This document shows, piece after piece, positions 1 through 14,582 of a DNA stretch of 14,582 bases. The stretch lies in contig SCQK01000010.1 in NCBI GenBank assembly GCA_004321885.1, positions 1-14,582 of the forward strand, read 5' to 3'. The notes under the pieces are model-generated. The model was not told where the DNA came from. It saw only the letters and a program-made list of their open reading frames with translations, and did no database searches. This DNA is from Patescibacteria group bacterium (lineage in GTDB: Bacteria > Patescibacteriota > Patescibacteriia > Magasanikbacterales > GWA2-37-8). How positions within the stretch are numbered: position 1 is the first letter of the stretch; every line of letters begins with the position of its first letter. The position numbers were made by a program, and so were the translations under genes.

Positions 1-1
1 C

Positions 2-1564
2 GAAACGATGACAAACAGGAATGCCGGGACCCAGGACCCGGGAACATTGGTGGACGGGTCGTTTGAAATCGGCAGAAGAAATTACGCCTCCGGGTATTAT
101 TATTACACTGGTTCTATTGATGACGCGCGCGTGTATAATCGTGTTCTGTCGGCCAGCGAAATAATGCAACTATACAAAATGGGAGTGGCCAAGGTGGCCA
201 AAACCCCCACGCCGGCCGCCGGAAGCAACTCCCTCAAAACCGGCCTGGTGGGCTGGTGGACTTTTGACGGCGCCGATGTGACGACGAATACCACGACCGA
301 CAAAAGCGGGAACGGGAACAACGGGGCAAGAGGCGTTGGCACAACAGTTGCCACCGGCAAACTGGGACAGGCAATGAAGTTTAACGGCTCCACTGAAAGT
401 ATTTTGGTTACTGATTCGCCATCTTTAAGTATCACGGACAAAATTACTATTTCCGCCTGGGCCAAGTGGACAACCGGCGGTTCTGATTCCGACGCGTATC
501 TTCTAAGTAAAGGAACGGATAAGTATAATTTCCTTATTTATGCCGTGGACGCCGGCAAGATGACTTTTTTGATCAGCGCGTTGTCTCCAAGCACCACTTT
601 AAAAACAGTCGGTGCTTATAACAATAACAAATGGCATCTTTTTACAGGAACATACGACCCTAACGGCGGTACAAACAACATAAAAATATACGTGGATGGC
701 GTATTGGAAAATCAGGCAACTAAAACCGGTTCGCCATCCGACGACGCCAATGGTCTGGGGATAGGCAGATATGGCACTGGCGGGAATTATCGCTGGAATG
801 GCTCCATTGACGACGCCCGCGTGTACAATCGCGTCTTGACGGCTGCCGAAGTAATGCAACTATACAAAATGGGAGTGGCCAAGGTGGCCAAAACCCCCAC
901 TCCGTCCGCCGGCAGTAACTCGCTCAAAACCGGCCTGGTGGGTTGGTGGACAATGGATGGCAGGGATACAACGGCTACCGCCGTGAACGACAAAAGCGGT
1001 TCCGGCAATAATGGCACTCGGACAGGCGGCAAAGTCGCGAGCGGCAAATTGGGACAGGCAATAAAGTTTAATGGAAGCACAGAATACATTACCACGGTTG
1101 ATAGTCCGTTTGATTTTGGCACTGGCAATTTTACAGCCGCGGCCTGGTTCAAAGTCAGCACCCAAGCGGAAGCTAACGCGATTTTAGATAAGTATGGCGC
1201 CGGCGGCGCGGGAGACAAGGGGTGGATTTTGTGGGCTAATTCTACCGGGAACAATAAATTGCTGGGTTTTATTGATAATGGAAGCGTTGATATGACCGGA
1301 GCGACCTCGCTTGTTGTCGGGAGATGGTATCACGCCGCGCTGGTAAGAAATGGCGACATTGGTTATTTGTATTTGAATGGTGTCCAAGACGCAAGTTTAG
1401 GCGGGTTGGCCGCGAGAAATGCTGTTTCTAATGTAGCGATGCAGATTGGCTCAGAAAATGGCAGCGCGACCTATGCTTTTAACGGCTCTATTGACGACGC
1501 CCGCGTCTACAACCGCGCCCTGTCGGCCAGCGAAATAATGCAGTTGTACAAGATGGGGAGATAA
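2..1564 (+). CDS. 5'-partial surface-type protein built of tandem LamG (concanavalin A-like lectin/glucanase) jelly-roll domains
   Basis: ORF 8..1564 is open to the window edge (no stop in frame at 2..7). The product has three copies of the LamG C-terminal strand motif GSIDDARVYNR(V/A)L(S/T)A(S/A)E(I/V)MQLYKMG at about 229-aa spacing. Each copy is preceded by a beta-rich segment (..SGKLGQA(M/I)KFNGSTE.., ..WHLFTGTYD.. / ..WYHAALVRNG..). The first motif lies only about 35 aa into the ORF, so the first domain must begin upstream of the window. Stop is TAA at 1562..1564. Confidence 0.75.
   Translation, partial: ETMTNRNAGTQDPGTLVDGSFEIGRRNYASGYYYYTGSIDDARVYNRVLSASEIMQLYKMGVAKVAKTPTPAAGSNSLKTGLVGWWTFDGADVTTNTTTDKSGNGNNGARGVGTTVATGKLGQAMKFNGSTESILVTDSPSLSITDKITISAWAKWTTGGSDSDAYLLSKGTDKYNFLIYAVDAGKMTFLISALSPSTTLKTVGAYNNNKWHLFTGTYDPNGGTNNIKIYVDGVLENQATKTGSPSDDANGLGIGRYGTGGNYRWNGSIDDARVYNRVLTAAEVMQLYKMGVAKVAKTPTPSAGSNSLKTGLVGWWTMDGRDTTATAVNDKSGSGNNGTRTGGKVASGKLGQAIKFNGSTEYITTVDSPFDFGTGNFTAAAWFKVSTQAEANAILDKYGAGGAGDKGWILWANSTGNNKLLGFIDNGSVDMTGATSLVVGRWYHAALVRNGDIGYLYLNGVQDASLGGLAARNAVSNVAMQIGSENGSATYAFNGSIDDARVYNRALSASEIMQLYKMGR
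110..1564 (+). repeat. Intragenic tandem repeat inside the LamG gene. About 150-nt blocks of high nucleotide identity at 110..262 and 800..952 (period 690 nt). A third partial copy at 1484..1564 (period 684 nt)
   Basis: Direct comparison: ggttctattgatgacgcgcgcgtgtataatcgtgttctgtcggccagcgaaataatgcaactatacaaaatgggagtggccaaggtggccaaaacccccac.. versus ggctccattgacgacgcccgcgtgtacaatcgcgtcttgacggctgccgaagtaatgcaactatacaaaatgggagtggccaaggtggccaaaacccccac... These encode the domain end plus the VAKVAKTPTP(A/S)AGSNSLKTGLVGWWT linker. Confidence 0.8.
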
Positions 1565-1570
1565 GCTATG
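1491..1570 (+). repeat. 80-bp direct repeat, copy 1. Covers the last 25 codons of the LamG gene, its stop, and the RBS plus ATG
   Basis: 1491..1570 matches 2185..2264 at 77 of 80 positions (mismatches at 1512/2206, 1549/2243, 1565/2259). In this copy the terminal ATG (1568) opens only M-L-L-V-stop. Confidence 0.9.
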
Positions 1571-1586
1571 TTACTAGTGTAGTATT

Positions 1587-1865
1587 ATGAAAGCCGAAAA
1601 AGTGAAGGAGATAGTGATGTATTGGCGCAAAACCGCCGAGCACGACTACGAAACAATGCTTGGGCTATTTAGAATTAAACGATATTCTGACGCGTTGTTT
1701 TATTTTGACAAAGCGACTGTTAAACTGCTGAACACCTTTAATGATTTTAATATTAGATGCAGGTACCCTGAATACAAGCTGGCGTTTTACAAAAGATGCA
1801 CCAGAGGATACGCCGGCAGACAATTGAAAGAGATGAAAAAAATTTACCACGGCTTGGAAAAATAA
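1587..1865 (+). CDS. HEPN-domain protein, the putative toxin or substrate-binding partner of the adjacent nucleotidyltransferase. Alternative start at 1617, which has a GGAG RBS
   Basis: Small all-helical product. AEHDYETMLGLFRIKRYSDALFYFDKATVKLL fits the HEPN first-helix pattern (A..D...A..l...g.y..A.f....A.EK.LK). C-terminal ..NIRCRYPEYKLAFYKR.. fits the HEPN R-Y-P..Y motif. It is paired with a minimal-nucleotidyltransferase gene. AT-rich relative to flanks. Confidence 0.55.
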   Translation: MKAEKVKEIVMYWRKTAEHDYETMLGLFRIKRYSDALFYFDKATVKLLNTFNDFNIRCRYPEYKLAFYKRCTRGYAGRQLKEMKKIYHGLEK

Positions 1866-2179
1866 TATGTCCAAAAAAAGCAAAATTAATAGCGAAACAA
1901 TACGCGAAAAAATTAAAAGAAAATAATTTTTCATTTTTTGCCGTATATATTTTTGGCTCGCAAATTAAGGGGAAATCGGATAAGTGGAGCGACATTGATG
2001 TGGCTGTCGTTTCCGATAAATTTAGAAGAAATTACGATAAAAATAGGTTTAAGTTGTGGGACATACGTTTGGAGGTGGACAGCCGGATAGAGCCGCATGG
2101 TTTTTCAGTGAAAGATTTTAAGGATGACGCCAATCCGGTGGCTTATGAAATAAGAAAGACCGGAGTAAAAGTGGCGTAA
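1796..2179 (+). CDS. Minimal nucleotidyltransferase (MNT, Pol-beta superfamily), putative antitoxin partner of the HEPN protein
   Basis: Product has the nucleotidyltransferase signature ..FAVYIFGSQIKGKSDKWSDIDVAVVSD.. (hG[GS] followed by the D-x-D metal ligands). ATG 1796 is the only ATG/GTG/TTG start in this frame downstream of the frame-opening stop at 1769..1771, so the gene overlaps the HEPN gene by 70 nt. The overlap makes the exact start uncertain. Confidence 0.6.
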   Translation: MHQRIRRQTIERDEKNLPRLGKIICPKKAKLIAKQYAKKLKENNFSFFAVYIFGSQIKGKSDKWSDIDVAVVSDKFRRNYDKNRFKLWDIRLEVDSRIEPHGFSVKDFKDDANPVAYEIRKTGVKVA

Positions 2180-2184
2180 ATCAG

Positions 2185-2264
2185 TTGACGACGCCCGCGT
2201 CTACAGCCGCGCCCTGTCGGCCAGCGAAATAATGCAGTTGTATAAGATGGGGAGATAAACTATG
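2185..2264 (+). repeat. 80-bp direct repeat, copy 2. A dead duplicate of the LamG gene 3' end (VDDARVYSRALSASEIMQLYKMGR-stop), then the functional RBS/ATG of the 2262..2768 gene
   Basis: See copy 1. The reading frame of the duplicated gene end is not part of any long ORF. GGGGAG lies 9 nt upstream of ATG 2262. Confidence 0.9.
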
Positions 2265-2768
2265 CCAACAAAAAGACGAATTACTTCAATTCAGCCGGTT
2301 GAGGCGCCGCCGGAAATTGCGGCGAAAAAGACCGTGCCCAAGTGGGTGGTTTTTGTTTTGGTGGTTATTTTGCTCCTGGTTAGCGGCGCTTTTGTCTGGG
2401 CCTATGCCAACAACGTGAGCGTTTCCAAAAAACTAATCGTGGATTCGGTGGACGCGCAGAGGCAGGAAGTGAAGAACCAAATAAAAGAGCTGGTGGCGCA
2501 GGTGAACAGGCATATTGTTTTGCCCGAGGGCGAGGAACCGACCGTGGCCACGATAAATGATGCCGAGACCCTGGCCAAAACCCAGCCGTTTTACACCGGG
2601 GCGCATAATGGCGACAAAATTTTGATTTATGTTCGCGCGCAAAAGGCCTTTATTTACGACCCGAATCGCGATGTGCTGGTGAACGTGGGGCCGGTAAGTC
2701 TACAGCCCAAGCCCGCGGCTCCGGCGCAGGAGTCGGCGTCGAAAAAAACCGGCGCCACGACAGAGTGA
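2262..2768 (+). CDS. Hypothetical membrane-anchored protein. N-terminal single TM helix then a soluble domain
   Basis: ORF with a GGGGAG RBS. Product has the hydrophobic segment WVVFVLVVILLLVSGAFVWAY after a K/R-rich N-terminus, followed by a soluble domain ending in a P/A-rich tail. No recognisable family. Confidence 0.6.
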   Translation: MPTKRRITSIQPVEAPPEIAAKKTVPKWVVFVLVVILLLVSGAFVWAYANNVSVSKKLIVDSVDAQRQEVKNQIKELVAQVNRHIVLPEGEEPTVATINDAETLAKTQPFYTGAHNGDKILIYVRAQKAFIYDPNRDVLVNVGPVSLQPKPAAPAQESASKKTGATTE

Positions 2769-2787
2769 TGATGAAAGGCCGATTCTA

Positions 2788-2816
2788 TTGAAAGTTTAGG
2801 TTGTCCGATGTAGAAT
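2788..2816 (+). promoter_or_regulatory. Sigma70-like promoter TTGAAA-N17-TAGAAT. The predicted transcription start coincides with the A of ATG 2823 (leaderless transcript?)
   Basis: TTGAAA at 2788..2793, 17-nt spacer, TAGAAT at 2811..2816. The -10 ends 6 nt before ATG 2823. Confidence 0.4.
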
Positions 2817-2822
2817 GGAAGT

Positions 2823-3017
2823 ATGAAGAAAGAAAATAATAAGCACAAATTTTATAGAGTATATGCGAATCTGCCTCTGAATTTAAGGTCGGAAATAATT
2901 TTAGTTTTGCCCGGGAAAGGGCCTATTACTTGGAATGTAGCGTATTTAGAAATTGAAAACGAGACTGAATTGGGTGAAATAATTTTGGAAAAATTGGAGG
3001 CATTGCAAATAATATAA
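2823..3017 (+). CDS. Hypothetical small protein (64 aa), acidic C-terminus
   Basis: ORF directly after the promoter. AT-rich. No recognisable motif. First gene of a tightly packed four-gene cluster. Confidence 0.45.
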   Translation: MKKENNKHKFYRVYANLPLNLRSEIILVLPGKGPITWNVAYLEIENETELGEIILEKLEALQII

Positions 3018-3020
3018 AAT

Positions 3021-3233
3021 ATGGAAATTGCGCAAGAAATAAAGGATTTGGTTGTGGCCAGATTGAAAACACTACCGGAGAATACCGGAATTTCCATAGG
3101 GTCCATGGGGAATTTTAGCAAACAAGATTTAATTTCTCACGTGGAAGAAGGAGACGAAGTGGGTCAAAAAATCGCGGAAGTGGAACTGTCTTTTTTGCGC
3201 GGGTTGAAAGACGACATTCTGTATGAATCATAA
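3021..3233 (+). CDS. Hypothetical small acidic protein (70 aa)
   Basis: ORF begins 3 nt after the previous stop. Its stop overlaps the next gene's start by 11 nt (translational coupling). No recognisable motif. Confidence 0.45.
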   Translation: MEIAQEIKDLVVARLKTLPENTGISIGSMGNFSKQDLISHVEEGDEVGQKIAEVELSFLRGLKDDILYES

Positions 3234-3867
3234 AATATTAATTACCCGCCCCAATTACGATTTGACAACTCGTTATATTTCAAGTTGGGCCAAGAATATT
3301 ATTAAATTTGCCGAAGAAAAGGGAAGCGTGGTGCTGGATTTGGAAAAGGAGCGGGCGAATCGTAAAGAATTTGAAAGCATGATAAGAAAACATGAGCCAC
3401 CGTTGATATTTTTAAACGGACACGGCGATTATGATTTAGTTACCGGGCAGGAGGAAGACGTGTTGGTGCGCGTCGGCGATAATGAGACTTTGTTGGATTC
3501 AAAAGTTGTTTATGCGCTATCATGTCGTTCAGGCAAGAAGTTGGGCCCCGAGAGCGTGAAGCGCGGAGCTAAGGCCTACATCGGATATAAGGAGGATTTT
3601 ATTTTTTTATACAACGAAGAACAAAAATCCAGACCCGAACAAGATAAAACAGCCGAGATTTTTTCAGAGCCGTCAAATCAGGTAATGGTTTCTTTGTTAA
3701 AAAATCACACGGCGAAAGAGGCCTGCAAGAAAAGCAAGGAATCATATTTTCGGCGGATTAGAAAATTGCTTTATAGCAAAGCTACGAGCGCGGAGAGTGC
3801 GGTTGTTAGATTTTTAATTTGGGATATGCAAAATTTGGTTTGCTATGAGCAAGAGGCGCAAAAATAA
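3223..3867 (+). CDS. Putative caspase-like (caspase-hemoglobinase fold, clan CD-like) cysteine peptidase domain protein
   Basis: Predicted alternating beta/alpha order: KILIT, helix, VVLDL, helix, PLIFLNGHG (His-Gly after strand 3), then VVYALSCRSG (Cys after strand 4). This is the topology and dyad placement of caspase/metacaspase/gingipain-type peptidases (compare metacaspase H-Y-S-G-H-G and D-S-C-H-S-G). The His-Cys spacing of about 33 aa is on the short side. Call is tentative. Confidence 0.35.
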   Translation: MNHKILITRPNYDLTTRYISSWAKNIIKFAEEKGSVVLDLEKERANRKEFESMIRKHEPPLIFLNGHGDYDLVTGQEEDVLVRVGDNETLLDSKVVYALSCRSGKKLGPESVKRGAKAYIGYKEDFIFLYNEEQKSRPEQDKTAEIFSEPSNQVMVSLLKNHTAKEACKKSKESYFRRIRKLLYSKATSAESAVVRFLIWDMQNLVCYEQEAQK

Positions 3868-3904
3868 CAACAAAACAAAACCAAAGTATTAAGTCAAGGA
3901 GAGT

Positions 3905-6055
3905 ATGCGTGTCTTGGCAGAAGAAAATTTTGAGAAAGAAGTCAAGGAAAATTTTTTGTTTCAATTTTTCGTTCCCAAAGCCGGCGTTTATTTTATTGAA
4001 ATCAGCGCGTCAGCCAAGAGCTGGTGGCAGAATTTATTAAAGTTTCGTTCGTTTTTTCGCGATGATGATTTGGCTTTAAAAATAGACGAGTCCGGATTTG
4101 ACAAACTTTCCGGCAAACGGGGCATATTTGATGGTGAAGCGGCGTGGAACGGCAACAAGTTGAAGAGTTTGGAGCAAACTATTGTTTTTTTACTGCCGCT
4201 TGGCGCCGGGGCGCACAAAATACAATTTTTTTCCGACCAAAGACCGGTTCTAAAAAAAATTATTGTCTACGAAAGTGGGAGAAATATTTTATATTCGCCG
4301 TCACCCGCGTCGCCGCGGGATGGCAATCGCAGGCCATGGCTGACGTTCGCATTTAAGGACCTTGTGATAAAAAATCTAAAAGTGAAAGCCAAAGCGGACG
4401 CGGACAAAGACGATTCTGATATTAAACTTGTAATTAACGGTCAAGTTGAAAAAAACGAAGAGTCAAAATCGCACCATGGCTGGTATTGGTGCGGCCGTGT
4501 TTTGAAAGGGAAAGCTAAAATTTTTGATAAAAGTTTTAATCGTTCGGAAGGAAGCGCCCGTTTTATTGAATTTTGGACTGATGGAATGCCGTTGTTAGAA
4601 GAGATTAAAATGCGAGTGACGGAAAAGGGGGTTGAAAAAACCGGTCGGGTTGTCGTGCGTAAGGACATTGTCGGTTCGGGATTGTCGGAGGTAAACCTGC
4701 GCGCGGCGGCTGATGAGAATGGCGATATAACCGGGAAGATAAAAACAGGAGAAGAGGTGTTGATAGATGAAATAGCTGTTTCGGGTAGTAATGTGGCGGG
4801 TATGCTGTCAAATAATTGGCATGGAGTTTATTATAATGGAATGAGCGGGTATGTGCACTCTTCTCTCATAGAACTTGCGGGGCAAGAGAGAAAAAGAATT
4901 ACCGATTTTATTCAAACCAAAGCCGGAGAATTGGGGATTGATAAAAATTTAGCCTTGAATTTGGCTTACTGCGAATCAAAGTGGCTACCGTTCGCGATTT
5001 CGGAAACCGGGAATAAAGGCATTTTTGAACTCGGAGGGGATACAATAATTGAGATAAATGGGAAATTAGGCGGTAATATTCGCGACCCTTATGACCCGTG
5101 GCAAAATATTGACGGGGGCCTGAAATATTTGAGGTTTCTTTTAGAGAGATACAAAGACACAGAAAATAGTTTGGAAAAATCCATTACCGCGTGGAGCCGC
5201 GGACCGGACAGAGTGCCGTATAACAAGCCATTTGTTTACGCCGAGCAATCCAGAGGAGCGCAGGCGCTTCTTGATGGCGTTTTGAAATCAAAGGCAGGAG
5301 AGAATATATTAAAAGCACTCGGGGCGCTGGTTGTTTTTTTGATTTTAGGTTTTGGGGCCATTGCCTTCGCCTCAAGCGGCGACAACGCAAGGGAGCGGCT
5401 GTGGTATTTGAAATTGGAGCGCGGAGTTGAGCTTGGACTGGAGCACGCGGCCTGGCTCGTGGACATTGGCGAGGTTGACTTGGCGGACTTTGAAGATGAT
5501 TTTGATTTGGACGGCGAGTTTGAAAAAGTCCAATTTTTTGTTTTCCCCTCAAATGTTGATGACGGGTATTTTACCCGCGTATTTCTTTCGGCGACTGAAT
5601 ATTTTGACGTGGACGGCATATTTATAGAGGGCAAAGGTCTTGATTTAAACGGCGGCGGAGAAAAAGAGCTTTTTGTCAGGACTGTGAAAGATGATATTTT
5701 TAATTTGTATATTTTTAGTTTGCGGGATAAAAAATTGCGTTTGTTTCCAGTGTATGACAACGAGATTACGCGGGAAAATGTAAAGAGCATTAAGTCAAAA
5801 TTTAGAATAGAAAACACACGCACTGGTGATGGAGATGGGAATGAGGCGGTTGCCTTTATAGCCAAACGAGCCAATTATAAGGGAGAATATTGCGATTGGT
5901 ATAACACTTTGGAATATTACGAGTGGAATGGAGTCGGTTTTGAAAAAAGTAGGACAGAAGCAGAGCCGCTTTTTCCGGAGGGTCATTGCGCCGCCCCAAG
6001 CAGTAGACCCGAATTATATGGCCCTGCGCCCACCATACAATGGTCGGTGAATTAA
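3905..6055 (+). CDS. Multidomain protein. N-terminal beta-rich region, then bacterial SH3 (SH3b) domain, then SLT/GH23 lytic transglycosylase domain, then a single TM helix, then an acidic C-terminal domain
   Basis: AGGAGA RBS at 3895. SH3b match: VNLRAAADENGDITGKIKTGEEVLIDE...WHGVYYNGMSGYVHSSLIEL. SLT match: LAYCESKWLPFAISETGNKGIFELGG (catalytic E-S then A.S..G..G motif), DPYDPWQNIDGGLKYLRFLLERY (DP..NI..G..YL motif) and ITAWSRGPDRV (AYNAG-like motif). One hydrophobic helix ILKALGALVVFLILGFGAIAFASS at about residue 470. No N-terminal signal peptide. Confidence 0.8.
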   Translation: MRVLAEENFEKEVKENFLFQFFVPKAGVYFIEISASAKSWWQNLLKFRSFFRDDDLALKIDESGFDKLSGKRGIFDGEAAWNGNKLKSLEQTIVFLLPLGAGAHKIQFFSDQRPVLKKIIVYESGRNILYSPSPASPRDGNRRPWLTFAFKDLVIKNLKVKAKADADKDDSDIKLVINGQVEKNEESKSHHGWYWCGRVLKGKAKIFDKSFNRSEGSARFIEFWTDGMPLLEEIKMRVTEKGVEKTGRVVVRKDIVGSGLSEVNLRAAADENGDITGKIKTGEEVLIDEIAVSGSNVAGMLSNNWHGVYYNGMSGYVHSSLIELAGQERKRITDFIQTKAGELGIDKNLALNLAYCESKWLPFAISETGNKGIFELGGDTIIEINGKLGGNIRDPYDPWQNIDGGLKYLRFLLERYKDTENSLEKSITAWSRGPDRVPYNKPFVYAEQSRGAQALLDGVLKSKAGENILKALGALVVFLILGFGAIAFASSGDNARERLWYLKLERGVELGLEHAAWLVDIGEVDLADFEDDFDLDGEFEKVQFFVFPSNVDDGYFTRVFLSATEYFDVDGIFIEGKGLDLNGGGEKELFVRTVKDDIFNLYIFSLRDKKLRLFPVYDNEITRENVKSIKSKFRIENTRTGDGDGNEAVAFIAKRANYKGEYCDWYNTLEYYEWNGVGFEKSRTEAEPLFPEGHCAAPSSRPELYGPAPTIQWSVN

Positions 6056-6112
6056 AAAATTTTAGGAGATATATGTTAAATATTTTTAACGTAAAAAATC
6101 ATAACGGGAACC

Positions 6113-6191
6113 GCGATACCCCCTCCTCACCTCCCCCTTATAAAGGGGGAGGAGTCGCCGCCGCCGGTAATTCCTCCCCTATAAGGGGAGG
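6113..6191. repeat. Family-1 hairpin elements, two adjacent copies. ATACCCCCTC...CCTCCCCC-TTATAAA-GGGGGAGG at 6113..6152. A shorter CCTCCCC-TATAA-GGGGAGG at 6173..6191
   Basis: Perfect 8-bp stem with 7-nt loop at 6130..6152. The same 23-mer recurs at 8589..8611, and the 5' flank ATACCCCCTC recurs at 8575. Lies in the intergenic region after the 716-aa gene; no T-tract follows. Confidence 0.7.
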
Positions 6192-6270
6192 GACAACCCC
6201 CCACGCCAAAAATTTTGGTGTGGGGGTAAAGGGTGGGGTTAAAACAAATTTCACCAAATATCAGGACCCG

Positions 6271-7101
6271 GAAAAGGGGATGAGCGGCGGCCAGCTCAAA
6301 TGGAGTTTGTGGTTTTCGGGCCGTCGGGTGATTTTTTACCGGGCCGCGCTTATTTTTGTCGCGGCCGCGGCCATAATTATCTGGCTGTTCAGCCTGTGGC
6401 GTTGGGTATTTTTTATCATAGAAATTCCCGATGCCAGGCGCGTGCGCGCCGAGCTCGCCCGCTTTGACGATTATAGCATCATCAATCAACGCATCGGGTT
6501 TCAGCCGGTGCAGATTTTCGGCGCCCAGTTTTTGGCGAGCGGGAAAGACAAATACGACGTCGCGGCCGAGATGTTTAATCCGAACACGCGGTCAGTGGTG
6601 TTTTTTGATTATTATTTTTTTTATAATAATACCTCCACTCCAAAACAATCCGCGTTTTTATTGCCGGGCCAAAGGCGGCCGCTGGTGGCTTTGGGCCTGG
6701 CCGGCGCCGCGGGCGAGCCGGTTTTGCATATAGAAAACGTGAAGTGGAAAAAAATTTCCGCTCACGATGTCAGCGACCCGAAGCAGTATCAGGATTATCG
6801 CCTAAATTTCGCGGTGACGGATTTTGTTTTTTCACCGGCTTCGGAAAGCGGGGCCGATTTTCCGGCCGTGAAATTTAATTTGACCAATAACGGTCCGTAC
6901 AGCTATAATGCCCCCAAGTTTTTGATTGGGCTGACGCAAAATGAGGAGCTGGTGAGCGTTTTTAGGGCGGATTTTGCTTCGTTTGCGTATGGCGAGACAA
7001 AAAATATGGATATTCGGCTGTTTGTTCCGAATGCCTCGGCCGCGGGCGCGATTGTTTATCCGCTCATAAACATTTATGATAAGGAGGCCTATCTGCGATG
7101 A
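6271..7101 (+). CDS. Hypothetical membrane-anchored protein (N-terminal TM, then extracytoplasmic domain). Translationally coupled to the SEDS gene
   Basis: The ORF track gives 6040..7101, but the first 77 codons are low-complexity readthrough of the palindromic repeats. ATG 6271 is preceded by GAAAAGGGG. Product has a TM segment ALIFVAAAAIIIWLFSLWRWVFFII. Stop TGA overlaps the ATG of the next gene (ATGA at 7098). Confidence 0.6.
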   Translation, partial: EKGMSGGQLKWSLWFSGRRVIFYRAALIFVAAAAIIIWLFSLWRWVFFIIEIPDARRVRAELARFDDYSIINQRIGFQPVQIFGAQFLASGKDKYDVAAEMFNPNTRSVVFFDYYFFYNNTSTPKQSAFLLPGQRRPLVALGLAGAAGEPVLHIENVKWKKISAHDVSDPKQYQDYRLNFAVTDFVFSPASESGADFPAVKFNLTNNGPYSYNAPKFLIGLTQNEELVSVFRADFASFAYGETKNMDIRLFVPNASAAGAIVYPLINIYDKEAYLR

Positions 7102-8222
7102 TTCGCGATTCCCTTGTAAAATTACGCTTCTTTGACTGGAAACTGCTGGCCGCGGTTTTTCTGTTGATAGGCATGGGGCTGGCCGCTATTTACAGCGTGG
7201 ATTTGTCACGCGGCTCCGAGCTGGTTTATTTTAAAAAACAGGTTATCGCCGCCGGCCTCGGCGCTATTTTTTTGGTTGCGGCCGGGCTGACGCAAAGCTC
7301 TTTCTGGCGCTTCGCGGCCAAGTGGCTGTACCTTGGTTCGCTTCTCTCTCTGGCGGCGGTTTTACTTTTCGGTTCCACCATTCACGGCACCAGGGGCTGG
7401 TTTTCGGCTTTTGGCTTTTCTTTTCAGCCCGTGGAATTCGCGAAAATCGCGCTGATACTTCTGCTGTCCTACATTATTTATAAATTTGGGCGCAAGTTTG
7501 AGCGGCCGCTGTTTTTTTTCGGCACCGGCGCTGTTACTTTGCTCATGCTCGGCTTGGTTTTGCTTCAGCCTGATTTGGGCTCGGCATTTCTTTTGGGACT
7601 GGTGTGGCTGGGATTGGTATGGTTGGCCGGCGCGCGCCGGATTTTTATTTTGCTTTTGCTCTTGACGGTGATTTTGCTGGGGGTGGGCTCCTGGTATTTG
7701 GCGCTGAAAGATTATCAAAAAGAACGGCTCATCACTTTCGTGGACCCGGGCCGTGACCAGTTGAACGCGGGTTATAACATCACCCAGTCGGTAATAGCGG
7801 TGGGCGCTGGCAAATGGTATGGCCGCGGGCTGGGATTTGGCTCGCAAAGCCAGTTGCGTTTTTTACCAGAAGCCCAAACCGACTTTATTTTTTCCGTTAT
7901 CGGCGAAGAGTTGGGTTTTGCCGGCGCGGCCGTGATGCTGGCCCTGTTTGCCGTTGTTTTTTGGCGGCTGTTGGTTTTTATCCGCTCGGCCAAGGATGAT
8001 TTCGCGGCCAGCGCGTCCGCCGGCGCGCTCGTGCTTTTTTTGACTCAATTTTTTACCAATGTCGGGGCCAATATCGGCCTGGTGCCCATCACCGGCGTTA
8101 CCCTGCCCTTTATCAGCTACGGCGGTTCTTCACTGGCGATGAACCTGGCGCTGGTCGGCATTCTGCAGAGTCTGGCGCAGAGTACGCGAGCGCAAGTTGA
8201 CAAGGGAGCGGATTTGAGTTAA
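7098..8222 (+). CDS. ftsW: SEDS-family peptidoglycan glycosyltransferase (FtsW/RodA/SpoVE)
   Basis: Polytopic membrane protein with the SEDS signature region ..RFLPEAQTDFIFSVIGEELGFAGAAVMLALF.. and ..LPFISYGGSSL... The symbol is family-level; FtsW versus RodA cannot be decided from sequence. Confidence 0.85.
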   Translation: MIRDSLVKLRFFDWKLLAAVFLLIGMGLAAIYSVDLSRGSELVYFKKQVIAAGLGAIFLVAAGLTQSSFWRFAAKWLYLGSLLSLAAVLLFGSTIHGTRGWFSAFGFSFQPVEFAKIALILLLSYIIYKFGRKFERPLFFFGTGAVTLLMLGLVLLQPDLGSAFLLGLVWLGLVWLAGARRIFILLLLLTVILLGVGSWYLALKDYQKERLITFVDPGRDQLNAGYNITQSVIAVGAGKWYGRGLGFGSQSQLRFLPEAQTDFIFSVIGEELGFAGAAVMLALFAVVFWRLLVFIRSAKDDFAASASAGALVLFLTQFFTNVGANIGLVPITGVTLPFISYGGSSLAMNLALVGILQSLAQSTRAQVDKGADLS

Positions 8223-8236
8223 TATGTGAAGCGCGT

Positions 8237-8575
8237 ATGTCTTTTAATAAAAAAAGCAAGGGATTTTCCGAGTGGGAGCAGAGCGCGAAGATGCTCGGCA
8301 CCTGTACGGTTTGCGGGCGGGCCTATGGCTCGGGCAAAATGAAAATTCTGAAAAATGAAAAAAAGTCGCGCCTTTTGCACGCGACTTGCGCGTTTTGCAA
8401 CAGTCATTTTATGGCCATGCTGATGAAAATGGGCGGCGGGATGAGCACGATAGGCATGGTGACGGATTTGAGCCTGAATGATTCCAGGCGCCTGCTGGAT
8501 AAAGCGCCGATTACCGTGAATGAAGCCATAGAGGGGTATAAATATATCAATGAAAAGTTTTCACAAGCGAAGTAA
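8237..8575 (+). CDS. Hypothetical small protein with a CxxC...CxxC zinc-ribbon motif
   Basis: Product contains CTVCG and CAFCN 26 residues apart. No family recognised. Confidence 0.5.
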   Translation: MSFNKKSKGFSEWEQSAKMLGTCTVCGRAYGSGKMKILKNEKKSRLLHATCAFCNSHFMAMLMKMGGGMSTIGMVTDLSLNDSRRLLDKAPITVNEAIEGYKYINEKFSQAK

Positions 8576-8624
8576 TACCCCCTCTTGTCCTCCCCCTTAT
8601 AAAGGGGGAGGTTAGGTAGGGGTA
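8575..8624. repeat. Family-1 hairpin element: ATACCCCCTCTTGTCCTCCCCCTTATAAAGGGGGAGG with an imperfect outer stem TACCCCCT/AGGGGTAT
   Basis: The 23-mer core is identical to 6130..6152. Located between the zinc-ribbon gene stop and the rplY RBS. Confidence 0.7.
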
Positions 8625-8630
8625 TATAAT

Positions 8631-9365
8631 ATGTCGTTTTCTTTATCCGCTAAAACCAGAACAGAAAAAGGGGAGAAGGTGAGGAGCAAAACCGCTATTC
8701 CGGCTGTTGTTTATGGCGCCGGTTCAAAAGTTGAATCTTTGACTTTGAGCGCGGCTGATTTCGCCAAACTGTACCAGTCCGCCGGCGAGGCCAGTCTGAT
8801 TGATTTGGCCATAGACGACAAGGCAAACGGCAAGGTTTTGATTCACGCTCTTCAATACGACCCGGTAACGGACGCGGTGGCCCATGTTGATTTGCGCCGG
8901 ATAGATATGACCAAACCCATGACCGCCTCGGTGCGGCTGGTGTTTAGCGGAGAGTCGCCGGTGATAAAAGAGCAGGGCGGCACCGTGGTGCGTCACCTGG
9001 AAGAGGCGCAGGTGCGCTGTCTGCCGAAGGATTTAATCGCGCAGATTACGGTGGATTTGGGCGCTTTGAAAACTTTTGACGATGTGGTGCGCGTGCGGGA
9101 TTTGTCCTTGCCAGCCGGCGTGGCCATTATCAATCACGGGCCCGAGGATTTGGTGGTCAAAGCCCTGCCGGCCCTCACCGAAGAAGAAATCAAGGCCATG
9201 GAAGAAGCGGCTAAGCCGGCTGATTTGTCTGCCATAGAAATGGCCGGCAAGAAGAAGGAAGAAGAAGCGGCCGAGGGTGAAGAAGGCGCCGCTCTCGAGG
9301 GCGCGGCCAAGCCCGCGGCCGAGGCTAAGGCAGAAGAGAAGAAAAAAGAAGAACCGAAGAAATAA
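8631..9365 (+). CDS. rplY: 50S ribosomal protein L25 / general stress protein Ctc, with a C-terminal E/K/A-rich extension
   Basis: N-terminal region ..IPAVVYGAGSKVESLTLSAADFAKL.. and ..DAVAHVDLRRID...VRLVFSGESPVIKEQGGTVVRHLEEAQVRCLPKDLIAQITVDL.. match the L25/Ctc family. GGGG RBS. Confidence 0.85.
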   Translation: MSFSLSAKTRTEKGEKVRSKTAIPAVVYGAGSKVESLTLSAADFAKLYQSAGEASLIDLAIDDKANGKVLIHALQYDPVTDAVAHVDLRRIDMTKPMTASVRLVFSGESPVIKEQGGTVVRHLEEAQVRCLPKDLIAQITVDLGALKTFDDVVRVRDLSLPAGVAIINHGPEDLVVKALPALTEEEIKAMEEAAKPADLSAIEMAGKKKEEEAAEGEEGAALEGAAKPAAEAKAEEKKKEEPKK

Positions 9366-10301
9366 TTATTTTATAGAAATTATTACCAGCCGATCTCGCC
9401 CCGCGAGGTCGGTTTTGATTTCGCAGGATGAGGCGGGCAGGTATTTTTTTATCAGGGTTTTTATGGCTTCGCTTTGGCGCGGGTCTATTTCCAGGAGTAT
9501 TGTCATTGCGAGGCCGCTTGCGGCCGAAGCAATCCCATCCGTTATGGCAAGGGATTGCTTTGCTCCACTTCGTTCCGTTCGCAATGACAGTTGGGACAAC
9601 AGTTCTTCGTACAGCGACAACCCGTTTATCGCGTCCGCGACCAGCGCGCCCCGCGGCTCTTTTTGGATAGAGGGTTCTTTGCCGTATTGCTCGGCCGTGA
9701 GATAGGGCAGATTGGCGGTGATGATGAGCGAAGAATATTGAATAGAGAATTGAGAATTATGGATAACGGGTTCCAGCAAATTTCCATGCAGAAATTTTAT
9801 TTTTACCCCGTGCTTTTTGGCGTTTTTTTTGGCGACGCGTAGGGCCGCGCGGGAAATGTCTGTGGCGATAAGTTTGATTGACCCCCTCTTAGTCTCCCCC
9901 TTAGGCGCGCTTCGCGCGCGGGAAGCAAGGGGGAGAGAACGAGCGACCGCAATCGGCATGCATCCGCTTCCCGTTCCTACGTCAATCAAAATCGTCTTCT
10001 CTATTCTCAATTCTCTATTCTCAATTCTTCGCACAACCTCCTCCACCATCAATTCGGTTTCGGGCCGGGGGATTAAGACATTTTTGTTCACCAAAAAATC
10101 CAGGCCGTAAAATTCCTTGTGTCCGGTGATGTAGGCGATGGGCCAGCCGCGCTCGCGGAGCCGGCAGTAGTATTTGAACTTCACCCGTTTCCAAAAACTC
10201 GGTTTGTATTCCGGGTGCGCCAAGATAAATTCGCGCGATTTGCCGATAGCGTGCGCTAAAAGAATTTCCGATTTAAGGTTTTCTAAACGTGAAAAAATCA
10301 T
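9366..10301 (-). CDS. prmC: Release factor glutamine methyltransferase PrmC (HemK). Carries two in-frame insertions that coincide with palindromic elements
   Basis: Motifs ..ILIDVGTGSGCMPIAVA.., ..LIITANLPYL.. (NPPY-type) and the C-terminal ..DLAGRDRLV... Extra segments LPLASRARSAPKGETKRGS and TERSGAKQSLAITDGIASAASGLAMT map exactly onto the repeats at 9881..9937 and 9502..9588. Confidence 0.85.
   Translation of the reverse strand: MIFSRLENLKSEILLAHAIGKSREFILAHPEYKPSFWKRVKFKYYCRLRERGWPIAYITGHKEFYGLDFLVNKNVLIPRPETELMVEEVVRRIENRELRIEKTILIDVGTGSGCMPIAVARSLPLASRARSAPKGETKRGSIKLIATDISRAALRVAKKNAKKHGVKIKFLHGNLLEPVIHNSQFSIQYSSLIITANLPYLTAEQYGKEPSIQKEPRGALVADAINGLSLYEELLSQLSLRTERSGAKQSLAITDGIASAASGLAMTILLEIDPRQSEAIKTLIKKYLPASSCEIKTDLAGRDRLVIISIK
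9502..9588. repeat. Family-2 palindromic element: GTCATTGCGAGG, GGCCGCTTGCGGCC, GAAGCAATCCC, loop, GGGATTGCTT, ...CGCAATGAC. Right arm degenerate. Sits in-frame inside prmC
   Basis: Nested inverted repeats read directly. Shares ends and inner arms with the copy at 10886..10978. On the minus strand it encodes ..LSLRTERSGAKQSLAITDGIASAASGLAMT... Confidence 0.75.
9881..9937. repeat. Family-1 related hairpin: ACCCCCTCTTAGTCTCCCCCTT with a 10-bp stem TCTCCCCCTT/AAGGGGGAGA around a GC-palindromic loop GCGCGCTTCGCGCGC. Sits in-frame inside prmC
   Basis: The 5' part matches the family-1 flank ACCCCCTCTT(G/A)T(C)CTCCCCCTT seen at 8577 and 6117. Encodes the PrmC insertion ARSLPLASRARSAPKGETKRGS. Confidence 0.7.
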
Positions 10302-11808
10302 AGCTGTTTAATTCTATCGGATTATTTATATCGCGCCAGCCTTTTTTCCGCAAAGCCGAGGCAATGTCAAGCTCGCCCAGCGCCGGGCTTTGCAAAAGCA
10401 AAAGTTCGTCAAAATTTTTCAGGTTCGCGCTTTCTATCCAACCGTTGATTTCTTTCTCATCGCGATTCCAGCGCCAATAATTTTTCGTTATCACGTCAAA
10501 ATCATAATTGGCGCCAAGGCCCGGGCCCCGATAGGGGACAAGCTGAATCGGGATTTTGATGTAGCGTTCCAAGAGGGGTTTGTCTATAAAATTGCTGTAC
10601 ACCAGCGCCTGTTTTTTGGACGGATTGTAGCGGGCGGAGATTTCTTGGCGCAGGGGCCGCCAGTCATTGAGCGGCAACATTGAGTTTAGTTTTTGCAGAC
10701 CGGGCAGAGAAATAACAACCGTCGCCAAGACCACCCATTGCCAGCGCCCCAGAAATCGCCAGAGCAAAAAAGCCATCAGCAGGATGACCCACGGATAAGC
10801 GGTTTCCACGAATTTGATGTCGTAAAGCCCGAGGGCGTAAGACACGATAAGGGGAAAGAGAATGAGCACGAGGAGGGGAATTACTGTCATTGCGAGGCCT
10901 GAGGCCGAAGCAATCCCTTCCGATAAAGTTTGGGATTGCTTCGTCGTCCGGTCATCCGACCGGACTCCTCGCAATGACAAAACCAAGCCGGCGGCAAATC
11001 CGGCCATGACAAGCAGGCCGAAAGGCCACCAAGCGATACCCGTAAACATTATTTGCATCGGGGTAATGAGTTGTAAAAATTTTGGCGGCACGTGCAAAAA
11101 CCACGCCAGTTGGGCCGTGTCTATATTGAATTTTGAGACAAGAGACGGGATGGCCCACACCAGCCAGAGGCCGGCTGGAGCAAGATTTATTTTAATCCAA
11201 CCCCGCAGCGCCGTTCCGCTGTCATTCCTCCGACTAAGTACTGGGGAATCCAGTATCAATATAATAAACTGGGCCGCGAAAACAAAAAGCGCGGTGAGGT
11301 GGGTGTAGAGGAGCAAGAGGGAAATGAGGGCGTAGAATGTCGCATCCGCCGCTCTTTGAGGACTTAAAAACACTCGTTCAAAATAATCAAAAGATAATAT
11401 TACCAGCAACAAAAATAGCGTGTAGCCGCGCCCGGTGGCCGAAAGCCAAATATGATAAGGAGAAATAGACAGCAGAAGGGCGGAGATAAGGGCTATATTT
11501 TCGTCAAACAACCTTTTGGTCACGCGATAGAGCGCCGCAATGCCCAGCAGTCCGAAAAGCAGGCTGGGCAAGCGCGTAAAAAATTCATTGGCCGGAAAAA
11601 TATAAAACCATAATTTTAGGAACAGCATGTGCAGGGGCGGATTGGTTTCCCATGTCCAAAATTGAATGCTTTGGCCCCATGGTTTTTGGCTGTAGGTGAA
11701 AGAAAATATTTCATCGTGCCAAAAATCGCCGTAGCGCGCCAGAACATACGCGCGCGCGGCCAGCGCGAGAAGCAAGATGATGATAAACAATTTCGCGGCT
11801 TTACGCAT
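10273..11808 (-). CDS. GT-C fold glycosyltransferase of the PMT/ArnT family (GT39/GT83-like), polytopic membrane protein
   Basis: N-terminal TM then the first-loop DE motif (..FWHDEIFSF..), ..[15 protein letters not shown].., about 11 predicted TM segments and a C-terminal soluble domain. Start overlaps the prfA stop by 8 nt; stop overlaps the prmC start by 29 nt. Contains two in-frame palindromic-element insertions. Confidence 0.75.
10886..10978. repeat. Family-2 palindromic element, intact copy. GTCATTGCGAGG, GCCTGAGGC, GAAGCAATCCC, loop, GGGATTGCTTC, TCCGGTCATCCGACCGGA, CCTCGCAATGAC. Sits in-frame inside the GT-C gene
   Basis: Perfect 12-bp terminal inverted repeat plus three internal hairpins. 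Encodes ..[32 protein letters not shown].. in the same relative frame as the prmC copy. Confidence 0.8.
11221..11251. repeat. Family-3 related degenerate hairpin GTCATTCC-TCCGACTAAGTACTG-GGGAATCC inside the GT-C gene
   Basis: Shares GTCATTCC and the CCGACTAAGT core with 12885..12915. Encodes [11 protein letters not shown] in frame. Confidence 0.5.
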
Positions 11809-12862
11809 TGTCTTCTTTTTTTAAAGTTTCAATGATTGGTCCCAAATCGCCTTCCAAAATTGTTTTGATGTTGTTCCAGTTTTGATGAATGCGGTGGTCC
11901 GTAATGCGGTCTTGCGGGAAATTGTAGGTGCGGATTTTCTCGCTGCGGTCGCCGGTGCCGATTTGCCGGCGCCGTTTTTCGGTGATTTCTTTCTGCCGCT
12001 TTTCCATTTCCGCGGCGTGCAGGCGGGCGCGCAAGACTGCCATGGCTTTTTCGCGGTTGGCTGTCTGCGAGCGCTCGTCCTGGCATTGCACTATCATGCC
12101 TGTAGGGATATGCACAATACGCACAGCCGAATAGGTGGTGTTGACGCTTTGGCCTCCGTGGCCCCCGGCTGTCATTGTATCAATGCGCAAATCTTTGGGG
12201 TCTATTTTAAATTCTGTTTCTTCCATTTCGGGCAGGACCGCCACCGTGACAGTGGATGTATGCACGCGCCCTGATTTTTCCGTGTCTGGCACGCGCTGTA
12301 CGCGGTGCACCCCCATCTCATATTTCAAATCCCCGTAAACTCCGCCGGCCGGCGGACCCGCCTCCACGGAAAAAATCACTTCCTTAAAACCGCCGATGCC
12401 GATGCGGTTCGCGTCCATTAAATGGGTTTTCCAACCACGGCTTTCGGCGTAGCGGCTGTATAGGCGAAAGAGTTCGGCCGCGAACAGGGCCGATTCATCG
12501 CCGCCGGCCGCGGCGCGGATTTCCACGATGACGTTTTTTTTGTCAAACGGGTCTTGGGGGCGGAGCAGTTCCTCCAGTTCTTTCAGGAGGCGCGCAATTT
12601 TTTCTTCCAATTCAATCAGCTCGGCTTGGGCCAGCTCGCCCAGCTCGCCTGCCTCTTTTTCGGCCACCAGCCGCGTTTCGGCCAAATTTTTTTCCAGGGT
12701 TTCCAGCTCGCTGATTTTGGCCGCGGCCGGCTTCAAATCATTGTATTCCCGCGCTCTTTCTTTCAATTTTTTTGGGTCGTTAAGCACGGCCGGGCTCTGC
12801 AAATCAGCTTCCAGTTTTTGGAGTTTATTTTTTATTTCTATGTATTTTGAATTCATATTCAT
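11801..12862 (-). CDS. prfA: Peptide chain release factor 1
   Basis: Product contains ..[14 protein letters not shown].. , GGQ motif (..[13 protein letters not shown]..; i.e. GGQ) and the RF1 tripeptide-region ..VEAGPPAGG.../PxT-type region. The ORF track extends to 12889 ([10 protein letters not shown]..), but those codons derive from the tandem GTCATTCCC repeat. Likely start is ATG 12862 or 12856 (..[11 protein letters not shown]..), preceded by GGGAA. Confidence 0.85.
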
Positions 12863-12915
12863 TGTCATTCCCGCTTCCCCCATTGTCATTCCCCCGACTA
12901 AGTCGTGGGAATGAC
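12861..12915. repeat. Family-3 hairpin GTCATTCCC-CCGACTAAGTCG-TGGGAATGAC (12885..12915), preceded by a tandem half-copy CATTGTCATTCCC (12861..12873)
   Basis: 9-bp stem GTCATTCCC/GGGAATGAC with an inner CGAC-TAA-GTCG mini-hairpin. Located at or over the prfA 5' end and RBS. Confidence 0.7.
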
Positions 12916-12925
12916 AGGTGAAATT

Positions 12926-12957
12926 AAAAACAGACCCATTTATTGTAGTCTGTTTTT
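12926..12957 (-). terminator. Rho-independent terminator downstream of rpmE. Symmetric, so could act in either direction
   Basis: AAAAACAGAC, 12-nt loop, GTCTGTTTTT. On the minus strand this reads stem-loop then TTTTT, directly 3' of the rpmE stop. Confidence 0.5.
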
Positions 12958-12971
12958 AGAAAAAATTAAAG

Positions 12972-13292
12972 CTAAGCCTTTGTTTTGTCAGCTTTTTTCG
13001 CGGTTTTCTTTTCCGTTTTGGCTGCGGCCTTTTTCTTCGCCGCGGCCTCTTTCTTCACTTTTTTGCCCTTGCGCCCGGCCGCAATAGCCGCCTTTTTCAC
13101 GGTTCTTTCCTGGAATTTTTCCACGCGGCGGGCCGTGTCCACGAATTTTTGCTTGCCGGTGTAAAACGGATGGCAGTTGCCGCAAAGCTCCACGCGGATG
13201 GCTTTGAGCGTACTGCCGGTGGTAAATTTGTTGCCGCAAGCGCAGGTAACGGCCGTGTCAGTGTGGTATTCGGGATGAATATCTTTTTTCAT
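12972..13292 (-). CDS. rpmE: 50S ribosomal protein L31 with a C-terminal K/A-rich extension
   Basis: [10 protein letters not shown]...CACGNKF...[26 protein letters not shown] is the L31 signature, including the Cys pairs. Confidence 0.9.
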
Positions 13293-13315
13293 AGGTTAAG
13301 TTAAAAAGCGGTGGC

Positions 13316-13344
13316 ATAATAACAAATTATTCAAAAATTGTCAA
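13316..13344 (-). promoter_or_regulatory. Near-consensus sigma70-type promoter for rpmE: TTGACA-N17-TATTAT on the minus strand
   Basis: Reverse complement of 13339..13344 is TTGACA. Reverse complement of 13316..13321 is TATTAT. Spacer 17 nt. About 24 nt upstream of the rpmE ATG. Confidence 0.5.
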
Positions 13345-13352
13345 CGCGACCC

Positions 13353-13381
13353 TTGACGGAAAATAAAATTTCGTATAAAAT
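13353..13381 (+). promoter_or_regulatory. Candidate promoter for rpsB: TTGACG-N17-TAAAAT (alternatively TATAAA with a shorter spacer). Divergent from the rpmE promoter
   Basis: TTGACG at 13353..13358 and TAAAAT at 13376..13381. Followed by a roughly 150-nt leader. Confidence 0.4.
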
Positions 13382-13421
13382 CATAATACTAATTTAACTC
13401 TCACTATCCCAACGTTTTCCT

Positions 13422-13514
13422 CCCCGACGTAACGTCGGGGCGCGGGATAGGAGGTTCACCCTGTCAAATAATCCCGACTCGTCGGGATTGCCGCGGAGCG
13501 GCATTTGACAGGGT
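13422..13514 (+). promoter_or_regulatory. Highly structured rpsB 5' leader. Hairpin CCCCGACG-TAA-CGTCGGGG, then a nested three-hairpin element: ACCCTGTCAAAT [AATCCCGAC-TC-GTCGGGATT] [GCCGC-GGA-GCGGC] ATTTGACAGGGT
   Basis: Perfect 8-bp, 12-bp, 9-bp and 5-bp stems read directly. Ends 21 nt before the rpsB ATG, just upstream of the AAAGGA RBS. Confidence 0.5.
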
Positions 13515-13534
13515 AAAAAGGAAAATACAACTAT

Positions 13535-14335
13535 ATGGTAAAATTACCCGGTTTGGCCGAGATGCTTTCGGCCGGTGTGCACTTTGGGCATCAGAAATCC
13601 CGCTGGCACCCCAAGATGAAGGAGTTTCTTTTCGGCACGCGCAACGGCGTGCACATCATCAATCTGGAGCGCACCCAAGAGGAGCTGGAAAAAGCCTTAA
13701 ATTACGTGAAGGGCCTGGCCGCCGAAGGCAAGGTTATTTTATTTGTGGGCACCAAAAGGCAGGCGCGCGAACTGTTGAAAGACGCGGCGCAAAAATGCGG
13801 CATGCCCTATTTATCCGAGCGCTGGATTGGCGGCCTGGTCACCAATTTTGAAGAGGTGAAAAAGAGATTGAAAAGATACGATGAGCTGAAAGAAATGCTT
13901 AAGACCGGCGACGTGGAAAAATACACCAAAAAAGAACAGGGCCAGTTCAAAAAAACATTAGCGAAAATGGATAAGTATTTGTTTGGCCTGGTGGGTTTGA
14001 CAAAAATGTCCGATGCCCTGTATGTGGCTGATATGCGCACCGAAAAAACCGCTCTGGCCGAGGCCCAGCGCAAGCGCGTGCCCGTGGTGGCTGTTTCCGA
14101 CAGCAATACGGACCCGTCCAAAGTGGACTATGCCATTCCGGCCAACGACGACGCCCTGGGCGCCATAAAAATGATGGCTGATTTGGTGGCCGAGGCAATA
14201 AACGAAGGCAAACAGGCCTGGGAAGCAAAAAAGGCCGAGAAGATAAAGGAAGCGGCCGCGGCCGCCGCGACGGCCAAAGCCGAAGAAAAACCTGTGAAAG
14301 AAAGGAAGGCAGTGAAGAAAGAAGAGAGTATTTAA
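13535..14335 (+). CDS. rpsB: 30S ribosomal protein S2 with a C-terminal K/A/E-rich extension
   Basis: ..[18 protein letters not shown].., ..[10 protein letters not shown].., ..[11 protein letters not shown].., ..[13 protein letters not shown].. are S2 signatures. Confidence 0.9.
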
Positions 14336-14353
14336 GTAAAAAAATCTATATTG

Positions 14354-14447
14354 AGCGTTTGAAAATGTTTTTGCTTTCCTCGCCCGCGAGGGCTCGGGCA
14401 TGACGCCGTGGGCGTCATAAGCCGCAAAAACATATTCAAACGCTTTT
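14354..14447. repeat. Structured element with 21-bp terminal inverted repeats (AGCGTTTGAAAATGTTTTTGC / GCAAAAACATATTCAAACGCT, one mismatch). They flank two GC-rich hairpins (CCTCGC-CC-GCGAGG and ATGACGCC-GTG-GGCGTCAT)
   Basis: Inverted repeats read directly in the rpsB-downstream intergenic region. Could be a MITE-like element, a terminator, or a leader of the downstream gene. Confidence 0.5.
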
Positions 14448-14544
14448 GAATAATTTTTATGGGGGATGATTAAATTAATTCGGTTGAAAGCTAGGCAGTG
14501 AATTATGCTAAAGTAAGAGCTTATTTCGCCTTTTTCTGGGATAA

Positions 14545-14573
14545 TTCTCGTGTATGTTCATACTACACGAGAA
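14545..14573 (+). promoter_or_regulatory. Perfect 10-bp hairpin TTCTCGTGTA-TGTTCATAC-TACACGAGAA ending 6 nt before an ATG at 14580..14582. Probable start of the gene after rpsB (tsf by synteny; inference)
   Basis: Hairpin read directly. Its 3' arm contains the only purine-rich RBS-like stretch (GAGAAA) before the terminal ATG. Confidence 0.3.
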
Positions 14574-14582
14574 ATCGCCATG

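Follow-up and report, generated by a model that had tools for sequence, protein, structure and literature searches.

The classical HEPN-T/MNT dyads, in which a HEPN protein of the Pfam family PF05168 is paired with a minimal nucleotidyltransferase (MNT, or NTase), are known in several types, namely AF0298, TM0613, TT1696 and ST0689 (Makarova et al., 2009, PMC2701414; Anantharaman et al., 2013, PMC3710099). The cassette family considered here, one copy of which lies on a 14,582-nt stretch of patescibacterial DNA (hereafter the window), is like these dyads in being composed of two small, adjacent and overlapping genes and in the GS...DxD core of its NTase. Its HEPN proteins possess the PF05168-type domain, of which the window copy is a remnant. 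The AF2 model of an intact homologue, P0129 (pLDDT 95.7), matches the structures 1ufb, 1wol, 2hsb, 1o3u and 3o10, with query-normalised TM-scores of 0.56-0.72 against TT1696, ST0689, AF0298, TM0613 and the sacsin HEPN domain. As in the AF0298 type (PMC3710099), the Rx4-6H motif lacks its histidine and conserved histidines are found N-terminal to the motif. Unlike the classical dyads, the HEPN gene comes first, the family is nearly restricted to uncultured Patescibacteria-type contigs, and the window copy is broken in both genes.

The type VII HepT/MntA systems likewise combine an MNT-type NTase with a HEPN protein and, by analogy, the toxin of the present cassette would likely be neutralised by its NTase. 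The latter is distantly similar to MntA (PDB 5yep, E 2e-5; NCBIfam, 38-41 bits), the window copy scoring 37.9 bits and a homologue 41.4 bits against the MntA equivalog NF047752, both below the cut-off of 60. The cassette differs from type VII systems in three respects, namely (i) the HEPN protein belongs to PF05168 and not to HepT/DUF86 (PF01934), (ii) its R.RYPE(Y) motif keeps the R while the H is not conserved, and (iii) the gene order is reversed, with HEPN before NTase at every locus instead of the antitoxin upstream of the toxin.

Respective to its surroundings, the cassette resembles CIMEs (integrase-less elements within att repeats at gene 3' ends) and the insertion-duplications made by single crossover of a circle with a gene fragment, in being a small cargo within direct repeats including the 3' end of the upstream gene (here the last 74 nt of a LamG gene), with one intact copy and one truncated relic, and in its tandem or nested accretion (locus L007). 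Unlike both, there is no recombinase in cis, the sequence and length (26-217 nt) of the repeat vary from locus to locus, and 5' gene ends are as frequent as 3' ends. Like integron cassettes, the units are tight, promoter-poor and ORF-sized, often carry toxin-antitoxin (TA) genes and are sometimes arrayed; unlike them, they exhibit no attC-like conserved or palindromic site past the stop (24 loci) and no intI, and the flanking repeats are host sequence.

A broken cassette between two copies of a host gene end

The source genome is represented by one 14.6-kb metagenome-assembled contig, at the left end of which the following features are found:

2..1564, forward strand: LamG (Laminin_G_3) repeat gene, left end open at the contig edge (Pfam PF13385, 5.3e-59, three stretches)
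1491..1570, forward strand: repeat copy R1, comprising the functional last 74 nt of LamG, TAA (1562-1564), GCT and the copied ATG of the downstream gene
1568..1582, forward strand: dead mini-ORF beginning with the duplicated ATG and reading M-L-L-V-stop, taken directly from the sequence
1571..2184, forward strand: insert of 614 nt, with a 16-nt leader, HEPN remnant, NTase and 5-nt trailer; 37.5% GC
1587..1865, forward strand: HEPN-T (PF05168) remnant, 92 aa, with an in-frame loss of 37 codons at about 1703/1704, a rearranged 3' end and a premature stop
1796..2179, forward strand: minimal nucleotidyltransferase ORF, 127 aa as annotated (PF18765, 5.5e-10; PF01909, 8.4e-8)
1867..1879, forward strand: NTase start at the position usual in the family (1867-1869), then the A7 run (1873-1879) at which the reading frame breaks
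2185..2264, forward strand: repeat copy R2, the LamG 3' end left as a non-coding relic (N to S; no upstream ORF)
2262..2768, forward strand: downstream host gene (gene 2262), a 168-aa membrane-anchored protein of unknown function, with a LytR_C domain in distant relatives

The two copies of the repeat are identical at 77 of 80 positions (blastn E 1e-35), the mismatches being 1512A/2206G, 1549C/2243T and 1565G/2259A, and both translate in the LamG frame as (I/V)DDARVY(N/S)RALSASEIMQLYKMGR-stop. They also have in common the 6 nt past the LamG stop, up to the ATG of gene 2262, with which the repeat exactly ends. R1 contains a Shine-Dalgarno-like GGGGAG run (1555-1560), and R2 also supplies gene 2262 with its working ribosome-binding site (2249-2254) and ATG (2262). 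At both polarisable positions, one of which is the N to S change, R2 has the derived base and R1 matches the internal LamG copies. The preliminary description of this DNA, made from the sequence alone, had already recorded the 80-bp direct repeat, the part of the second ATG in starting gene 2262-2768 and of the first in opening M-L-L-V-stop only, and an insert bracketed by a duplicated LamG 3' end whose second copy is dead; each of these points stands, the derived bases of R2 agreeing with the last. Its GGGGAG-N9-ATG start signal is right as to both elements but the gap is 7 nt, not 9. The LamG gene itself is internally repetitive and recombination-prone, with a domain period of ~690 nt (690 and 684 nt; repeat family D2 at 117, 807 and 1491), and each unit terminates with an IDDARVYNR.L(S/T)A(S/A)E(I/V)MQLYKMG block.

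An independent Logan assembly contig (L001, SRR8426592), covering the window from 2213 to about 11950, confirms the junction of R2 with gene 2262. It begins 30 nt ahead of the copy-2-specific base 2243. A k=31 assembly graph breaks at such a point when the reads hold both variants of a repeat, so the start of this contig fits two genuine repeat variants in the reads. Neither the HEPN nor the NTase protein is on record in the Logan assembly carrying gene 2262, and the cassette is thus unconfirmed in the SRR8426592 reads.

Between the repeats lie only two genes, HEPN (1587-1865) and NTase (1796-2179), as first described, and their assignment to a TA-type pair of a HEPN protein and a minimal NTase is borne out by the matches to PF05168, PF18765 and PF01909. 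The foreign, AT-rich composition noticed earlier is likewise real, with 37.5% GC in the insert vs. 51-54% in the flanks (50.8% in LamG and 54% in gene 2262), and so is the absence of inverted repeats and transposase: the insert ends carry no terminal inverted repeats, and no transposase or integrase families are found among the gene calls of the 9.7-kb contig L001. The window contains no tRNA or Rfam match. Low GC is not specific to the insert, the stretch 2769-3904 also having 39%.

What the preliminary description took for a recently acquired TA pair is broken in both genes. The HEPN ORF scores 23.1 bits against PF05168 (cut-off 22) over profile positions 2-38 of 117 only, i.e., the N-terminal third. 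Its homologues are of 132-138 aa and all possess the 37 internal residues missing from the window copy, a deletion which takes out both family-invariant histidines, H41 and H64. From about 1877 onwards the NTase shares 65-68% identity with homologues of 104 aa and has retained the GS and DxD elements (G54, S55, D66 and D68 are invariant in the family alignment), the first ~23 residues of the ORF being an extension foreign to the family. Reading from 1867 gives a 19-aa peptide, and removing one A from the run gives a 103-aa protein (MSKKAKLIAKQYAKKL...). The HEPN/NTase overlap, also recorded in the preliminary description, is not of native design: it is 70 nt here vs. 19-28 nt in intact cassettes because of this frameshift. 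With the HEPN deletion, the rearranged HEPN 3' end and an NTase start out of frame, a recently acquired working TA pair is therefore unsupported; both genes nonetheless carry ordinary-protein annotation in GenBank.

An allele with an empty site was not found by protein look-ups, by scans of GTDB and JGI data or among gene 2262 homologues. Beyond this contig itself, exact look-ups of three window proteins matched a single Logan contig; gene 2262, used in a protein-guided scan of the species genomes of GTDB, had no match there, and the exact repeat pattern is absent from JGI metagenome contigs. A degenerate repeat pattern had one match in GTDB genomes, in an unrelated LamG-repeat contig (L010). 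Identity to gene 2262 does not exceed 61% among its nearest relatives, whose upstream neighbours are different.

The cassette family and its flanking duplications

The HEPN-NTase pair is a conserved cassette at about 80 other loci, mostly in Patescibacteria, with HEPN directly upstream of and overlapping the NTase gene in nearly all of them. It begins with a -10-like promoter box immediately before the HEPN ATG, and its other border lies a few bases beyond the NTase stop. Between loci L031 and L032, a nucleotide similarity of 89% ends ~8 nt before the HEPN ATG and ~7-10 nt past the NTase stop; across 24 loci, no conserved terminal sequence is found outside the cassette, the information content dropping to about zero as soon as the NTase stop is passed. 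As to mobile carriers, the family had no match in IMG/VR or phages and one weak match among plasmids. Toxin-first decay is repeated at L025, L030, L037, L091 and L096/L097, and canonical MNT-HepT pairs are present as separate neighbours at L007 and L094.

Locus-specific direct repeats flank the cassette in 12 of 36 non-redundant loci vs. 2 of 60 shifted controls (700-nt flanks; Fisher p = 1e-4). The flanking duplication is not a peculiarity of LamG. With 1500-nt flanks, direct repeats were found at 19/49 loci vs. inverted repeats at 4/49. Under gene-anchored controls the enrichment is modest (cassettes 9/40 vs. controls 3/51, p = 0.028), and flanking repeats were absent from all three hold-out loci, which had been retrieved only once the hypothesis was in place. 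No transposase, inverted repeat, attC-like site, tRNA or integrase accompanies the repeats.

The repeats, 26-217 nt long and different in sequence at each locus, are copies of the ends of adjacent host genes, 5' ends as commonly as 3' ends. They correspond, e.g., to the first 44 nt of an atpG-like ORF (L019; 98% identity over 44 nt, 100% over 41 nt), to the 5' signal-peptide regions of the downstream gene (L025 and L035, the partial copies of L025 having diverged to 70-87% identity) or to the 3' part of a pilin gene (L007, where a nested NYN cassette is flanked likewise); at L014 the repeat is of 39 nt and 100% identical, and at L040 the cassette lies between two paralogous segments of roughly 700 nt. 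L007 and L037 are arrays, i.e., several cassettes separated by copies of one sequence. The copies are spaced by 772-790 nt at L014, L019, L025 and L060, about the range into which the 694 nt of the window fall once the 111-nt deletion is added. Some flanking repeats are terminator-like hairpins (L029, L030 and L038) or parts of repeat-rich arrays (L037 and L076) and may have other origins, and the pilin fragments at L007, L031 and L032 could be what is left of tandem paralogues.

Probable duplicative insertion and competing accounts

The best reading of the locus, and a fairly probable one, is duplicative insertion of the cassette, with both host genes left unbroken, and its subsequent decay. 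Of the mechanisms raised in the preliminary description, duplicative insertion is favoured because the same family is bracketed by host duplications at many unrelated loci free of LamG. A foreign, AT-rich HEPN-T/MNT cassette would have entered the junction of LamG and gene 2262, the insertion copying 80 nt of the target. The copied 80 nt include the LamG 3' end with its stop as well as the ribosome-binding site and ATG of gene 2262, so that R1 would complete LamG, R2 would start gene 2262 and neither host gene would have been broken. The cassette would then have decayed, toxin first, HEPN losing two helices and the invariant histidines, and scrambling of the HEPN/NTase overlap would have put the NTase start out of frame, with R2 drifting.

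That duplication and insertion were a single event is something we infer, as is the working of that event, for which three candidate routes may be considered, namely (i) breaks with a wide stagger, repaired by fill-in around a captured fragment, (ii) a replication template switch returning 80 nt behind its departure point, and (iii) single-crossover (Campbell-type) entry of a small circle with the cassette and one repeat copy. Campbell-type entry spreads an existing repeat-cassette-repeat structure and cannot make the first one. We know of no enzyme producing target duplications of variable length, 26-217 nt, and this counts against duplicative insertion, as do the missing empty-site allele, the modest enrichment under gene-anchored controls, the repeat-free hold-out loci, the other origins that some of the repeats may have and the lack of a record of the cassette proteins in the Logan assembly.

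It is unlikely that the repeat is instead what remains of a tandem LamG duplicate ending at the gene 2262 ATG, with the cassette in the second copy and deletions sparing only the last 80 nt. The recombination-prone repetitiveness of LamG would suit such a history, as would the ~700-nt paralogous segments of L040, the pilin loci of different genomes, which have a complete gene at one flank and fragments at the opposite one, and diverged partial copies, such as those of L025, which look old. It would, though, require multiple steps whose end points met the cassette ends within 16 nt and 5 nt, and a similar tightness is observed at L019, L025 and L037 despite unrelated host genes; the near-perfect repeats of L014 and L019 argue for very recent small duplications.

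Elements that integrate at gene 3' ends carry a substitute for the end they displace and leave behind direct repeats some tens of bases long. The repeat could accordingly be imagined as an att identity block at the LamG 3' end and the cassette as an integrase-less, CIME-like element, either moved by a recombinase acting in trans or surviving from a larger island that was otherwise deleted, and the arrays of L007 and L037 do resemble accretion at one att site. We regard such site-specific integration as improbable, since neither the window nor the inspected loci have an integrase, a repeat that differs at each locus implies a separate recombinase for each, tight junctions at several loci are unlike random deletion of a larger island, there is no tRNA, and the cassette is missing from viral and phage sequences and all but missing from plasmids.

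Homologous exchange with a paralogous LamG gene end already bearing the cassette, the first option of the preliminary description, has still less to commend it and is very improbable. In its favour, LamG has a repeated C-terminal block of high conservation, and a distant MAG contig, L010, holds the LamG-end motif twice; however, the 6 nt common to R1 and R2 past the stop would not be expected of a paralogue in another context, and the bracket pattern at LamG-free loci would be left unexplained. Least probable of all is an assembly artefact in which the contig threads a cassette from elsewhere through a common repeat: the source is metagenome-assembled, the independent assembly breaks within R2 and has no record of the cassette proteins, but the copies differ at three positions, real reads are needed for each junction (R1/leader and NTase stop/R2), a read is longer than the repeat, two true variants would account for the break point, and imperfect flanking repeats recur across many independent assemblies.

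Three further candidates were rejected, namely an insertion sequence or transposon (no inverted repeats, only two genes in the insert, flanking repeats of variable length), an integron cassette (no attC-like site past the NTase stop and no integrase in the gene tables), and replacement of a fourth LamG unit by the cassette, suggested by the likeness of the 694-nt spacing to the 690/684-nt period: the end of R1 is of the terminal type (stop, GCT, ATG) and not internal, intact cassettes elsewhere are spaced by 772-790 nt, and the 694 nt follow from the 111-nt deletion.

A possible route of gene gain by small cassettes

The wider question is how TA and defence cassettes come to enter chromosomes when no transposase or integrase takes part. 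The present family has discrete borders, and host-derived duplications preserving the neighbouring genes are found in a quarter to a third of its loci. To our knowledge, recombinase-free duplicative gene gain is not described for TA or defence genes, and full-text searches of a literature lacking most subscription papers met no account of extended duplications of host sequence flanking HEPN-MNT or other TA cassettes. So many related bracketed cassettes hint at an undescribed insertion route. As a generalisation, we put forward only tentatively, and with some doubt, that Patescibacteria, and perhaps others, might gain small promoter-to-stop defence or TA cassettes (HEPN-MNT, NYN, MazF-like) by recombinase-free duplicative insertion, in which tens to ~200 nt of a target gene end would be copied, the neighbours would survive, gene-end relics would be left as scars, and arrays could build up at one site. 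For annotation, the rule would be that short gene-end relics beside small AT-rich cassettes are insertion scars and that the cassette genes may be pseudogenes. If the duplication arises during insertion, it would point to a way in which streamlined, uncultured bacteria gain genes, one that is testable in existing reads.

The repeated gene end and its surroundings

The features of the window considered here are the following:
2-1564, gene of LamG repeats
1491-1570, first copy of the direct repeat (R1)
1587-1865, HEPN ORF of the cassette
1796-2179, minimal nucleotidyltransferase (NTase or MNT) ORF of the cassette
2185-2264, second copy of the direct repeat (R2)
2262-2768, gene of a membrane-anchored protein

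The preliminary description had presented the cassette as an AT-rich insert lying between direct repeats and devoid of terminal inverted repeats, and all three readings hold: R1 and R2 are identical at 77/80 positions (E 1e-35), the GC content of the insert is 37.5% vs 50.8% and 54% in the flanks, and no terminal inverted repeats were found at the insert; no tRNA or Rfam match occurs within the window. The upstream gene is made of LamG repeats (Pfam Laminin_G_3, 5.3e-59), and R1 contains its true end with the stop codon, followed after three bases by a duplicate of the next gene's ATG; gene 2262-2768 takes its ribosome-binding site and ATG from R2. With two internal LamG domain ends as outgroups, both polarisable positions exhibit the ancestral base in R1 and a changed base in R2, one change being non-synonymous, and R2 is thus considered the decaying copy. 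The junction of R2 with gene 2262 is confirmed by the independent Logan assembly of run SRR8426592, where the contig begins exactly 30 nt ahead of the R2-specific base, i.e., the behaviour of a k=31 graph with both repeat variants in the reads; the cassette proteins have no record in that assembly. Contig L010 (labelled Gammaproteobacteria MAG), which probably carries a similar LamG-repeat gene, presents at 558-1967 two copies of the same C-terminal LamG motif at the DNA level, in 206-nt exact repeats with a spacing of 648 nt.

The window is a complete NCBI contig (14,582 bp, locus tags EPN28_) of a Patescibacteria metagenome-assembled genome, represented by this one contig, and holds ordinary core genes, namely FtsW/RodA, L25, PrmC and a PMT_2 glycosyltransferase, together with RF1, L31 and S2 as by-eye readings of further ORFs. 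A second AT-rich stretch (2769-3904, 39% GC), possibly a further acquired islet, comes after a sequence that matches a sigma-70-like promoter well (2788-2816); its three ORFs (64, 70 and 214 aa) had no Pfam or PADLOC match and no flanking repeat was found around it. An element of ~55 nt (GTCATTGCGAGGCC...GAAGCAATCCC...GGGATTGCTT), is found at 9501-9560 and 10885-10941, where the hairpin it forms is strong (z = -2.9 and -4.4). It lies in frame within prmC and within the PMT_2 glycosyltransferase gene, both on the minus strand and unrelated to each other, adding to each a peptide that includes an 11-residue stretch, and resembles in-frame palindromic elements such as the RPEs of Rickettsia. Perfect hairpins of the CCTCCCCCTTATAAAGGGGGAGG type, nested in a longer palindrome (ATACCCC...GGGGTAT), are located at 6116-6196, where ORF 6040-7101 starts, and at 8575-8625, directly past ORF 8237-8575; a similar hairpin opens contig L008 (1-25) of a distant relative, and these hairpins may act as terminators or form a REP-like family.

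State of the HEPN and nucleotidyltransferase genes

The assignment of the first insert ORF to HEPN stands on a Pfam PF05168 match, which is nonetheless restricted to the first third of the profile. While the 80-odd homologues measure 132-138 aa, the window protein has 92 aa, the alignment indicating 37 residues lost in frame. Modelled with AlphaFold (pLDDT 95.7), an intact homologue matches classical HEPN structures, i.e., TT1696, ST0689, AF0298, TM0613 and sacsin. In AF0298-type HEPN-T proteins, the Rx4-6H motif lacks its histidine, and another histidine, on the N-terminal side of the motif, is strongly conserved and has been suggested to serve as an alternative active site (Anantharaman et al., PMC3710099). 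The deletion in the window copy takes away both H41 and H64, which are invariant across the family, so that the predicted toxin of the window is, judging by its sequence, dead.

The second ORF is indeed a minimal Pol-beta-type nucleotidyltransferase (PF18765 and PF01909 matches), 65-68% identical to a uniform 104-aa protein family, with GS and DxD retained; it matches the PADLOC candidate system PDC-S09 and is only a distant relative of MntA (38 bits vs a cut-off of 60; PDB 5yep at 2e-5). All NTase homologues start with MSKxEAKK; the window ATG at this position (1867) is out of frame by one and opens a peptide of 19 aa, and with one A fewer in the A7 run (1873-1879) a family-like NTase of 103 aa is regained. 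This frame loss could correspond to (i) a true pseudogene, (ii) a phase-variable switch, or (iii) a consensus error. The annotated 127-aa ORF exists solely because the frame stays open back to the ATG at 1796, ahead of which no Shine-Dalgarno sequence was seen by eye. In intact cassettes, the NTase starts 19-28 nt within the HEPN 3' end at a frame offset of +2, an overlap region rearranged in the window copy.

Almost every one of the ~90 fetched loci has the conserved pair, with HEPN ahead of NTase. Loci L031 and L032 bear cassettes 89% identical in different surroundings, the similarity ending ~8 nt before the HEPN ATG and ~7-10 nt past the NTase stop. Outside the genes, the 24 loci compared share only one conserved feature, a TAnAAT box (-10-like) that precedes the HEPN ATG by 7-13 nt, and no conservation follows the NTase stop, hence the cassette has no att- or attC-like ends. 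Searches of IMG/VR and of phage records found no copy of the cassette, and those of plasmid records almost none. HEPN is repeatedly eroded with the NTase kept, namely by internal deletion (L025), by splitting (L030), by reduction to 15 residues fused to the NTase (L037), or to a C-terminal relic (L091, L096/L097), which is the pattern expected if the toxin gene goes first; homology points to a toxin-antitoxin function for the HEPN-T/MNT family. Canonical type VII MNT-HepT (PF01934) pairs adjoin the cassette or lie a few kb from it (L094 3330-3972; L007 7478-8315), both coexisting as separate modules.

Flanking duplications across loci

All loci were tested after a starting case, L007, where an intact cassette sits between 106-120-nt repeats of the upstream pilin gene, and flanking duplication proved general around the cassettes, on a statistical base of a few dozen metagenomic loci. 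Within 700-nt flanks, direct repeats occurred at 12/36 non-redundant loci vs 2/60 shifted intervals (Fisher p = 1e-4), and inverted repeats at 1/36; within 1500 nt, the figures were 19/49 direct vs 4/49 inverted, and within 400 nt, 9/40 direct vs 3/51 gene-anchored controls (p = 0.028). All three control matches are accessory units themselves, including an ORF resembling by eye a REP-associated tyrosine transposase with its repeats (L030) and MazF-like cassettes (L037). Hold-out loci fetched afterwards gave 0/3, compatible with a rate near 0.3 and no confirmation of it. Among the weaker repeats, some are hairpin or terminator-like (L029, L030, L038) and others belong to repeat-rich arrays (L037, L069, L076). 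The repeated sequence differs at every locus and derives from neighbouring genes:
L019, first 44 nt of an atpG-like ORF (98% identity in full, 100% across 41 nt), with copies located 46 nt ahead of HEPN and 5 nt past the NTase stop
L025 and L035, signal-peptide region at the 5' end of the downstream gene
L014 and L060, ribosome-binding site and first codons
L007 and window, 3' gene ends

The L019 cassette is situated between atpA and a pair of truncated atpG starts. A second gene-end relic is present in this locus, where the terminal 130 nt of a gene encoding 703 aa (5446-5575) are copied 326 nt downstream (5902-6031, 92% identity) with no clear ORF in between. In L037, an array (450-3330) of two MazF/PemK-like genes, an unknown 125-aa gene and the HEPN-NTase fusion relic, with its members separated by copies of a 130-180-nt sequence, precedes an ABC-2 transporter gene. 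Within the L031/L032 pair (L031 2133-2510; L032 1678-1887), the cassette has a full T4SS-pilin-like gene upstream in one genome vs only a 3' pilin fragment downstream in the other, a difference compatible with an originally two-sided flanking structure that was lost differentially.

Origin of the arrangement

The window is most simply explained by a single duplicative insertion. The 80-nt block present twice covers precisely the parts required by LamG and by gene 2262, and a simple insertion within this block would truncate LamG or sever gene 2262 from its start signals. As primary event, widely staggered breaks filled in around a captured fragment, or a replication template switch, would be candidates; for secondary spread, a circle of cassette plus R, excised and reinserted through RecA, would be plausible. 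No empty site was found, neither for the window locus nor for any other locus.

Decay of tandem paralogues is possible but requires several coincident end points. That the repeat spacing (694 nt) comes close to the LamG domain period (690 and 684 nt) is best read as chance, since intact cassettes give 772-790 nt and the window figure results from the 111-nt deletion in this copy. Homologous recombination, starting from a circle carrying R or from a LamG paralogue, only moves the problem back, as it needs a donor with the cassette already abutting R, and R includes the 6 nt from the LamG stop to the gene 2262 ATG. Site-specific integration behind the flanking repeats would require a separate recombinase per locus, and none was seen.

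Besides the duplicative insertion favoured for the window, L007 4346-5462 suggests successive duplicative insertions at a single site: an NYN-domain gene (4569-5231) is nested within a pilin relic, bracketed by overlapping pilin 3'-part relics (4358-4450 and 5246-5338, 86% identity), i.e., with a flanking repeat of its own of ~93 nt. As this gene is flanked likewise, the pattern is not limited to HEPN-MNT.

Follow-up and report, generated by a model that had tools for sequence, protein, structure and literature searches.

The window analysed here, a stretch of 14,582 nucleotides from a Patescibacteria genome (contig SCQK01000010.1), contains four closely spaced genes on the forward strand. The first two encode small acidic proteins of 64 and 70 amino acids (g1, 2823..3017, pI 5.8, and g2, 3021..3233, pI 4.5), the third a basic protein of 214 amino acids predicted to be a clan-CD (caspase/gingipain-fold) cysteine peptidase (g3, 3223..3867, pI 8.8), and the fourth an SH3b-SLT lytic transglycosylase of 716 amino acids (g4, 3905..6055). 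The products of g1, g2 and g3 are predicted to be cytoplasmic. A gap of 3 nt separates g1 from g2, g3 shares its first 11 nt with the end of g2, and g4 follows g3 after 37 nt that include an AAGGAG ribosome-binding site; the tightly packed or overlapping arrangement is present as the initial annotation described it. All four are considered genuine genes because homologues exist for each of them (more than 70 each for g1, g2 and g3, and about 20 full-length homologues for g4). The rest of the window encodes ribosomal proteins, RF1, PrmC and RodA, and Rfam and tRNA scans over the window gave no matches.

Upstream of g1 lies a promoter-like site on the forward strand (TTGAAA-N17-TAGAAT, 2788..2816) that agrees with the consensus at 10 of 12 positions, in line with the near-consensus promoter proposed initially. 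It is the second-best-scoring of the sites within positions 1400-8700, where 17 are predicted compared with 9.8 +/- 3.1 in shuffled sequences. With 6 nt between its -10 hexamer and the ATG of g1, the site implies an mRNA that is leaderless or nearly so. The region had also been judged AT-richer than the core genes, and this is borne out: GC is 0.38-0.42 in g1-g3 and 0.41-0.49 in g4, compared with 0.50-0.57 in the downstream core genes. For g1-g2-g3 together, hereafter the cassette, it is 0.394 versus 0.491 in the remaining contig.

A candidate caspase-like peptidase

The predicted structure of g3 is the alpha/beta caspase-hemoglobinase fold of clan CD. It is a single domain with a three-helix bundle and one last strand at its end, and its structural matches include separase, TPR-CHAT, the legumain-type ligase OaAEP1 and GPI transamidase. 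In the model, the putative catalytic histidine (His67 in the motif NGHG, codon 3421..3423) directly follows strand 61-65 and the putative catalytic cysteine (Cys101 in the motif ALSC, codon 3523..3525) directly follows strand 95-99. Each is present in 46 of 46 sequences; in another set, His67 is found in 66 of 67 and Cys101 in all 67. The order of the dyad, a histidine (followed by glycine) and then a cysteine, each conserved and each ending a hydrophobic core strand, is that of clan CD and substantiates the earlier suggestion of a protease-like protein with a His/Cys dyad. By analogy with gingipain and metacaspase pockets, the invariant Asp13 and Asp141 hint at specificity for a basic P1 residue.

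The family is not recognized at the sequence level. No Pfam or NCBIfam family matches g3 at E <= 0.1, including the Peptidase_C14, C13, C25, C11, C50 and CHAT profiles, nor is there a match in PHROGs or PADLOC, and the g3 profile gives no clan-CD match in the PDB at E <= 10. A Foldseek search of viral structures returned only weak caspase or clostripain-like matches. Overall, g3 appears to be a minimal and catalytically competent clan-CD cysteine endopeptidase, from which proteolytic activity would be expected, and at 214 amino acids it may be among the smallest apparently active clan-CD peptidases.

The two small acidic proteins

Neither g1 nor g2 belongs to a family in Pfam, NCBIfam, PHROGs or PADLOC, and profile searches of the PDB gave nothing meaningful, consistent with the initial description of two tiny acidic proteins of no known family. 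When 71 members of each of the two families were compared with Pfam at E <= 10, only scattered chance matches were found. The charge pattern seen in the window is also that of the families, with median pI values of 5.2 for g1, 5.0 for g2 and 8.9 for g3.

In the g1 alignment P18, R22, W37 and E43 are invariant and the C-terminal Ile-Ile is near-invariant; short motifs with invariant residues comprise N16-L17-P18, R22 and the C-terminal Ile-Ile in g1, and R14, D45, G48, K50 and K63 in g2. The g2 protein is a compact predicted domain (helix, beta-hairpin, helix, helix) that is conserved along nearly its full length, and a structure search found no counterpart of this predicted fold among solved structures. 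The model of g2 is well folded, which contrasts with many labile antitoxins and counts against the working that we propose below.

An archaeal virus carries a 66-amino-acid protein and a 248-amino-acid distant relative of g3, encoded with a 4-nt overlap. Although the profile-profile alignment of g1 and g2 is weak (P = 0.005, probability 7%), the two are probably distant paralogues. We retain this only because the small viral ORF matches both profiles over the same region.

The cassette in CPR bacteria and DPANN archaea

A pattern-based scan of 185,579 species representatives, using one strict peptide pattern, detected 72 cassette loci. The carriers are CPR bacteria and DPANN archaea, and the cassette has the same form in both. 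Among 78 loci, g1 lies directly upstream of g2-g3 in 74 and g2 is in place in 76, the exceptions being contig ends. The genes g4, g5 and g0 are absent from all other cassette loci (g4 in 0 of about 70). The median gap from g1 to g2 is 4 nt and the median distance from g2 to g3 is -8 nt; junctions fall within -60 to +25 nt in 100% of cases for g2-g3 and 98% for g1-g2. The two small genes are translationally coupled to g3.

Signs of a promoter belonging to the cassette itself recur at other loci. In 52 of 61 bacterial loci a -10-like hexamer lies no more than 34 nt ahead of the g1 start codon, and in 33 of the 61 it ends 4-11 nt before the ATG, versus 22.5% of other genes of the same loci (Fisher p = 1.4e-6). 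Only one of the 61 has a Shine-Dalgarno-like motif ahead of g1. In the archaea, TATA-like boxes lie some 25-30 nt upstream at several loci.

In 50 of 64 loci the cassette has a higher AT content than the flanking sequence, the difference reaching 16 points. Its three proteins are unusually well conserved (40-46% identity between the domains Bacteria and Archaea), one copy per genome is the usual state, and the g3 tree broadly follows taxonomy. It is kept in complete genomes of only about 0.83-0.88 Mb (L029, L043 and L056). The conservation, single copy and congruent tree are less typical of toxin-antitoxin or defence systems and could suit a conserved role in the cell. The cassette is most likely an accessory module common to CPR bacteria and DPANN archaea, and our literature search found no description of it or of its locus tags.

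Its genomic position varies between loci. The 132 immediate neighbour genes fall into 127 Pfam families, none represented in more than 2, and no fourth gene recurs around the cassette except a generic GT2 at 11 loci. The flanking phage or defence-island genes for which the initial annotation advised a check do not recur: across the cassette loci we found no recurring phage, defence-island or mobile-element surroundings, and no PADLOC defence model was matched by g1-g4. Both observations are counted against the working proposed below. Searches of IMG/VR with either the g3 alignment or the viral homologue as query returned no relatives, and a plasmid search also came up empty.

The neighbouring lytic transglycosylase

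The description of g4 as an SH3b-SLT membrane protein is confirmed by Pfam (SH3_3 at amino acids 261-322; SLT at 336-437, E = 5e-14) and by a single predicted membrane helix. An N-terminal domain (amino acids 1-240) precedes the SH3b and SLT domains, which are followed by the one hydrophobic segment (about 464-493) and a C-terminal domain of no assigned type. The N-terminal domain is duplicated and CPR-specific, and is elsewhere also fused to SleB-type Hydrolase_2 domains. The SLT domain matched MltC and MltF in the PDB and has, where the matched stretch begins, the Glu-Ser pair (AYCESKW) of family-1 lytic transglycosylases; its Glu is presumably the catalytic one. With 33.4 and 30.7 bits against NCBIfam cut-offs of 354 and 375 for MltC and MltF, g4 is not an equivalog of either, and it belongs to a CPR-specific family. 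A metagenome scan with g4 found distant SLT domains only.

We also considered a phage lysis cassette (holin, endolysin and spanin) and rejected it, given that no holin or spanin was found (no PHROG match below E = 0.07), that no g3 relatives turned up in IMG/VR and that the other genes of the window encode ribosomal proteins, RF1, PrmC and RodA. The PHROG matches of the region arise solely via the SLT domain of g4.

Proposed working of the cassette

We tentatively favour, with confidence somewhat short of even, a self-contained g1-g2-g3 protease cassette in which the partners hold, tune or target g3, next to an independent g4. Positions 2788-3867 form a three-gene unit with its own promoter, whose products may assemble into a cytoplasmic three-protein complex. 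The basic g3 would be held, tuned or targeted by its cognate acidic partners, with g1 and g2 acting as pseudo-substrate inhibitors or regulatory subunits and perhaps being cleaved themselves. Upon some biological trigger, release of g3 would lead to proteolysis of these partners or of cell proteins. By analogy, such a logic would parallel that of separase-securin, three-component toxin-antitoxin, Craspase or CalpL modules.

The initial annotation instead read the region as one four-gene operon for programmed lysis or attack on a host wall, with g3 activating or controlling the murein hydrolase g4. The genes share a strand, g3 and g4 are just 37 nt apart, and because no terminator-like site is predicted between them, read-through may co-transcribe g4 with the cassette in this contig. 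Both are also AT-richer than core genes, and g4 has no N-terminal hydrophobic segment by hydropathy. The annotation itself had counted a lack of co-conservation elsewhere against a four-gene functional unit, however, and g4 accompanies the cassette at none of the roughly 70 other loci. In other CPR genomes, four homologues of g4 (L092-L095) lie in unrelated neighbourhoods with no cassette beside any of them, contrary to the idea of a protease-controlled lytic enzyme. In this contig g4 is at least as tightly tied to the downstream genes, overlapping the next gene by 16 nt, which in turn shares 4 nt with rodA. The region matches no holin or spanin family, and the cassette also occurs in DPANN which, being archaea, are not expected to contain murein. 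A host-attack role is further disfavoured since g1, g2 and g3 have no hydrophobic membrane-type segment by hydropathy, which argues against their secretion. We therefore regard the four-gene operon as highly improbable: g4 is a separate, membrane-anchored lytic transglycosylase of the CPR lineage that adjoins the cassette only in this genome, by chance juxtaposition. That the region is no standard housekeeping arrangement is nevertheless upheld.

Two further explanations keep the three genes together. In a maturation system, g1 and/or g2 would be precursors and g3 their sole processor, cleaving them or acting as a clan-CD transpeptidase or ligase (as in legumain-type ligases and GPI8), so that a small active protein or peptide results. 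That the three genes strictly co-occur and are translationally coupled agrees with this, as do the short motifs that hold the invariant residues of g1 and g2, the presence of OaAEP1 and GPI transamidase among the structural matches of g3, and the retention of a small-protein and protease pair in the virus. It nevertheless seems unlikely, as the cassette comes with neither an export signal nor a modification enzyme or transporter, no cleavage site was identified in g1 or g2, and the compact predicted fold of g2, conserved almost throughout, is unlike a leader-plus-core peptide. Alternatively, a g1-g2-g3 complex could perform routine processing or quality control that ultra-small symbionts need, acting on a target shared by bacteria and archaea such as a ribosomal or translation protein. 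The very high conservation over phyla and domains, the mostly single copy, the roughly taxonomy-congruent g3 tree, the retention in the complete genomes of about 0.83-0.88 Mb mentioned above and the absence of a defence signature in PADLOC and the neighbouring Pfam families all point this way. Counting against such a housekeeping factor are the small number of loci, 72 among 185,579 species representatives, although one strict peptide pattern was used for that scan, the variable genomic position, a GC below that of the host in most loci and the distant relative on a virus. We consider it quite unlikely.

CPR and DPANN organisms account for a large part of microbial diversity, and no function is known for most of the conserved genes specific to these lineages. 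The cassette adds a compact three-gene unit with an enzymatic core, common to bacteria and archaea and unmatched in Pfam, NCBIfam, PHROGs and PADLOC. The small size of g3 recommends it for structural and enzymological study, and the cassette may reveal small-partner regulation of caspase-like proteases outside sensor-fused defence systems. The analysis also corrects a tempting mis-annotation, in which genes that lie side by side by chance were read as a caspase-plus-lysin "suicide operon". A bolder and doubtful proposal is that the cassette is an unrecognized proteolytic switch that spans both domains and is specific to the ultra-small episymbionts of CPR and DPANN, an archaeal virus carrying a distant relative. 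A new minimal caspase-like family and two partners of new fold, expressed from a leaderless mRNA usable in both domains, would then control growth arrest, cell death or a response to infection or host detachment.

Comparison with known systems

Like the family-1 enzymes MltC and MltF, g4 combines an SLT domain bearing the Glu-Ser pair with a wall-binding domain, here SH3b, but it lacks a lipoprotein or signal sequence and has a duplicated N-terminal domain, a single hydrophobic segment and an extra C-terminal domain.

CPR-C4, a vasohibin-like cysteine protease of about 220 amino acids, shows high conservation in CPR and was recognized only via its structure (PMC9108980). Similarly, g3 is a hypothetical protein of comparable size recognized as a cysteine protease via structure. 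Membership of g3 in the CPR-C4 family was rejected: the cysteine (C61) precedes the histidine (H93) in CPR-C4 (PMC9108980), whereas His67 precedes Cys101 in g3, which has a caspase fold, and the g3 profile finds no such sequence in the PDB.

Among clan CD peptidases (gingipains, C25; CHAT proteins of the SAVED-CHAT and TPR-CHAT/Craspase types; metacaspases and orthocaspases, C14; legumain, C13; separase, C50), g3 stands apart in having no sequence-level Pfam or PDB match and no prodomain, sensor domain (SAVED, TPR or NACHT) or signal peptide (the last by hydropathy only). It is encoded with two small partner genes in all complete loci.

The cassette shows no homology to known toxin or antitoxin families and, in contrast to these systems, is usually single-copy with a tree that is largely congruent with taxonomy. 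In architecture only, it resembles toxin-antitoxin systems such as omega-epsilon-zeta and type II, with small acidic genes upstream of and coupled to a larger basic enzyme, in a free-standing unit with its own promoter and a variable position. Unlike Craspase and CalpL, it has no CRISPR, CBASS or nucleotide-sensor domain in or near it and no sigma factor in the unit, and g1 and g2, at 64 and 70 amino acids, have an unmatched fold. In its logic alone, with the role of the partners here being a putative one, the cassette is like separase-securin, Craspase-Csx30/Csx31/RpoE and CalpL-CalpT-CalpS, each of which pairs a protease with dedicated small partners that serve as inhibitors or substrates.

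Conservation and genomic context of the cassette

The conserved unit in this region consists of three genes (g1, g2 and g3), not the four that the initial annotation had joined into one lysis or attack operon. The four open reading frames it proposed are all present, with g1 at 2823-3017 (64 aa), g2 at 3021-3233 (70 aa), g3 at 3223-3867 (214 aa) and g4 at 3905-6055 (716 aa). In the window, g1 and g2 are 3 nt apart, g2 and g3 overlap by 11 nt, and the 37 nt that separate g3 and g4 contain an AAGGAG ribosome-binding site. The reported AT-richness also holds, as the GC content is 0.38-0.42 in g1-g3 and 0.41-0.49 in g4 compared with 0.50-0.57 in the downstream core genes. The window covers a complete contig (14,582 bp) from a metagenome-assembled Patescibacteria genome, and its remaining genes include core RodA/FtsW, L25, PrmC, RF1, L31 and S2.

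When 185,579 species were scanned, each represented by one genome, 72 cassette loci were recovered. The CPR carriers are Magasanikbacteria, Falkowbacteria, Kuenenbacteria, Uhrbacteria, Ryanbacteria, Nomurabacteria, Taylorbacteria, Roizmanbacteria, Woesebacteria, Gottesmanbacteria, Berkelbacteria and others. DPANN archaea also carry the cassette, on two complete chromosomes (Aenigmatarchaeota CP066684 and archaeon GW2011_AR20 CP010426) and in Woesearchaeota, Nanoarchaeota and Micrarchaeota assemblies. When all ORFs of 78 loci were searched, g1 homologues were detected in 74 and g2 homologues in 76, always immediately 5' of g3 and with constant order and strand; all exceptions are contig ends. 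These spacings are conserved: across loci, a median of 4 nt separates g1 from g2, and g2 and g3 overlap, at a median distance of -8 nt. The three genes are a strictly co-inherited, translationally coupled trio. Neither g4, nor the gene downstream of it (g5), nor the gene upstream of the cassette (g0) occurs in any other of these loci.

The cassette is an autonomous unit found at variable genomic positions. All-against-all clustering of its neighbours recovered only a generic glycosyltransferase (11 loci) and a GIY-YIG family (5 loci) as recurrent, and 132 immediate neighbours match 127 Pfam families, none of them more than twice. The sole multi-copy case seen is the assembly MFD04716.bin.1.355, where two nearly identical copies (L062 and L063) are each flanked by paralogous large genes. 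The cassette also occurs in third-party assemblies (L024, L026, L027, L033, L036, L046 and L045) that bear the names 'uncultured Gammaproteobacteria' or 'Methanosarcinales'; these labels are probably wrong, because the g3 sequences of these assemblies nest among those of CPR or DPANN.

In 50 of 64 loci the cassette has a higher AT content than the surrounding DNA (mean difference 3.6 points), with an excess of up to 16 points in GC-rich hosts. In the hosts with the highest GC content, for example at loci L074, L054, L076 and L001, it rises to 10-16 GC points. A neighbour-joining tree of g3 places the archaeal sequences close to Microgenomates, in one or two clades, and groups the Parcubacteria subgroups according to their taxonomy, a pattern which suggests that descent was mostly vertical, with a few transfers across domains.

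The HEPN/MNT stretch at 1587-2179 is AT-rich as well (GC 0.38-0.40). It comprises a 92-aa HEPN-like ORF, whose match is limited to the first third of the HEPN profile, overlapping by 70 nt a 127-aa MntA-like nucleotidyltransferase ORF (NCBIfam MntA_antitoxin, E = 1e-9). The two look like a toxin-antitoxin pair, possibly degraded, in the unusual order HEPN then MNT. A 518-aa ORF (8-1564), starting 7 nt from the 5' end of the contig, has three LamG/ConA-like repeats, with a near-identical SIDDARVYNR.L.A.E(I/V)MQLYKMG motif at the end of each, and a sub-threshold NCBIfam match to the TafC fimbrial protein.

Promoter and possible leaderless expression

The proposed promoter TTGAAA-N17-TAGAAT (2788-2816) matches at 10 of 12 positions and ranks second among the promoter-like sites of the scanned region. 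The -10 box and the g1 start codon lie close together at 2811-2825, and the DNA upstream of g1 was compared across L001-L077. The cassette usually has its own promoter: among 61 bacterial loci, 52 have a -10-like hexamer within 34 nt of the g1 ATG. The hexamer ends 4-11 nt 5' of the ATG in 33 of the 61; the corresponding share among other genes at these loci is 22.5% (p = 1.4e-6). In this comparison the control starts come from a crude gene caller, and we take it as a lead. A Shine-Dalgarno-like motif precedes g1 in a single one of the 61 loci, and TATA-like boxes are present about 25-30 nt 5' of the g1 ATG in several of the archaeal loci. Together, these features suggest a leaderless g1 transcript in both domains.

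g3 is predicted to adopt a clan-CD protease fold

The 214-aa protein had been described as protease-like with a His/Cys dyad, and the predicted structure bears this out: His67 comes after strand 61-65 and Cys101 after strand 95-99, the arrangement found in clan CD. Its structural matches include the gingipains Kgp (Lys-gingipain, 16.3) and RgpB (Arg-gingipain, 16.2), followed by SAVED-CHAT (15.3), Metacaspase-9 (13.1), TPR-CHAT (Craspase, 12.6), legumain (12.2), separase (12.1) and caspases (about 11). We found at least 301 g3 homologues, all without a functional name or Pfam domain, and no sequence-level match to named clan-CD families or PDB chains; g3 therefore represents a sequence family that is new, although its fold is known. 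An alignment of 46 homologues shows no variation at N65-G66-H67-G68 or C101. Across 67 genomic loci, His67 is retained in 66, Cys101 and Asp141 in 67 and Asp13 in 63; the two aspartates may point to a preference for Arg/Lys like that of gingipains and metacaspases. An exhaustive profile search returned 372 clusters at 50% identity (E <= 1e-30), 1284 (1e-10) and 2359 (1e-3), and the best 150 clusters are nearly all single-domain, full-length proteins of about 200-220 aa, with some shorter fragments. The published CPR cysteine protease CPR-C4 was considered and rejected as the g3 family, being vasohibin-like with the opposite order of catalytic residues (Cys61 before His93; PMC9108980).

Small proteins and a viral relative

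As the initial annotation stated, g1 and g2 are acidic and of no known family; their median family pI is 5.2 and 5.0, respectively, vs 8.9 for the basic g3, and all three lack a match in Pfam, NCBIfam, PHROGs or PADLOC. Invariant positions are P18, R22, W37 and E43 in g1, which also has a conserved C-terminal Ile-Ile, and V11, R14, L15, S25, G27, G48, K50, L59 and K63 in g2. The g1 sequence has the same pattern of elements as g2, and a profile-profile alignment gives a weak match (P = 0.005); the two are probable paralogues. No hydrophobic membrane-type segment was found in g1, g2 or g3, and their location is therefore likely cytoplasmic.

A tblastn search of GenBank phages gave a single match, the archaeal virus Caudoviricetes sp. 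vir519 (BK063666.1), with Methanofastidiosa as its predicted host; searches of IMG/VR and of plasmids gave no match. In the viral g3 relative (248 aa, 28% identity over residues 34-175, E = 3e-6) the GHG and ALSC motifs are intact, and a hydrophobic tail is added at the C-terminus. Directly upstream, with a 4-nt overlap, is encoded a 66-aa protein that, in a five-sequence test, weakly matches the profiles of g1 (E = 1.4e-3) and g2 (E = 1.4e-4), in both cases over the helix-2 to helix-3 region. This distant two-gene version (L096, 3696-4639) indicates that the pairing of a small protein with a g3-type protease reaches beyond the core family.

g4 and its downstream genes

The SH3b-SLT architecture assigned to g4 was recovered (Pfam SH3_3, aa 261-322; SLT, aa 336-437). 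Its SLT domain resembles MltC and MltF, although it scores well short of the equivalog cut-offs. A CPR-specific domain with an internal duplication occupies the first 240 aa; in other CPR proteins this domain is joined to SleB-type Hydrolase_2 domains. There is no N-terminal hydrophobic or signal-like segment; the only hydrophobic segment (about aa 464-493) follows the SH3b and SLT domains. About 20 full-length homologues (40-48% identity) occur in CPR genomes.

In this genome g4, g5 and rodA look translationally coupled, since g4 and g5 overlap by 16 nt and g5 and rodA (RodA/FtsW family, 7098-8222) by 4 nt. The 353-aa g5 protein belongs to no known family and has a Gly/Pro-rich N-terminus and one hydrophobic segment (g5 and rodA together span 6040-8222); a search of cassette loci L001-L077 found no g5 homologue. 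A 112-aa protein encoded between rodA and the L25 gene (8237-8575) has two CxxC pairs (CTVCGRAY ... CAFCNSHF) and no Pfam match, and looks like a zinc ribbon.

Possible functions of the cassette

The initial annotation read the region as a candidate lysis or attack module, possibly with a protease-controlled lytic enzyme. No terminator-like site separates g3 and g4 in this contig, and co-transcription of g4 with the cassette is therefore possible locally but not conserved elsewhere. In four genomes, the g4 homologue has neither the cassette nor rodA as a neighbour and is surrounded by unrelated genes, most of them housekeeping. We consider the protease-controlled lysis module very improbable. 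It seems unlikely that the cassette is a dedicated system for maturing or ligating g1 and g2, and a lineage-specific housekeeping processing factor is a little less plausible still.

Neither the cassette as a whole nor any of its three protein families (g3 and its two partners) has a counterpart in Pfam, NCBIfam, PHROGs or PADLOC, and a literature search found no paper describing them. The fold of g3 is already known. The cassette pairs acidic partners with a basic enzyme. We tentatively favour a regulated-protease switch, in which g1, g2 and g3 would form a complex and the small proteins would inhibit, regulate or target the protease, or serve as its substrates; by analogy, such a switch might follow the logic of toxin-antitoxin or separase-securin systems.

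Follow-up and report, generated by a model that had tools for sequence, protein, structure and literature searches.

The stretch analysed here (the window) comprises 14,582 nucleotides, positions 1 to 14,582 of contig SCQK01000010.1 from a Patescibacteria group bacterium. Three short genes, referred to as A, B and C, follow one another on its plus strand, preceded by a promoter-like site and followed by a gene for a lytic transglycosylase. The features considered below are the following.

1587-1865 and 1796-2179: HEPN / nucleotidyltransferase pair, toxin-antitoxin-like, located between the copies of an 80-nt repeat
2788..2816, plus strand: promoter-like site TTGAAA-17-TAGAAT just 5' of gene A, a possible cassette promoter by consensus match
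2823..3017, plus strand: gene A, encoding a 64-aa partner protein with an invariant loop motif
3021..3233, plus strand: gene B, encoding a 70-aa partner protein; its last 11 nt are also the first 11 nt of gene C
3223-3867, plus strand: gene C, encoding a 214-aa candidate clan CD (caspase/gingipain-fold) cysteine peptidase from a family without annotation
3905-6055, plus strand: SLT/SH3 lytic transglycosylase gene, 38 nt downstream of gene C
9366-10301, minus strand: PrmC-like methyltransferase gene, containing a palindromic element
10273-11808, minus strand: gene for a 511-aa membrane protein, containing the same palindromic element

The promoter-like site is the best sigma-70-type match within positions 2200-4100 (10/12 positions). 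Upstream of it, a 5'-truncated gene (8-1564) encodes three tandem units of ~230 aa, each ending in '…GSIDDARVYNRxLSAxEIMQLYKMG', which appear in the DNA as repeats spaced by 690 nt with 70-80% identity; by eye, the product resembles a LamG/concanavalin-like surface protein. The 80-nt direct repeat (1491-1570 and 2185-2264, 96% identity) brackets positions 1587-2179, and its second copy duplicates the 3' end of this LamG-like gene. The enclosure of the HEPN/nucleotidyltransferase pair by the repeat looks like an insertion footprint. In the distal part of the window, the palindromic element (GAAGCAATCCC...GGGATTGCTTCG) occurs at 9516-9560 and 10897-10943, inside the two adjacent minus-strand genes, and is apparently translated in frame in both ('GIASA(A)SGLAMT'). 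A second palindromic repeat (…CCCCCTTATAAAGGGGGAGG…) is present at 6116-6153, in the 5' part of ORF 6040-7101, and at 8575-8625, in the spacer before the L25 gene (8631-9365). These repeats may be terminator-like or mobile hairpin elements, and the real start of ORF 6040-7101 probably lies further downstream.

Gene C belongs to a large family without annotation

A database search returned 301 homologues of the gene C protein, nearly all of 210-220 residues, and an exhaustive profile search retrieved 2,376 representatives of 50%-identity clusters at E<=1e-3, with 1,287 at E<=1e-10. Gene C is thus a real conserved gene and not a chance ORF. The large family is under strong purifying selection. 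The database entry identical to the gene C protein is named 'hypothetical protein EPN28_02815 [Patescibacteria group bacterium]', and no meaningful match was obtained in Pfam, NCBIfam, PHROGs or PADLOC; for Pfam, neither this protein nor 34 family members gave a match even at E<=10. Sequence and profile searches of the PDB produced chance-level matches alone. The weak, non-significant ones from the profile search were to an aminotransferase and a ThuA-like protein, with no gingipain among them. A literature search for the family yielded no description.

The sequence of the gene C protein contains neither a signal peptide nor a transmembrane (TM) segment. The stand-alone architecture of ~214 aa is uniform among the 273 family sequences retrieved, only three of which reach 226 aa or more; none of these three carries an A- or B-like domain, and no natural fusion of C with A or B was found in the set. 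Two long homologues were considered as fusions and rejected, one (P0041) being a frameshift chimera and the other (P0157, 246 aa) a TM-anchored variant. The latter has a hydrophobic helix at its C-terminus (…ILPYLLGFLFIIGLALWFIIK), as does the viral relative described below, which suggests that membrane-anchored variants of an otherwise soluble protease occasionally occur.

In the loci collected, the module is confined to two groups of ultra-small cells, CPR bacteria and DPANN archaea. According to record titles, carriers among the CPR bacteria include Magasanik-, Falkow-, Kuenen-, Ryan-, Lipton-, Nomura-, Roizman-, Moran-, Gottesman-, Taylor- and Vogelbacteria as well as Saccharibacteria, and those among the DPANN archaea are Woesearchaeota, Nanoarchaeota, Micrarchaeota and AR20. 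Archaeal copies are ~50% identical to bacterial ones, about as close as they are to each other, which points to inter-domain transfer. Searches of IMG/VR viral contigs and of PLSDB plasmids yielded no relatives, and GenBank phages contained one diverged relative. It lies in the archaeal virus BK063666.1 (Caudoviricetes sp. vir519, host Methanofastidiosa; L063:3196-4139) and encodes 249 aa that retain G-H-G, S-C and Y-K-E-D-F and end in a C-terminal TM anchor. The viral gene is preceded, with a 4-nt overlap, by a 67-aa ORF that aligns weakly with A and B (P about 0.005).

Predicted fold and active site of the gene C protein

The structure of the gene C protein was modelled with AlphaFold2 from a 34-sequence alignment, giving a very confident model (mean pLDDT 94.6, pTM 0.91). 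It begins directly with strand 1 (b1, 4-9), followed by a1 (14-32), b2 (36-41), a2 (47-57) and b3 (61-65, LIFLN). A hairpin (72-74 and 80-83) and a short helix (88-91) lead to b4 (95-99, VVYAL), after which come a helix (107-113), b5 (118-122), three helices within 142-204 and b6 (205-209). As described by McLuskey & Mottram, the clan CD caspase/haemoglobinase fold consists of a six-stranded sheet of order 2-1-3-4-5-6 with the last strand antiparallel and five major helices; the catalytic His, followed by Gly, and the Cys lie at the C-terminal ends of b3 and b4, and loop L3 carries a small beta section between strand 3 and helix 3 (PMC4357240). The elements of the model follow one another as in this fold, with the six-stranded sheet and its flanking helices; the model places G66-H67-G68 after b3 and S100-C101 after b4, and has the hairpin at 72-74 and 80-83 as its L3 beta section. 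The residues of the putative active site are located as follows.

3259..3261, plus strand: D13, directly N-terminal to helix 1, candidate S1 specificity residue
3418..3426, plus strand: G66-H67-G68, putative catalytic His between glycines at the end of strand 3, invariant in 250/250 members
3520..3525, plus strand: S100-C101, putative catalytic Cys at the end of strand 4, C101 invariant in 250/250 members
3583..3600, plus strand: G121-Y122-K-E-D-F126, loop L5 after strand 5, candidate substrate-binding loop with an aromatic lid

Among 250 unique full-length family members, G66, H67, G68 and C101 are the only residues conserved without exception. Position 13 is Asp or Glu in 249 of the 250, G121, Y122 and F126 are each conserved in at least 97%, and D141 (247/250), T8, P10 and N65 are likewise near-invariant. 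On the evidence of the modelled fold and this invariance, H67 and C101 would form a catalytic dyad, and gene C very likely encodes a real, unusually small cysteine protease with a caspase/gingipain fold.

An earlier note on this DNA, made from the sequence alone, had described the ORF at 3223-3867 (+) as a 214-aa protein with alternating strands and helices, His-Gly after the third strand and Cys after the fourth. The same ORF and translation were recovered here, the alternation and both placements are seen in the model, and the structural inference of a caspase-type dyad geometry was right and is strongly supported. Two details need correction: the cysteine is C101 (nt 3523-3525), residue 100 being Ser, and where a helical C-terminus without p10-like extension had been expected, the model shows the p10 equivalent, with strands 5 (118-122) and 6 (205-209, C-terminal) on either side of three helices, so that no strand of the canonical sheet is missing.

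In structure searches with the model, the closest matches were hydrolases, namely gingipains and CHAT proteins; PIGK and asparaginyl ligases were also among the matches, and receiver and B12-binding domains ranked lower in both searches. We compared gene C with the catalytic subdomain of the gingipain RgpB (residues 141-348, sequence taken from the PDB), in which the corresponding motifs are G210-H211-G212 and A243-C244. Both proteins thus share G-H-G, and the spacing from His to Cys is 34 residues in gene C versus 33 in RgpB. The P1 arginine of RgpB substrates is bound by Asp163 at the start of helix 1 through a salt bridge, by the backbone of Gly210 and Gly212, and by Gln282 and Trp284 of L5, with Trp284 serving as a lid. 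D13 of gene C takes the same topological position as Asp163 and may be its equivalent, and L5 of gene C (G121, Y122, F126) can be likened to that of RgpB. Clan CD peptidases cleave peptide bonds by means of their cysteine and are strict in their choice of P1 residue. The resemblance of acidic residue 13 to Asp163 argues for Arg/Lys specificity at P1: judged from topology, the S1 pocket would accept a basic residue (Arg/Lys) and be made up of residue 13, the G-H-G backbone and the L5 aromatic residue F126. C is probably an active endopeptidase and, by analogy with RgpB, would cleave after Arg/Lys.

Gene C is part of a translationally coupled three-gene cassette

To characterize the surroundings of gene C, we compared 57 loci from species-representative genomes, the yield of a pattern-limited scan over 185,579 species representatives, and five loci from homologue look-ups. 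With an iterative locus-restricted search, homologues of A and B were detected in every locus with enough upstream DNA, in conserved order and on the same strand, including the closed genomes of the archaeon GW2011_AR20 (CP010426) and OY969557. B and C overlap in 52/53 loci (median -11 nt), and the median gap between A and B is 5 nt. Pairwise distance matrices of A, B and C are correlated (r = 0.59, 0.61 and, for B with C, 0.74; Mantel p<=0.001 each). A, B and C hence co-evolve as a translationally coupled three-gene unit. One metagenome-assembled genome (CAWDHP01) contains two nearly identical cassettes on contigs L049 and L050, either because the cassette is truly duplicated or because the assembly is redundant at strain level.

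Beyond A-B-C, a search for any further conserved neighbour was negative. The flanking family shared most widely occurs in 5 loci, and 150 flanking ORFs matched 149 different Pfam families. The flanks are mostly housekeeping genes, with a few of toxin-antitoxin (TA) or mobile type (HEPN/NTase, SocA_Panacea, Fic, NYN, AAA_14-DUF4143). CRISPR or CBASS families are absent from the 25 most frequent Pfam families of gene C neighbours. Immediately 3' of C, other loci carry a PLD-family protein, a SocA/Panacea protein or some other gene, often on the opposite strand.

For A and B, no meaningful match was found in Pfam, NCBIfam, PHROGs, PADLOC or PDB sequences. Their C-termini vary in length and bear no obvious conserved sorting or ligation signal. 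Gene A has an invariant motif, N16-L17-P18-x-N20-x-R22 (nt 2868-2888), situated in a loop. Aligned with each other by hhalign, A and B match over the same segment in the same register (P 0.002-0.006, probability 6-14%), which is weakly suggestive of paralogy, and the sequence pattern of B suggests the same order of elements as in A.

Two further PDB matches from the searches with A, B and C, to ErmC' and to a designed protein, were at chance level and were rejected. In the former, residues 16-22 of A (2868-2888; 'YaNLPlNlReeII') resemble ErmC' residues 99-111 ('FGNIPYNISTDII'), which we take to be the catalytic motif IV of the rRNA adenine methyltransferase. With a PDB profile E-value of 0.41 in a 64-aa protein, this likeness is almost certainly coincidental.

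Discussion

The explanation that we consider rather probable is that gene C encodes a cytoplasmic, catalytically competent clan CD endopeptidase acting within a self-contained A-B-C module, in which it is regulated by A and B or cleaves them, a conflict role being favoured. It is part of the same reading, and shares its probability, that C retains nothing but the six-stranded catalytic core and is the founding member of a family outside current libraries, and that CPR bacteria and DPANN archaea inherit and exchange A-B-C as one unit. In every clan CD family whose activation mechanism is known, the enzyme is restrained by some element, be it a prodomain, an N-terminal segment, a loop or a ligand (PMC4357240). 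Since C itself has neither a prodomain nor a sensor domain, A and/or B most plausibly act as its regulators in trans and/or as dedicated substrates. The loop of A with its invariant Arg22 might occupy the S1 pocket of C, either as a prodomain-like inhibitor or as a cleavage site, and B might act as an adaptor or sensor.

The earlier note had taken C for a stand-alone protein, missing the two small partner genes upstream, and had placed it in one operon with the cell-wall hydrolase. A minimal caspase of that kind would work with the hydrolase, for instance as the peptidase that processes or activates the SLT/SH3 protein or other envelope proteins encoded downstream. In the window the two genes indeed lie 38 nt apart on the same strand with nothing terminator-like in between, and the SLT/SH3 gene is preceded by a Shine-Dalgarno sequence of its own, but the pairing is absent from all of the more than 50 other loci, where the gene downstream of C differs almost every time and is often in opposite orientation. 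Moreover, C shows no signal peptide or TM segment, whereas the translated SLT/SH3 protein has a hydrophobic segment resembling a TM helix and is probably located at the envelope. We therefore regard this reading as very improbable: of the note's overall interpretation, the caspase-like fold stands and the adjacency to the hydrolase is real, while the hydrolase as functional partner is not borne out. We give still less credence to the view that C is a non-peptidase flavodoxin-/Rossmann-like three-layer protein (receiver, TIR-like or cobalamin-binding) in which His and Cys coincide by chance. The receiver and B12-binding domains lower in both structure searches and the weak, non-significant aminotransferase and ThuA-like profile matches would suit such a protein, but the model is of clan CD type with gingipains and CHAT as its closest matches. 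Both readings are disfavoured.

Two others are still serious. In a housekeeping maturation module, C would be a dedicated processing peptidase of normal CPR and DPANN physiology, without any conflict role, and would activate A and/or B or some other cellular protein by cleavage. The tight coupling of the cassette and the invariant linear motif NLPxNxR in a loop of A are compatible with this, as are the size of the family, its strong purifying selection and its mostly housekeeping flanks. The genomic context is non-syntenic, however, the scan of 185,579 species representatives, pattern-limited as it was, returned just 57 loci, and archaeal copies resemble bacterial ones about as much as each other (~50% identity); an accessory, horizontally moving module fits these observations better than a core housekeeping function, which makes the maturation reading rather unlikely. 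Alternatively, C might be a transpeptidase or ligase that attaches A or B to targets as a small-protein tag. Clan CD includes such enzymes, namely the GPI transamidase PIGK and legumain-type ligases, and the presence of PIGK and asparaginyl ligases among the structural matches, together with two small, highly conserved co-encoded proteins, would be in line with tagging. Given C-termini of variable length without an obvious ligation signal in A and B, and hydrolases as the closest structural matches, we judge it less probable than maturation, and improbable overall.

Returning to the preferred explanation, an endopeptidase controlled by or cleaving A and B, a conflict or toxin-antitoxin-like role for the module is our leading guess. 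Such a role (toxin-antitoxin-like or antiviral) is favoured by the patchy distribution across both domains and by the variable contexts; it is also the weakest step of the argument, as matches to known defence models are lacking and housekeeping genes make up most of the flanks. In its most specific form, which we consider possible but doubtful, A-B-C would be an unrecognised ultra-compact protease-based conflict system (abortive-infection or toxin-antitoxin-like) that circulates among CPR bacteria and DPANN archaea and reaches at least one archaeal virus. C, as a bare gingipain-like core, would be held inactive in trans by A as a mini 'prodomain' with the Arg22 loop in the S1 pocket, B would release C once a trigger is sensed, for instance an infection or the loss of a host cell, and the released C would cleave cellular targets after Arg/Lys.

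Clan CD proteases such as caspases, metacaspases, gingipains, separase and CHAT have central parts in cell death, in immunity and in virulence, and caspase-like immune proteases are now turning up in prokaryotes. To our knowledge, all well-studied clan CD members have regulatory domains or prodomains. In the family described here, the clan CD catalytic unit measures ~214 residues and two mini-proteins encoded by separate genes have apparently taken over its regulation; the family thereby offers a tractable minimal model for the control of the caspase fold. As the family is abundant (thousands of sequence clusters) and all three proteins are annotated as 'hypothetical' and absent from Pfam, NCBIfam and PADLOC, a description of A-B-C would fill an annotation gap in CPR and DPANN genomes, lineages in which we know of few recognised defence systems. 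Should the module serve in conflicts, the caspase-like immune proteases of prokaryotes would gain a new type, and a case of transfer of such a system between bacteria and archaea of a common episymbiotic lifestyle would be documented.

Comparison with known systems

Judged from the model, the nearest structural relatives of gene C are the gingipain catalytic subdomain and CHAT domains. The gingipains RgpB and Kgp (C25) are secreted multidomain virulence proteases of more than 400 residues. Their prodomain measures 229 residues, an additional N-terminal subdomain of four strands extends the sheet to ten, and an Ig-like domain lies at the C-terminus. Gene C, in contrast, encodes 214 residues predicted to be cytoplasmic, has no prodomain, extra subdomain or Ig-like domain, and is accompanied by two small partner genes. 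In sequence, an hhalign comparison of the gene C family profile with RgpB 141-348 was not significant (probability 0.16%), its single aligned segment being NGHG on TGHG, and no significant match to Pfam Peptidase_C25 was obtained.

CHAT proteases come as fusions with a large sensor domain (SAVED, TPR or transmembrane) and are linked to CRISPR or CBASS, examples in prokaryotic immunity being SAVED-CHAT, TPR-CHAT/Csx29 'Craspase' and the anti-sigma DdvA. Gene C differs from them in having no fused domain, no CRISPR/CBASS families among the 25 Pfam families most frequent in its neighbourhood and no PADLOC match, and it shows no profile match to CHAT (Pfam PF12770) and no sensor fusion or association. 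With caspases, metacaspases and orthocaspases (C14) and with legumain (C13), it shares the six-stranded fold, the small L3 beta section and the placement of the His/Cys dyad after strands 3 and 4. Structural similarity to C14 is weaker than that to C25 and CHAT, and the Pfam search gave no Peptidase_C14 hit. As no significant sequence link to any of these families was found, gene C is a clan CD member at the level of the fold and not a demonstrable member of C25, CHAT, C14, C13 or C11: it is a new clan CD family without annotation inside a new three-gene module.

As a module, A-B-C is unlike known TA and defence systems in that its three strictly conserved components match no known family; none of them matched a PADLOC model, and the flanks are heterogeneous. 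By functional analogy, it nevertheless resembles type II toxin-antitoxin and small abortive-infection modules, which are likewise compact coupled operons of small proteins and one enzyme; like TA modules, it occurs in variable contexts, and some of its loci adjoin other TA genes.

What the first reader, a model, noticed from the sequence alone, without database searches (positions are those of the whole stretch)
3905..6055. Lytic transglycosylase with SH3b domain but no signal peptide, a single mid-protein TM helix and a large acidic C-terminal domain
The SLT catalytic motifs (CES...A.S..G..G, DP..NI..G..YL, AW..GP) and the SH3b motif are unambiguous. Both should act on peptidoglycan outside the membrane. 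Yet the N-terminus (MRVLAEENFEKEVK..) has no signal peptide. The only hydrophobic helix lies after the SLT domain. About 250 residues of D/E-rich sequence follow it (..DLADFEDDFDLDGEFEK..). Two topologies are possible: N-out type III membrane protein, or a cytoplasmic lytic domain released only on membrane disruption (endolysin-like logic). Either is unusual. The roughly 240-aa N-terminal region may consist of two related beta-rich segments (DDDLALKIDESG.. / DDSDIKLVINGQ..), possibly carbohydrate-binding.
Basis: partly seen in the sequence, partly recalled or inferred. Interest (0 to 1): 0.55.

Follow-up and report, generated by a model that had tools for sequence, protein, structure and literature searches.

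The report
Signal-less cell-wall cutter fused to membrane anchor
This gene from an ultra-small (Patescibacteria) bacterium encodes a cell-wall-cutting enzyme with no export signal, fused to a single-pass membrane protein that in relatives is a separate neighbouring gene. The enzyme is therefore most likely made on the inside of the membrane and kept away from the wall until the membrane is breached, as phage lysis enzymes are.

Summary
ORF 3905..6055 (716 aa) has this domain order:
- two homologous CBM-like beta-sandwich modules (residues 1-241);
- SH3b (261-322);
- an SLT lytic-transglycosylase domain with an invariant catalytic Glu357;
- one strong TM helix (471-492);
- a folded, mildly acidic FG-GAP-like domain (about 507-690).

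There is no signal peptide. The N-terminus is a structural beta-strand of the first module.

The architecture is the norm for a large family that carries lineage names only from Patescibacteria. The family has at least 399 clusters at 50% identity and no phage relatives. The N-terminal module always starts at the first Met and is always followed by an SLT-like or SleB-like lytic transglycosylase.

Short members (about 400 aa, no TM) are almost always followed, within -35 to +19 nt, by a gene for a 171-310-aa protein. That protein has a K/R-rich N-terminal TM anchor and a beta-propeller-like ectodomain. The query-type FG-GAP domain also occurs as such a separate protein. The query is therefore a natural fusion of a two-gene module.

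The K/R bias and the split forms indicate an N-in/C-out topology, which places the lytic half in the cytoplasm. The best model is a latent, membrane-tethered, endolysin-like autolysin gated by its TM partner. How it reaches the wall and what it does for the cell are both unproven.

The parts
3896..3903 (+). Shine-Dalgarno-like AAGGAGAG just upstream of the ATG at 3905
   Evidence: Read directly from the sequence. It supports 3905 as the true start, and there is no earlier in-frame start after the preceding stop.
3905..6055 (+). Whole gene, 716 aa: fused form of the 'signal-less lytic transglycosylase + single-pass membrane protein' module
   Evidence: It is identical to NCBI hypothetical protein EPN28_02820 (Patescibacteria group bacterium).
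3905..4279 (+). N-terminal beta-sandwich module 1 (residues 1-125), CBM6/CBM35-like jelly-roll. No Pfam or NCBIfam model matches it.
4280..4627 (+). N-terminal beta-sandwich module 2 (residues 126-241), homologous to module 1
   Evidence: hhalign of the two halves: probability 96.7%, E 3.3e-10.
4685..4870 (+). SH3b domain (residues 261-322)
4910..5215 (+). SLT (GH23, family-1-like) lytic transglycosylase domain (residues 336-437). The catalytic Glu357 codon is at 4973-4975.
5315..5380 (+). Single transmembrane helix (residues 471-492), predicted N-in/C-out. It corresponds to the N-terminal anchor of the separate 'B' protein in split relatives.
   Evidence: KD 2.57. A helix spans 464-487 in the AF2 model. 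The position is conserved in homologues. K/R bias is shown, and the split forms.
5423..5974 (+). C-terminal FG-GAP-like beta-rich domain (residues about 507-690) with three DxDxDG-type motifs. It is the predicted ectodomain.
   Evidence: FG-GAP_3 hits 11 of 12 family C-domains, best E 4.5e-7. AF2 pLDDT is about 75-85. The domain's HMM also hits separate N-anchored proteins L054 7131-7847 (E 5e-11) and L049 2215-3042.
6040..7101 (+). Downstream gene, overlapping by 16 nt as called: an unknown single-pass membrane protein (TM at residues 102-120). It is followed by FtsW/RodA (7098..8222). It is context only, not a conserved partner.
   Evidence: It shows no homology to family B proteins (hhalign probability 1.3%). 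The adjacency is not seen in other loci.

Best explanation
The gene encodes the fused form of a two-component module seen, where a lineage is named, only in Patescibacteria.

Component A is residues 1-470: two CBM-like beta-sandwiches, SH3b and an SLT lytic transglycosylase. It has no export signal and is made in the cytoplasm. Component B is residues 471-716: a single-pass, N-in/C-out membrane anchor carrying an FG-GAP-like ectodomain.

In this protein the muralytic half is therefore tethered to the inner face of the cytoplasmic membrane. It is separated from peptidoglycan by the bilayer while the cell is intact, and so acts as a latent autolysin. It could reach the wall only when the membrane barrier is locally or globally breached. 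The breach would most plausibly come from oligomerisation of its own TM/ectodomain part. That is holin-like logic, as in phage endolysins with a C-terminal TM domain, or in holin/endolysin pairs re-used by cells.

Shown: the domain anatomy, the conserved catalytic residues, the absence of any N-terminal signal across the family, the split/fused equivalence, the charge bias around the TM, and the absence of phage context.

Inferred: the N-in topology, the sequestration, and membrane-breach-dependent access. The physiological purpose is not known. Candidates are programmed autolysis, local wall opening, and release of cell contents.
For: 1. No signal peptide.
- The N-terminus is a structural strand of a confidently modelled domain.
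- The N-domain starts at or within about 10 residues of the first Met in nearly all of 56 genome loci, with no N-terminal TM helix scored before it.
- None of 142 further cluster representatives has a TM helix in its first 40 residues.

2. The enzyme is under selection as a peptidoglycan glycan-strand cleaver.
- The catalytic E-S motif is invariant.
- The same N-domain is always joined to one of two unrelated lytic-transglycosylase folds: SLT-like (122 proteins) or Hydrolase_2/SleB-like (53 proteins).

3. The split and fused forms are equivalent.
- 15 of 17 short members are followed at -35..+19 nt by a 171-310-aa protein with an N-terminal TM helix.
- These proteins align with the TM + C-terminal part of fused forms, e.g. 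E 2e-21.
- The query-type C-domain HMM hits two such separate proteins.

4. Topology.
- K/R counts in the 15 residues flanking the TM are 99 vs 63 and 113 vs 58, with N>C in 20 of 26 proteins.
- Several split B proteins start with tails such as MKKIIKK.. directly before the TM helix; K/R are 35 before the TM against 17 after it across the 11 scored.
- FG-GAP-type and weak, sub-threshold beta-propeller-like matches mark the ectodomains. Such domains are typical of extracytoplasmic proteins (established knowledge).

5. Precedent. Phage endolysins M4Lys and Enc34 ORF39 have an N-terminal muralytic domain, no signal and a C-terminal TM domain. Only the full-length proteins are lytic or toxic. M4Lys lyses cells alone and independently of Sec, and Enc34 ORF39 does so without the holin (PMC7143992, PMC8943055).

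Cellular autolysins without a signal peptide (pneumococcal LytA, B. subtilis CwlC) are established knowledge.
Against: - Every domain on the N side (CBM-like, SH3b, SLT) is of a kind normally found outside the membrane. A permanently tethered enzyme with only about 30 residues between the catalytic domain and the TM helix has no obvious route to the wall.
- For the query itself the K/R count is uninformative (3 vs 4). The topology call rests on the family.
- The TM/ectodomain part matches no holin family.
- No dedicated topology predictor and no experiment was available.
- In this window the gene sits directly upstream of FtsW/RodA. That would suit an extracellular wall-remodelling role, although the adjacency is not conserved elsewhere.
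Confidence: 0.5

Rival explanations
1. N-out (type III) topology. The 470-residue N-terminal part is translocated without a signal peptide. It works as a membrane-anchored extracellular lytic transglycosylase on the cell's own wall, for example alongside FtsW/RodA. The FG-GAP-like domain would then be cytoplasmic.
For: - All N-side domains are extracytoplasmic types.
- The gene is probably co-transcribed with a membrane protein and FtsW/RodA in this window.
- The query's own charge bias is neutral.
Against: - The family charge bias points the other way.
- Split relatives have no TM helix at all on the enzyme, and the TM is the K-rich N-terminal anchor of the partner.
- Translocation of a multi-domain, about 470-aa N-tail without a signal is unprecedented in bacteria (established knowledge; known N-tails reach about 100 aa).
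- FG-GAP-type domains are typically extracellular.
- The FtsW adjacency is not conserved.
Confidence: 0.15
2. SleB/YpeB-like pair. The B ectodomain acts as a chaperone-inhibitor that holds the lytic transglycosylase inactive on the outer face of the membrane. The enzyme gets there by an unknown non-classical export route.
For: - The operon organisation mirrors sleB-ypeB: a lytic transglycosylase followed by an N-anchored membrane protein. Many members carry a SleB-type catalytic domain.
- YpeB inhibits SleB by direct contact (bioRxiv 10.64898/2026.06.01.729290).
- Sub-threshold PliI (lysozyme-inhibitor) hits occur in 9 of 12 C-domains.
Against: - In fused proteins a single TM helix puts the enzyme and the ectodomain on opposite sides.
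- No export signal exists on any A protein.
- The B ectodomains of different subfamilies are not homologous to one another. That is odd for a specific inhibitor of conserved catalytic folds.
- The PliI hits are short motif-level matches below the cut-off.
- There are no PepSY domains.
Confidence: 0.12
3. It is a genuine phage or prophage lysis gene: an endolysin fused to its holin, sitting in an integrated element.
For: - The SLT domain hits PHROG endolysin and lytic tail families.
- The gene lies in a stretch of lower G+C (0.40-0.46) next to core genes at 0.50-0.54, and close to a HEPN/nucleotidyltransferase pair.
- Y1 transposase-like genes adjoin relatives in 8 loci.
Against: - The N-domain has no relative in 50,697 phage genomes or in IMG/VR.
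- Foldseek against viral structures gives only generic jelly-roll hits, TM-score <=0.33.
- No phage structural, terminase or integrase gene appears among the Pfam-annotated genes of the four fetched contexts or among the recurrent neighbour clusters of about 60 loci.
- The family is spread across many Patescibacteria classes, with several paralogues per genome.
Confidence: 0.08
4. Gene-model artefact: two adjacent genes (enzyme and membrane protein) merged by a sequencing or assembly error in this contig.
For: Related genomes do carry the two parts as separate genes only 3-19 nt apart. One relative (L008) is visibly frameshifted.
Against: - About 20 independent full-length fused homologues align through the junction at 40-48% identity.
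- 73 of 80 long cluster representatives have the same single late TM helix.
- There is no internal Met or start near the TM in the query (read from the translation).
Confidence: 0.03
5. The N-terminal part stays in the cytoplasm and has a non-lytic job there, such as processing imported wall fragments. It never touches the sacculus.
For: Predicted cytoplasmic location. Patescibacteria scavenge many building blocks (general knowledge; PMC8080830).
Against: - Polymer-binding modules (two CBM-like domains and SH3b) and two alternative lytic-transglycosylase folds point to polymeric peptidoglycan as the substrate.
- No cytoplasmic lytic transglycosylase is known.
- Obligatory coupling to a membrane protein with an ectodomain would be left unexplained.
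Confidence: 0.07

Closest known systems
Family-1 (GH23) lytic transglycosylases: Slt70, MltC, MltE, MltF
   Different: Those enzymes are exported by Sec as soluble periplasmic proteins or lipoproteins. This one has no signal. It also has a novel duplicated N-terminal beta-sandwich, an SH3b domain, and a TM helix after the catalytic domain followed by an FG-GAP-like domain. NCBIfam MltF and MltC scores are far below the equivalog cut-offs.
Phage endolysins with a C-terminal transmembrane domain (Salmonella phage BSPM4 M4Lys; Hafnia phage Enc34 ORF39)
   Same: A signal-less muralytic domain is followed by a membrane segment. In those proteins only the full-length form is lytic or toxic. M4Lys lyses cells alone and independently of Sec, and Enc34 ORF39 does so without the holin (PMC7143992, PMC8943055). 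This is the closest working analogy.
   Different: They have a different catalytic family, are small (about 26 kDa for Enc34 ORF39), have no large ectodomain after the TM segment, and sit in phage lysis cassettes of Gram-negative hosts. Here the gene is chromosomal, is named only from Patescibacteria, has four extra domains, and has no phage relatives.
Holin + endolysin pairs, including the class III T4 holin T and cell-domesticated versions (type 10 secretion systems)
   Same: In split relatives a signal-less wall hydrolase gene is directly followed by a small single-pass membrane protein with a short cytoplasmic N-tail and a roughly 150-aa ectodomain. That is the architecture of T4 holin T (established knowledge). 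Domesticated cassettes are reviewed in PMC9527704 (listed).
   Different: The membrane partner has no homology to any holin family. Its ectodomain is beta-propeller-like and varies between subfamilies. Covalent fusion of enzyme and membrane partner is not a feature of holin systems.
SleB-YpeB of endospore formers
   Same: A two-gene operon in which a lytic transglycosylase (Hydrolase_2 in many family members) is followed by an N-terminally anchored membrane protein that controls it.
   Different: SleB has a signal peptide and meets YpeB outside the membrane, and YpeB uses PepSY domains. Here there is no signal and no PepSY domain, and fusion through one TM helix puts the two parts on opposite sides.
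SAR (signal-anchor-release) endolysins
   Same: A muralytic enzyme is held inactive by a membrane tether until the membrane is de-energised. The query's TM helix is rich in Gly, Ala and Ser (11 of 22 residues, read from the sequence).
   Different: The SAR domain is N-terminal and Sec-exported, so the enzyme already lies outside. Here the TM helix follows the enzyme and the predicted orientation is the opposite. The Gly/Ala richness is not conserved in homologues.

Membership tests
SLT / GH23 family-1 lytic transglycosylase | Sequence match to the SLT domain above the curated threshold | tested here: met
   PF01464, 52.2 bits against cut-off 21.3, residues 336-437.
SLT / GH23 family-1 lytic transglycosylase | Catalytic glutamate in the E-S motif, plus the downstream G-[LI]-x-Q and A-[YW]-N-x-G-type motifs | tested here: met
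   C356-E357-S358, K371-G372-I373 (Q375-L376 in >=90%) and A429..G433 (>=90%) are invariant or nearly invariant in 19 homologues.
SLT / GH23 family-1 lytic transglycosylase | Lysozyme-like alpha-helical fold superimposable on solved lytic transglycosylases | tested here: met
SLT / GH23 family-1 lytic transglycosylase | Produces 1,6-anhydro-MurNAc ends from peptidoglycan | not testable with these tools
   Needs an enzyme assay with muropeptide analysis.
SLT / GH23 family-1 lytic transglycosylase | Sec signal peptide or lipoprotein signal, as in the characterised cellular members | tested here: not met
   No N-terminal hydrophobic segment. The same holds for the whole family.
Bacterial SH3 (SH3b, PF08239) | Match to the SH3_3 profile and an SH3-like fold | tested here: met
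CBM6/CBM35-type carbohydrate-binding modules | Beta-jelly-roll fold | tested here: met
CBM6/CBM35-type carbohydrate-binding modules | Sequence membership or demonstrated ligand binding | tested here: not met
   No Pfam or NCBIfam hit for residues 1-245. Only a sub-threshold GH115_C hit appears in two relatives. Binding is not testable.
FG-GAP / FG-GAP_3 repeats | Profile match with DxDxDG Ca-binding-type loops | tested here: inconclusive
   11 of 12 family C-domains hit FG-GAP_3, but of the members scanned individually only one reached the cut-off (27.8 against 26.9). The query's own C-domain gives no hit at E<=1. Three DxDxDG-like motifs are visible in the alignment.
Phage endolysin with C-terminal TM domain (M4Lys/Enc34 type) | Signal-less muralytic domain N-terminal to a TM segment | tested here: met
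Phage endolysin with C-terminal TM domain (M4Lys/Enc34 type) | Encoded in a phage lysis cassette, with relatives in phage genomes | tested here: not met
   No phage or IMG/VR relative of the N-domain. Contexts are chromosomal.
Phage endolysin with C-terminal TM domain (M4Lys/Enc34 type) | TM-dependent, holin- and Sec-independent lysis | not testable with these tools
   Needs expression experiments.
Holin | Homology to a known holin family | tested here: not met
   PHROGs hits of the query lie only in the SLT region. Seven split B proteins have no holin hit in Pfam.
Holin | Small membrane protein encoded next to a signal-less wall hydrolase | tested here: met
   15 of 17 short family genes are followed at -35..+19 nt by an N-anchored 171-310-aa protein. 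In the query the two are fused.
Holin | Forms membrane lesions that release the hydrolase | not testable with these tools
   Needs lysis and membrane-permeability assays.
SleB-YpeB module | Enzyme with a signal peptide and a partner with PepSY domains that meet on the outer face | tested here: not met
   No signal and no PepSY domain. The single TM helix in the fusion separates the two parts.

The most novel reading that the evidence does not exclude
Patescibacteria carry a lineage-wide, non-phage 'self-gated lysin'. A cytoplasmic lytic transglycosylase is coupled, by fusion or by an adjacent, closely spaced (possibly translationally coupled) gene, to a single-pass membrane protein. That protein's variable beta-propeller-like ectodomain senses an outside cue such as host contact, wall state or phage attack. 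It then opens the membrane for the enzyme, giving receptor-triggered autolysis or local wall breaching.

Alternatively, the family uses a still unknown export route that moves a multi-domain, 470-residue N-terminal part across the membrane without a signal peptide.
Probability: 0.25. Interest if true: 0.8.

Novelty: new variant of a known kind. Interest (0 to 1): 0.55.

Why it matters
Cell-wall hydrolases must cross the membrane to work, and cells normally give them a Sec signal. Here a whole family breaks that rule in a consistent way. It has at least 399 clusters at 50% identity, and those with named lineages come from many classes of Patescibacteria.

If the sequestration model is right, these reduced, host-dependent bacteria keep a built-in, membrane-gated lytic device of cellular rather than phage origin. 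It might serve in autolysis, DNA or nutrient release, division, or the interaction with host cells.

The family also defines two things. One is a new duplicated N-terminal domain that has no Pfam or NCBIfam model. The other is a clean natural gene-fusion ('Rosetta stone') link between a lytic transglycosylase and a membrane partner. That link gives experimenters a defined two-protein system to test.

Tried and rejected
- **Conserved neighbours.** FtsW/RodA adjacency is seen only in this window. The recurrent neighbours are Y1 transposase-like genes (8 loci), LysM-M23 peptidases (7 loci), MerR + DUF4325 (6 loci) and an 84-aa two-TM protein (5 loci). None is universal.
- **Phage origin of the N-domain.** tblastn against 50,697 phage genomes gave no match. 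An IMG/VR scan gave 18 pattern hits, none confirmed. Foldseek against BFVD gave only generic jelly-rolls, TM-score <=0.33.
- **Anti-phage defence.** PADLOC gave no hit for the gene, its neighbours or a short relative. The only hit in the window is the nearby nucleotidyltransferase.
- **PliI lysozyme-inhibitor lead for the C-domain.** The hits are 25-30-residue, sub-threshold matches on the DxDGDG motif. Rejected as evidence of an inhibitor.
- **Homology between ectodomains.** The query's FG-GAP-like C-domain is not homologous to the ectodomains of Hydrolase_2-type partners or to the downstream window protein: hhalign probabilities 0.1-1.3%.
- **PDB profile search with the C-domain.** Only weak FG-GAP-type matches to YesW and YesX, E 0.006-0.06.
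- **Cytoplasm-specific domains.** A search for family members carrying such a domain on either side of the TM helix, which would fix the topology, found none.
- **Cleavage site after the TM helix.** The query has AFA|SS, but it is not conserved in homologues.
- **RNA families.** Rfam gave no hit in the window.
Full report
**Observation**

The ORF at 3905..6055 (+) runs from the first possible start after an upstream stop and encodes 716 aa. An SD-like AAGGAGAG lies at 3896-3903. Pfam finds SLT at residues 336-437 (52.2 bits, cut-off 21.3) and SH3_3 at 261-322 (27.2 bits, cut-off 27.0).

A Kyte-Doolittle scan finds one TM-grade segment, 471-489 (score 2.57). The only other peak is 17-35 (1.25). 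AlphaFold models that segment as beta-strands of a well-predicted domain. The first 32 residues contain seven acidic residues. There is therefore no signal peptide and there is exactly one TM helix.

The 224 residues after the helix have 19% D/E and net charge -18. They are modelled as a folded beta-rich domain with pLDDT about 75-85, so they are not a disordered acidic tail.

**Domains**

The C-terminal domain carries three DxDxDG-type loops. FG-GAP_3 hits 11 of 12 family members (best E 4.5e-7), although the query's own copy falls below detection. Hits to the lysozyme inhibitor PliI are short, sub-threshold matches to the same motif, and I do not count them as evidence.

**The family**

The protein is identical to a hypothetical protein of a Patescibacteria MAG. 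About 20 full-length homologues (40-48% identity, 690-735 aa) share the same order of parts and the same single TM helix.

A second group shares only the N-terminal double module. In that group it is joined to Hydrolase_2 (SleB-type) or to divergent SLT-like domains. A profile of the N-domain finds 399 clusters (at 50% identity) in 1.84 billion representative proteins. It also finds 56 loci in species-representative genomes. Wherever the record title names a lineage it is Patescibacteria: Parcu-, Yanofsky-, Moran-, Kuenen-, Falkow-, Magasanik-, Uhr- and Nomurabacteria. Some MAG titles look generic.

No relative exists in 50,697 phage genomes or in IMG/VR. Fold search against viral models gives only generic jelly-rolls.

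In the 56 loci the N-domain starts at or within about 10 residues of the first Met in nearly all cases. In 142 further representatives, none has a TM helix in the first 40 residues. Of 80 long proteins, 73 have exactly one late TM helix, and 26 short ones (360-449 aa) have none. The central domain is SLT-like in 122 proteins and SleB-like in 53. The 'unknown' middle of P0022-type proteins shows the YQESR/IMQ/WLY motifs of a divergent SLT.

**The key finding: split and fused forms**

Of 17 short family genes with downstream sequence, 15 are followed on the same strand at -35 to +19 nt by a gene for a 171-310-aa protein. That protein's N-terminus is a short K/R-rich tail plus a TM helix. The two exceptions are a frameshifted long gene and one odd case.

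These 'B' proteins align with the TM + C-terminal part of fused Hydrolase_2-type proteins. For example, L012 B residues 2-182 align with L041 393-574 at E 2e-21. An HMM of the query-type C-domain hits two such separate proteins, L054 7131-7847 (E 5e-11) and L049 2215-3042 (E 1.6e-4). Each lies downstream of a short N-domain + SLT gene.

The query is thus the fused version of a conserved two-gene module. It is not an assembly artefact, because the fusion recurs in dozens of independent sequences and aligns through the junction. The ectodomains of different subfamilies are not homologous to each other: hhalign probability 0.1%. They carry FG-GAP-like repeats or only weak, sub-threshold beta-propeller-like matches.

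**Topology**

K/R residues in the 15 positions flanking the TM helix favour the N side:
- 99 vs 63 in the first set;
- 113 vs 58 in 26 fused genome-locus proteins, with N>C in 20 of them;
- 35 vs 17 in the split B proteins, several of whose N-tails read MKKIIKK.. directly before the TM helix.

By the positive-inside rule (established knowledge), B is N-in/C-out. In the fusion, everything before the helix is therefore cytoplasmic. The query's own count (3 vs 4) is neutral, so this conclusion rests on homology. The short A proteins have neither a signal nor a TM helix, and so start out as cytoplasmic proteins in any case.

The alternative is N-out translocation of a folded, four-domain, 470-residue N-tail without a signal. 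This has no bacterial precedent, and it cannot apply to the split forms.

**Mechanism**

Two unrelated lytic-transglycosylase folds are used interchangeably behind the same polymer-binding-type modules. This argues that the substrate is polymeric peptidoglycan.

An enzyme of that kind made in the cytoplasm and obligatorily coupled to a single-pass membrane protein recalls phage lysis logic. The closest characterised cases are endolysins with a C-terminal TM domain. Full-length M4Lys lyses cells on its own and independently of Sec, Enc34 ORF39 does so without the holin, and in both only the full-length protein is lytic or toxic (PMC7143992, PMC8943055). Other cases are holin/endolysin pairs, including cassettes domesticated by cells. 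The split B proteins have the gross architecture of the T4 class III holin, but no sequence relation to any holin.

I therefore propose a latent, membrane-tethered autolysin whose access to the wall depends on its own TM/ectodomain partner. This step is inference. The short linker between catalytic domain and TM helix, and the 'extracellular' character of every domain, remain unexplained.

**Rivals**

- An N-out membrane-bound lytic transglycosylase working with FtsW/RodA.
- A SleB/YpeB-like enzyme-inhibitor pair on the outer face. The single TM helix of the fusion contradicts this.
- A true prophage lysis gene. The absence of phage relatives and of phage genes in the contexts examined argues against it.
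- A gene-model artefact.
- A non-lytic cytoplasmic role.

**Context in the window**

The gene is preceded by an unknown 214-aa gene 37 nt upstream. It overlaps the called start of an unknown single-pass membrane protein, which in turn overlaps FtsW/RodA. G+C is 0.40-0.46 across 3001-6000, against 0.50-0.54 for the core genes downstream. None of these neighbours is conserved next to relatives. Nearby wall peptidases in related loci do carry N-terminal hydrophobic signals, so the lack of a signal in this family is specific to it.

**Verdict**

The gene belongs to a large, undescribed family, named so far only from Patescibacteria, of signal-less lytic transglycosylases coupled to a membrane partner. 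The cytoplasm-facing, endolysin-like reading is the best supported (confidence about 0.5) but is untested. I rate it a new variant of a known kind, with moderate-to-good interest.

Noticed in passing
window 1587-1865 and 1796-2179 (+): Overlapping HEPN-domain (92 aa) and nucleotidyltransferase (127 aa) ORFs, which look like a HEPN/MNT toxin-antitoxin pair. The nucleotidyltransferase hits PADLOC candidate-defence models PDC-S09 (E 1.5e-10).
   Followed up: partly
window 3223-3867 (+): A 214-aa protein directly upstream (37-nt gap) has no Pfam, NCBIfam, PHROG, PADLOC or PDB match. By eye it has ..FLNGHGD.. and ..YALSCRSG.. motifs that recall a His/Cys protease dyad. This is an unverified reading.
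   Followed up: partly
window 6040-7101 (+): The downstream gene as called overlaps the finding by 16 nt and begins with an odd Gly/Pro-rich 80-residue stretch. A start at Met81 (MSGGQLKW.., about nt 6280) would give an N-anchored single-pass protein with a 230-aa unknown ectodomain. Its stop overlaps the FtsW/RodA start (7098). It matches no known family.
   Followed up: partly
window about 1000-6000 versus 6000-10000: G+C steps from 0.40-0.47 to 0.50-0.54 near position 6000. The lytic gene and the upstream accessory genes may therefore be a later acquisition next to core genes (FtsW, L25, PrmC, RF1, S2).
   Followed up: no
L001 10137-10853; L005 7318-7998; L009, L010, L011, L015, L056, L059: Y1 transposase-like genes (PF01797, 219-243 aa) lie within 1.5 kb of the family gene in 8 of about 60 loci, on either side. 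The reason is unknown.
   Followed up: partly
L003 9971-10228 and 10234-11598; likewise L029, L030, L034, L039: A conserved 81-85-aa two-TM protein and a LysM-M23 peptidase sit on the opposite strand just downstream of the module in a subset of loci. The small protein is holin-sized.
   Followed up: no
L001 8001-16338: Paralogous genes cluster here. One is an SH3b-SLT fused form. A second is a 624-aa fused form with the same N-domain. Others are 541-aa and 335-aa proteins with a different N-terminal domain (..YSGDS[IV]GRDIRVEIE..), which in P0021 replaces the usual N-domain in front of SH3b-SLT-TM-FG-GAP.
   Followed up: partly
L008 5977-8023: A relative of the query is split by a frameshift inside the SLT domain. 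The second ORF starts at ..AWNVGYNDVPV.., so this is either a pseudogene or a sequencing error.
   Followed up: partly
window 8-1564 (+): A 518-aa protein with three Laminin_G_3 (concanavalin-like) repeats lies at the start of the contig (E 6e-59).
   Followed up: no
P0171 (801 aa, from the representative library): A distant relative carries six N-domain-like stretches together with fn3 and other beta-sandwich domains. The module type therefore also occurs in what looks like a large surface protein.
   Followed up: no

Follow-up and report, generated by a model that had tools for sequence, protein, structure and literature searches.

The window (the whole stretch of DNA that was analysed, 14.6 kb in length) carries on its plus strand the genes for a conserved hypothetical membrane protein and for ribosomal protein L25 (rplY/ctc), and on its minus strand prmC, which encodes the release-factor glutamine methyltransferase. 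A short, G/C-rich repeat unit lies at three places in this region (copies A, B and C), and copy A is accompanied by a further, oppositely arranged unit, listed as its unit 2. The units and their blocks, all read on the plus strand, and the genes that harbor or adjoin them are as follows.

6073-7101, plus strand: conserved hypothetical membrane protein, 342 aa from ATG 6073, host gene of copy A
6118-6152, plus strand: copy A unit 1, whole; 8 of 8 triads perfect; in-frame translation TPSSPPPYKGGG
6119-6126, plus strand: copy A unit 1, third-strand block CCCCCTCC; linker TCA at 6127-6129
6130-6137, plus strand: copy A unit 1, pyrimidine arm CCTCCCCC; loop TTATAAA at 6138-6144
6145-6152, plus strand: copy A unit 1, purine arm GGGGGAGG
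6172-6238, plus strand: copy A unit 2, whole; opposite arrangement, BoxC-like
6172-6179, plus strand: copy A unit 2, pyrimidine arm TCCTCCCC; loop TATAA
6185-6192, plus strand: copy A unit 2, purine arm GGGGAGGG
6196-6227, plus strand: copy A unit 2, extra linker hairpin ACCCCCCACGCC..GGTGTGGGGGT
6231-6238, plus strand: copy A unit 2, third block GGGTGGGG, mirroring the purine arm with T opposite A
8577-8625, plus strand: copy B, intergenic; part of a 51-nt imperfect palindrome at 8575-8625
8578-8584, plus strand: copy B, third-strand block CCCCCTC; linker TTGTC at 8585-8589
8590-8596, plus strand: copy B, pyrimidine arm CTCCCCC, followed by the loop
8604-8610, plus strand: copy B, purine arm GGGGGAG
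8615-8622, plus strand: copy B, 3' block GGTAGGGG
8631-9365, plus strand: rplY/ctc, ribosomal protein L25, directly downstream of copy B
9366-10301, minus strand: prmC, host gene of copy C
9881-9936, plus strand: copy C, in frame in the minus-strand prmC; 8 of 8 triads perfect
9882-9889, plus strand: copy C, third-strand block CCCCCTCT; linker TAG at 9890-9892
9893-9900, plus strand: copy C, pyrimidine arm TCTCCCCC
9929-9936, plus strand: copy C, purine arm GGGGGAGA

The hairpin sequence CCTCCCCCTTATAAAGGGGGAGG occurs identically at 6130-6152 and 8589-8611, a frequency far beyond chance (0 in 200 shuffles), and the 37-nt units that contain it, 6116-6152 and 8575-8611, are 92% identical. The 23-nt 5' half of the unit, ACCCCCTCYTnnnCTCCCCCTTA, is found at three sites beginning at 6118, 8577 and 9881. 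These hairpins had been placed correctly by the original prediction, which was equally accurate in describing a shortened hairpin at 6173-6191, conserved stems with variable loops, and the lack of a T-tract 3' of any copy. Two features had been overlooked: copy B is a 51-nt imperfect palindrome, and the hairpin at 6173-6191 is part of the second, oppositely arranged unit.

Two of the three window copies, A and C, are coding and in frame, and copy B fills the spacer before rplY. Copy A had been taken for intergenic, and the beginning of the 6040-7101 ORF for a spurious N-terminal extension; both claims are contradicted by the eight homologues of the host protein (36-44% identical). These start with MLNIYNxxNHNxD, which aligns with window residue 12 (ATG 6073) in the same frame and upstream of the repeats, and they pick up again downstream of the repeats at DFTKYxDP; the N-terminus of the window protein, MLNIFNVKNHNGN, is thereby kept in the homologues. 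It follows that the repeat block 6118-6238 was inserted in frame and adds about 30 residues, and the conserved upstream start at 6073 should be kept in annotation rather than discarded as spurious. No strain-level empty site was found for this gene, the closest homologue of which is 44% identical. The two-unit composite of copy A recurs in other genomes, there with a 3-nt linker.

In prmC, the variant copy does encode the extra segment LPLASRARSAPKGETKRGS that the original prediction had read from it. This insert corresponds to PrmC residues 123-141 (L123-S141), lies between a helix (115-122) and a strand (143-148), and is missing in all 27 aligned orthologues, rather than being conserved in proteins whose genes are free of the hairpin. 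In the predicted structure of PrmC the insert is a low-confidence loop, while the remainder of the model is confident. Here too, no strain-level empty site was found, and the closest homologue is 56% identical.

A conserved flank had been noted beside the hairpin, and both are indeed present; what had been missed is that the flank is itself a structural block. The 5' flank, CCCCCTC(C/T), mirrors the 5' arm of the hairpin, (C/T)CTCCCCC, which makes each copy a three-block unit composed of a third strand, a pyrimidine arm and a purine arm. On one strand, this unit of about 36 nt reads CCCCCTC(Y), a linker of 3-5 nt, (Y)CTCCCCC, a loop, and GGGGGAG(R). The second and third blocks would pair as a Watson-Crick hairpin, and the first mirrors the second. 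Thus arranged, the first block could run parallel to the purine arm on the C-rich strand (C+.G-C and T.A-T triads), and the GAGGGGG block of the complementary, G-rich strand could run antiparallel to the purine arm (G.G-C and A.A-T triads).

The layout of an intrastrand triplex motif, with three consecutive blocks of which the third is a mirror of one arm, was found in copies A, B and C, and unit 2 of copy A fits it if T is allowed opposite A. Perfect layouts with at least 7 triads number exactly three in the window, namely copies A, B and C with 8, 7 and 8 perfect triads, respectively, all on the plus strand; they are over-represented relative to shuffled sequence, with a Markov simulation mean of 0.005. 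Published limits for such motifs require at least 6-8 triads with at most one mismatch, and loops of 1-6 nt (ITxF classes I-IV) or 0-10 nt (Hoyne). The loops of copies A and B, at 3-5 and 7 nt, are inside the Hoyne range and 1 nt above that of ITxF, an excess that disappears if the TT/AA pairs are taken as part of the stem. The 28-nt loop of copy C and the 38-nt linker of unit 2 are both beyond the published limits, and each of these long stretches holds its own hairpin, which in copy C is a GC mini-hairpin (GCGCGC-TTC-GCGCGC). Additionally, copy B departs from the mirror rule at position 8 (T vs C). A run of five C+.G-C triads is disfavoured at neutral pH, and RNA is unable to form purine-motif triplexes. 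A G-quadruplex or i-motif was ruled out for the basic unit, each strand of which contains just two G5 or C5 tracts; for the E. coli TM_ECO motif, a quadruplex has been excluded by NMR (Holder et al. 2015, PMC4666352). The composite at 6118-6238, unlike the basic unit, has enough G/C tracts for either structure.

Among the matches listed, genome scans place the unit in at least 77 assemblies, which span many phyla; viral contigs carry it too, as do chromids or plasmids. This agrees with the dispersed family that had been anticipated, as does the distribution of its variable parts, which are identical in 48% of within-assembly pairs vs 0.7% of between-assembly pairs. Such genome-specific subfamilies are what amplification inside a genome predicts, and they imply that the unit is copied there. 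Most of 124 copies are intergenic. No blastn match to the family was found in 5,426 genomes of E. coli.

The three blocks also vary together. Third-strand position 8 equals pyrimidine-arm position 8 in 121 of 121 unique copies among the matches listed (T/T in 77, C/C in 44), a set whose search pattern placed no constraint on this position, and purine-arm position 8 is complementary in 106 of 119 copies among the matches listed. The two position-8 alleles could reflect two inherited subfamilies instead of many independent compensatory changes. In an unbiased viral sample of 39 copies, chosen only on C5-N9-C5TT..AAG5, 20 were perfectly mirror-symmetric at positions 6-8, with at least six variant sequences (TCT, TCC, CCT, CCC, TTT and CTC). 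Finally, 70 hairpins were chosen regardless of their flanks, and the mirror heptamer was found in 15 flanks, a direct copy in 1, GGGGGAG in 3 and GAGGGGG in 0. The generic hairpin pattern was too common in viral contigs to inform the family search, and it was the flanks of these hairpins that supplied the unbiased mirror test. Taken as a whole, the covariation of all three blocks supports a constraint on three-strand geometry, and it lends indirect support to a triplex fold of the window copies, which is to be regarded as a potential one.

In-frame units are also found in at least ten housekeeping genes of other genomes, mostly Patescibacteria. These include pheT, RT, ligA, atpG, ychF, uvrD-like, pyrG, lgt, miaB-like and cysS, with Pfam domains on both sides of the unit. 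In AtpG, two lineages carry the unit at the same site, and the Saccharibacteria protein has relatives 84-86% identical that are free of it. There, the unit replaces an ancestral segment of about 50 nt instead of forming a clean insertion, duplication is absent, and the comparison yielded no junction signature. AtpG is the only case with close relatives, and served as a surrogate for a comparison of filled and empty sites.

Several other explanations must be weighed against a triplex-motif family. A possible one, to which we give a minority share of credence, is a REP/REPIN- or MITE-like non-autonomous element, the hairpin of which is recognised by a transposase encoded elsewhere in the genome (e.g., of the RAYT/IS200 type) and for which the mirror block is incidental. 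Such an element would account for the sharp unit boundaries in unrelated contexts (no conserved position lies before the first A or after purine position 8), for the genome-specific subfamilies, for the presence of copies on chromids or plasmids and in contigs of viruses, for the tandem and nested copies (L205, L287 and L290), and for the two AtpG lineages with a copy at the same site. It fares less well with the structure of the unit, where no terminal inverted repeats were found beyond the hairpin itself, nor the conserved GTAG-type tetranucleotide that stands beside the hairpin in REP/REPIN elements; moreover, neither a RAYT gene nor any other transposase is present within the 14.6-kb window. 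At about 36 nt, the unit is shorter than MITEs (~50-500 bp), and neither target-site duplication nor target preference was seen. The AtpG unit replaces about 50 nt rather than being inserted, and the strict mirror covariation is left unexplained. The window, the flanks of the copies and the AtpG relatives yielded neither a mobilising enzyme nor a duplicated target site nor an allele with an empty site. The original prediction of a mobile hairpin element rather than terminators thus holds for the dispersal of the family and for the exclusion of terminators, while mobility is a property that we infer.

Rather improbable is a regulatory hairpin acting at the RNA level as a terminator, an mRNA stabiliser, or a means of sequestering the Shine-Dalgarno sequence (CCUCC with GGAGG) and so controlling downstream translation. 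The predicted RNA folds are certainly strong (-35.5 kcal/mol, z = -4.95 for copy B; -77.4 kcal/mol, z = -6.7 for the copy A composite), and gene starts commonly lie close by: among 125 copies, 20 have a start 5-18 nt past the purine arm and 16 have one no more than 14 nt outside the other end, although the start calls are ORF-based and crude, and where the spacers of a genome are short, part of this closeness is trivial. Copy B likewise ends 8 nt before the rplY start. Yet copies A and C of the three in the window, along with at least ten elsewhere, are inside coding sequence, and orientation shows no bias relative to flanking genes (34 vs 30) or GC skew (58 vs 62). PIT elements, for their part, have neither promoter nor terminator activity in E. 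coli. An intrinsic terminator was rejected outright, given that the T-tract is missing, that a terminator scan calls none of the copies and that A and C are inside ORFs; the same scan places the true L25/prmC terminator-like hairpin at 9388-9414. Rfam 15 covariance models (E <= 1) gave no match at the copies, and only two sub-threshold matches, at 9130-9438.

A conserved peptide module under protein-level selection (LPLxKGExxRG or TPSSPPYxGGE), with the DNA hairpin as its by-product, is very unlikely: the same peptides do recur in many proteins, but the unit is translated in three or more frames and from either strand, occurs between genes (copy B, and the majority of 124 copies), is absent from orthologues, forms a low-confidence loop in the PrmC model, and is conserved as nucleotide sequence, with the untranslated mirror geometry included. 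Least credible of all is chance low-complexity sequence or an assembly artefact, as might be suspected of G/C homopolymer-rich sequence from a MAG, since zero copies are expected by chance, the same unit is present in isolate genomes (Vibrio anguillarum, Photobacterium, Psychrobacter and Zooshikella), and an independent Logan assembly of SRR8426592 encodes an identical PrmC and an identical 342-aa protein (by exact-protein look-up, on a 9.7-kb contig that falls inside the window).

We therefore favour, as quite likely, the reading that copies A-C and the oppositely arranged unit beside A form a G/C-rich family of potential intrastrand triplex motifs of the BoxC/PIT/TM class known from E. coli and cyanobacteria, which would fold transiently and be copied in a structure-dependent manner. 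The triplex would form only briefly, on DNA made single-stranded by replication, repair or transcription, and the unit would be copied within the genome by a trans-acting enzyme or by template switching at stalled forks. Copies landing in genes would persist only where the reading frame is kept and a tolerant surface loop is hit, in a manner resembling Rickettsia palindromic elements. Intergenic copies such as B would be neutral fillers of operon spacers, and their G-rich 3' block could double as a ribosome-binding site. Copy B begins 1 nt past a stop codon (8573-8575), and its 3' block may serve rplY in this way because it ends 8 nt ahead of the ATG at 8631.

Since their first description, neither a function nor a means of spreading has been assigned to BoxC/PIT/TM repeats. 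To these, the window and the genome scans add one C5-based family of the same geometry, spread over at least 77 assemblies from many phyla as well as viral contigs, together with three-block covariation, genome-specific subfamilies and in-frame tolerance in essential genes. Genomes with and without copies offer a handle on a mobilising factor, filled and empty protein loops offer a further point of comparison, and in-frame inserts should be flagged in annotation as repeat-derived. It is tempting, if speculative, to suggest that triplex-motif units are a pan-bacterial form of self-propagating structured DNA, spread via their three-block fold and not by an element-encoded transposase. Where genomes are small and short of intergenic space, as in Patescibacteria, in-frame insertion or loop replacement by such units might be a regular source of change in essential proteins, with some loops (that of PrmC between motif I and strand 2, and that of AtpG) as recurrent landing sites.

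Comparison with known systems helps to place the family. With Rho-independent terminators the copies share a G/C-rich stem-loop, but they are without a U-tract, lie inside ORFs and are orientation-independent. With H-DNA-forming mirror repeats they share homopurine/homopyrimidine mirror symmetry, whereas their added inverted repeat lets one strand supply all three strands, and their tracts are only 7-8 nt. REP, BIME and REPIN elements, which are mobilised by RAYT, are likewise short imperfect palindromes, highly repeated, divided into genome-specific subfamilies, and frequent at gene ends and in operon spacers; REPs, however, are extragenic by definition, and two of the three window copies are coding. 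Rickettsia palindromic elements (RPE) are closer in this respect, as palindromic repeats that lie in frame in unrelated housekeeping genes, with the insert in a surface loop and the fold of the host protein apparently preserved. RPEs, found in Rickettsia only, measure about 100-150 bp and code for a longer conserved peptide (Ogata et al. 2000, as reviewed in PMC10969869), unlike the window unit with its ~36 nt, its many phyla and its mirror third block.

The closest likeness is with the BoxC/PIT/TM repeats (Hoyne 2000; Holder et al. 2015, PMC4666352), which share the layout of a pyrimidine arm, a purine arm and a mirror third block on one strand with short linkers, and which are likewise G/C-rich, multi-copy and without strand bias; in both, units of opposite arrangement occur as palindromic pairs, and conserved stems go with variable loops. 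Unit 2 of copy A and its relatives (CCCTCCCC..GGGGAGGG-TTA/CCG/CTG-GGGTGGGG) even have the second loops TTA and CCG, as in E. coli types A and B. As single-stranded DNA, TM_ECO oligonucleotides of the same layout fold as a triplex by CD and NMR; for the related E. coli motif, a triplex was not detected in vivo or in double-stranded DNA, and promoter and terminator activity were absent (Holder et al. 2015, PMC4666352), and a cellular structural role of such motifs is therefore unproven. The E. coli blocks are CCCTCNCCC, while those of the window family are C5-based, and the strict TM_ECO/BoxC pattern, CCCTCNCCC-N3-6-GGGNGAGGG-N3-GGGNGAGGG, has no regex match on either strand of the window. The window repeats are a new sequence family within a known class, that of the BoxC/PIT/TM intrastrand triplex motifs. 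The E. coli copies are always intergenic, are not found on phages or plasmids, and are not tied to mobile elements (Holder et al. 2015, PMC4666352); the window family, by contrast, is found in frame within genes, in viral contigs and on chromids, and across many phyla, including Patescibacteria.

The 23-nt hairpin of the original prediction does recur identically at 6130-6152 and 8589-8611, an exact match of which none is expected by chance, and the 37-nt units of these two copies (copy A, 6118-6152, and copy B, 8577-8625) share 92% identity. The 23-nt 5' half is found at three sites in the window, 6118, 8577 and 9881, the last being copy C (9881-9936) within prmC. To judge by the names and origins of its PrmC homologues, the window comes from an uncultured Patescibacteria bacterium near Candidatus Magasanikbacteria. 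Its genes are as follows.

8-1564, + strand, LamG-repeat protein
3905-6055, + strand, SLT/SH3 protein
6040/6073-7101, + strand, conserved hypothetical membrane protein
7098-8222, + strand, FtsW/RodA
8237-8575, + strand, small ORF
8631-9365, + strand, L25/Ctc (rplY)
9366-10301, - strand, PrmC
10273-11808, - strand, PMT_2 glycosyltransferase
11801-12889, - strand, RF1
13535-14335, + strand, S2

Separately, four repeats with a period of ~690 nt (91-2264; 71-96% identical over 80 nt), each terminating in ..MQLYKMG*, occur within the LamG-domain gene and downstream of it and suggest tandemly duplicated LamG-domain genes or modules.

Each unit of about 36 nt comprises a third block, CCCCCTC(C/T), a 3-5 nt linker, a pyrimidine arm, (C/T)CTCCCCC, a loop, and a purine arm, GGGGGAG(G/A). 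The third block, previously described as a flank preceding the hairpin, is present as such but is more than a mere flank, as its sequence mirrors the pyrimidine arm instead of repeating it directly or in inverted form. Once the 3-5 nt turn is made, it would follow the purine arm in parallel and set a C against every G and a T against every A, as in a pyrimidine-motif triple helix. In the complementary strand, the block reads GAGGGGG and would be antiparallel to the purine arm, as in a purine-motif triple helix. A script run over the window found perfect three-block layouts with at least seven triads (a third-block base plus a base pair of the stem) at exactly the three sites reported, all on the + strand, where 200 Markov simulations gave 0.005 on average. 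Copy B is palindromic and has third blocks on both sides, and copy A is followed by a second unit in reverse arrangement (TCCTCCCC, 6172-6179; GGGGAGGG, 6185-6192; GGGTGGGG, 6231-6238) whose linker holds an additional hairpin. An Rfam search of the window gave no match at the repeat sites. As proposed, the copies are not terminators, since none is followed by a T-tract or scores as terminator-like; a separate hairpin at 9388-9414 is the plausible terminator for the convergent rplY and prmC.

The mirror geometry was examined in three scans. When viral contigs were searched with the hairpin alone (CTCCCCCTT..AAGGGGGAG, flanks unconstrained), the 70 distinct hairpins had the mirror heptamer in 15 of their 140 15-nt flanks, a direct copy in 1, and the remaining two arrangements in 3 and 0. 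A scan of the genome collection with the 5' half alone, leaving position 8 (the eighth triad position) of the pyrimidine arm free, returned at least 124 matches (at least 121 unique); among those listed, the purine arm, absent from the query, was present in all but 2 and complementary in 106 of 119, and position 8 of the third block equalled that of the arm in 121 of 121 unique copies (77 T/T, 44 C/C). Finally, a viral scan constraining only the C5 and G5 runs yielded 39 unique sites, 20 of them perfectly mirror-symmetric at positions 6-8, with at least six different triplets that match the purine arm in most cases. Kinship among copies inflates all of these counts; nevertheless, it is difficult to account for several distinct mirror-consistent variants on unrelated contigs unless the three-block geometry is under constraint.

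The genome-collection scan placed the unit at no fewer than 117 loci from at least 77 assemblies. Among the matches listed are several classes of Patescibacteria, Gamma-, Alpha- and Deltaproteobacteria, Binatia, Acidimicrobiia, Chloroflexota, Bacteroidota, Chlorobiaceae, Spirochaetota, Margulisiibacteriota and Abditibacteriaceae, including cultured isolates of Vibrio anguillarum, Photobacterium, Psychrobacter, Saccharophagus, Celerinatantimonas and Zooshikella; the chromid of Photobacterium sp. GJ3 alone has at least 40 sites. The edges in these matches are sharp, with conservation ending at the first A upstream and at purine position 8 downstream, except for a 3' third block in about one quarter of the copies listed. 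Among the loci listed, no orientation bias was seen relative to neighbouring genes (34 vs 30) or GC skew (58 vs 62). In Candidatus Binatia (L128, L159, L177, L184, L194, L197, L203, L212 and others), the unit sits inside a larger palindrome of GTCATTCCCGCG..GGGAATCC repeats (ggaatccat-unit-tctggattcc), and thus belongs there to composite mosaic elements. A subfamily whose loop is extended by a GC mini-hairpin (TGCGCTTCGCA, GCGCGGAGCGCGC) occurs in Acidimicrobiia (L136, L155, L164, L170, L172, L175, L188, L202, L223, L235) and viral contigs (L008, L068, L111), and these loops resemble the expanded loop of copy C (GGCGCGCTTCGCGCGC). Tandem arrays of 3-4 units also exist: in frame, with a second hairpin and a period of 117-156 nt, in lgt of 'bacterium AMR_MDS_2570' (L205:2684-3847), and back-to-back, with a 38-nt period, shortly upstream of a gene start in metagenome contigs L287 and L290.

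The proposal of a mobile element holds in part. Among the loci listed, pairs from one assembly agree in all variable parts (position 8, linker, loop) in 48% of cases, versus 0.7% for pairs from different assemblies, which indicates probable copying within genomes, or concerted evolution. Arrival could be followed in Saccharibacteria AtpG, the only case with close relatives. There the unit takes the place of about 50 nt and leaves no duplication, contrary to what simple cut-and-paste transposition would give. Three relatives (84-86% identical) have an ancestral SKKEVKEAIEN.. stretch of comparable length instead of the unit, and a 77% identical relative carries a degenerate unit at the same position; this would fit a landing hot spot, recombination, or patch-type repair.

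Copies are also found within genes. In prmC, copy C encodes the extra segment previously noted, residues 123-141 (LPLASRARSAPKGETKRGS), which is present in none of 27 aligned orthologues (49-62% identical), many of which have no extra residues there. The site, between motif I and the ATDIS strand, varies in length, and several orthologues hold different inserts (HCEERSDEAIS.., FPRKWD..DSRFRGND, FISASQEIPRQVRND) that we take to derive from other hairpin repeats. Presumably at least four such families are represented in the loop after GTGSGCxPI (residues 121-142; P0006, P0007/12/34, P0014, P0027); since the same loop holds inserts of different families in different orthologues, it may be a recurrent landing site for hairpin repeats, as the alignment suggests. 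In an AlphaFold model built from that alignment (mean pLDDT 82.4), confidence is low across the insert and drops to very low (pLDDT <50) at residues 243-260, a second repeat-derived segment.

Other repeats occur in the same gene. A hairpin repeat, GTCATTGCGAGG...GAAGCAATCCC...GGGATTGCTT, different from that of copies A-C, lies in frame at 9500-9590, where it reads SLRTERSGAKQSLAITDGIASAASGLAMT and forms the low-pLDDT segment at residues 243-260, and at 10886-10945 in the PMT_2 gene, where it reads as 31 residues; the HCEERSDEAIS insert of orthologue P0027 is probably related to it. A 38-nt inverted repeat pair (9720-9757 / 10003-10040, 84% complementary; GAATAGAGAATTGAGAAT / ATTCTCAATTCTCTATTC, translated as IHNSQFSIQYSS and RRIENRELRIEK) stands on both sides of the methyltransferase core, at sites where aligned orthologues have other low-complexity inserts, and similar GAATTGAGGAAT-like sequence flanks the triplex unit at L124. 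NLPY occupies residues 197-200 (9704-9715) in 28/28 aligned Magasanikbacteria-type PrmC proteins, where the canonical PrmC/HemK catalytic motif is NPPY.

The repeats at copy A had been thought to create a spurious N-terminal extension of the 6040-7101 ORF, a view refuted by its homologues. Eight begin MLNIYNxxNHNxD, corresponding to residue 12 (ATG 6073, the start that NCBI gives as well), which precedes the repeats and shares their frame, and homologues resume at DFTKYxDP 3' of them; the composite is therefore an in-frame insertion of about 30 residues. In other genomes, at least 19 open frames contain the element and extend 80 codons or more to either side of it. All ten checked, six of them from assemblies labelled as Patescibacteria lineages, have Pfam domains on both sides (PheT, reverse transcriptase, LigA, AtpG, YchF, UvrD-like helicase, PyrG, Lgt with four tandem copies, a MiaB-like enzyme and CysS), and coding copies use both strands and several frames.

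Between genes, copy B starts 1 base after a stop codon and takes up the 55-nt gap that precedes rplY; its 3' block, GGTAGGGG, ends 8 nt upstream of the ATG. Among 125 copies, 20 have a gene start 5-18 nt after the purine arm, 16 have one no more than 14 nt past the opposite end, and 12 have a stop codon no more than 9 nt upstream; as starts were called by a crude method and closeness is partly trivial in short spacers, we only infer a candidate ribosome-binding site in the 3' block.

The three-block layout is that of a known class described under three names: E. coli BoxC repeats, potential intrastrand triplex (PIT) elements (Hoyne, Maher et al. 2000), and TM_ECO (Holder et al. 2015, PMC4666352). 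Similar G/C-rich motifs are abundant in Microcystis, Nostoc, Enterobacter and Neisseria (Holder et al. 2015, PMC4666352). The isolated G-rich strand of the E. coli motif forms a stable triplex in vitro, by CD and NMR, and the triplex was not detected in double-stranded DNA or in vivo; in RNA, pyrimidine-motif triplexes are possible and purine-motif ones are not (PMC4666352). In E. coli K-12, 23/23 copies are intergenic, without strand bias and sometimes as palindromic pairs; PIT elements lack promoter and terminator activity, no copy turned up on phages, plasmids or transposons, and loci bearing it vary more between strains than control loci (PMC4666352). The window family shares this layout but differs in sequence: the TM_ECO pattern has no match within the window, and the window composite has none by blastn in 5,426 E. 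coli genomes. In 7 of 124 genome copies listed, the first unit is followed by the two-unit composite also seen at copy A, there with a 3-nt linker (TTA, CCG or CTG) like those of E. coli types A and B. Taken together, the finding is real, and the window repeats are a new sequence family, with a new host range, of the known triplex-motif class.

What the first reader, a model, noticed from the sequence alone, without database searches (positions are those of the whole stretch)
9502..10978. Palindromic about 90-nt elements (GTCATTGCGAGG...CCTCGCAATGAC) inserted in-frame into two essential-type genes, adding a similar peptide to both proteins
Two copies of one element sit inside minus-strand coding regions: 9502..9588 in prmC and 10886..10978 in the GT-C glycosyltransferase. 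The copies share 12-bp terminal inverted repeats and nested internal hairpins (GAAGCAATCCC...GGGATTGCTTC). Neither interrupts its ORF. Both are read in the same relative frame. They add LSLRTERSGAKQSLAITDGIASAASGLAMT to PrmC and [32 protein letters not shown] to the glycosyltransferase. The PrmC segment falls between conserved HemK motifs where homologues are continuous. This behaviour (palindromic repeats tolerated as in-frame protein insertions) is what is described for Rickettsia palindromic elements. I am not aware of it being characterised for this kind of genome.
Basis: seen in the sequence. Interest (0 to 1): 0.8.

Follow-up and report, generated by a model that had tools for sequence, protein, structure and literature searches.

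The report
Palindromic repeats read through inside genes
Two copies of a short hairpin-forming mobile repeat sit in frame inside two genes of an uncultured ultra-small (Patescibacteria) bacterium and add a floppy surface loop to each protein; this is the known "Rickettsia palindromic element" behaviour, caused by a related repeat superfamily, seen here in a group of bacteria where I found no report of it.

Summary
Copies of 87 nt (9502-9588) and 93 nt (10886-10978) share GTCATTGCGAGG termini and nested hairpins.

Homologue alignments show that both are lineage-specific additions. AlphaFold2 models place each in a low-confidence loop, with the element's ends joining the neighbouring helix and strand or helix.

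The element is not new in kind. It has the layout of a head-to-head dimer of the "CGTC-tagged" REP superfamily (Di Nocera et al. 2013, PMC3733652). That superfamily includes Rickettsia RPE-4 and RPE-6, and its dimers are already known to encode 20-30 residues inside genes of several phyla. This particular family (ATTGCGAG...GAAGCAAT, with a bipartite stem) occurs in more than ten phyla, where the copies whose annotation I checked were intergenic. It does not match the peptides listed for the four described families.

Among 120 Patescibacteria PrmC homologues, 14-15 carry such peptides. They come from three families, use all three reading frames, and sit at the same few loops.

No target-site duplication, parent transposase or Rfam match was found. 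I found no report for Patescibacteria. Verdict: a new member of a known kind, of moderate interest.

The parts
10886..10978 (-). Intact 93-nt element (head-to-head REP dimer) in frame in the glycosyltransferase gene. It encodes S278-T308 ([31 protein letters not shown]). With the flanking T and A the palindrome spans 10885-10979.
   Evidence: absent from 24 homologues and from the syntenic orthologue
10886..10897 (.). Terminal inverted repeat GTCATTGCGAGG of the GT copy. Its partner is CCTCGCAATGAC at 10967-10978.
   Evidence: I11: 13 nt, 100% complementary
10907..10942 (.). Central stem GAAGCAATCCC (10907-10917) / GGGATTGCTTC (10932-10942) with a 14-nt loop.
   Evidence: I3
10946..10965 (.). 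Long arm hairpin GTCCGGTC-ATCC-GACCGGAC. The short arm GGCC-TGA-GGCC lies at 10896-10906.
9502..9588 (-). Partly decayed 87-nt copy in frame in prmC. It encodes S239-T267 (SLRTERSGAKQSLAITDGIASAASGLAMT). The right terminus has 2 mismatches and one arm hairpin is lost.
9366..10301 (-). prmC (release-factor glutamine methyltransferase, 311 aa), the host gene. It carries at least two repeat-derived inserts.
10273..11808 (-). PMT_2 / GT-C family membrane glycosyltransferase (511 aa), the host gene. It carries two repeat-derived inserts.
9881..9943 (-). An in-frame palindrome of a different, C-rich family (CCCCCTC...TCCCCCTT / AAGGGGGAG) in prmC. It encodes about SLPLASRARSAPKGETKRG and corresponds to a 17-residue gap against T. 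maritima HemK.
   Evidence: D10; I8
11220..11250 (-). Decayed mini-palindrome with TGTCATTCC...GGAATGACA ends, read in frame in the GT gene (about [12 protein letters not shown]). Extra residues relative to most homologues.
   Evidence: (I10)
12884..12916 (-). Intact 33-nt palindrome TGTCATTCCCACGACT-T-AGTCGGGGGAATGACA at the 5' end of prfA, followed by a partial repeat (about 12866-12884). The mechanical ORF start ATG lies in its terminal AATGACA.
   Evidence: (I5)

Best explanation
The two elements are copies of a short non-autonomous palindromic repeat. Each is a head-to-head dimer of two REP-like units. A unit consists of:
- an unpaired (C/T)GTC tag;
- an ATTGC/GCAAT stem that encloses a small variable hairpin;
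- a 3-nt tail.

The repeat belongs to, or sits next to, the CGTC-tagged REP superfamily, which includes Rickettsia RPE-4 and RPE-6.

Proposed sequence of events:
1. Copies land anywhere. This genome is about 91% coding, so most land in genes.
2. Only copies that keep the reading frame, contain no stop codon and fall in a structurally permissive loop survive.
3. Surviving copies are transcribed and translated with the host gene. The terminal repeats encode residues that extend the neighbouring helix and strand or helix. The middle forms a disordered loop of about 17 residues.
4. After insertion there is no selection on the copy, so it decays. The GT copy is intact and therefore recent. The prmC copy is eroded and therefore older.

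What is shown: repeat identity, in-frame reading, absence from homologues, loop location, recurrence at the same loops in relatives, and absence of target-site duplications.

What is inferred: that the peptide is really made, and the means of spread. My best guess for the spread is a trans-acting enzyme that recognises single-stranded hairpin DNA (HUH/Y1 type, as for REPINs) rather than a cut-and-paste DDE transposase. I put that at roughly 30-40%. The overall confidence given here refers to the main account (a translated, tolerated in-frame REP-dimer insertion), not to the guess about mobility.
For: Repeat family:
- 84 full copies share one architecture.
- The arm sequences differ from copy to copy. 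Many form hairpins (36% have z < -1), though as a group they fold only modestly better than shuffled sequence (mean z -0.77).
- Two 95-nt copies in one prmC gene (L202) differ only by compensatory changes, CCCTGC..GCAGGG versus CCCCGC..GCGGGG.

Unit layout:
- The tag is unpaired, the stem is ATTGC/GCAAT, and a tail follows.
- The base before GTC is C in 55 and T in 19 of 80 copies.
- This matches the published description: tag CGTC or TGTC, stems starting with AT, CCA tail, head-to-head dimers, intragenic dimers encoding 20-30 aa (PMC3733652).

Insertion status.

Structure:
- PrmC model, mean pLDDT 84.7. Residues 246-261 score below 50, lying between helix 229-244 and strand 265-271.
- GT model, mean pLDDT 89.9. 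Residues 286-296 score below 50, lying between helices 261-284 and 302-325.

Recurrence:
- 14 of 120 PrmC homologues were flagged by peptide patterns. P0054 makes 15.
- They represent three families and all three frames, at the same loops.
- DNA was checked in L202, L203 and L205.

Other hosts:
- The C-terminal tail of a Wzy_C protein in another Patescibacteria genome.
- The inter-domain linker of PurL in a Bacteroidales genome.

No target-site duplication in 80 copies. No transposase in the window.
Against: - There is no protein or RNA evidence that the insert is translated.
- The source genome beyond this contig could not be read, so the genome-wide copy number and the fraction inside ORFs are unknown.
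- The net gain is only about 17 residues in both proteins, although the elements span 29 and 31 codons. About 12-14 native loop residues are therefore missing, which a simple insertion does not explain.
- The unit does not meet the published stem and loop dimensions. It has a 5-bp stem plus an inner hairpin, instead of 8-9 bp stems with 4-5 nt loops.
- No HUH transposase was found or systematically searched for, and the 2013 study found none associated with CGTC repeats.
- The near-identical core across many phyla has no explanation here.
Confidence: 0.8

Rival explanations
1. The element has been co-opted. Either the stable mRNA hairpin inside the coding region or the added loop peptide serves the cell, for example by tuning translation or mRNA stability or by adding an interaction surface. 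In that case it is kept by selection and not merely tolerated.
For: - Repeat-derived inserts recur at the same loops of PrmC in many lineages.
- The two L202 copies keep their arm hairpin through compensatory changes that alter the peptide (C to R, S to G, R to G).
- The GT copy folds very stably.
Against: - The same loops host unrelated families in different frames and orientations, which give unrelated peptides. That points to permissive sites and not to a selected module.
- The prmC copy has lost one hairpin and part of its terminus.
- Most homologues have no insert at all.
- The compensatory differences could have arisen in source copies before insertion.
Confidence: 0.1
2. The elements are not translated. 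They are removed from the mRNA or bypassed by the ribosome, as in T4 gene 60 or the 'byp' elements of yeast mitochondria. On this view the predicted peptide is an annotation artefact.
For: The elements are very stable hairpins with perfect terminal pairing, which would bring the two flanks together. No expression data exist for this organism.
Against: - Every intragenic copy examined keeps the frame and lacks stop codons. This holds for the two window copies, two in L202, one each in L203 and L205, and those in P0015 and P0053. Removal or bypass would not require that.
- One of the three frames is closed by TGA in the right terminus, and none of the intragenic copies examined is read in it.
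- The element's ends model as continuations of the host helix and strand.
- Caveat: collecting homologues by protein search favours intact ORFs.
Confidence: 0.04
3. The segments are ancestral variable loops, or assembly chimeras, that only look like a repeat.
For: Both sites are naturally variable loops in the two protein families.
Against: - Repeats with the same conserved termini and central stem occur at unrelated, mostly intergenic sites in many phyla.
- The two window copies are 80% identical over the central 45 nt (D11).
- An independent assembly carries both element copies and encodes an identical PrmC.
- Independent metagenomes show the same situation.
Confidence: 0.02

Closest known systems
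CGTC-tagged REP superfamily, families CGTC-1 to CGTC-4 (Di Nocera, De Gregorio and Rocco 2013, PMC3733652). It includes Rickettsia conorii RPE-6 (CGTC-1) and RPE-4 (CGTC-4) and the Neisseria dRS3 repeats.
   Same: - Unpaired terminal CGTC tag, TGTC in the Patescibacteria copies.
- Stem that starts with AT.
- 3-nt tail (CCA, CCC or CTC).
- Head-to-head dimers with the tags outermost.
- No target-site duplication and no flanking transposase.
- Dimers read in frame as inserts of about 20-37 aa, for example RC0378 SFLRKQESSKNLKNKSFIIFLDSRFRRND.
   Different: - The unit stem is 5 bp (ATTGC/GCAAT) and encloses a small variable hairpin, often with a GNA triloop. The described families have 8-9 bp stems with 4-5 nt loops.
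- The encoded peptides (VIAR.., CHCEERSDEAI..ARND, SLRG..KQS..IAS..LAMT) are not among those listed for the four families. Figure 2 of the paper could not be read, so assignment to a numbered family is open.
- The host phylum, Patescibacteria, is not in that survey.
Rickettsia palindromic elements RPE-1 and relatives (Ogata et al. 2000 and 2002, as summarised in PMC10969869)
   Same: Palindromic repeats inserted in frame into unrelated housekeeping genes at positions compatible with the protein fold. Copies proliferate and then decay.
   Different: - RPE-1 is longer, about 100-150 bp, and specific to Rickettsia.
- No NCBIfam RPE-type domain matched.
- The window's family is spread across many phyla and, in the Proteobacteria records whose annotation I checked, is intergenic.
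REPINs and RAYT transposases (Bertels and Rainey 2011, PMC3116915)
   Same: Two inverted REP units form one long hairpin of about 100 nt. The element is non-autonomous and leaves no target-site duplication.
   Different: REPINs carry a GTAG tag and have a cognate single-copy RAYT gene flanked by REPs. They are mostly vertically inherited within Gammaproteobacteria lineages. Here there is no GTAG tag and no RAYT was found.
Classical bacterial MITEs (for example Correia/NEMIS, ERIC, and cyanobacterial MITEs that fuse to ORFs; PMC10969869)
   Same: Short elements with terminal inverted repeats, occasionally forming in-frame fusions with host ORFs.
   Different: MITEs normally show target-site duplications and termini matching a parent IS. 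Neither was found here.

Membership tests
CGTC-tagged REP superfamily (PMC3733652) | Unpaired terminal tetranucleotide CGTC (variants TGTC, CCTC) | tested here: met
   The base before GTC is C in 55 and T in 19 of 80 copies. Both window copies have TGTC. The tag is unpaired in the unit fold.
CGTC-tagged REP superfamily (PMC3733652) | Stem of 8-9 bp starting with A-T pairs, and a loop of 4-5 nt | tested here: not met
   The stem does start with AT (ATTGC/GCAAT). However, it is only 5 bp and encloses a variable inner hairpin of 7 to more than 40 nt. A CGTC-1 control unit folds as 8 bp plus 4 nt.
CGTC-tagged REP superfamily (PMC3733652) | Short unpaired 3' tail, mostly CCA | tested here: met
   GCAAT is followed by CCA in most proteobacterial copies and by CCC or CTC in the Patescibacteria copies.
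CGTC-tagged REP superfamily (PMC3733652) | Predominantly head-to-head dimers with a spacer, able to fold as one large stem-loop | tested here: met
   All 84 full copies are inverted pairs with the tags outermost.
CGTC-tagged REP superfamily (PMC3733652) | No dedicated transposase gene flanked by the repeats | tested here: inconclusive
   The window has no transposase. The only transposase seen, an IS256/Mutator-type gene in L029, has its own ends and sits between two copies. Whole genomes were not surveyed.
Rickettsia palindromic elements (RPE) | In-frame insertion into unrelated protein-coding genes at fold-compatible (surface or loop) positions | tested here: met
Rickettsia palindromic elements (RPE) | Sequence membership in one of the RPE families of the genus Rickettsia | tested here: not met
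   No RPE-type model matched in NCBIfam. The peptides listed for RPE-4 and RPE-6 (VIPWLDHGI, DTVVKPRYD, SFPRKRES, DSRFRGND) differ from the window's. The link is at superfamily level only. Copies of the window's family do occur in Rickettsiales MAGs (L036, L106).
Classical MITE | Terminal inverted repeats plus a target-site duplication | tested here: not met
   Terminal inverted repeats of 12-13 bp are present. No direct flank repeats of 2-9 bp appear above expectation in 80 copies. The single 'CG' signal is the palindromic extension itself.
Classical MITE | A parent IS carrying the same termini | tested here: inconclusive
   The long-range terminus pairs I examined (L010, L015, L029, L049, L075) are composite repeats, host genes or a foreign IS. 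Only 8-kb windows were available.
REPIN/RAYT | GTAG-tagged REPs and a cognate RAYT gene flanked by them | tested here: not met
   The tag is (C/T)GTC and not GTAG. No Y1 transposase was seen in the window. A genome-wide search was not possible.

The most novel reading that the evidence does not exclude
The ATTGCGAG...GAAGCAAT element is an undescribed fifth family of the CGTC-type repeats. Its 20-odd-nucleotide core is conserved across more than ten bacterial phyla because an as yet unidentified, widely shared enzyme that acts on hairpin DNA copies it. In gene-dense Patescibacteria this and sister families are a regular source of new surface loops, and sometimes of N- or C-terminal extensions, in core proteins. 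That would make the lineage a second, independent 'Rickettsia-like' case of protein evolution by selfish palindromes.
Probability: 0.3. Interest if true: 0.55.

Novelty: new member of a known kind. Interest (0 to 1): 0.35.

Why it matters
This shows that the RPE phenomenon is not peculiar to Rickettsia. Selfish palindromes can be read through as protein loops wherever a small, gene-dense genome is invaded by REP-type repeats.

Practical consequences:
- These inserts lengthen proteins and depress family scores. The window's PrmC scores 196.1 bits against a TIGR03534 cut-off of 199.1.
- They create spurious N-terminal extensions.
- They can mislead alignments, phylogenies and structure predictions for Patescibacteria proteins.

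The recurrent hot spots also give a natural map of permissive loops in PrmC. In addition, the cross-phylum conservation of the repeat core bears on an open question: what mobilises CGTC-type repeats, for which no transposase is known?

Tried and rejected
1. Protein search with the concatenated element peptides found nothing usable. Only 8 word-sharing candidates turned up and none scored. One of the three searches was wasted this way.
2. Rfam at E <= 10 over the whole window gave no match on either element.
3. The phage collection gave no match.
4. Literature searches by sequence string returned only unrelated primer hits.
5. PrmC-anchored metagenome loci (80 loci, 617 kb) turned out to be distant, at 29-45% identity. 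They held no GTCAT-type element under a strict criterion. They therefore could not give lineage statistics, but they do show that the repeat is not ubiquitous.
6. Search for a parent transposon: the long-range terminus pairs I examined are either host genes, a composite tandem-repeat element (L010), or an IS256-like element inserted between two copies (L029).
7. Target-site duplications: none.
8. An RPE protein-domain match in NCBIfam: none.
9. Counting copies in the source genome was impossible.
Full report
**1. The observation**

The window is a complete 14,582-bp contig of an NCBI metagenome-assembled genome named "Patescibacteria group bacterium". Its nearest PrmC relatives, about 52% identical, are Candidatus Magasanikbacteria.

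Two related elements lie at the stated coordinates.
- The copy at 10886-10978 (93 nt) has perfect 12-bp termini, GTCATTGCGAGG / CCTCGCAATGAC. These extend to 13 bp with a flanking T and A. It has a central stem GAAGCAATCCC / GGGATTGCTTC and two arm hairpins. It folds far better than shuffled sequence: as RNA, -55.6 kcal/mol (z = -8.8); as DNA, z = -9.7.
- The copy at 9502-9588 (87 nt) keeps the left terminus, the central stem and one arm. It has two mismatches in the right terminus and has lost the other arm.

The 12-mer with up to two mismatches occurs six times in the window, against 1.0 expected.

Both copies lie in minus-strand ORFs, in the same orientation and frame. The host genes are prmC (PF17827, TIGR03534) and a PMT_2 / GT-C glycosyltransferase. 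They sit in a conserved block, prfA - GT - prmC - L25.

**2. They are insertions**

PrmC:
- The alignment to solved HemK structures ends at residue 236, three residues before the element.
- In an alignment of 120 relatives, only 16 (the window's PrmC included) have eight or more extra residues in that region. The sequences of those extras are unrelated to one another.

Glycosyltransferase:
- All 24 aligned homologues lack the 17 extra columns.
- The syntenic orthologue from a groundwater metagenome (L202) lacks 22 residues there.

**3. Where the inserts sit in the proteins**

- The AlphaFold2 model of PrmC is confident (mean pLDDT 84.7). Residues 246-261 score below 50 and have no secondary structure. 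Element residues 239-244 continue helix 229-244, and residues 265-267 begin strand 265-271.
- The glycosyltransferase model (mean pLDDT 89.9, pTM 0.90) puts element residues 278-284 at the end of helix 261-284 and residues 302-308 at the start of helix 302-325. The loop between them is disordered, with pLDDT below 50 at 286-296.
- In homologues this loop is short and rich in Lys and Arg. By the positive-inside rule it is probably cytoplasmic. That is an inference.
- In PrmC, all the insertion hot spots are helix-to-strand loops that precede the strands of the Rossmann-like sheet. They therefore lie on the face opposite the AdoMet and substrate site. This is an inference from the established topology of class I methyltransferases, applied to the secondary-structure map.
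- One oddity: both proteins gain only about 17 residues net, although the elements span 29 and 31 codons. About a dozen native loop residues are missing. I cannot tell whether they were lost at insertion or afterwards.

**4. What the element is**

The hits include Bradyrhizobium and many other Alphaproteobacteria, Gammaproteobacteria, Bacteroidota, Chloroflexota, Planctomycetota, Zixibacteria, Omnitrophota, Rickettsiales (including a Tisiphia symbiont) and several Patescibacteria.

Eighty-four full copies share one plan:
- an outer stem GTCATTGCGAG;
- an arm;
- a central stem GAAGCAATCC...GGATTGCTTC around a variable loop;
- a second arm.

The arms differ in sequence from copy to copy. Many are self-complementary, often with GAA or GCA triloops, though as a group they fold only modestly better than shuffled sequence.

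Location in other genomes:
- In the plasmid collection, none of the 13 listed matches overlaps an annotated feature. One Novosphingobium replicon has at least 40 places.
- The N. aromaticivorans copy lies 13 nt after a stop codon.

There is no Rfam match and no phage match.

The flanks show no target-site duplication. The base outside GTC is C in 55 and T in 19 of 80 copies, and it is T in both window copies.

**5. Comparison with what is known**

Di Nocera et al. (2013, PMC3733652) defined a superfamily of CGTC-tagged REPs with these features:
- an unpaired CGTC tag, often TGTC;
- stems that start with AT;
- a 3-nt tail close to CCA;
- mostly head-to-head dimers;
- no associated transposase;
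- presence in five phyla, mainly Alphaproteobacteria.

They equated R. conorii RPE-6 and RPE-4 with CGTC-1 and CGTC-4. They also listed intragenic copies in several species, where dimers encode 20-30 residues.

Folding one half of the window element gives that layout: an unpaired TGTC, the stem ATTGC/GCAAT, and a 3-nt tail. The difference is that the stem is only 5 bp and encloses a small variable hairpin, instead of 8-9 bp with a 4-5 nt loop.

The peptides of the window's family differ by frame: VIAR.., CHCEERSDEAI..ARND, and SLRG..KQS..IAS..LAMT. None of them appears in the paper's list. I therefore file the element as a variant family of this superfamily. It is not one of the numbered families, and it is not a sequence member of the RPE families. 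No RPE-type model matched in NCBIfam.

**6. How general it is in this lineage**

Among 120 PrmC homologues, 14 were flagged by peptide patterns, and P0054 makes 15.
- The window's family appears in all three frames:
  - P0027, twice;
  - P0015;
  - P0053, twice;
  - P0054, P0075 and P0089.
- CGTC-1-type peptides (SFPRK...RLRGND): P0006, P0050, P0079, P0091, P0112.
- CGTC-2-type peptides (CHAEFISAS): P0014, P0081, P0106.

These fall at the same few loops. DNA confirms the cases checked:
- L202 has two 95-nt copies in one prmC gene. They differ only by compensatory changes in an arm hairpin.
- L203 has a 67-nt copy, or 69 nt counting the flanking T and A.
- L205 has a 57-nt CGTC-2-type unit.

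Elsewhere:
- The element supplies the C-terminal 34 residues and the stop codon of a Wzy_C protein in another Patescibacteria genome.
- One unit lies in frame in the linker of PurL in a Bacteroidales genome.

The window itself holds further read-through palindromes:
- a C-rich family in prmC (9881-9943) and at the start of ORF 6073-7101 (6116-6196);
- a decayed TGTCATTCC...GGAATGACA mini-palindrome in the GT gene (11220-11250), with an intact copy at the 5' end of prfA (12884-12916).

About 91% of the window is coding, by my sum of the ORFs.

**7. Mechanism**

Best-supported account: a non-autonomous REP-dimer lands in genes because there is little else to land in. It survives only when it is in frame, free of stop codons and in a permissive loop. 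One frame is closed by TGA in the right terminus. The element is then translated as a disordered loop whose ends merge with the host's secondary structure, and it decays neutrally. The intact GT copy and the eroded prmC copy fit that last step.

How the element spreads is not shown. I favour, with modest confidence, a trans-acting enzyme that works on single-stranded DNA (HUH type) over a DDE transposase. The reasons are:
- there is no target-site duplication;
- the hairpin-rich unit carries a conserved unpaired tag;
- hairpins are retained through compensatory changes, and the arm sequences vary from copy to copy.

No such gene was found. The only transposase seen near copies is an IS256/Mutator-type element in L029. 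It has its own ends and sits between two copies, so it is a guest and not the parent.

**8. Verdict**

The phenomenon is of a known kind, since in-frame REP and RPE-type palindromes have been described since 2000 and 2013. I found no report for Patescibacteria, and this particular family appears not to be described. Interest is moderate.

Noticed in passing
window 9881-9943 (prmC), 6116-6196 (start of ORF 6073-7101), 8575-8625 (intergenic): A second repeat family of C-rich hairpins (CCCCCTC..TCCCCCTTATAAAGGGGGAGG). It is read in frame in prmC (SLPLASRARSAPKGETKRG) and in the N-terminal region of an unannotated 342-353-aa ORF (..TPSSPPPYKGGG..SSPIRGG..). One copy is intergenic, upstream of L25.
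   Followed up: partly
window 12884-12916 and about 12866-12884 (prfA 5' end); window 11220-11250 (GT gene): A 33-nt palindrome, TGTCATTCCCACGACT-T-AGTCGGGGGAATGACA, plus a partial repeat just upstream of the likely true prfA start (MNMNSKY...). It gives the mechanical ORF a repeat-derived N-terminal extension (MTMGEAGMT). A decayed copy is read in frame in the glycosyltransferase.
   Followed up: partly
window 9720-9757 and 10003-10040; L203 10287-10326 and 10756-10795: Inside prmC, two AT-rich runs that look like heptamer repeats (GAGAATT-like) lie 245 nt apart in inverted orientation (38 nt, 84% complementary). They encode RIENRELRIE and IHNSQFSIQYSS at two loop hot spots. A relative has an analogous inverted pair of a different repeat (CCAATAT-like). 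Whether this is a long-range mRNA stem or two independent simple-repeat inserts is unknown.
   Followed up: partly
L202 2332-2426 and 2731-2825: Two 95-nt copies of the element in one prmC gene differ only in an arm hairpin, by compensatory changes (CCCTGC..GCAGGG versus CCCCGC..GCGGGG) that alter three amino acids. The hairpin is conserved and the peptide is not.
   Followed up: yes
L029 556-1870 (Patescibacteria MAG): An IS256/Mutator-family transposase gene (665-1591, PF00872) with its own terminal repeats sits between two different copies of the element, at the CGCAATG / CATTGCG ends. This recalls the known habit of IS elements of targeting REP sequences.
   Followed up: partly
L075 about 5289-5345 (Bacteroidales MAG): One unit of the element (CGTCATTGCGAGGGCGAAAGCCCGAAGCAATCCAG) is read in frame in the inter-domain linker of a 1296-aa PurL (FGAM synthase). 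Another repeat-like stretch follows it.
   Followed up: partly
L025 3691-3793 (Patescibacteria MAG): The element supplies the last 34 residues (LSLRGSLATKQSPVSRNKSEIASLPSVARNDRQF) and the stop codon of a 524-aa Wzy_C (O-antigen-ligase-like) membrane protein.
   Followed up: partly
window 1491-1570 and 2185-2264; 1587-2179: Two 80-nt direct repeats, 96% identical, flank a HEPN-domain ORF and a nucleotidyltransferase ORF (a toxin-antitoxin-like pair). Each repeat is the 3' end of a LamG-type gene plus the following start codon. The upstream LamG gene also has internal repeats with a 690-bp period (91-324 versus 781-1014, 79% identical).
   Followed up: no
window 9366-10301: With its inserts, the PrmC scores 196.1 bits against TIGR03534, just under the curated cut-off of 199.1. 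Repeat insertions can therefore push genuine orthologues below annotation thresholds.
   Followed up: no
window 14354-14444: A 21-nt inverted repeat, 95% complementary, with a 49-nt spacer, lies just downstream of rpsB. It is unrelated in sequence to the other repeat families.
   Followed up: no

Follow-up and report, generated by a model that had tools for sequence, protein, structure and literature searches.

Hairpin repeats at the prfA and glycosyltransferase genes of a Patescibacteria contig, probable members of the NTS/SRM class

A stable hairpin stands in the spacer between rpmE and prfA on contig SCQK01000010.1 of a Patescibacteria group bacterium, and a relative of it lies within the coding sequence of a glycosyltransferase (GT). 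The locus raises the question whether this hairpin is a switch dedicated to prfA or one copy of a dispersed repeat. Here we present a description of both copies, of the prfA start and of related repeats in other contigs. The whole stretch of DNA analysed, 14,582 nucleotides in length, is called the window; its relevant features are listed below.

9502..9588, no strand assigned: composite GTCATTGCGAGG...CGCAATGAC, in frame in prmC; two inverted units of the form GTC-ATT-stem-AAT-C
10273..11808, minus strand: GT-C / PMT_2 family 39 glycosyltransferase, host of two in-frame repeats (11221-11253 and 10886-10978)
10886..10978, no strand assigned: second composite GTCATTGCGAGG...CTCGCAATGAC, in frame in the GT gene (residues 278-308, 17 extra amino acids)
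11221..11253, plus strand: single asymmetric SRM-type unit GTCATTCCTCCGACTAAGTACTGGGGAATCCAG with the NTS-type 3' tail GGGAATCCAG, the GT copy
11801..12856, minus strand: prfA (RF1), 351 amino acids starting MNSKY; PCRF and RF-1 domains, exact match to TAN33248.1, orthologue alignment
12860..12872, plus strand: solo 5' arm with outer flank, CATTGTCATTCCC; tandem partial copy of the left end of the hairpin with a 21-nt period
12885..12915, no strand assigned: symmetric 31-nt SRM/NTS-type hairpin (T)GTCATTCCC-CCGACTAAGTCGT-GGGAATGAC(A) in the rpmE-prfA spacer, from sequence and fold, the prfA copy
12926..12957, minus strand: terminator-like hairpin of rpmE, AAAAACAGAC-N12-GTCTGTTTTT, from the fold of 12840-12975; it bounds the repeat-bearing spacer

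The hairpin and the start of prfA

The outer arms of the prfA copy, GTCATTCCC at 12885-12893 and GGGAATGAC at 12907-12915, form the perfect 9-bp stem given in an initial annotation of this DNA, which is extended to 10 bp by the pair T12884/A12916. The spacer CCGACTAAGTCGT is 13 nt long rather than the 12 nt first counted and itself forms a 4-bp inner stem, CGAC/GTCG, with TAA as the loop; TGTCATTCCC is read on both strands. The RNA folds with -21.4 kcal/mol (z about -5), a value equalled in none of 200 shuffles, and the two strands fold as ssDNA with -12.9 and -14.9 kcal/mol (z about -6). This copy departs from the family consensus GTCATTCCCCCGACTAAGTCGGGGGAATGAC at a single base, 12906 (G to T), and identical symmetric copies occur in L004, L005, L008, L009, L011 and L030.

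The tandem half copy described earlier at 12861..12873 is present, but one base off, at 12860-12872. CATTGTCATTCCC occurs again at 12881-12893, giving two exact copies where 0.02 are expected. Read on the prfA (minus) strand, the half copy is GGGAATGACAATG and covers -4 to -16 relative to ATG 12856. In L012, L013, L031 and L038, too, a full unit is preceded by a solo arm at a distance of 20-39 nt. Derivation of the half copy from an older NTS split by nested insertion of the hairpin was considered and rejected, because the matching 3' arm is absent after 12915.

The true start of prfA is ATG 12856, the Met at which the deposited protein TAN33248.1 (351 aa) and the orthologue N-termini align. 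The hairpin ends 28 nt upstream of it; only the solo half copy lies within the RBS region, and the overlap of hairpin and RBS that had been proposed does not exist. An open reading frame from 12889, described initially as an artificial N-terminal extension of prfA, is indeed found, and it is an ORF artefact and not a real start. On the far side of the spacer the rpmE hairpin (cagac...gtctgttttt) is kept after rpmE in the syntenic loci L014 and L016; the rpmE-prfA spacers of these two loci contain no hairpin like that of the prfA copy and carry unrelated palindromes instead.

Two ways in which the repeat might serve prfA have to be weighed. The better one, still improbable, is co-option of the repeat for prfA expression signals, either as the promoter of a leaderless mRNA or as an SD supplied by the half copy. 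In its promoter form the two AATGACAAT copies would act as a weak ATGACA-17-GACAAT with the start site near ATG 12856. The site at 12889..12861 scores 9/12, a prfA promoter would have only about 70 nt of room beside the conserved rpmE terminator hairpin, and in Neisseria promoters are known to arise from Correia repeats (PMC10969869). However, the match is weak, with only 4/6 in the -10 element, and it is among the weakest of 5 promoter-like matches that a scan of 900 nt gave where 1.2 are expected; transcription of prfA by read-through, starting at the strong rpmE promoter (11/12 at 13344..13316), is equally possible. In its SD form the half copy would provide GGGA-N6-ATG at 12862, the GGGA standing 6 nt ahead of the ATG, but SD use is inconsistent across the contig. 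Judged from the sequence, some effect on prfA expression may exist, e.g. on mRNA stability or through such an element-built promoter or SD.

A dedicated cis-regulator of prfA, i.e. a translational or attenuator hairpin masking SD and start codon, is slightly less probable again. A stable RNA hairpin (-21 kcal/mol) does lie in the prfA leader, its 3' arm GGGGGAAUGAC holds an SD-like run and AUGs, and the half copy overlaps the positions just ahead of the true start. Against this stand the 28-nt distance, a start region that is unpaired in the 136-nt fold, the presence of identical hairpins in many contigs in unrelated contexts, and the other palindromes found at this position in syntenic relatives. 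A conserved role in prfA translation control is unlikely because two syntenic relatives carry unrelated palindromes in the spacer, and the suggestion that the hairpin modulates prfA translation is not borne out by these observations. Attenuation also receives no support from the surrounding sequence: the hairpin is followed 3' by AAUGGGGG on the minus strand and by AGGUGAAA on the plus strand, and the terminator scan gives no call; a terminator is ruled out because there is no U-tract. An Rfam covariance scan of the whole window (E up to 1) returned no match at 11221-12915.

The copy in the glycosyltransferase gene and the repeat family

The GT copy is identical to the prfA copy in 18 of its first 19 nt, and shuffled controls contained no 19-mer match at up to 3 mismatches. 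The assignment of both loci to one repeat family stands. Relative to the consensus in L001, L025 and L026 the GT copy carries two substitutions (11229 C to T and 11242 G to T), both of which weaken the stem, and it lacks the family hairpin fold (z -0.3 to -1.3 in RNA and ssDNA folds). On the minus strand it forms 11 codons in frame, residues 186-196 of the GT, in agreement with the 11-residue peptide first described for this degenerate relative. Of the 19 homologues aligned, 18 lack these codons, and the GT copy is, on this alignment, a true in-frame insertion. Residues 188-196 form a loop between helices with AlphaFold pLDDT below 50 at 189-192; the model has only one other loop of low confidence. 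Two independent units with different stems, two codons apart and alike in orientation and frame, are found in the same GT loop of the window and L014.

A collection of 596 Gb was searched with the pattern GTCATTCCNCCGACTAAGT, and 28 loci were found. Because roughly 10-20 matches to an 18-base pattern are expected by chance in a collection of this size, the evidence for a family is not the raw count but the complementary 3' arm, which is unspecified by the pattern. This arm, (A)CGGGGGAAT with CCAG or GAC after it, is carried by about 21-24 of the 28 loci and is lacking in four (L006, L010, L019 and L022). Loci with core and 3' arm are mostly Patescibacteria MAGs and groundwater contigs; the viral contigs searched for the motif contained no copy. 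The consensus is TGTCATTCCCCCGACTAAGT(A)CGGGGGAATCCAG. Further copies exist in other contigs with the same core and 3' arm. Some are in frame, in RluD-like, Tgt, MiaA, UvrD and Wzy_C genes; the MiaA copy encodes the same 11-residue peptide as the GT copy, and this peptide and VIPPTKYGGI recur across the GT and these five kinds of genes. A literature search on palindromic or in-frame repeats of CPR bacteria and on repeat-encoded peptides delivered nothing relevant.

The window contains three independent GTCATT...AATGAC pairs within 122 nt (9502-9588, 10886-10978 and 12885-12915), while 1000 dinucleotide shuffles gave a maximum of one and, in 92.5%, none. The termini that the repeat families of the window had been said to share are therefore far above chance. 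The family of 87-93-nt elements and the hairpin family co-occur in other contigs too. Among 25 elements the termini TGTCAT...ATGACA are present in all, and a target-site duplication is absent in 24.

Classical MITEs, i.e. non-autonomous derivatives of a DDE insertion sequence with TIRs and a transposase acting in trans, are accordingly a very doubtful explanation. The repeats are short and numerous, with inverted termini and nested or composite structures, as would be expected of MITEs, but besides the missing duplications neither the window nor the loci contain a transposase, inverted units were seen to flank one gene only, the GIY-YIG gene ssn, and the repeat unit is a single hairpin as short as 31-33 nt. 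As a description, the TIR-bearing miniature-element superfamily proposed earlier is fair; a classical TIR/TSD MITE family it is not, because target-site duplications are absent. Chance resemblance of the two window loci, to which an unremarkable 9-mer count (at most 1 mismatch; 8 observed versus 3.1 expected, reached in 4 of 200 shuffles), the expected frequency of the 18-base pattern and the four armless matches might point, is refuted by the terminus-pair, 19-mer and half-copy tests against shuffles or expectation and by the unspecified complementary arm in 24 of 28 external matches.

Relation to NTS/SRM motifs and Ssn nucleases

A superfamily of this kind is already named: the NTS and Ssn-related motifs (SRM), hairpins that small GIY-YIG nucleases named Ssn target as ssDNA (Chenal 2025, Nat Commun, PMC11893778). 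Ssn, of roughly 95 aa, binds and cuts the units as ssDNA, as reported for Neisseria and, in vitro, for a Wolbachia homologue; an SRM would be expected to be cut by its cognate enzyme a few nt 5' of the motif. The units typically flank the ssn gene in inverted orientation, the Neisseria NTS reads CGTCATTCCCGCGMAVGCGGGAATCYRG, and mobility of NTS/SRM by Ssn is put forward as a hypothesis only (PMC11893778).

In 17 loci (21 matches) the consensus of the subfamily fits the SRM pattern as published, HGTCWYN(0-2)YYVSBRHN(0-5)WNVSBRGN(0-2)RNCYNB, exactly. Neither window copy is an exact NTS, dRS3 or SRM match; the distance to the SRM pattern is one substitution for the GT copy and 2-3 for the prfA copy. 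Both fall outside the strict NTS definition (CGTCATTCCCGCGMAVGCGGGAATCYRG, at most 1 mismatch) with a core CCGACTAAGT... that is 5-6 nt longer, and share GTCATTCC(C) with NTS, the GT copy also GGGAATCCAG. Instead of the dRS3 form ATTCCC-N8-GGGAAT, the prfA copy has ATTCCC-N13-GGGAAT and the GT copy ATTCCT-N14-GGGAAT. A unit of the family is usually paired, inverted, with a canonical Neisseria-type NTS unit; such units adjoin the subfamily in L031 (partner GTCATTCCCGCGAAGGCGGGAATCCAG), L017 (partner CTGGATTCCCGCCTTCGTGGGAATGAC) and L032.

A search by regex and phmmer with three seed sequences found no GIY-YIG/ssn gene in the 14.6-kb contig or in L001-L031. Where Ssn-type GIY-YIG genes were found, in five loci from five phyla, an NTS-type unit lies upstream in all five, and in four of them an inverted unit can also be recognised downstream, L035 having only a same-strand partial copy. 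One of the contigs with an ssn homologue is the Paceibacterota (CPR) contig L032, in which the gene (1265-1555) is flanked by NTS units at 1231-1258 (+) and 1558-1583 (-), showing that the system exists in CPR bacteria. For SsnA of N. meningitidis the C right after the palindrome is the most critical base for binding; the base immediately 3' of the prfA-copy palindrome is G, and this copy may for that reason be a poor Ssn substrate.

The GTCATTGCGAG family fits the SRM pattern only with 4-5 substitutions. Its putative link to Ssn comes solely from the GTCATT terminus, the same composite architecture and the co-occurrence. We take repeats of GTCATTGCGAG type to be associated with GIY-YIG genes; none was seen at the five ssn loci.

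Taken together, both window loci probably represent one subfamily (core CCGACTAAGT) of the dispersed NTS/SRM hairpin repeats and are passengers at this locus, a reading to which we assign a probability of roughly 0.75. On this reading the kind of repeat is known and only its host is new, and the hairpin is not a switch dedicated to prfA.

Proposed origin and comparison with known systems

Units of this class have the layout (T)GTC-ATTCCC-stem/loop-GGGAAT-C(CAG), and two of them in inverted orientation would make up the full Patescibacteria element, a composite of 70-90 nt. The GT copy would then be one unit, half of a composite, and the prfA copy a collapsed symmetric form keeping both outer GTCATT termini. 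Copies would spread into intergenic spacers, and stop-free copies with a length that is a multiple of three would persist in tolerant loops of housekeeping proteins. The prfA copy would thus be a passenger in the 5' leader ahead of the real start, and the GT copy one that adds a disordered loop of 11 residues. We infer that in this organism the copies are acted on by an Ssn nuclease and owe their spread to Ssn activity.

Rather unlikely, though of consequence, is an active Patescibacteria Ssn/SRM system that shapes coding sequences via ssDNA intermediates and repeatedly colonises permissive loops of essential genes, the case in point being the two independent units in the GT loop of the window and L014. 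The solo arms may in this case be a 'stutter' left at the Ssn cut side. CPR bacteria are believed to rely on DNA uptake, and since NTS motifs in Neisseria tag or restrict incoming ssDNA, the motifs could do so in CPR bacteria. If true, this would be a genome-wide code for self/non-self or recombination control in a phylum with none known, and an active Ssn would have a bearing on the control of incoming DNA in ultra-small bacteria that depend on uptake.

Assignment to NTS/SRM extends this class to Patescibacteria and gives the mystery hairpins and the LDSP..RGND and VIPP..GGI peptides of CPR gene calls a name and a biochemically tested partner class (Ssn). It indicates that units can persist in frame within essential genes, much like Rickettsia palindromic elements (RPE), and flags artefactual N-terminal extensions, e.g. 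of prfA here, and repeat-derived loops that inflate CPR protein divergence.

Among known systems, NTS/SRM share with the present repeats the 5' GTC directly before an ATTCCC...GGGAAT palindrome, the asymmetric form with the 3' tail C-CAG, the lack of target-site duplications, the exact SRM fit of the consensus, the pairing with canonical NTS units and the flanking of ssn by inverted NTS units in a CPR contig. Differences are the stem-loop core, CCGACTAAGT(A)CGG (N13-N14) versus GCG-MAV-GCG (N8) in NTS, the host phylum Patescibacteria and the in-frame copies inside housekeeping genes, neither of which is mentioned in PMC11893778, and the fully symmetric prfA copy without C after the palindrome on a contig without ssn.

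The dRS3/NIME repeats of pathogenic Neisseria have the same arm hexamers ATTCCC/GGGAAT and are dispersed hairpins, often in arrays with partial copies, whereas the spacer here is 13-14 nt instead of 8 and the GT copy has ATTCCT. dRS3 is a target of phage integration.

RPEs are in-frame palindromic repeats in unrelated housekeeping genes, and the conserved peptide they encode comes to lie in surface loops that are tolerant (PMC10969869). An in-frame loop insertion relative to orthologues and the same peptide in unrelated proteins are likewise found here, a functional resemblance only; RPEs measure about 100-150 bp, against 31-33 nt for the units and 70-90 nt for the composites. The two classes may overlap, since the Ssn paper lists Rickettsia among the SRM-rich genera.

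The REP/BIME-RAYT system with its IS200/IS605-like Y1 transposases, an analogy drawn by the Ssn authors themselves (PMC11893778), has short hairpins recognised as ssDNA, no target-site duplications, inverted pairs flanking the gene of their own enzyme, and mosaic arrays; it differs in its HUH/Y1 enzyme, where Ssn is of GIY-YIG type, and in its conserved 5' motif, which is GTAG instead of GTCAT.

The prfA-side hairpin and its gene neighbourhood

The window is a contig in its full length of 14,582 nt and belongs to an NCBI MAG named 'Patescibacteria group bacterium' (locus tags EPN28_). It contains a row of four genes assigned by Pfam, whose order rpmE-prfA-GT-prmC is also found in the Magasanikbacteria contigs L014 and L016.

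Features of the four-gene row
13292..12972, minus strand, rpmE
12926-12957, conserved terminator-like hairpin of rpmE
between rpmE and GT, minus strand, prfA
11808..10273, minus strand, PMT_2/GT39 glycosyltransferase (GT)
10301..9366, minus strand, prmC

The hairpin that the initial annotation reported beside prfA is confirmed. Its arms, GTCATTCCC (12885-12893) and GGGAATGAC (12907-12915), enclose a spacer of 13 nt, CCGACTAAGTCGT, with inner CGAC/GTCG pairing and a TAA loop; counting a further T/A pair, the outer stem is 10 bp long. The predicted folding energy is -21.4 kcal/mol as RNA (z about -5), and -12.9 and -14.9 kcal/mol for the two strands as ssDNA (z about -6). The sequence CATTGTCATTCCC occurs at 12860-12872 and 12881-12893 (expected 0.02), so that the tandem half copy described before exists, one base away from the position first assigned to it. 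The related copy in GT, GTCATTCCTCCGACTAAGTACTGGGGAATCCAG (11221-11253), agrees with the prfA copy in 18 of the latter's 19 initial positions; shuffled sequences gave 0 matches to this stretch even with 3 mismatches allowed. The GTCATT...AATGAC termini thought to be shared between the hairpin families form 3 independent pairs in the window, above chance (maximum of one in 1000 shuffles).

The longest prfA ORF begins at 12889, but the deposited protein begins at 12856, and it is with the Met at 12856 that the orthologues (MLKKY..., MLQKY...) line up. ATGs within the repeat thus create the N-terminal extension artificially. The hairpin is located 28 nt upstream of the 12856 start, past the terminator-like hairpin of rpmE, and the start region is unpaired when it is folded. 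In L014 and L016 the rpmE-prfA spacer contains different palindromes, which argues against a conserved regulatory role. The proposed modulation of prfA translation initiation is unsupported. Neither the sequence nor a terminator scan revealed a U-tract after the hairpin. More speculatively, the two AATGACAAT copies might constitute a weak promoter-like site for prfA (ATGACA-17-GACAAT), or the half copy might act by putting GGGA 6 nt ahead of the ATG at 12862.

Distribution of the family and its relation to NTS/SRM repeats

A scan with GTCATTCCNCCGACTAAGT, which covers only the left arm and loop and is short enough to match by chance at these data volumes, delivered 13 loci in GTDB species representatives, 15 in metagenomes and none in viral contigs. 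Four loci (L006, L010, L019 and L022) have no 3' arm; the remaining 24, about 21 of them distinct, possess the complementary arm (A)CGGGGGAAT, which is absent from the search pattern.

Sources of loci with the complementary arm
Patescibacteria MAG JAHJCN01, eight contigs
one Magasanikiibacteriota MAG and one other Patescibacteria MAG
several Hainich groundwater contigs
two bins labelled Gammaproteobacteria

The repeat comes as a symmetric 31-nt hairpin with the end GGGAATGAC (prfA-copy type) or as an asymmetric unit with the end GGGAATCCAG (GT-copy type). The asymmetric unit is usually followed by another unit in inverted orientation, the two together making up a composite of 70-90 nt.

A full-text search with the arm sequence pointed to a paper by Chenal et al. 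2025 (PMC11893778). In that paper the Neisseria Transformation Sequence (NTS), CGTCATTCCCGCGMAVGCGGGAATCYRG, includes the older dRS3 repeat ATTCCC-N8-GGGAAT, and a degenerate 'Ssn-related motif' (SRM) pattern is defined. SsnA, a GIY-YIG protein of 94 aa, is shown there to bind the hairpin in single-stranded DNA only, with cleavage a few nt upstream; GTC before the palindrome matters for cleavage and C right after it for binding, and inverted NTS units often flank ssn genes. The subfamily consensus TGTCATTCCCCCGACTAAGT(A)CGGGGGAATCCAG matches the SRM pattern exactly in 17 loci (21 hits), while the GT copy deviates by one substitution and the prfA copy by two to three. The partner unit of composites is frequently a canonical NTS (TGTCATTCCCGCGAAGGCGGGAATCCAG in L031 and L032). 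The earlier idea of one superfamily is essentially right; that superfamily has already been named NTS/SRM.

Homologues of ssn were sought with a GIY-YIG seed sequence, which was about 80% identical to real proteins. The gene of one matching protein (P0067, annotated Candidatus Paceibacterota; L032 1265-1555) separates ruvB from ruvC and is bordered by an NTS-like unit on its upstream side and by a canonical NTS, inverted, on its downstream side, indicating that the Ssn/NTS system exists in Patescibacteria (CPR). Four more ssn-like loci from other phyla all have an NTS-type unit directly upstream; an inverted unit is recognisable downstream in three (Omnitrophota, bacterium SM23_31 and Margulisbacteria), and in the Ignavibacteriales locus only a same-strand partial copy is found there. 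No ssn gene was found in the 14,582-nt window, a single contig of its genome, or in L001-L031.

In-frame copies in GT and other genes

The GT copy codes for residues 186-196 of the protein and has lost the folding of the family hairpin. Compared to the consensus in L001 and L025 it has two changes, one synonymous and the other Gly-to-Arg, and the stem is weakened by each. In an alignment of 20 sequences the window GT has about 9 extra residues at the repeat-coded peptide. Its AlphaFold model (mean pLDDT 88, pTM 0.89) drops below a pLDDT of 50 in just two places: residues 189-192, which are the GT-copy insert in a loop (188-196) joining helices 173-187 and 197-226, and residues 286-300, which coincide with a second in-frame composite repeat (10886-10978, residues 278-308) that gives the window GT 17 aa more than all homologues. 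The homologue P0006 from a Magasanikbacteria MAG (L014 10575-10612) carries an SRM-type unit of its own in this loop, GTCATTCTGAGCCCGCCGGCTGGCGGGCGAAGAATC in reverse complement (DSSPASRRAQND), two codons from the insertion point in the window GT. Orientation and frame are alike, but the stem is different, and the P0006 unit is therefore an independent insertion. Two separate units at nearly one place suggest that the loop either tolerates insertions or is a hot spot for them.

In other contigs, the genes that contain subfamily copies in frame are RluD-like, Tgt, MiaA, UvrD and Wzy_C. The translated consensus unit is stop-free in 4 of 6 frames, two of which are used by the observed peptides. 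The UvrD-like ORF of L026 and the Wzy_C ORF of L027 each contain a pair of unlike SRM-derived segments in frame; those of L026 are VIPAQAGIQ (the canonical NTS translated) and VIPPTKYGGIQSGEPLDSCFRRND.

Further repeats were observed in the window. Compared to its L014 and L016 orthologues, prmC (9366-10301, minus strand) has two or more in-frame repeat insertions that are specific to the window, one coding PLASRARSAPKGET from the palindrome CCCCCTCTTAGTCTCCCCCTTAGG...GGGGGAGAG and the other SLRTERSGAKQSLAITDGIASAASGLAM from the composite GTCATTGCGAGG; repeat sites are 9502-9588, about 9881-9945 and 9720-9757/10003-10040, and part of the methyltransferase domain lies between the arms of an inverted repeat of 38 nt (ATTCTCAATTCTC...). 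A separate palindrome family, ATACCCCCTC..CTCCCCCTTATAAAGGGGGAGG..GGGGTAT (6116-6196 and 8575-8625), lacks GTCATT termini; in ORF 6040-7101 one copy codes PSSPPPYKGGG close to the N-terminus, and another, directly upstream of the L25 start, supplies GGGGGAGG and TATATAAT. Tandem repeats of ~690 nt (8-1564) lie inside a Laminin_G-like/LamG-type ORF, whose 3' end recurs as a copy of 80 nt (IDDARVYNRALSASEIMQLYKMG, 96% identical) 690 nt further downstream, at about 2185-2264.

Possible mode of spread and comparison with known systems

The GTCAT...ATGAC elements have a T...A boundary in 25 of 25 cases and no target-site duplication in 24 of 25, which argues against a DDE-type MITE. These features are compatible with an ssDNA-hairpin mechanism like that of REP/RAYT. 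Six loci, one of them preceding an ssn gene, have a solo 5' arm 20-39 nt upstream of the full unit. Outer arms with a few flanking bases are repeated in tandem as 'stutter' copies (period 19-39 nt; L038 892-960, L036 2289-2380, L012, L013, L031 and window 12864-12885) that adjoin full SRM units, some directly beside ssn genes. SsnA cuts on this same side, and no description of such copies was found in the sections of the Ssn paper (PMC11893778) that were consulted. The symmetric 31-nt form could derive from the composite by recombination between the two near-palindromic cores.

The repeats reported here are a new subfamily, and represent a new host range, of the recently described NTS/SRM class, and their in-frame copies in genes resemble the Rickettsia palindromic elements (RPE).
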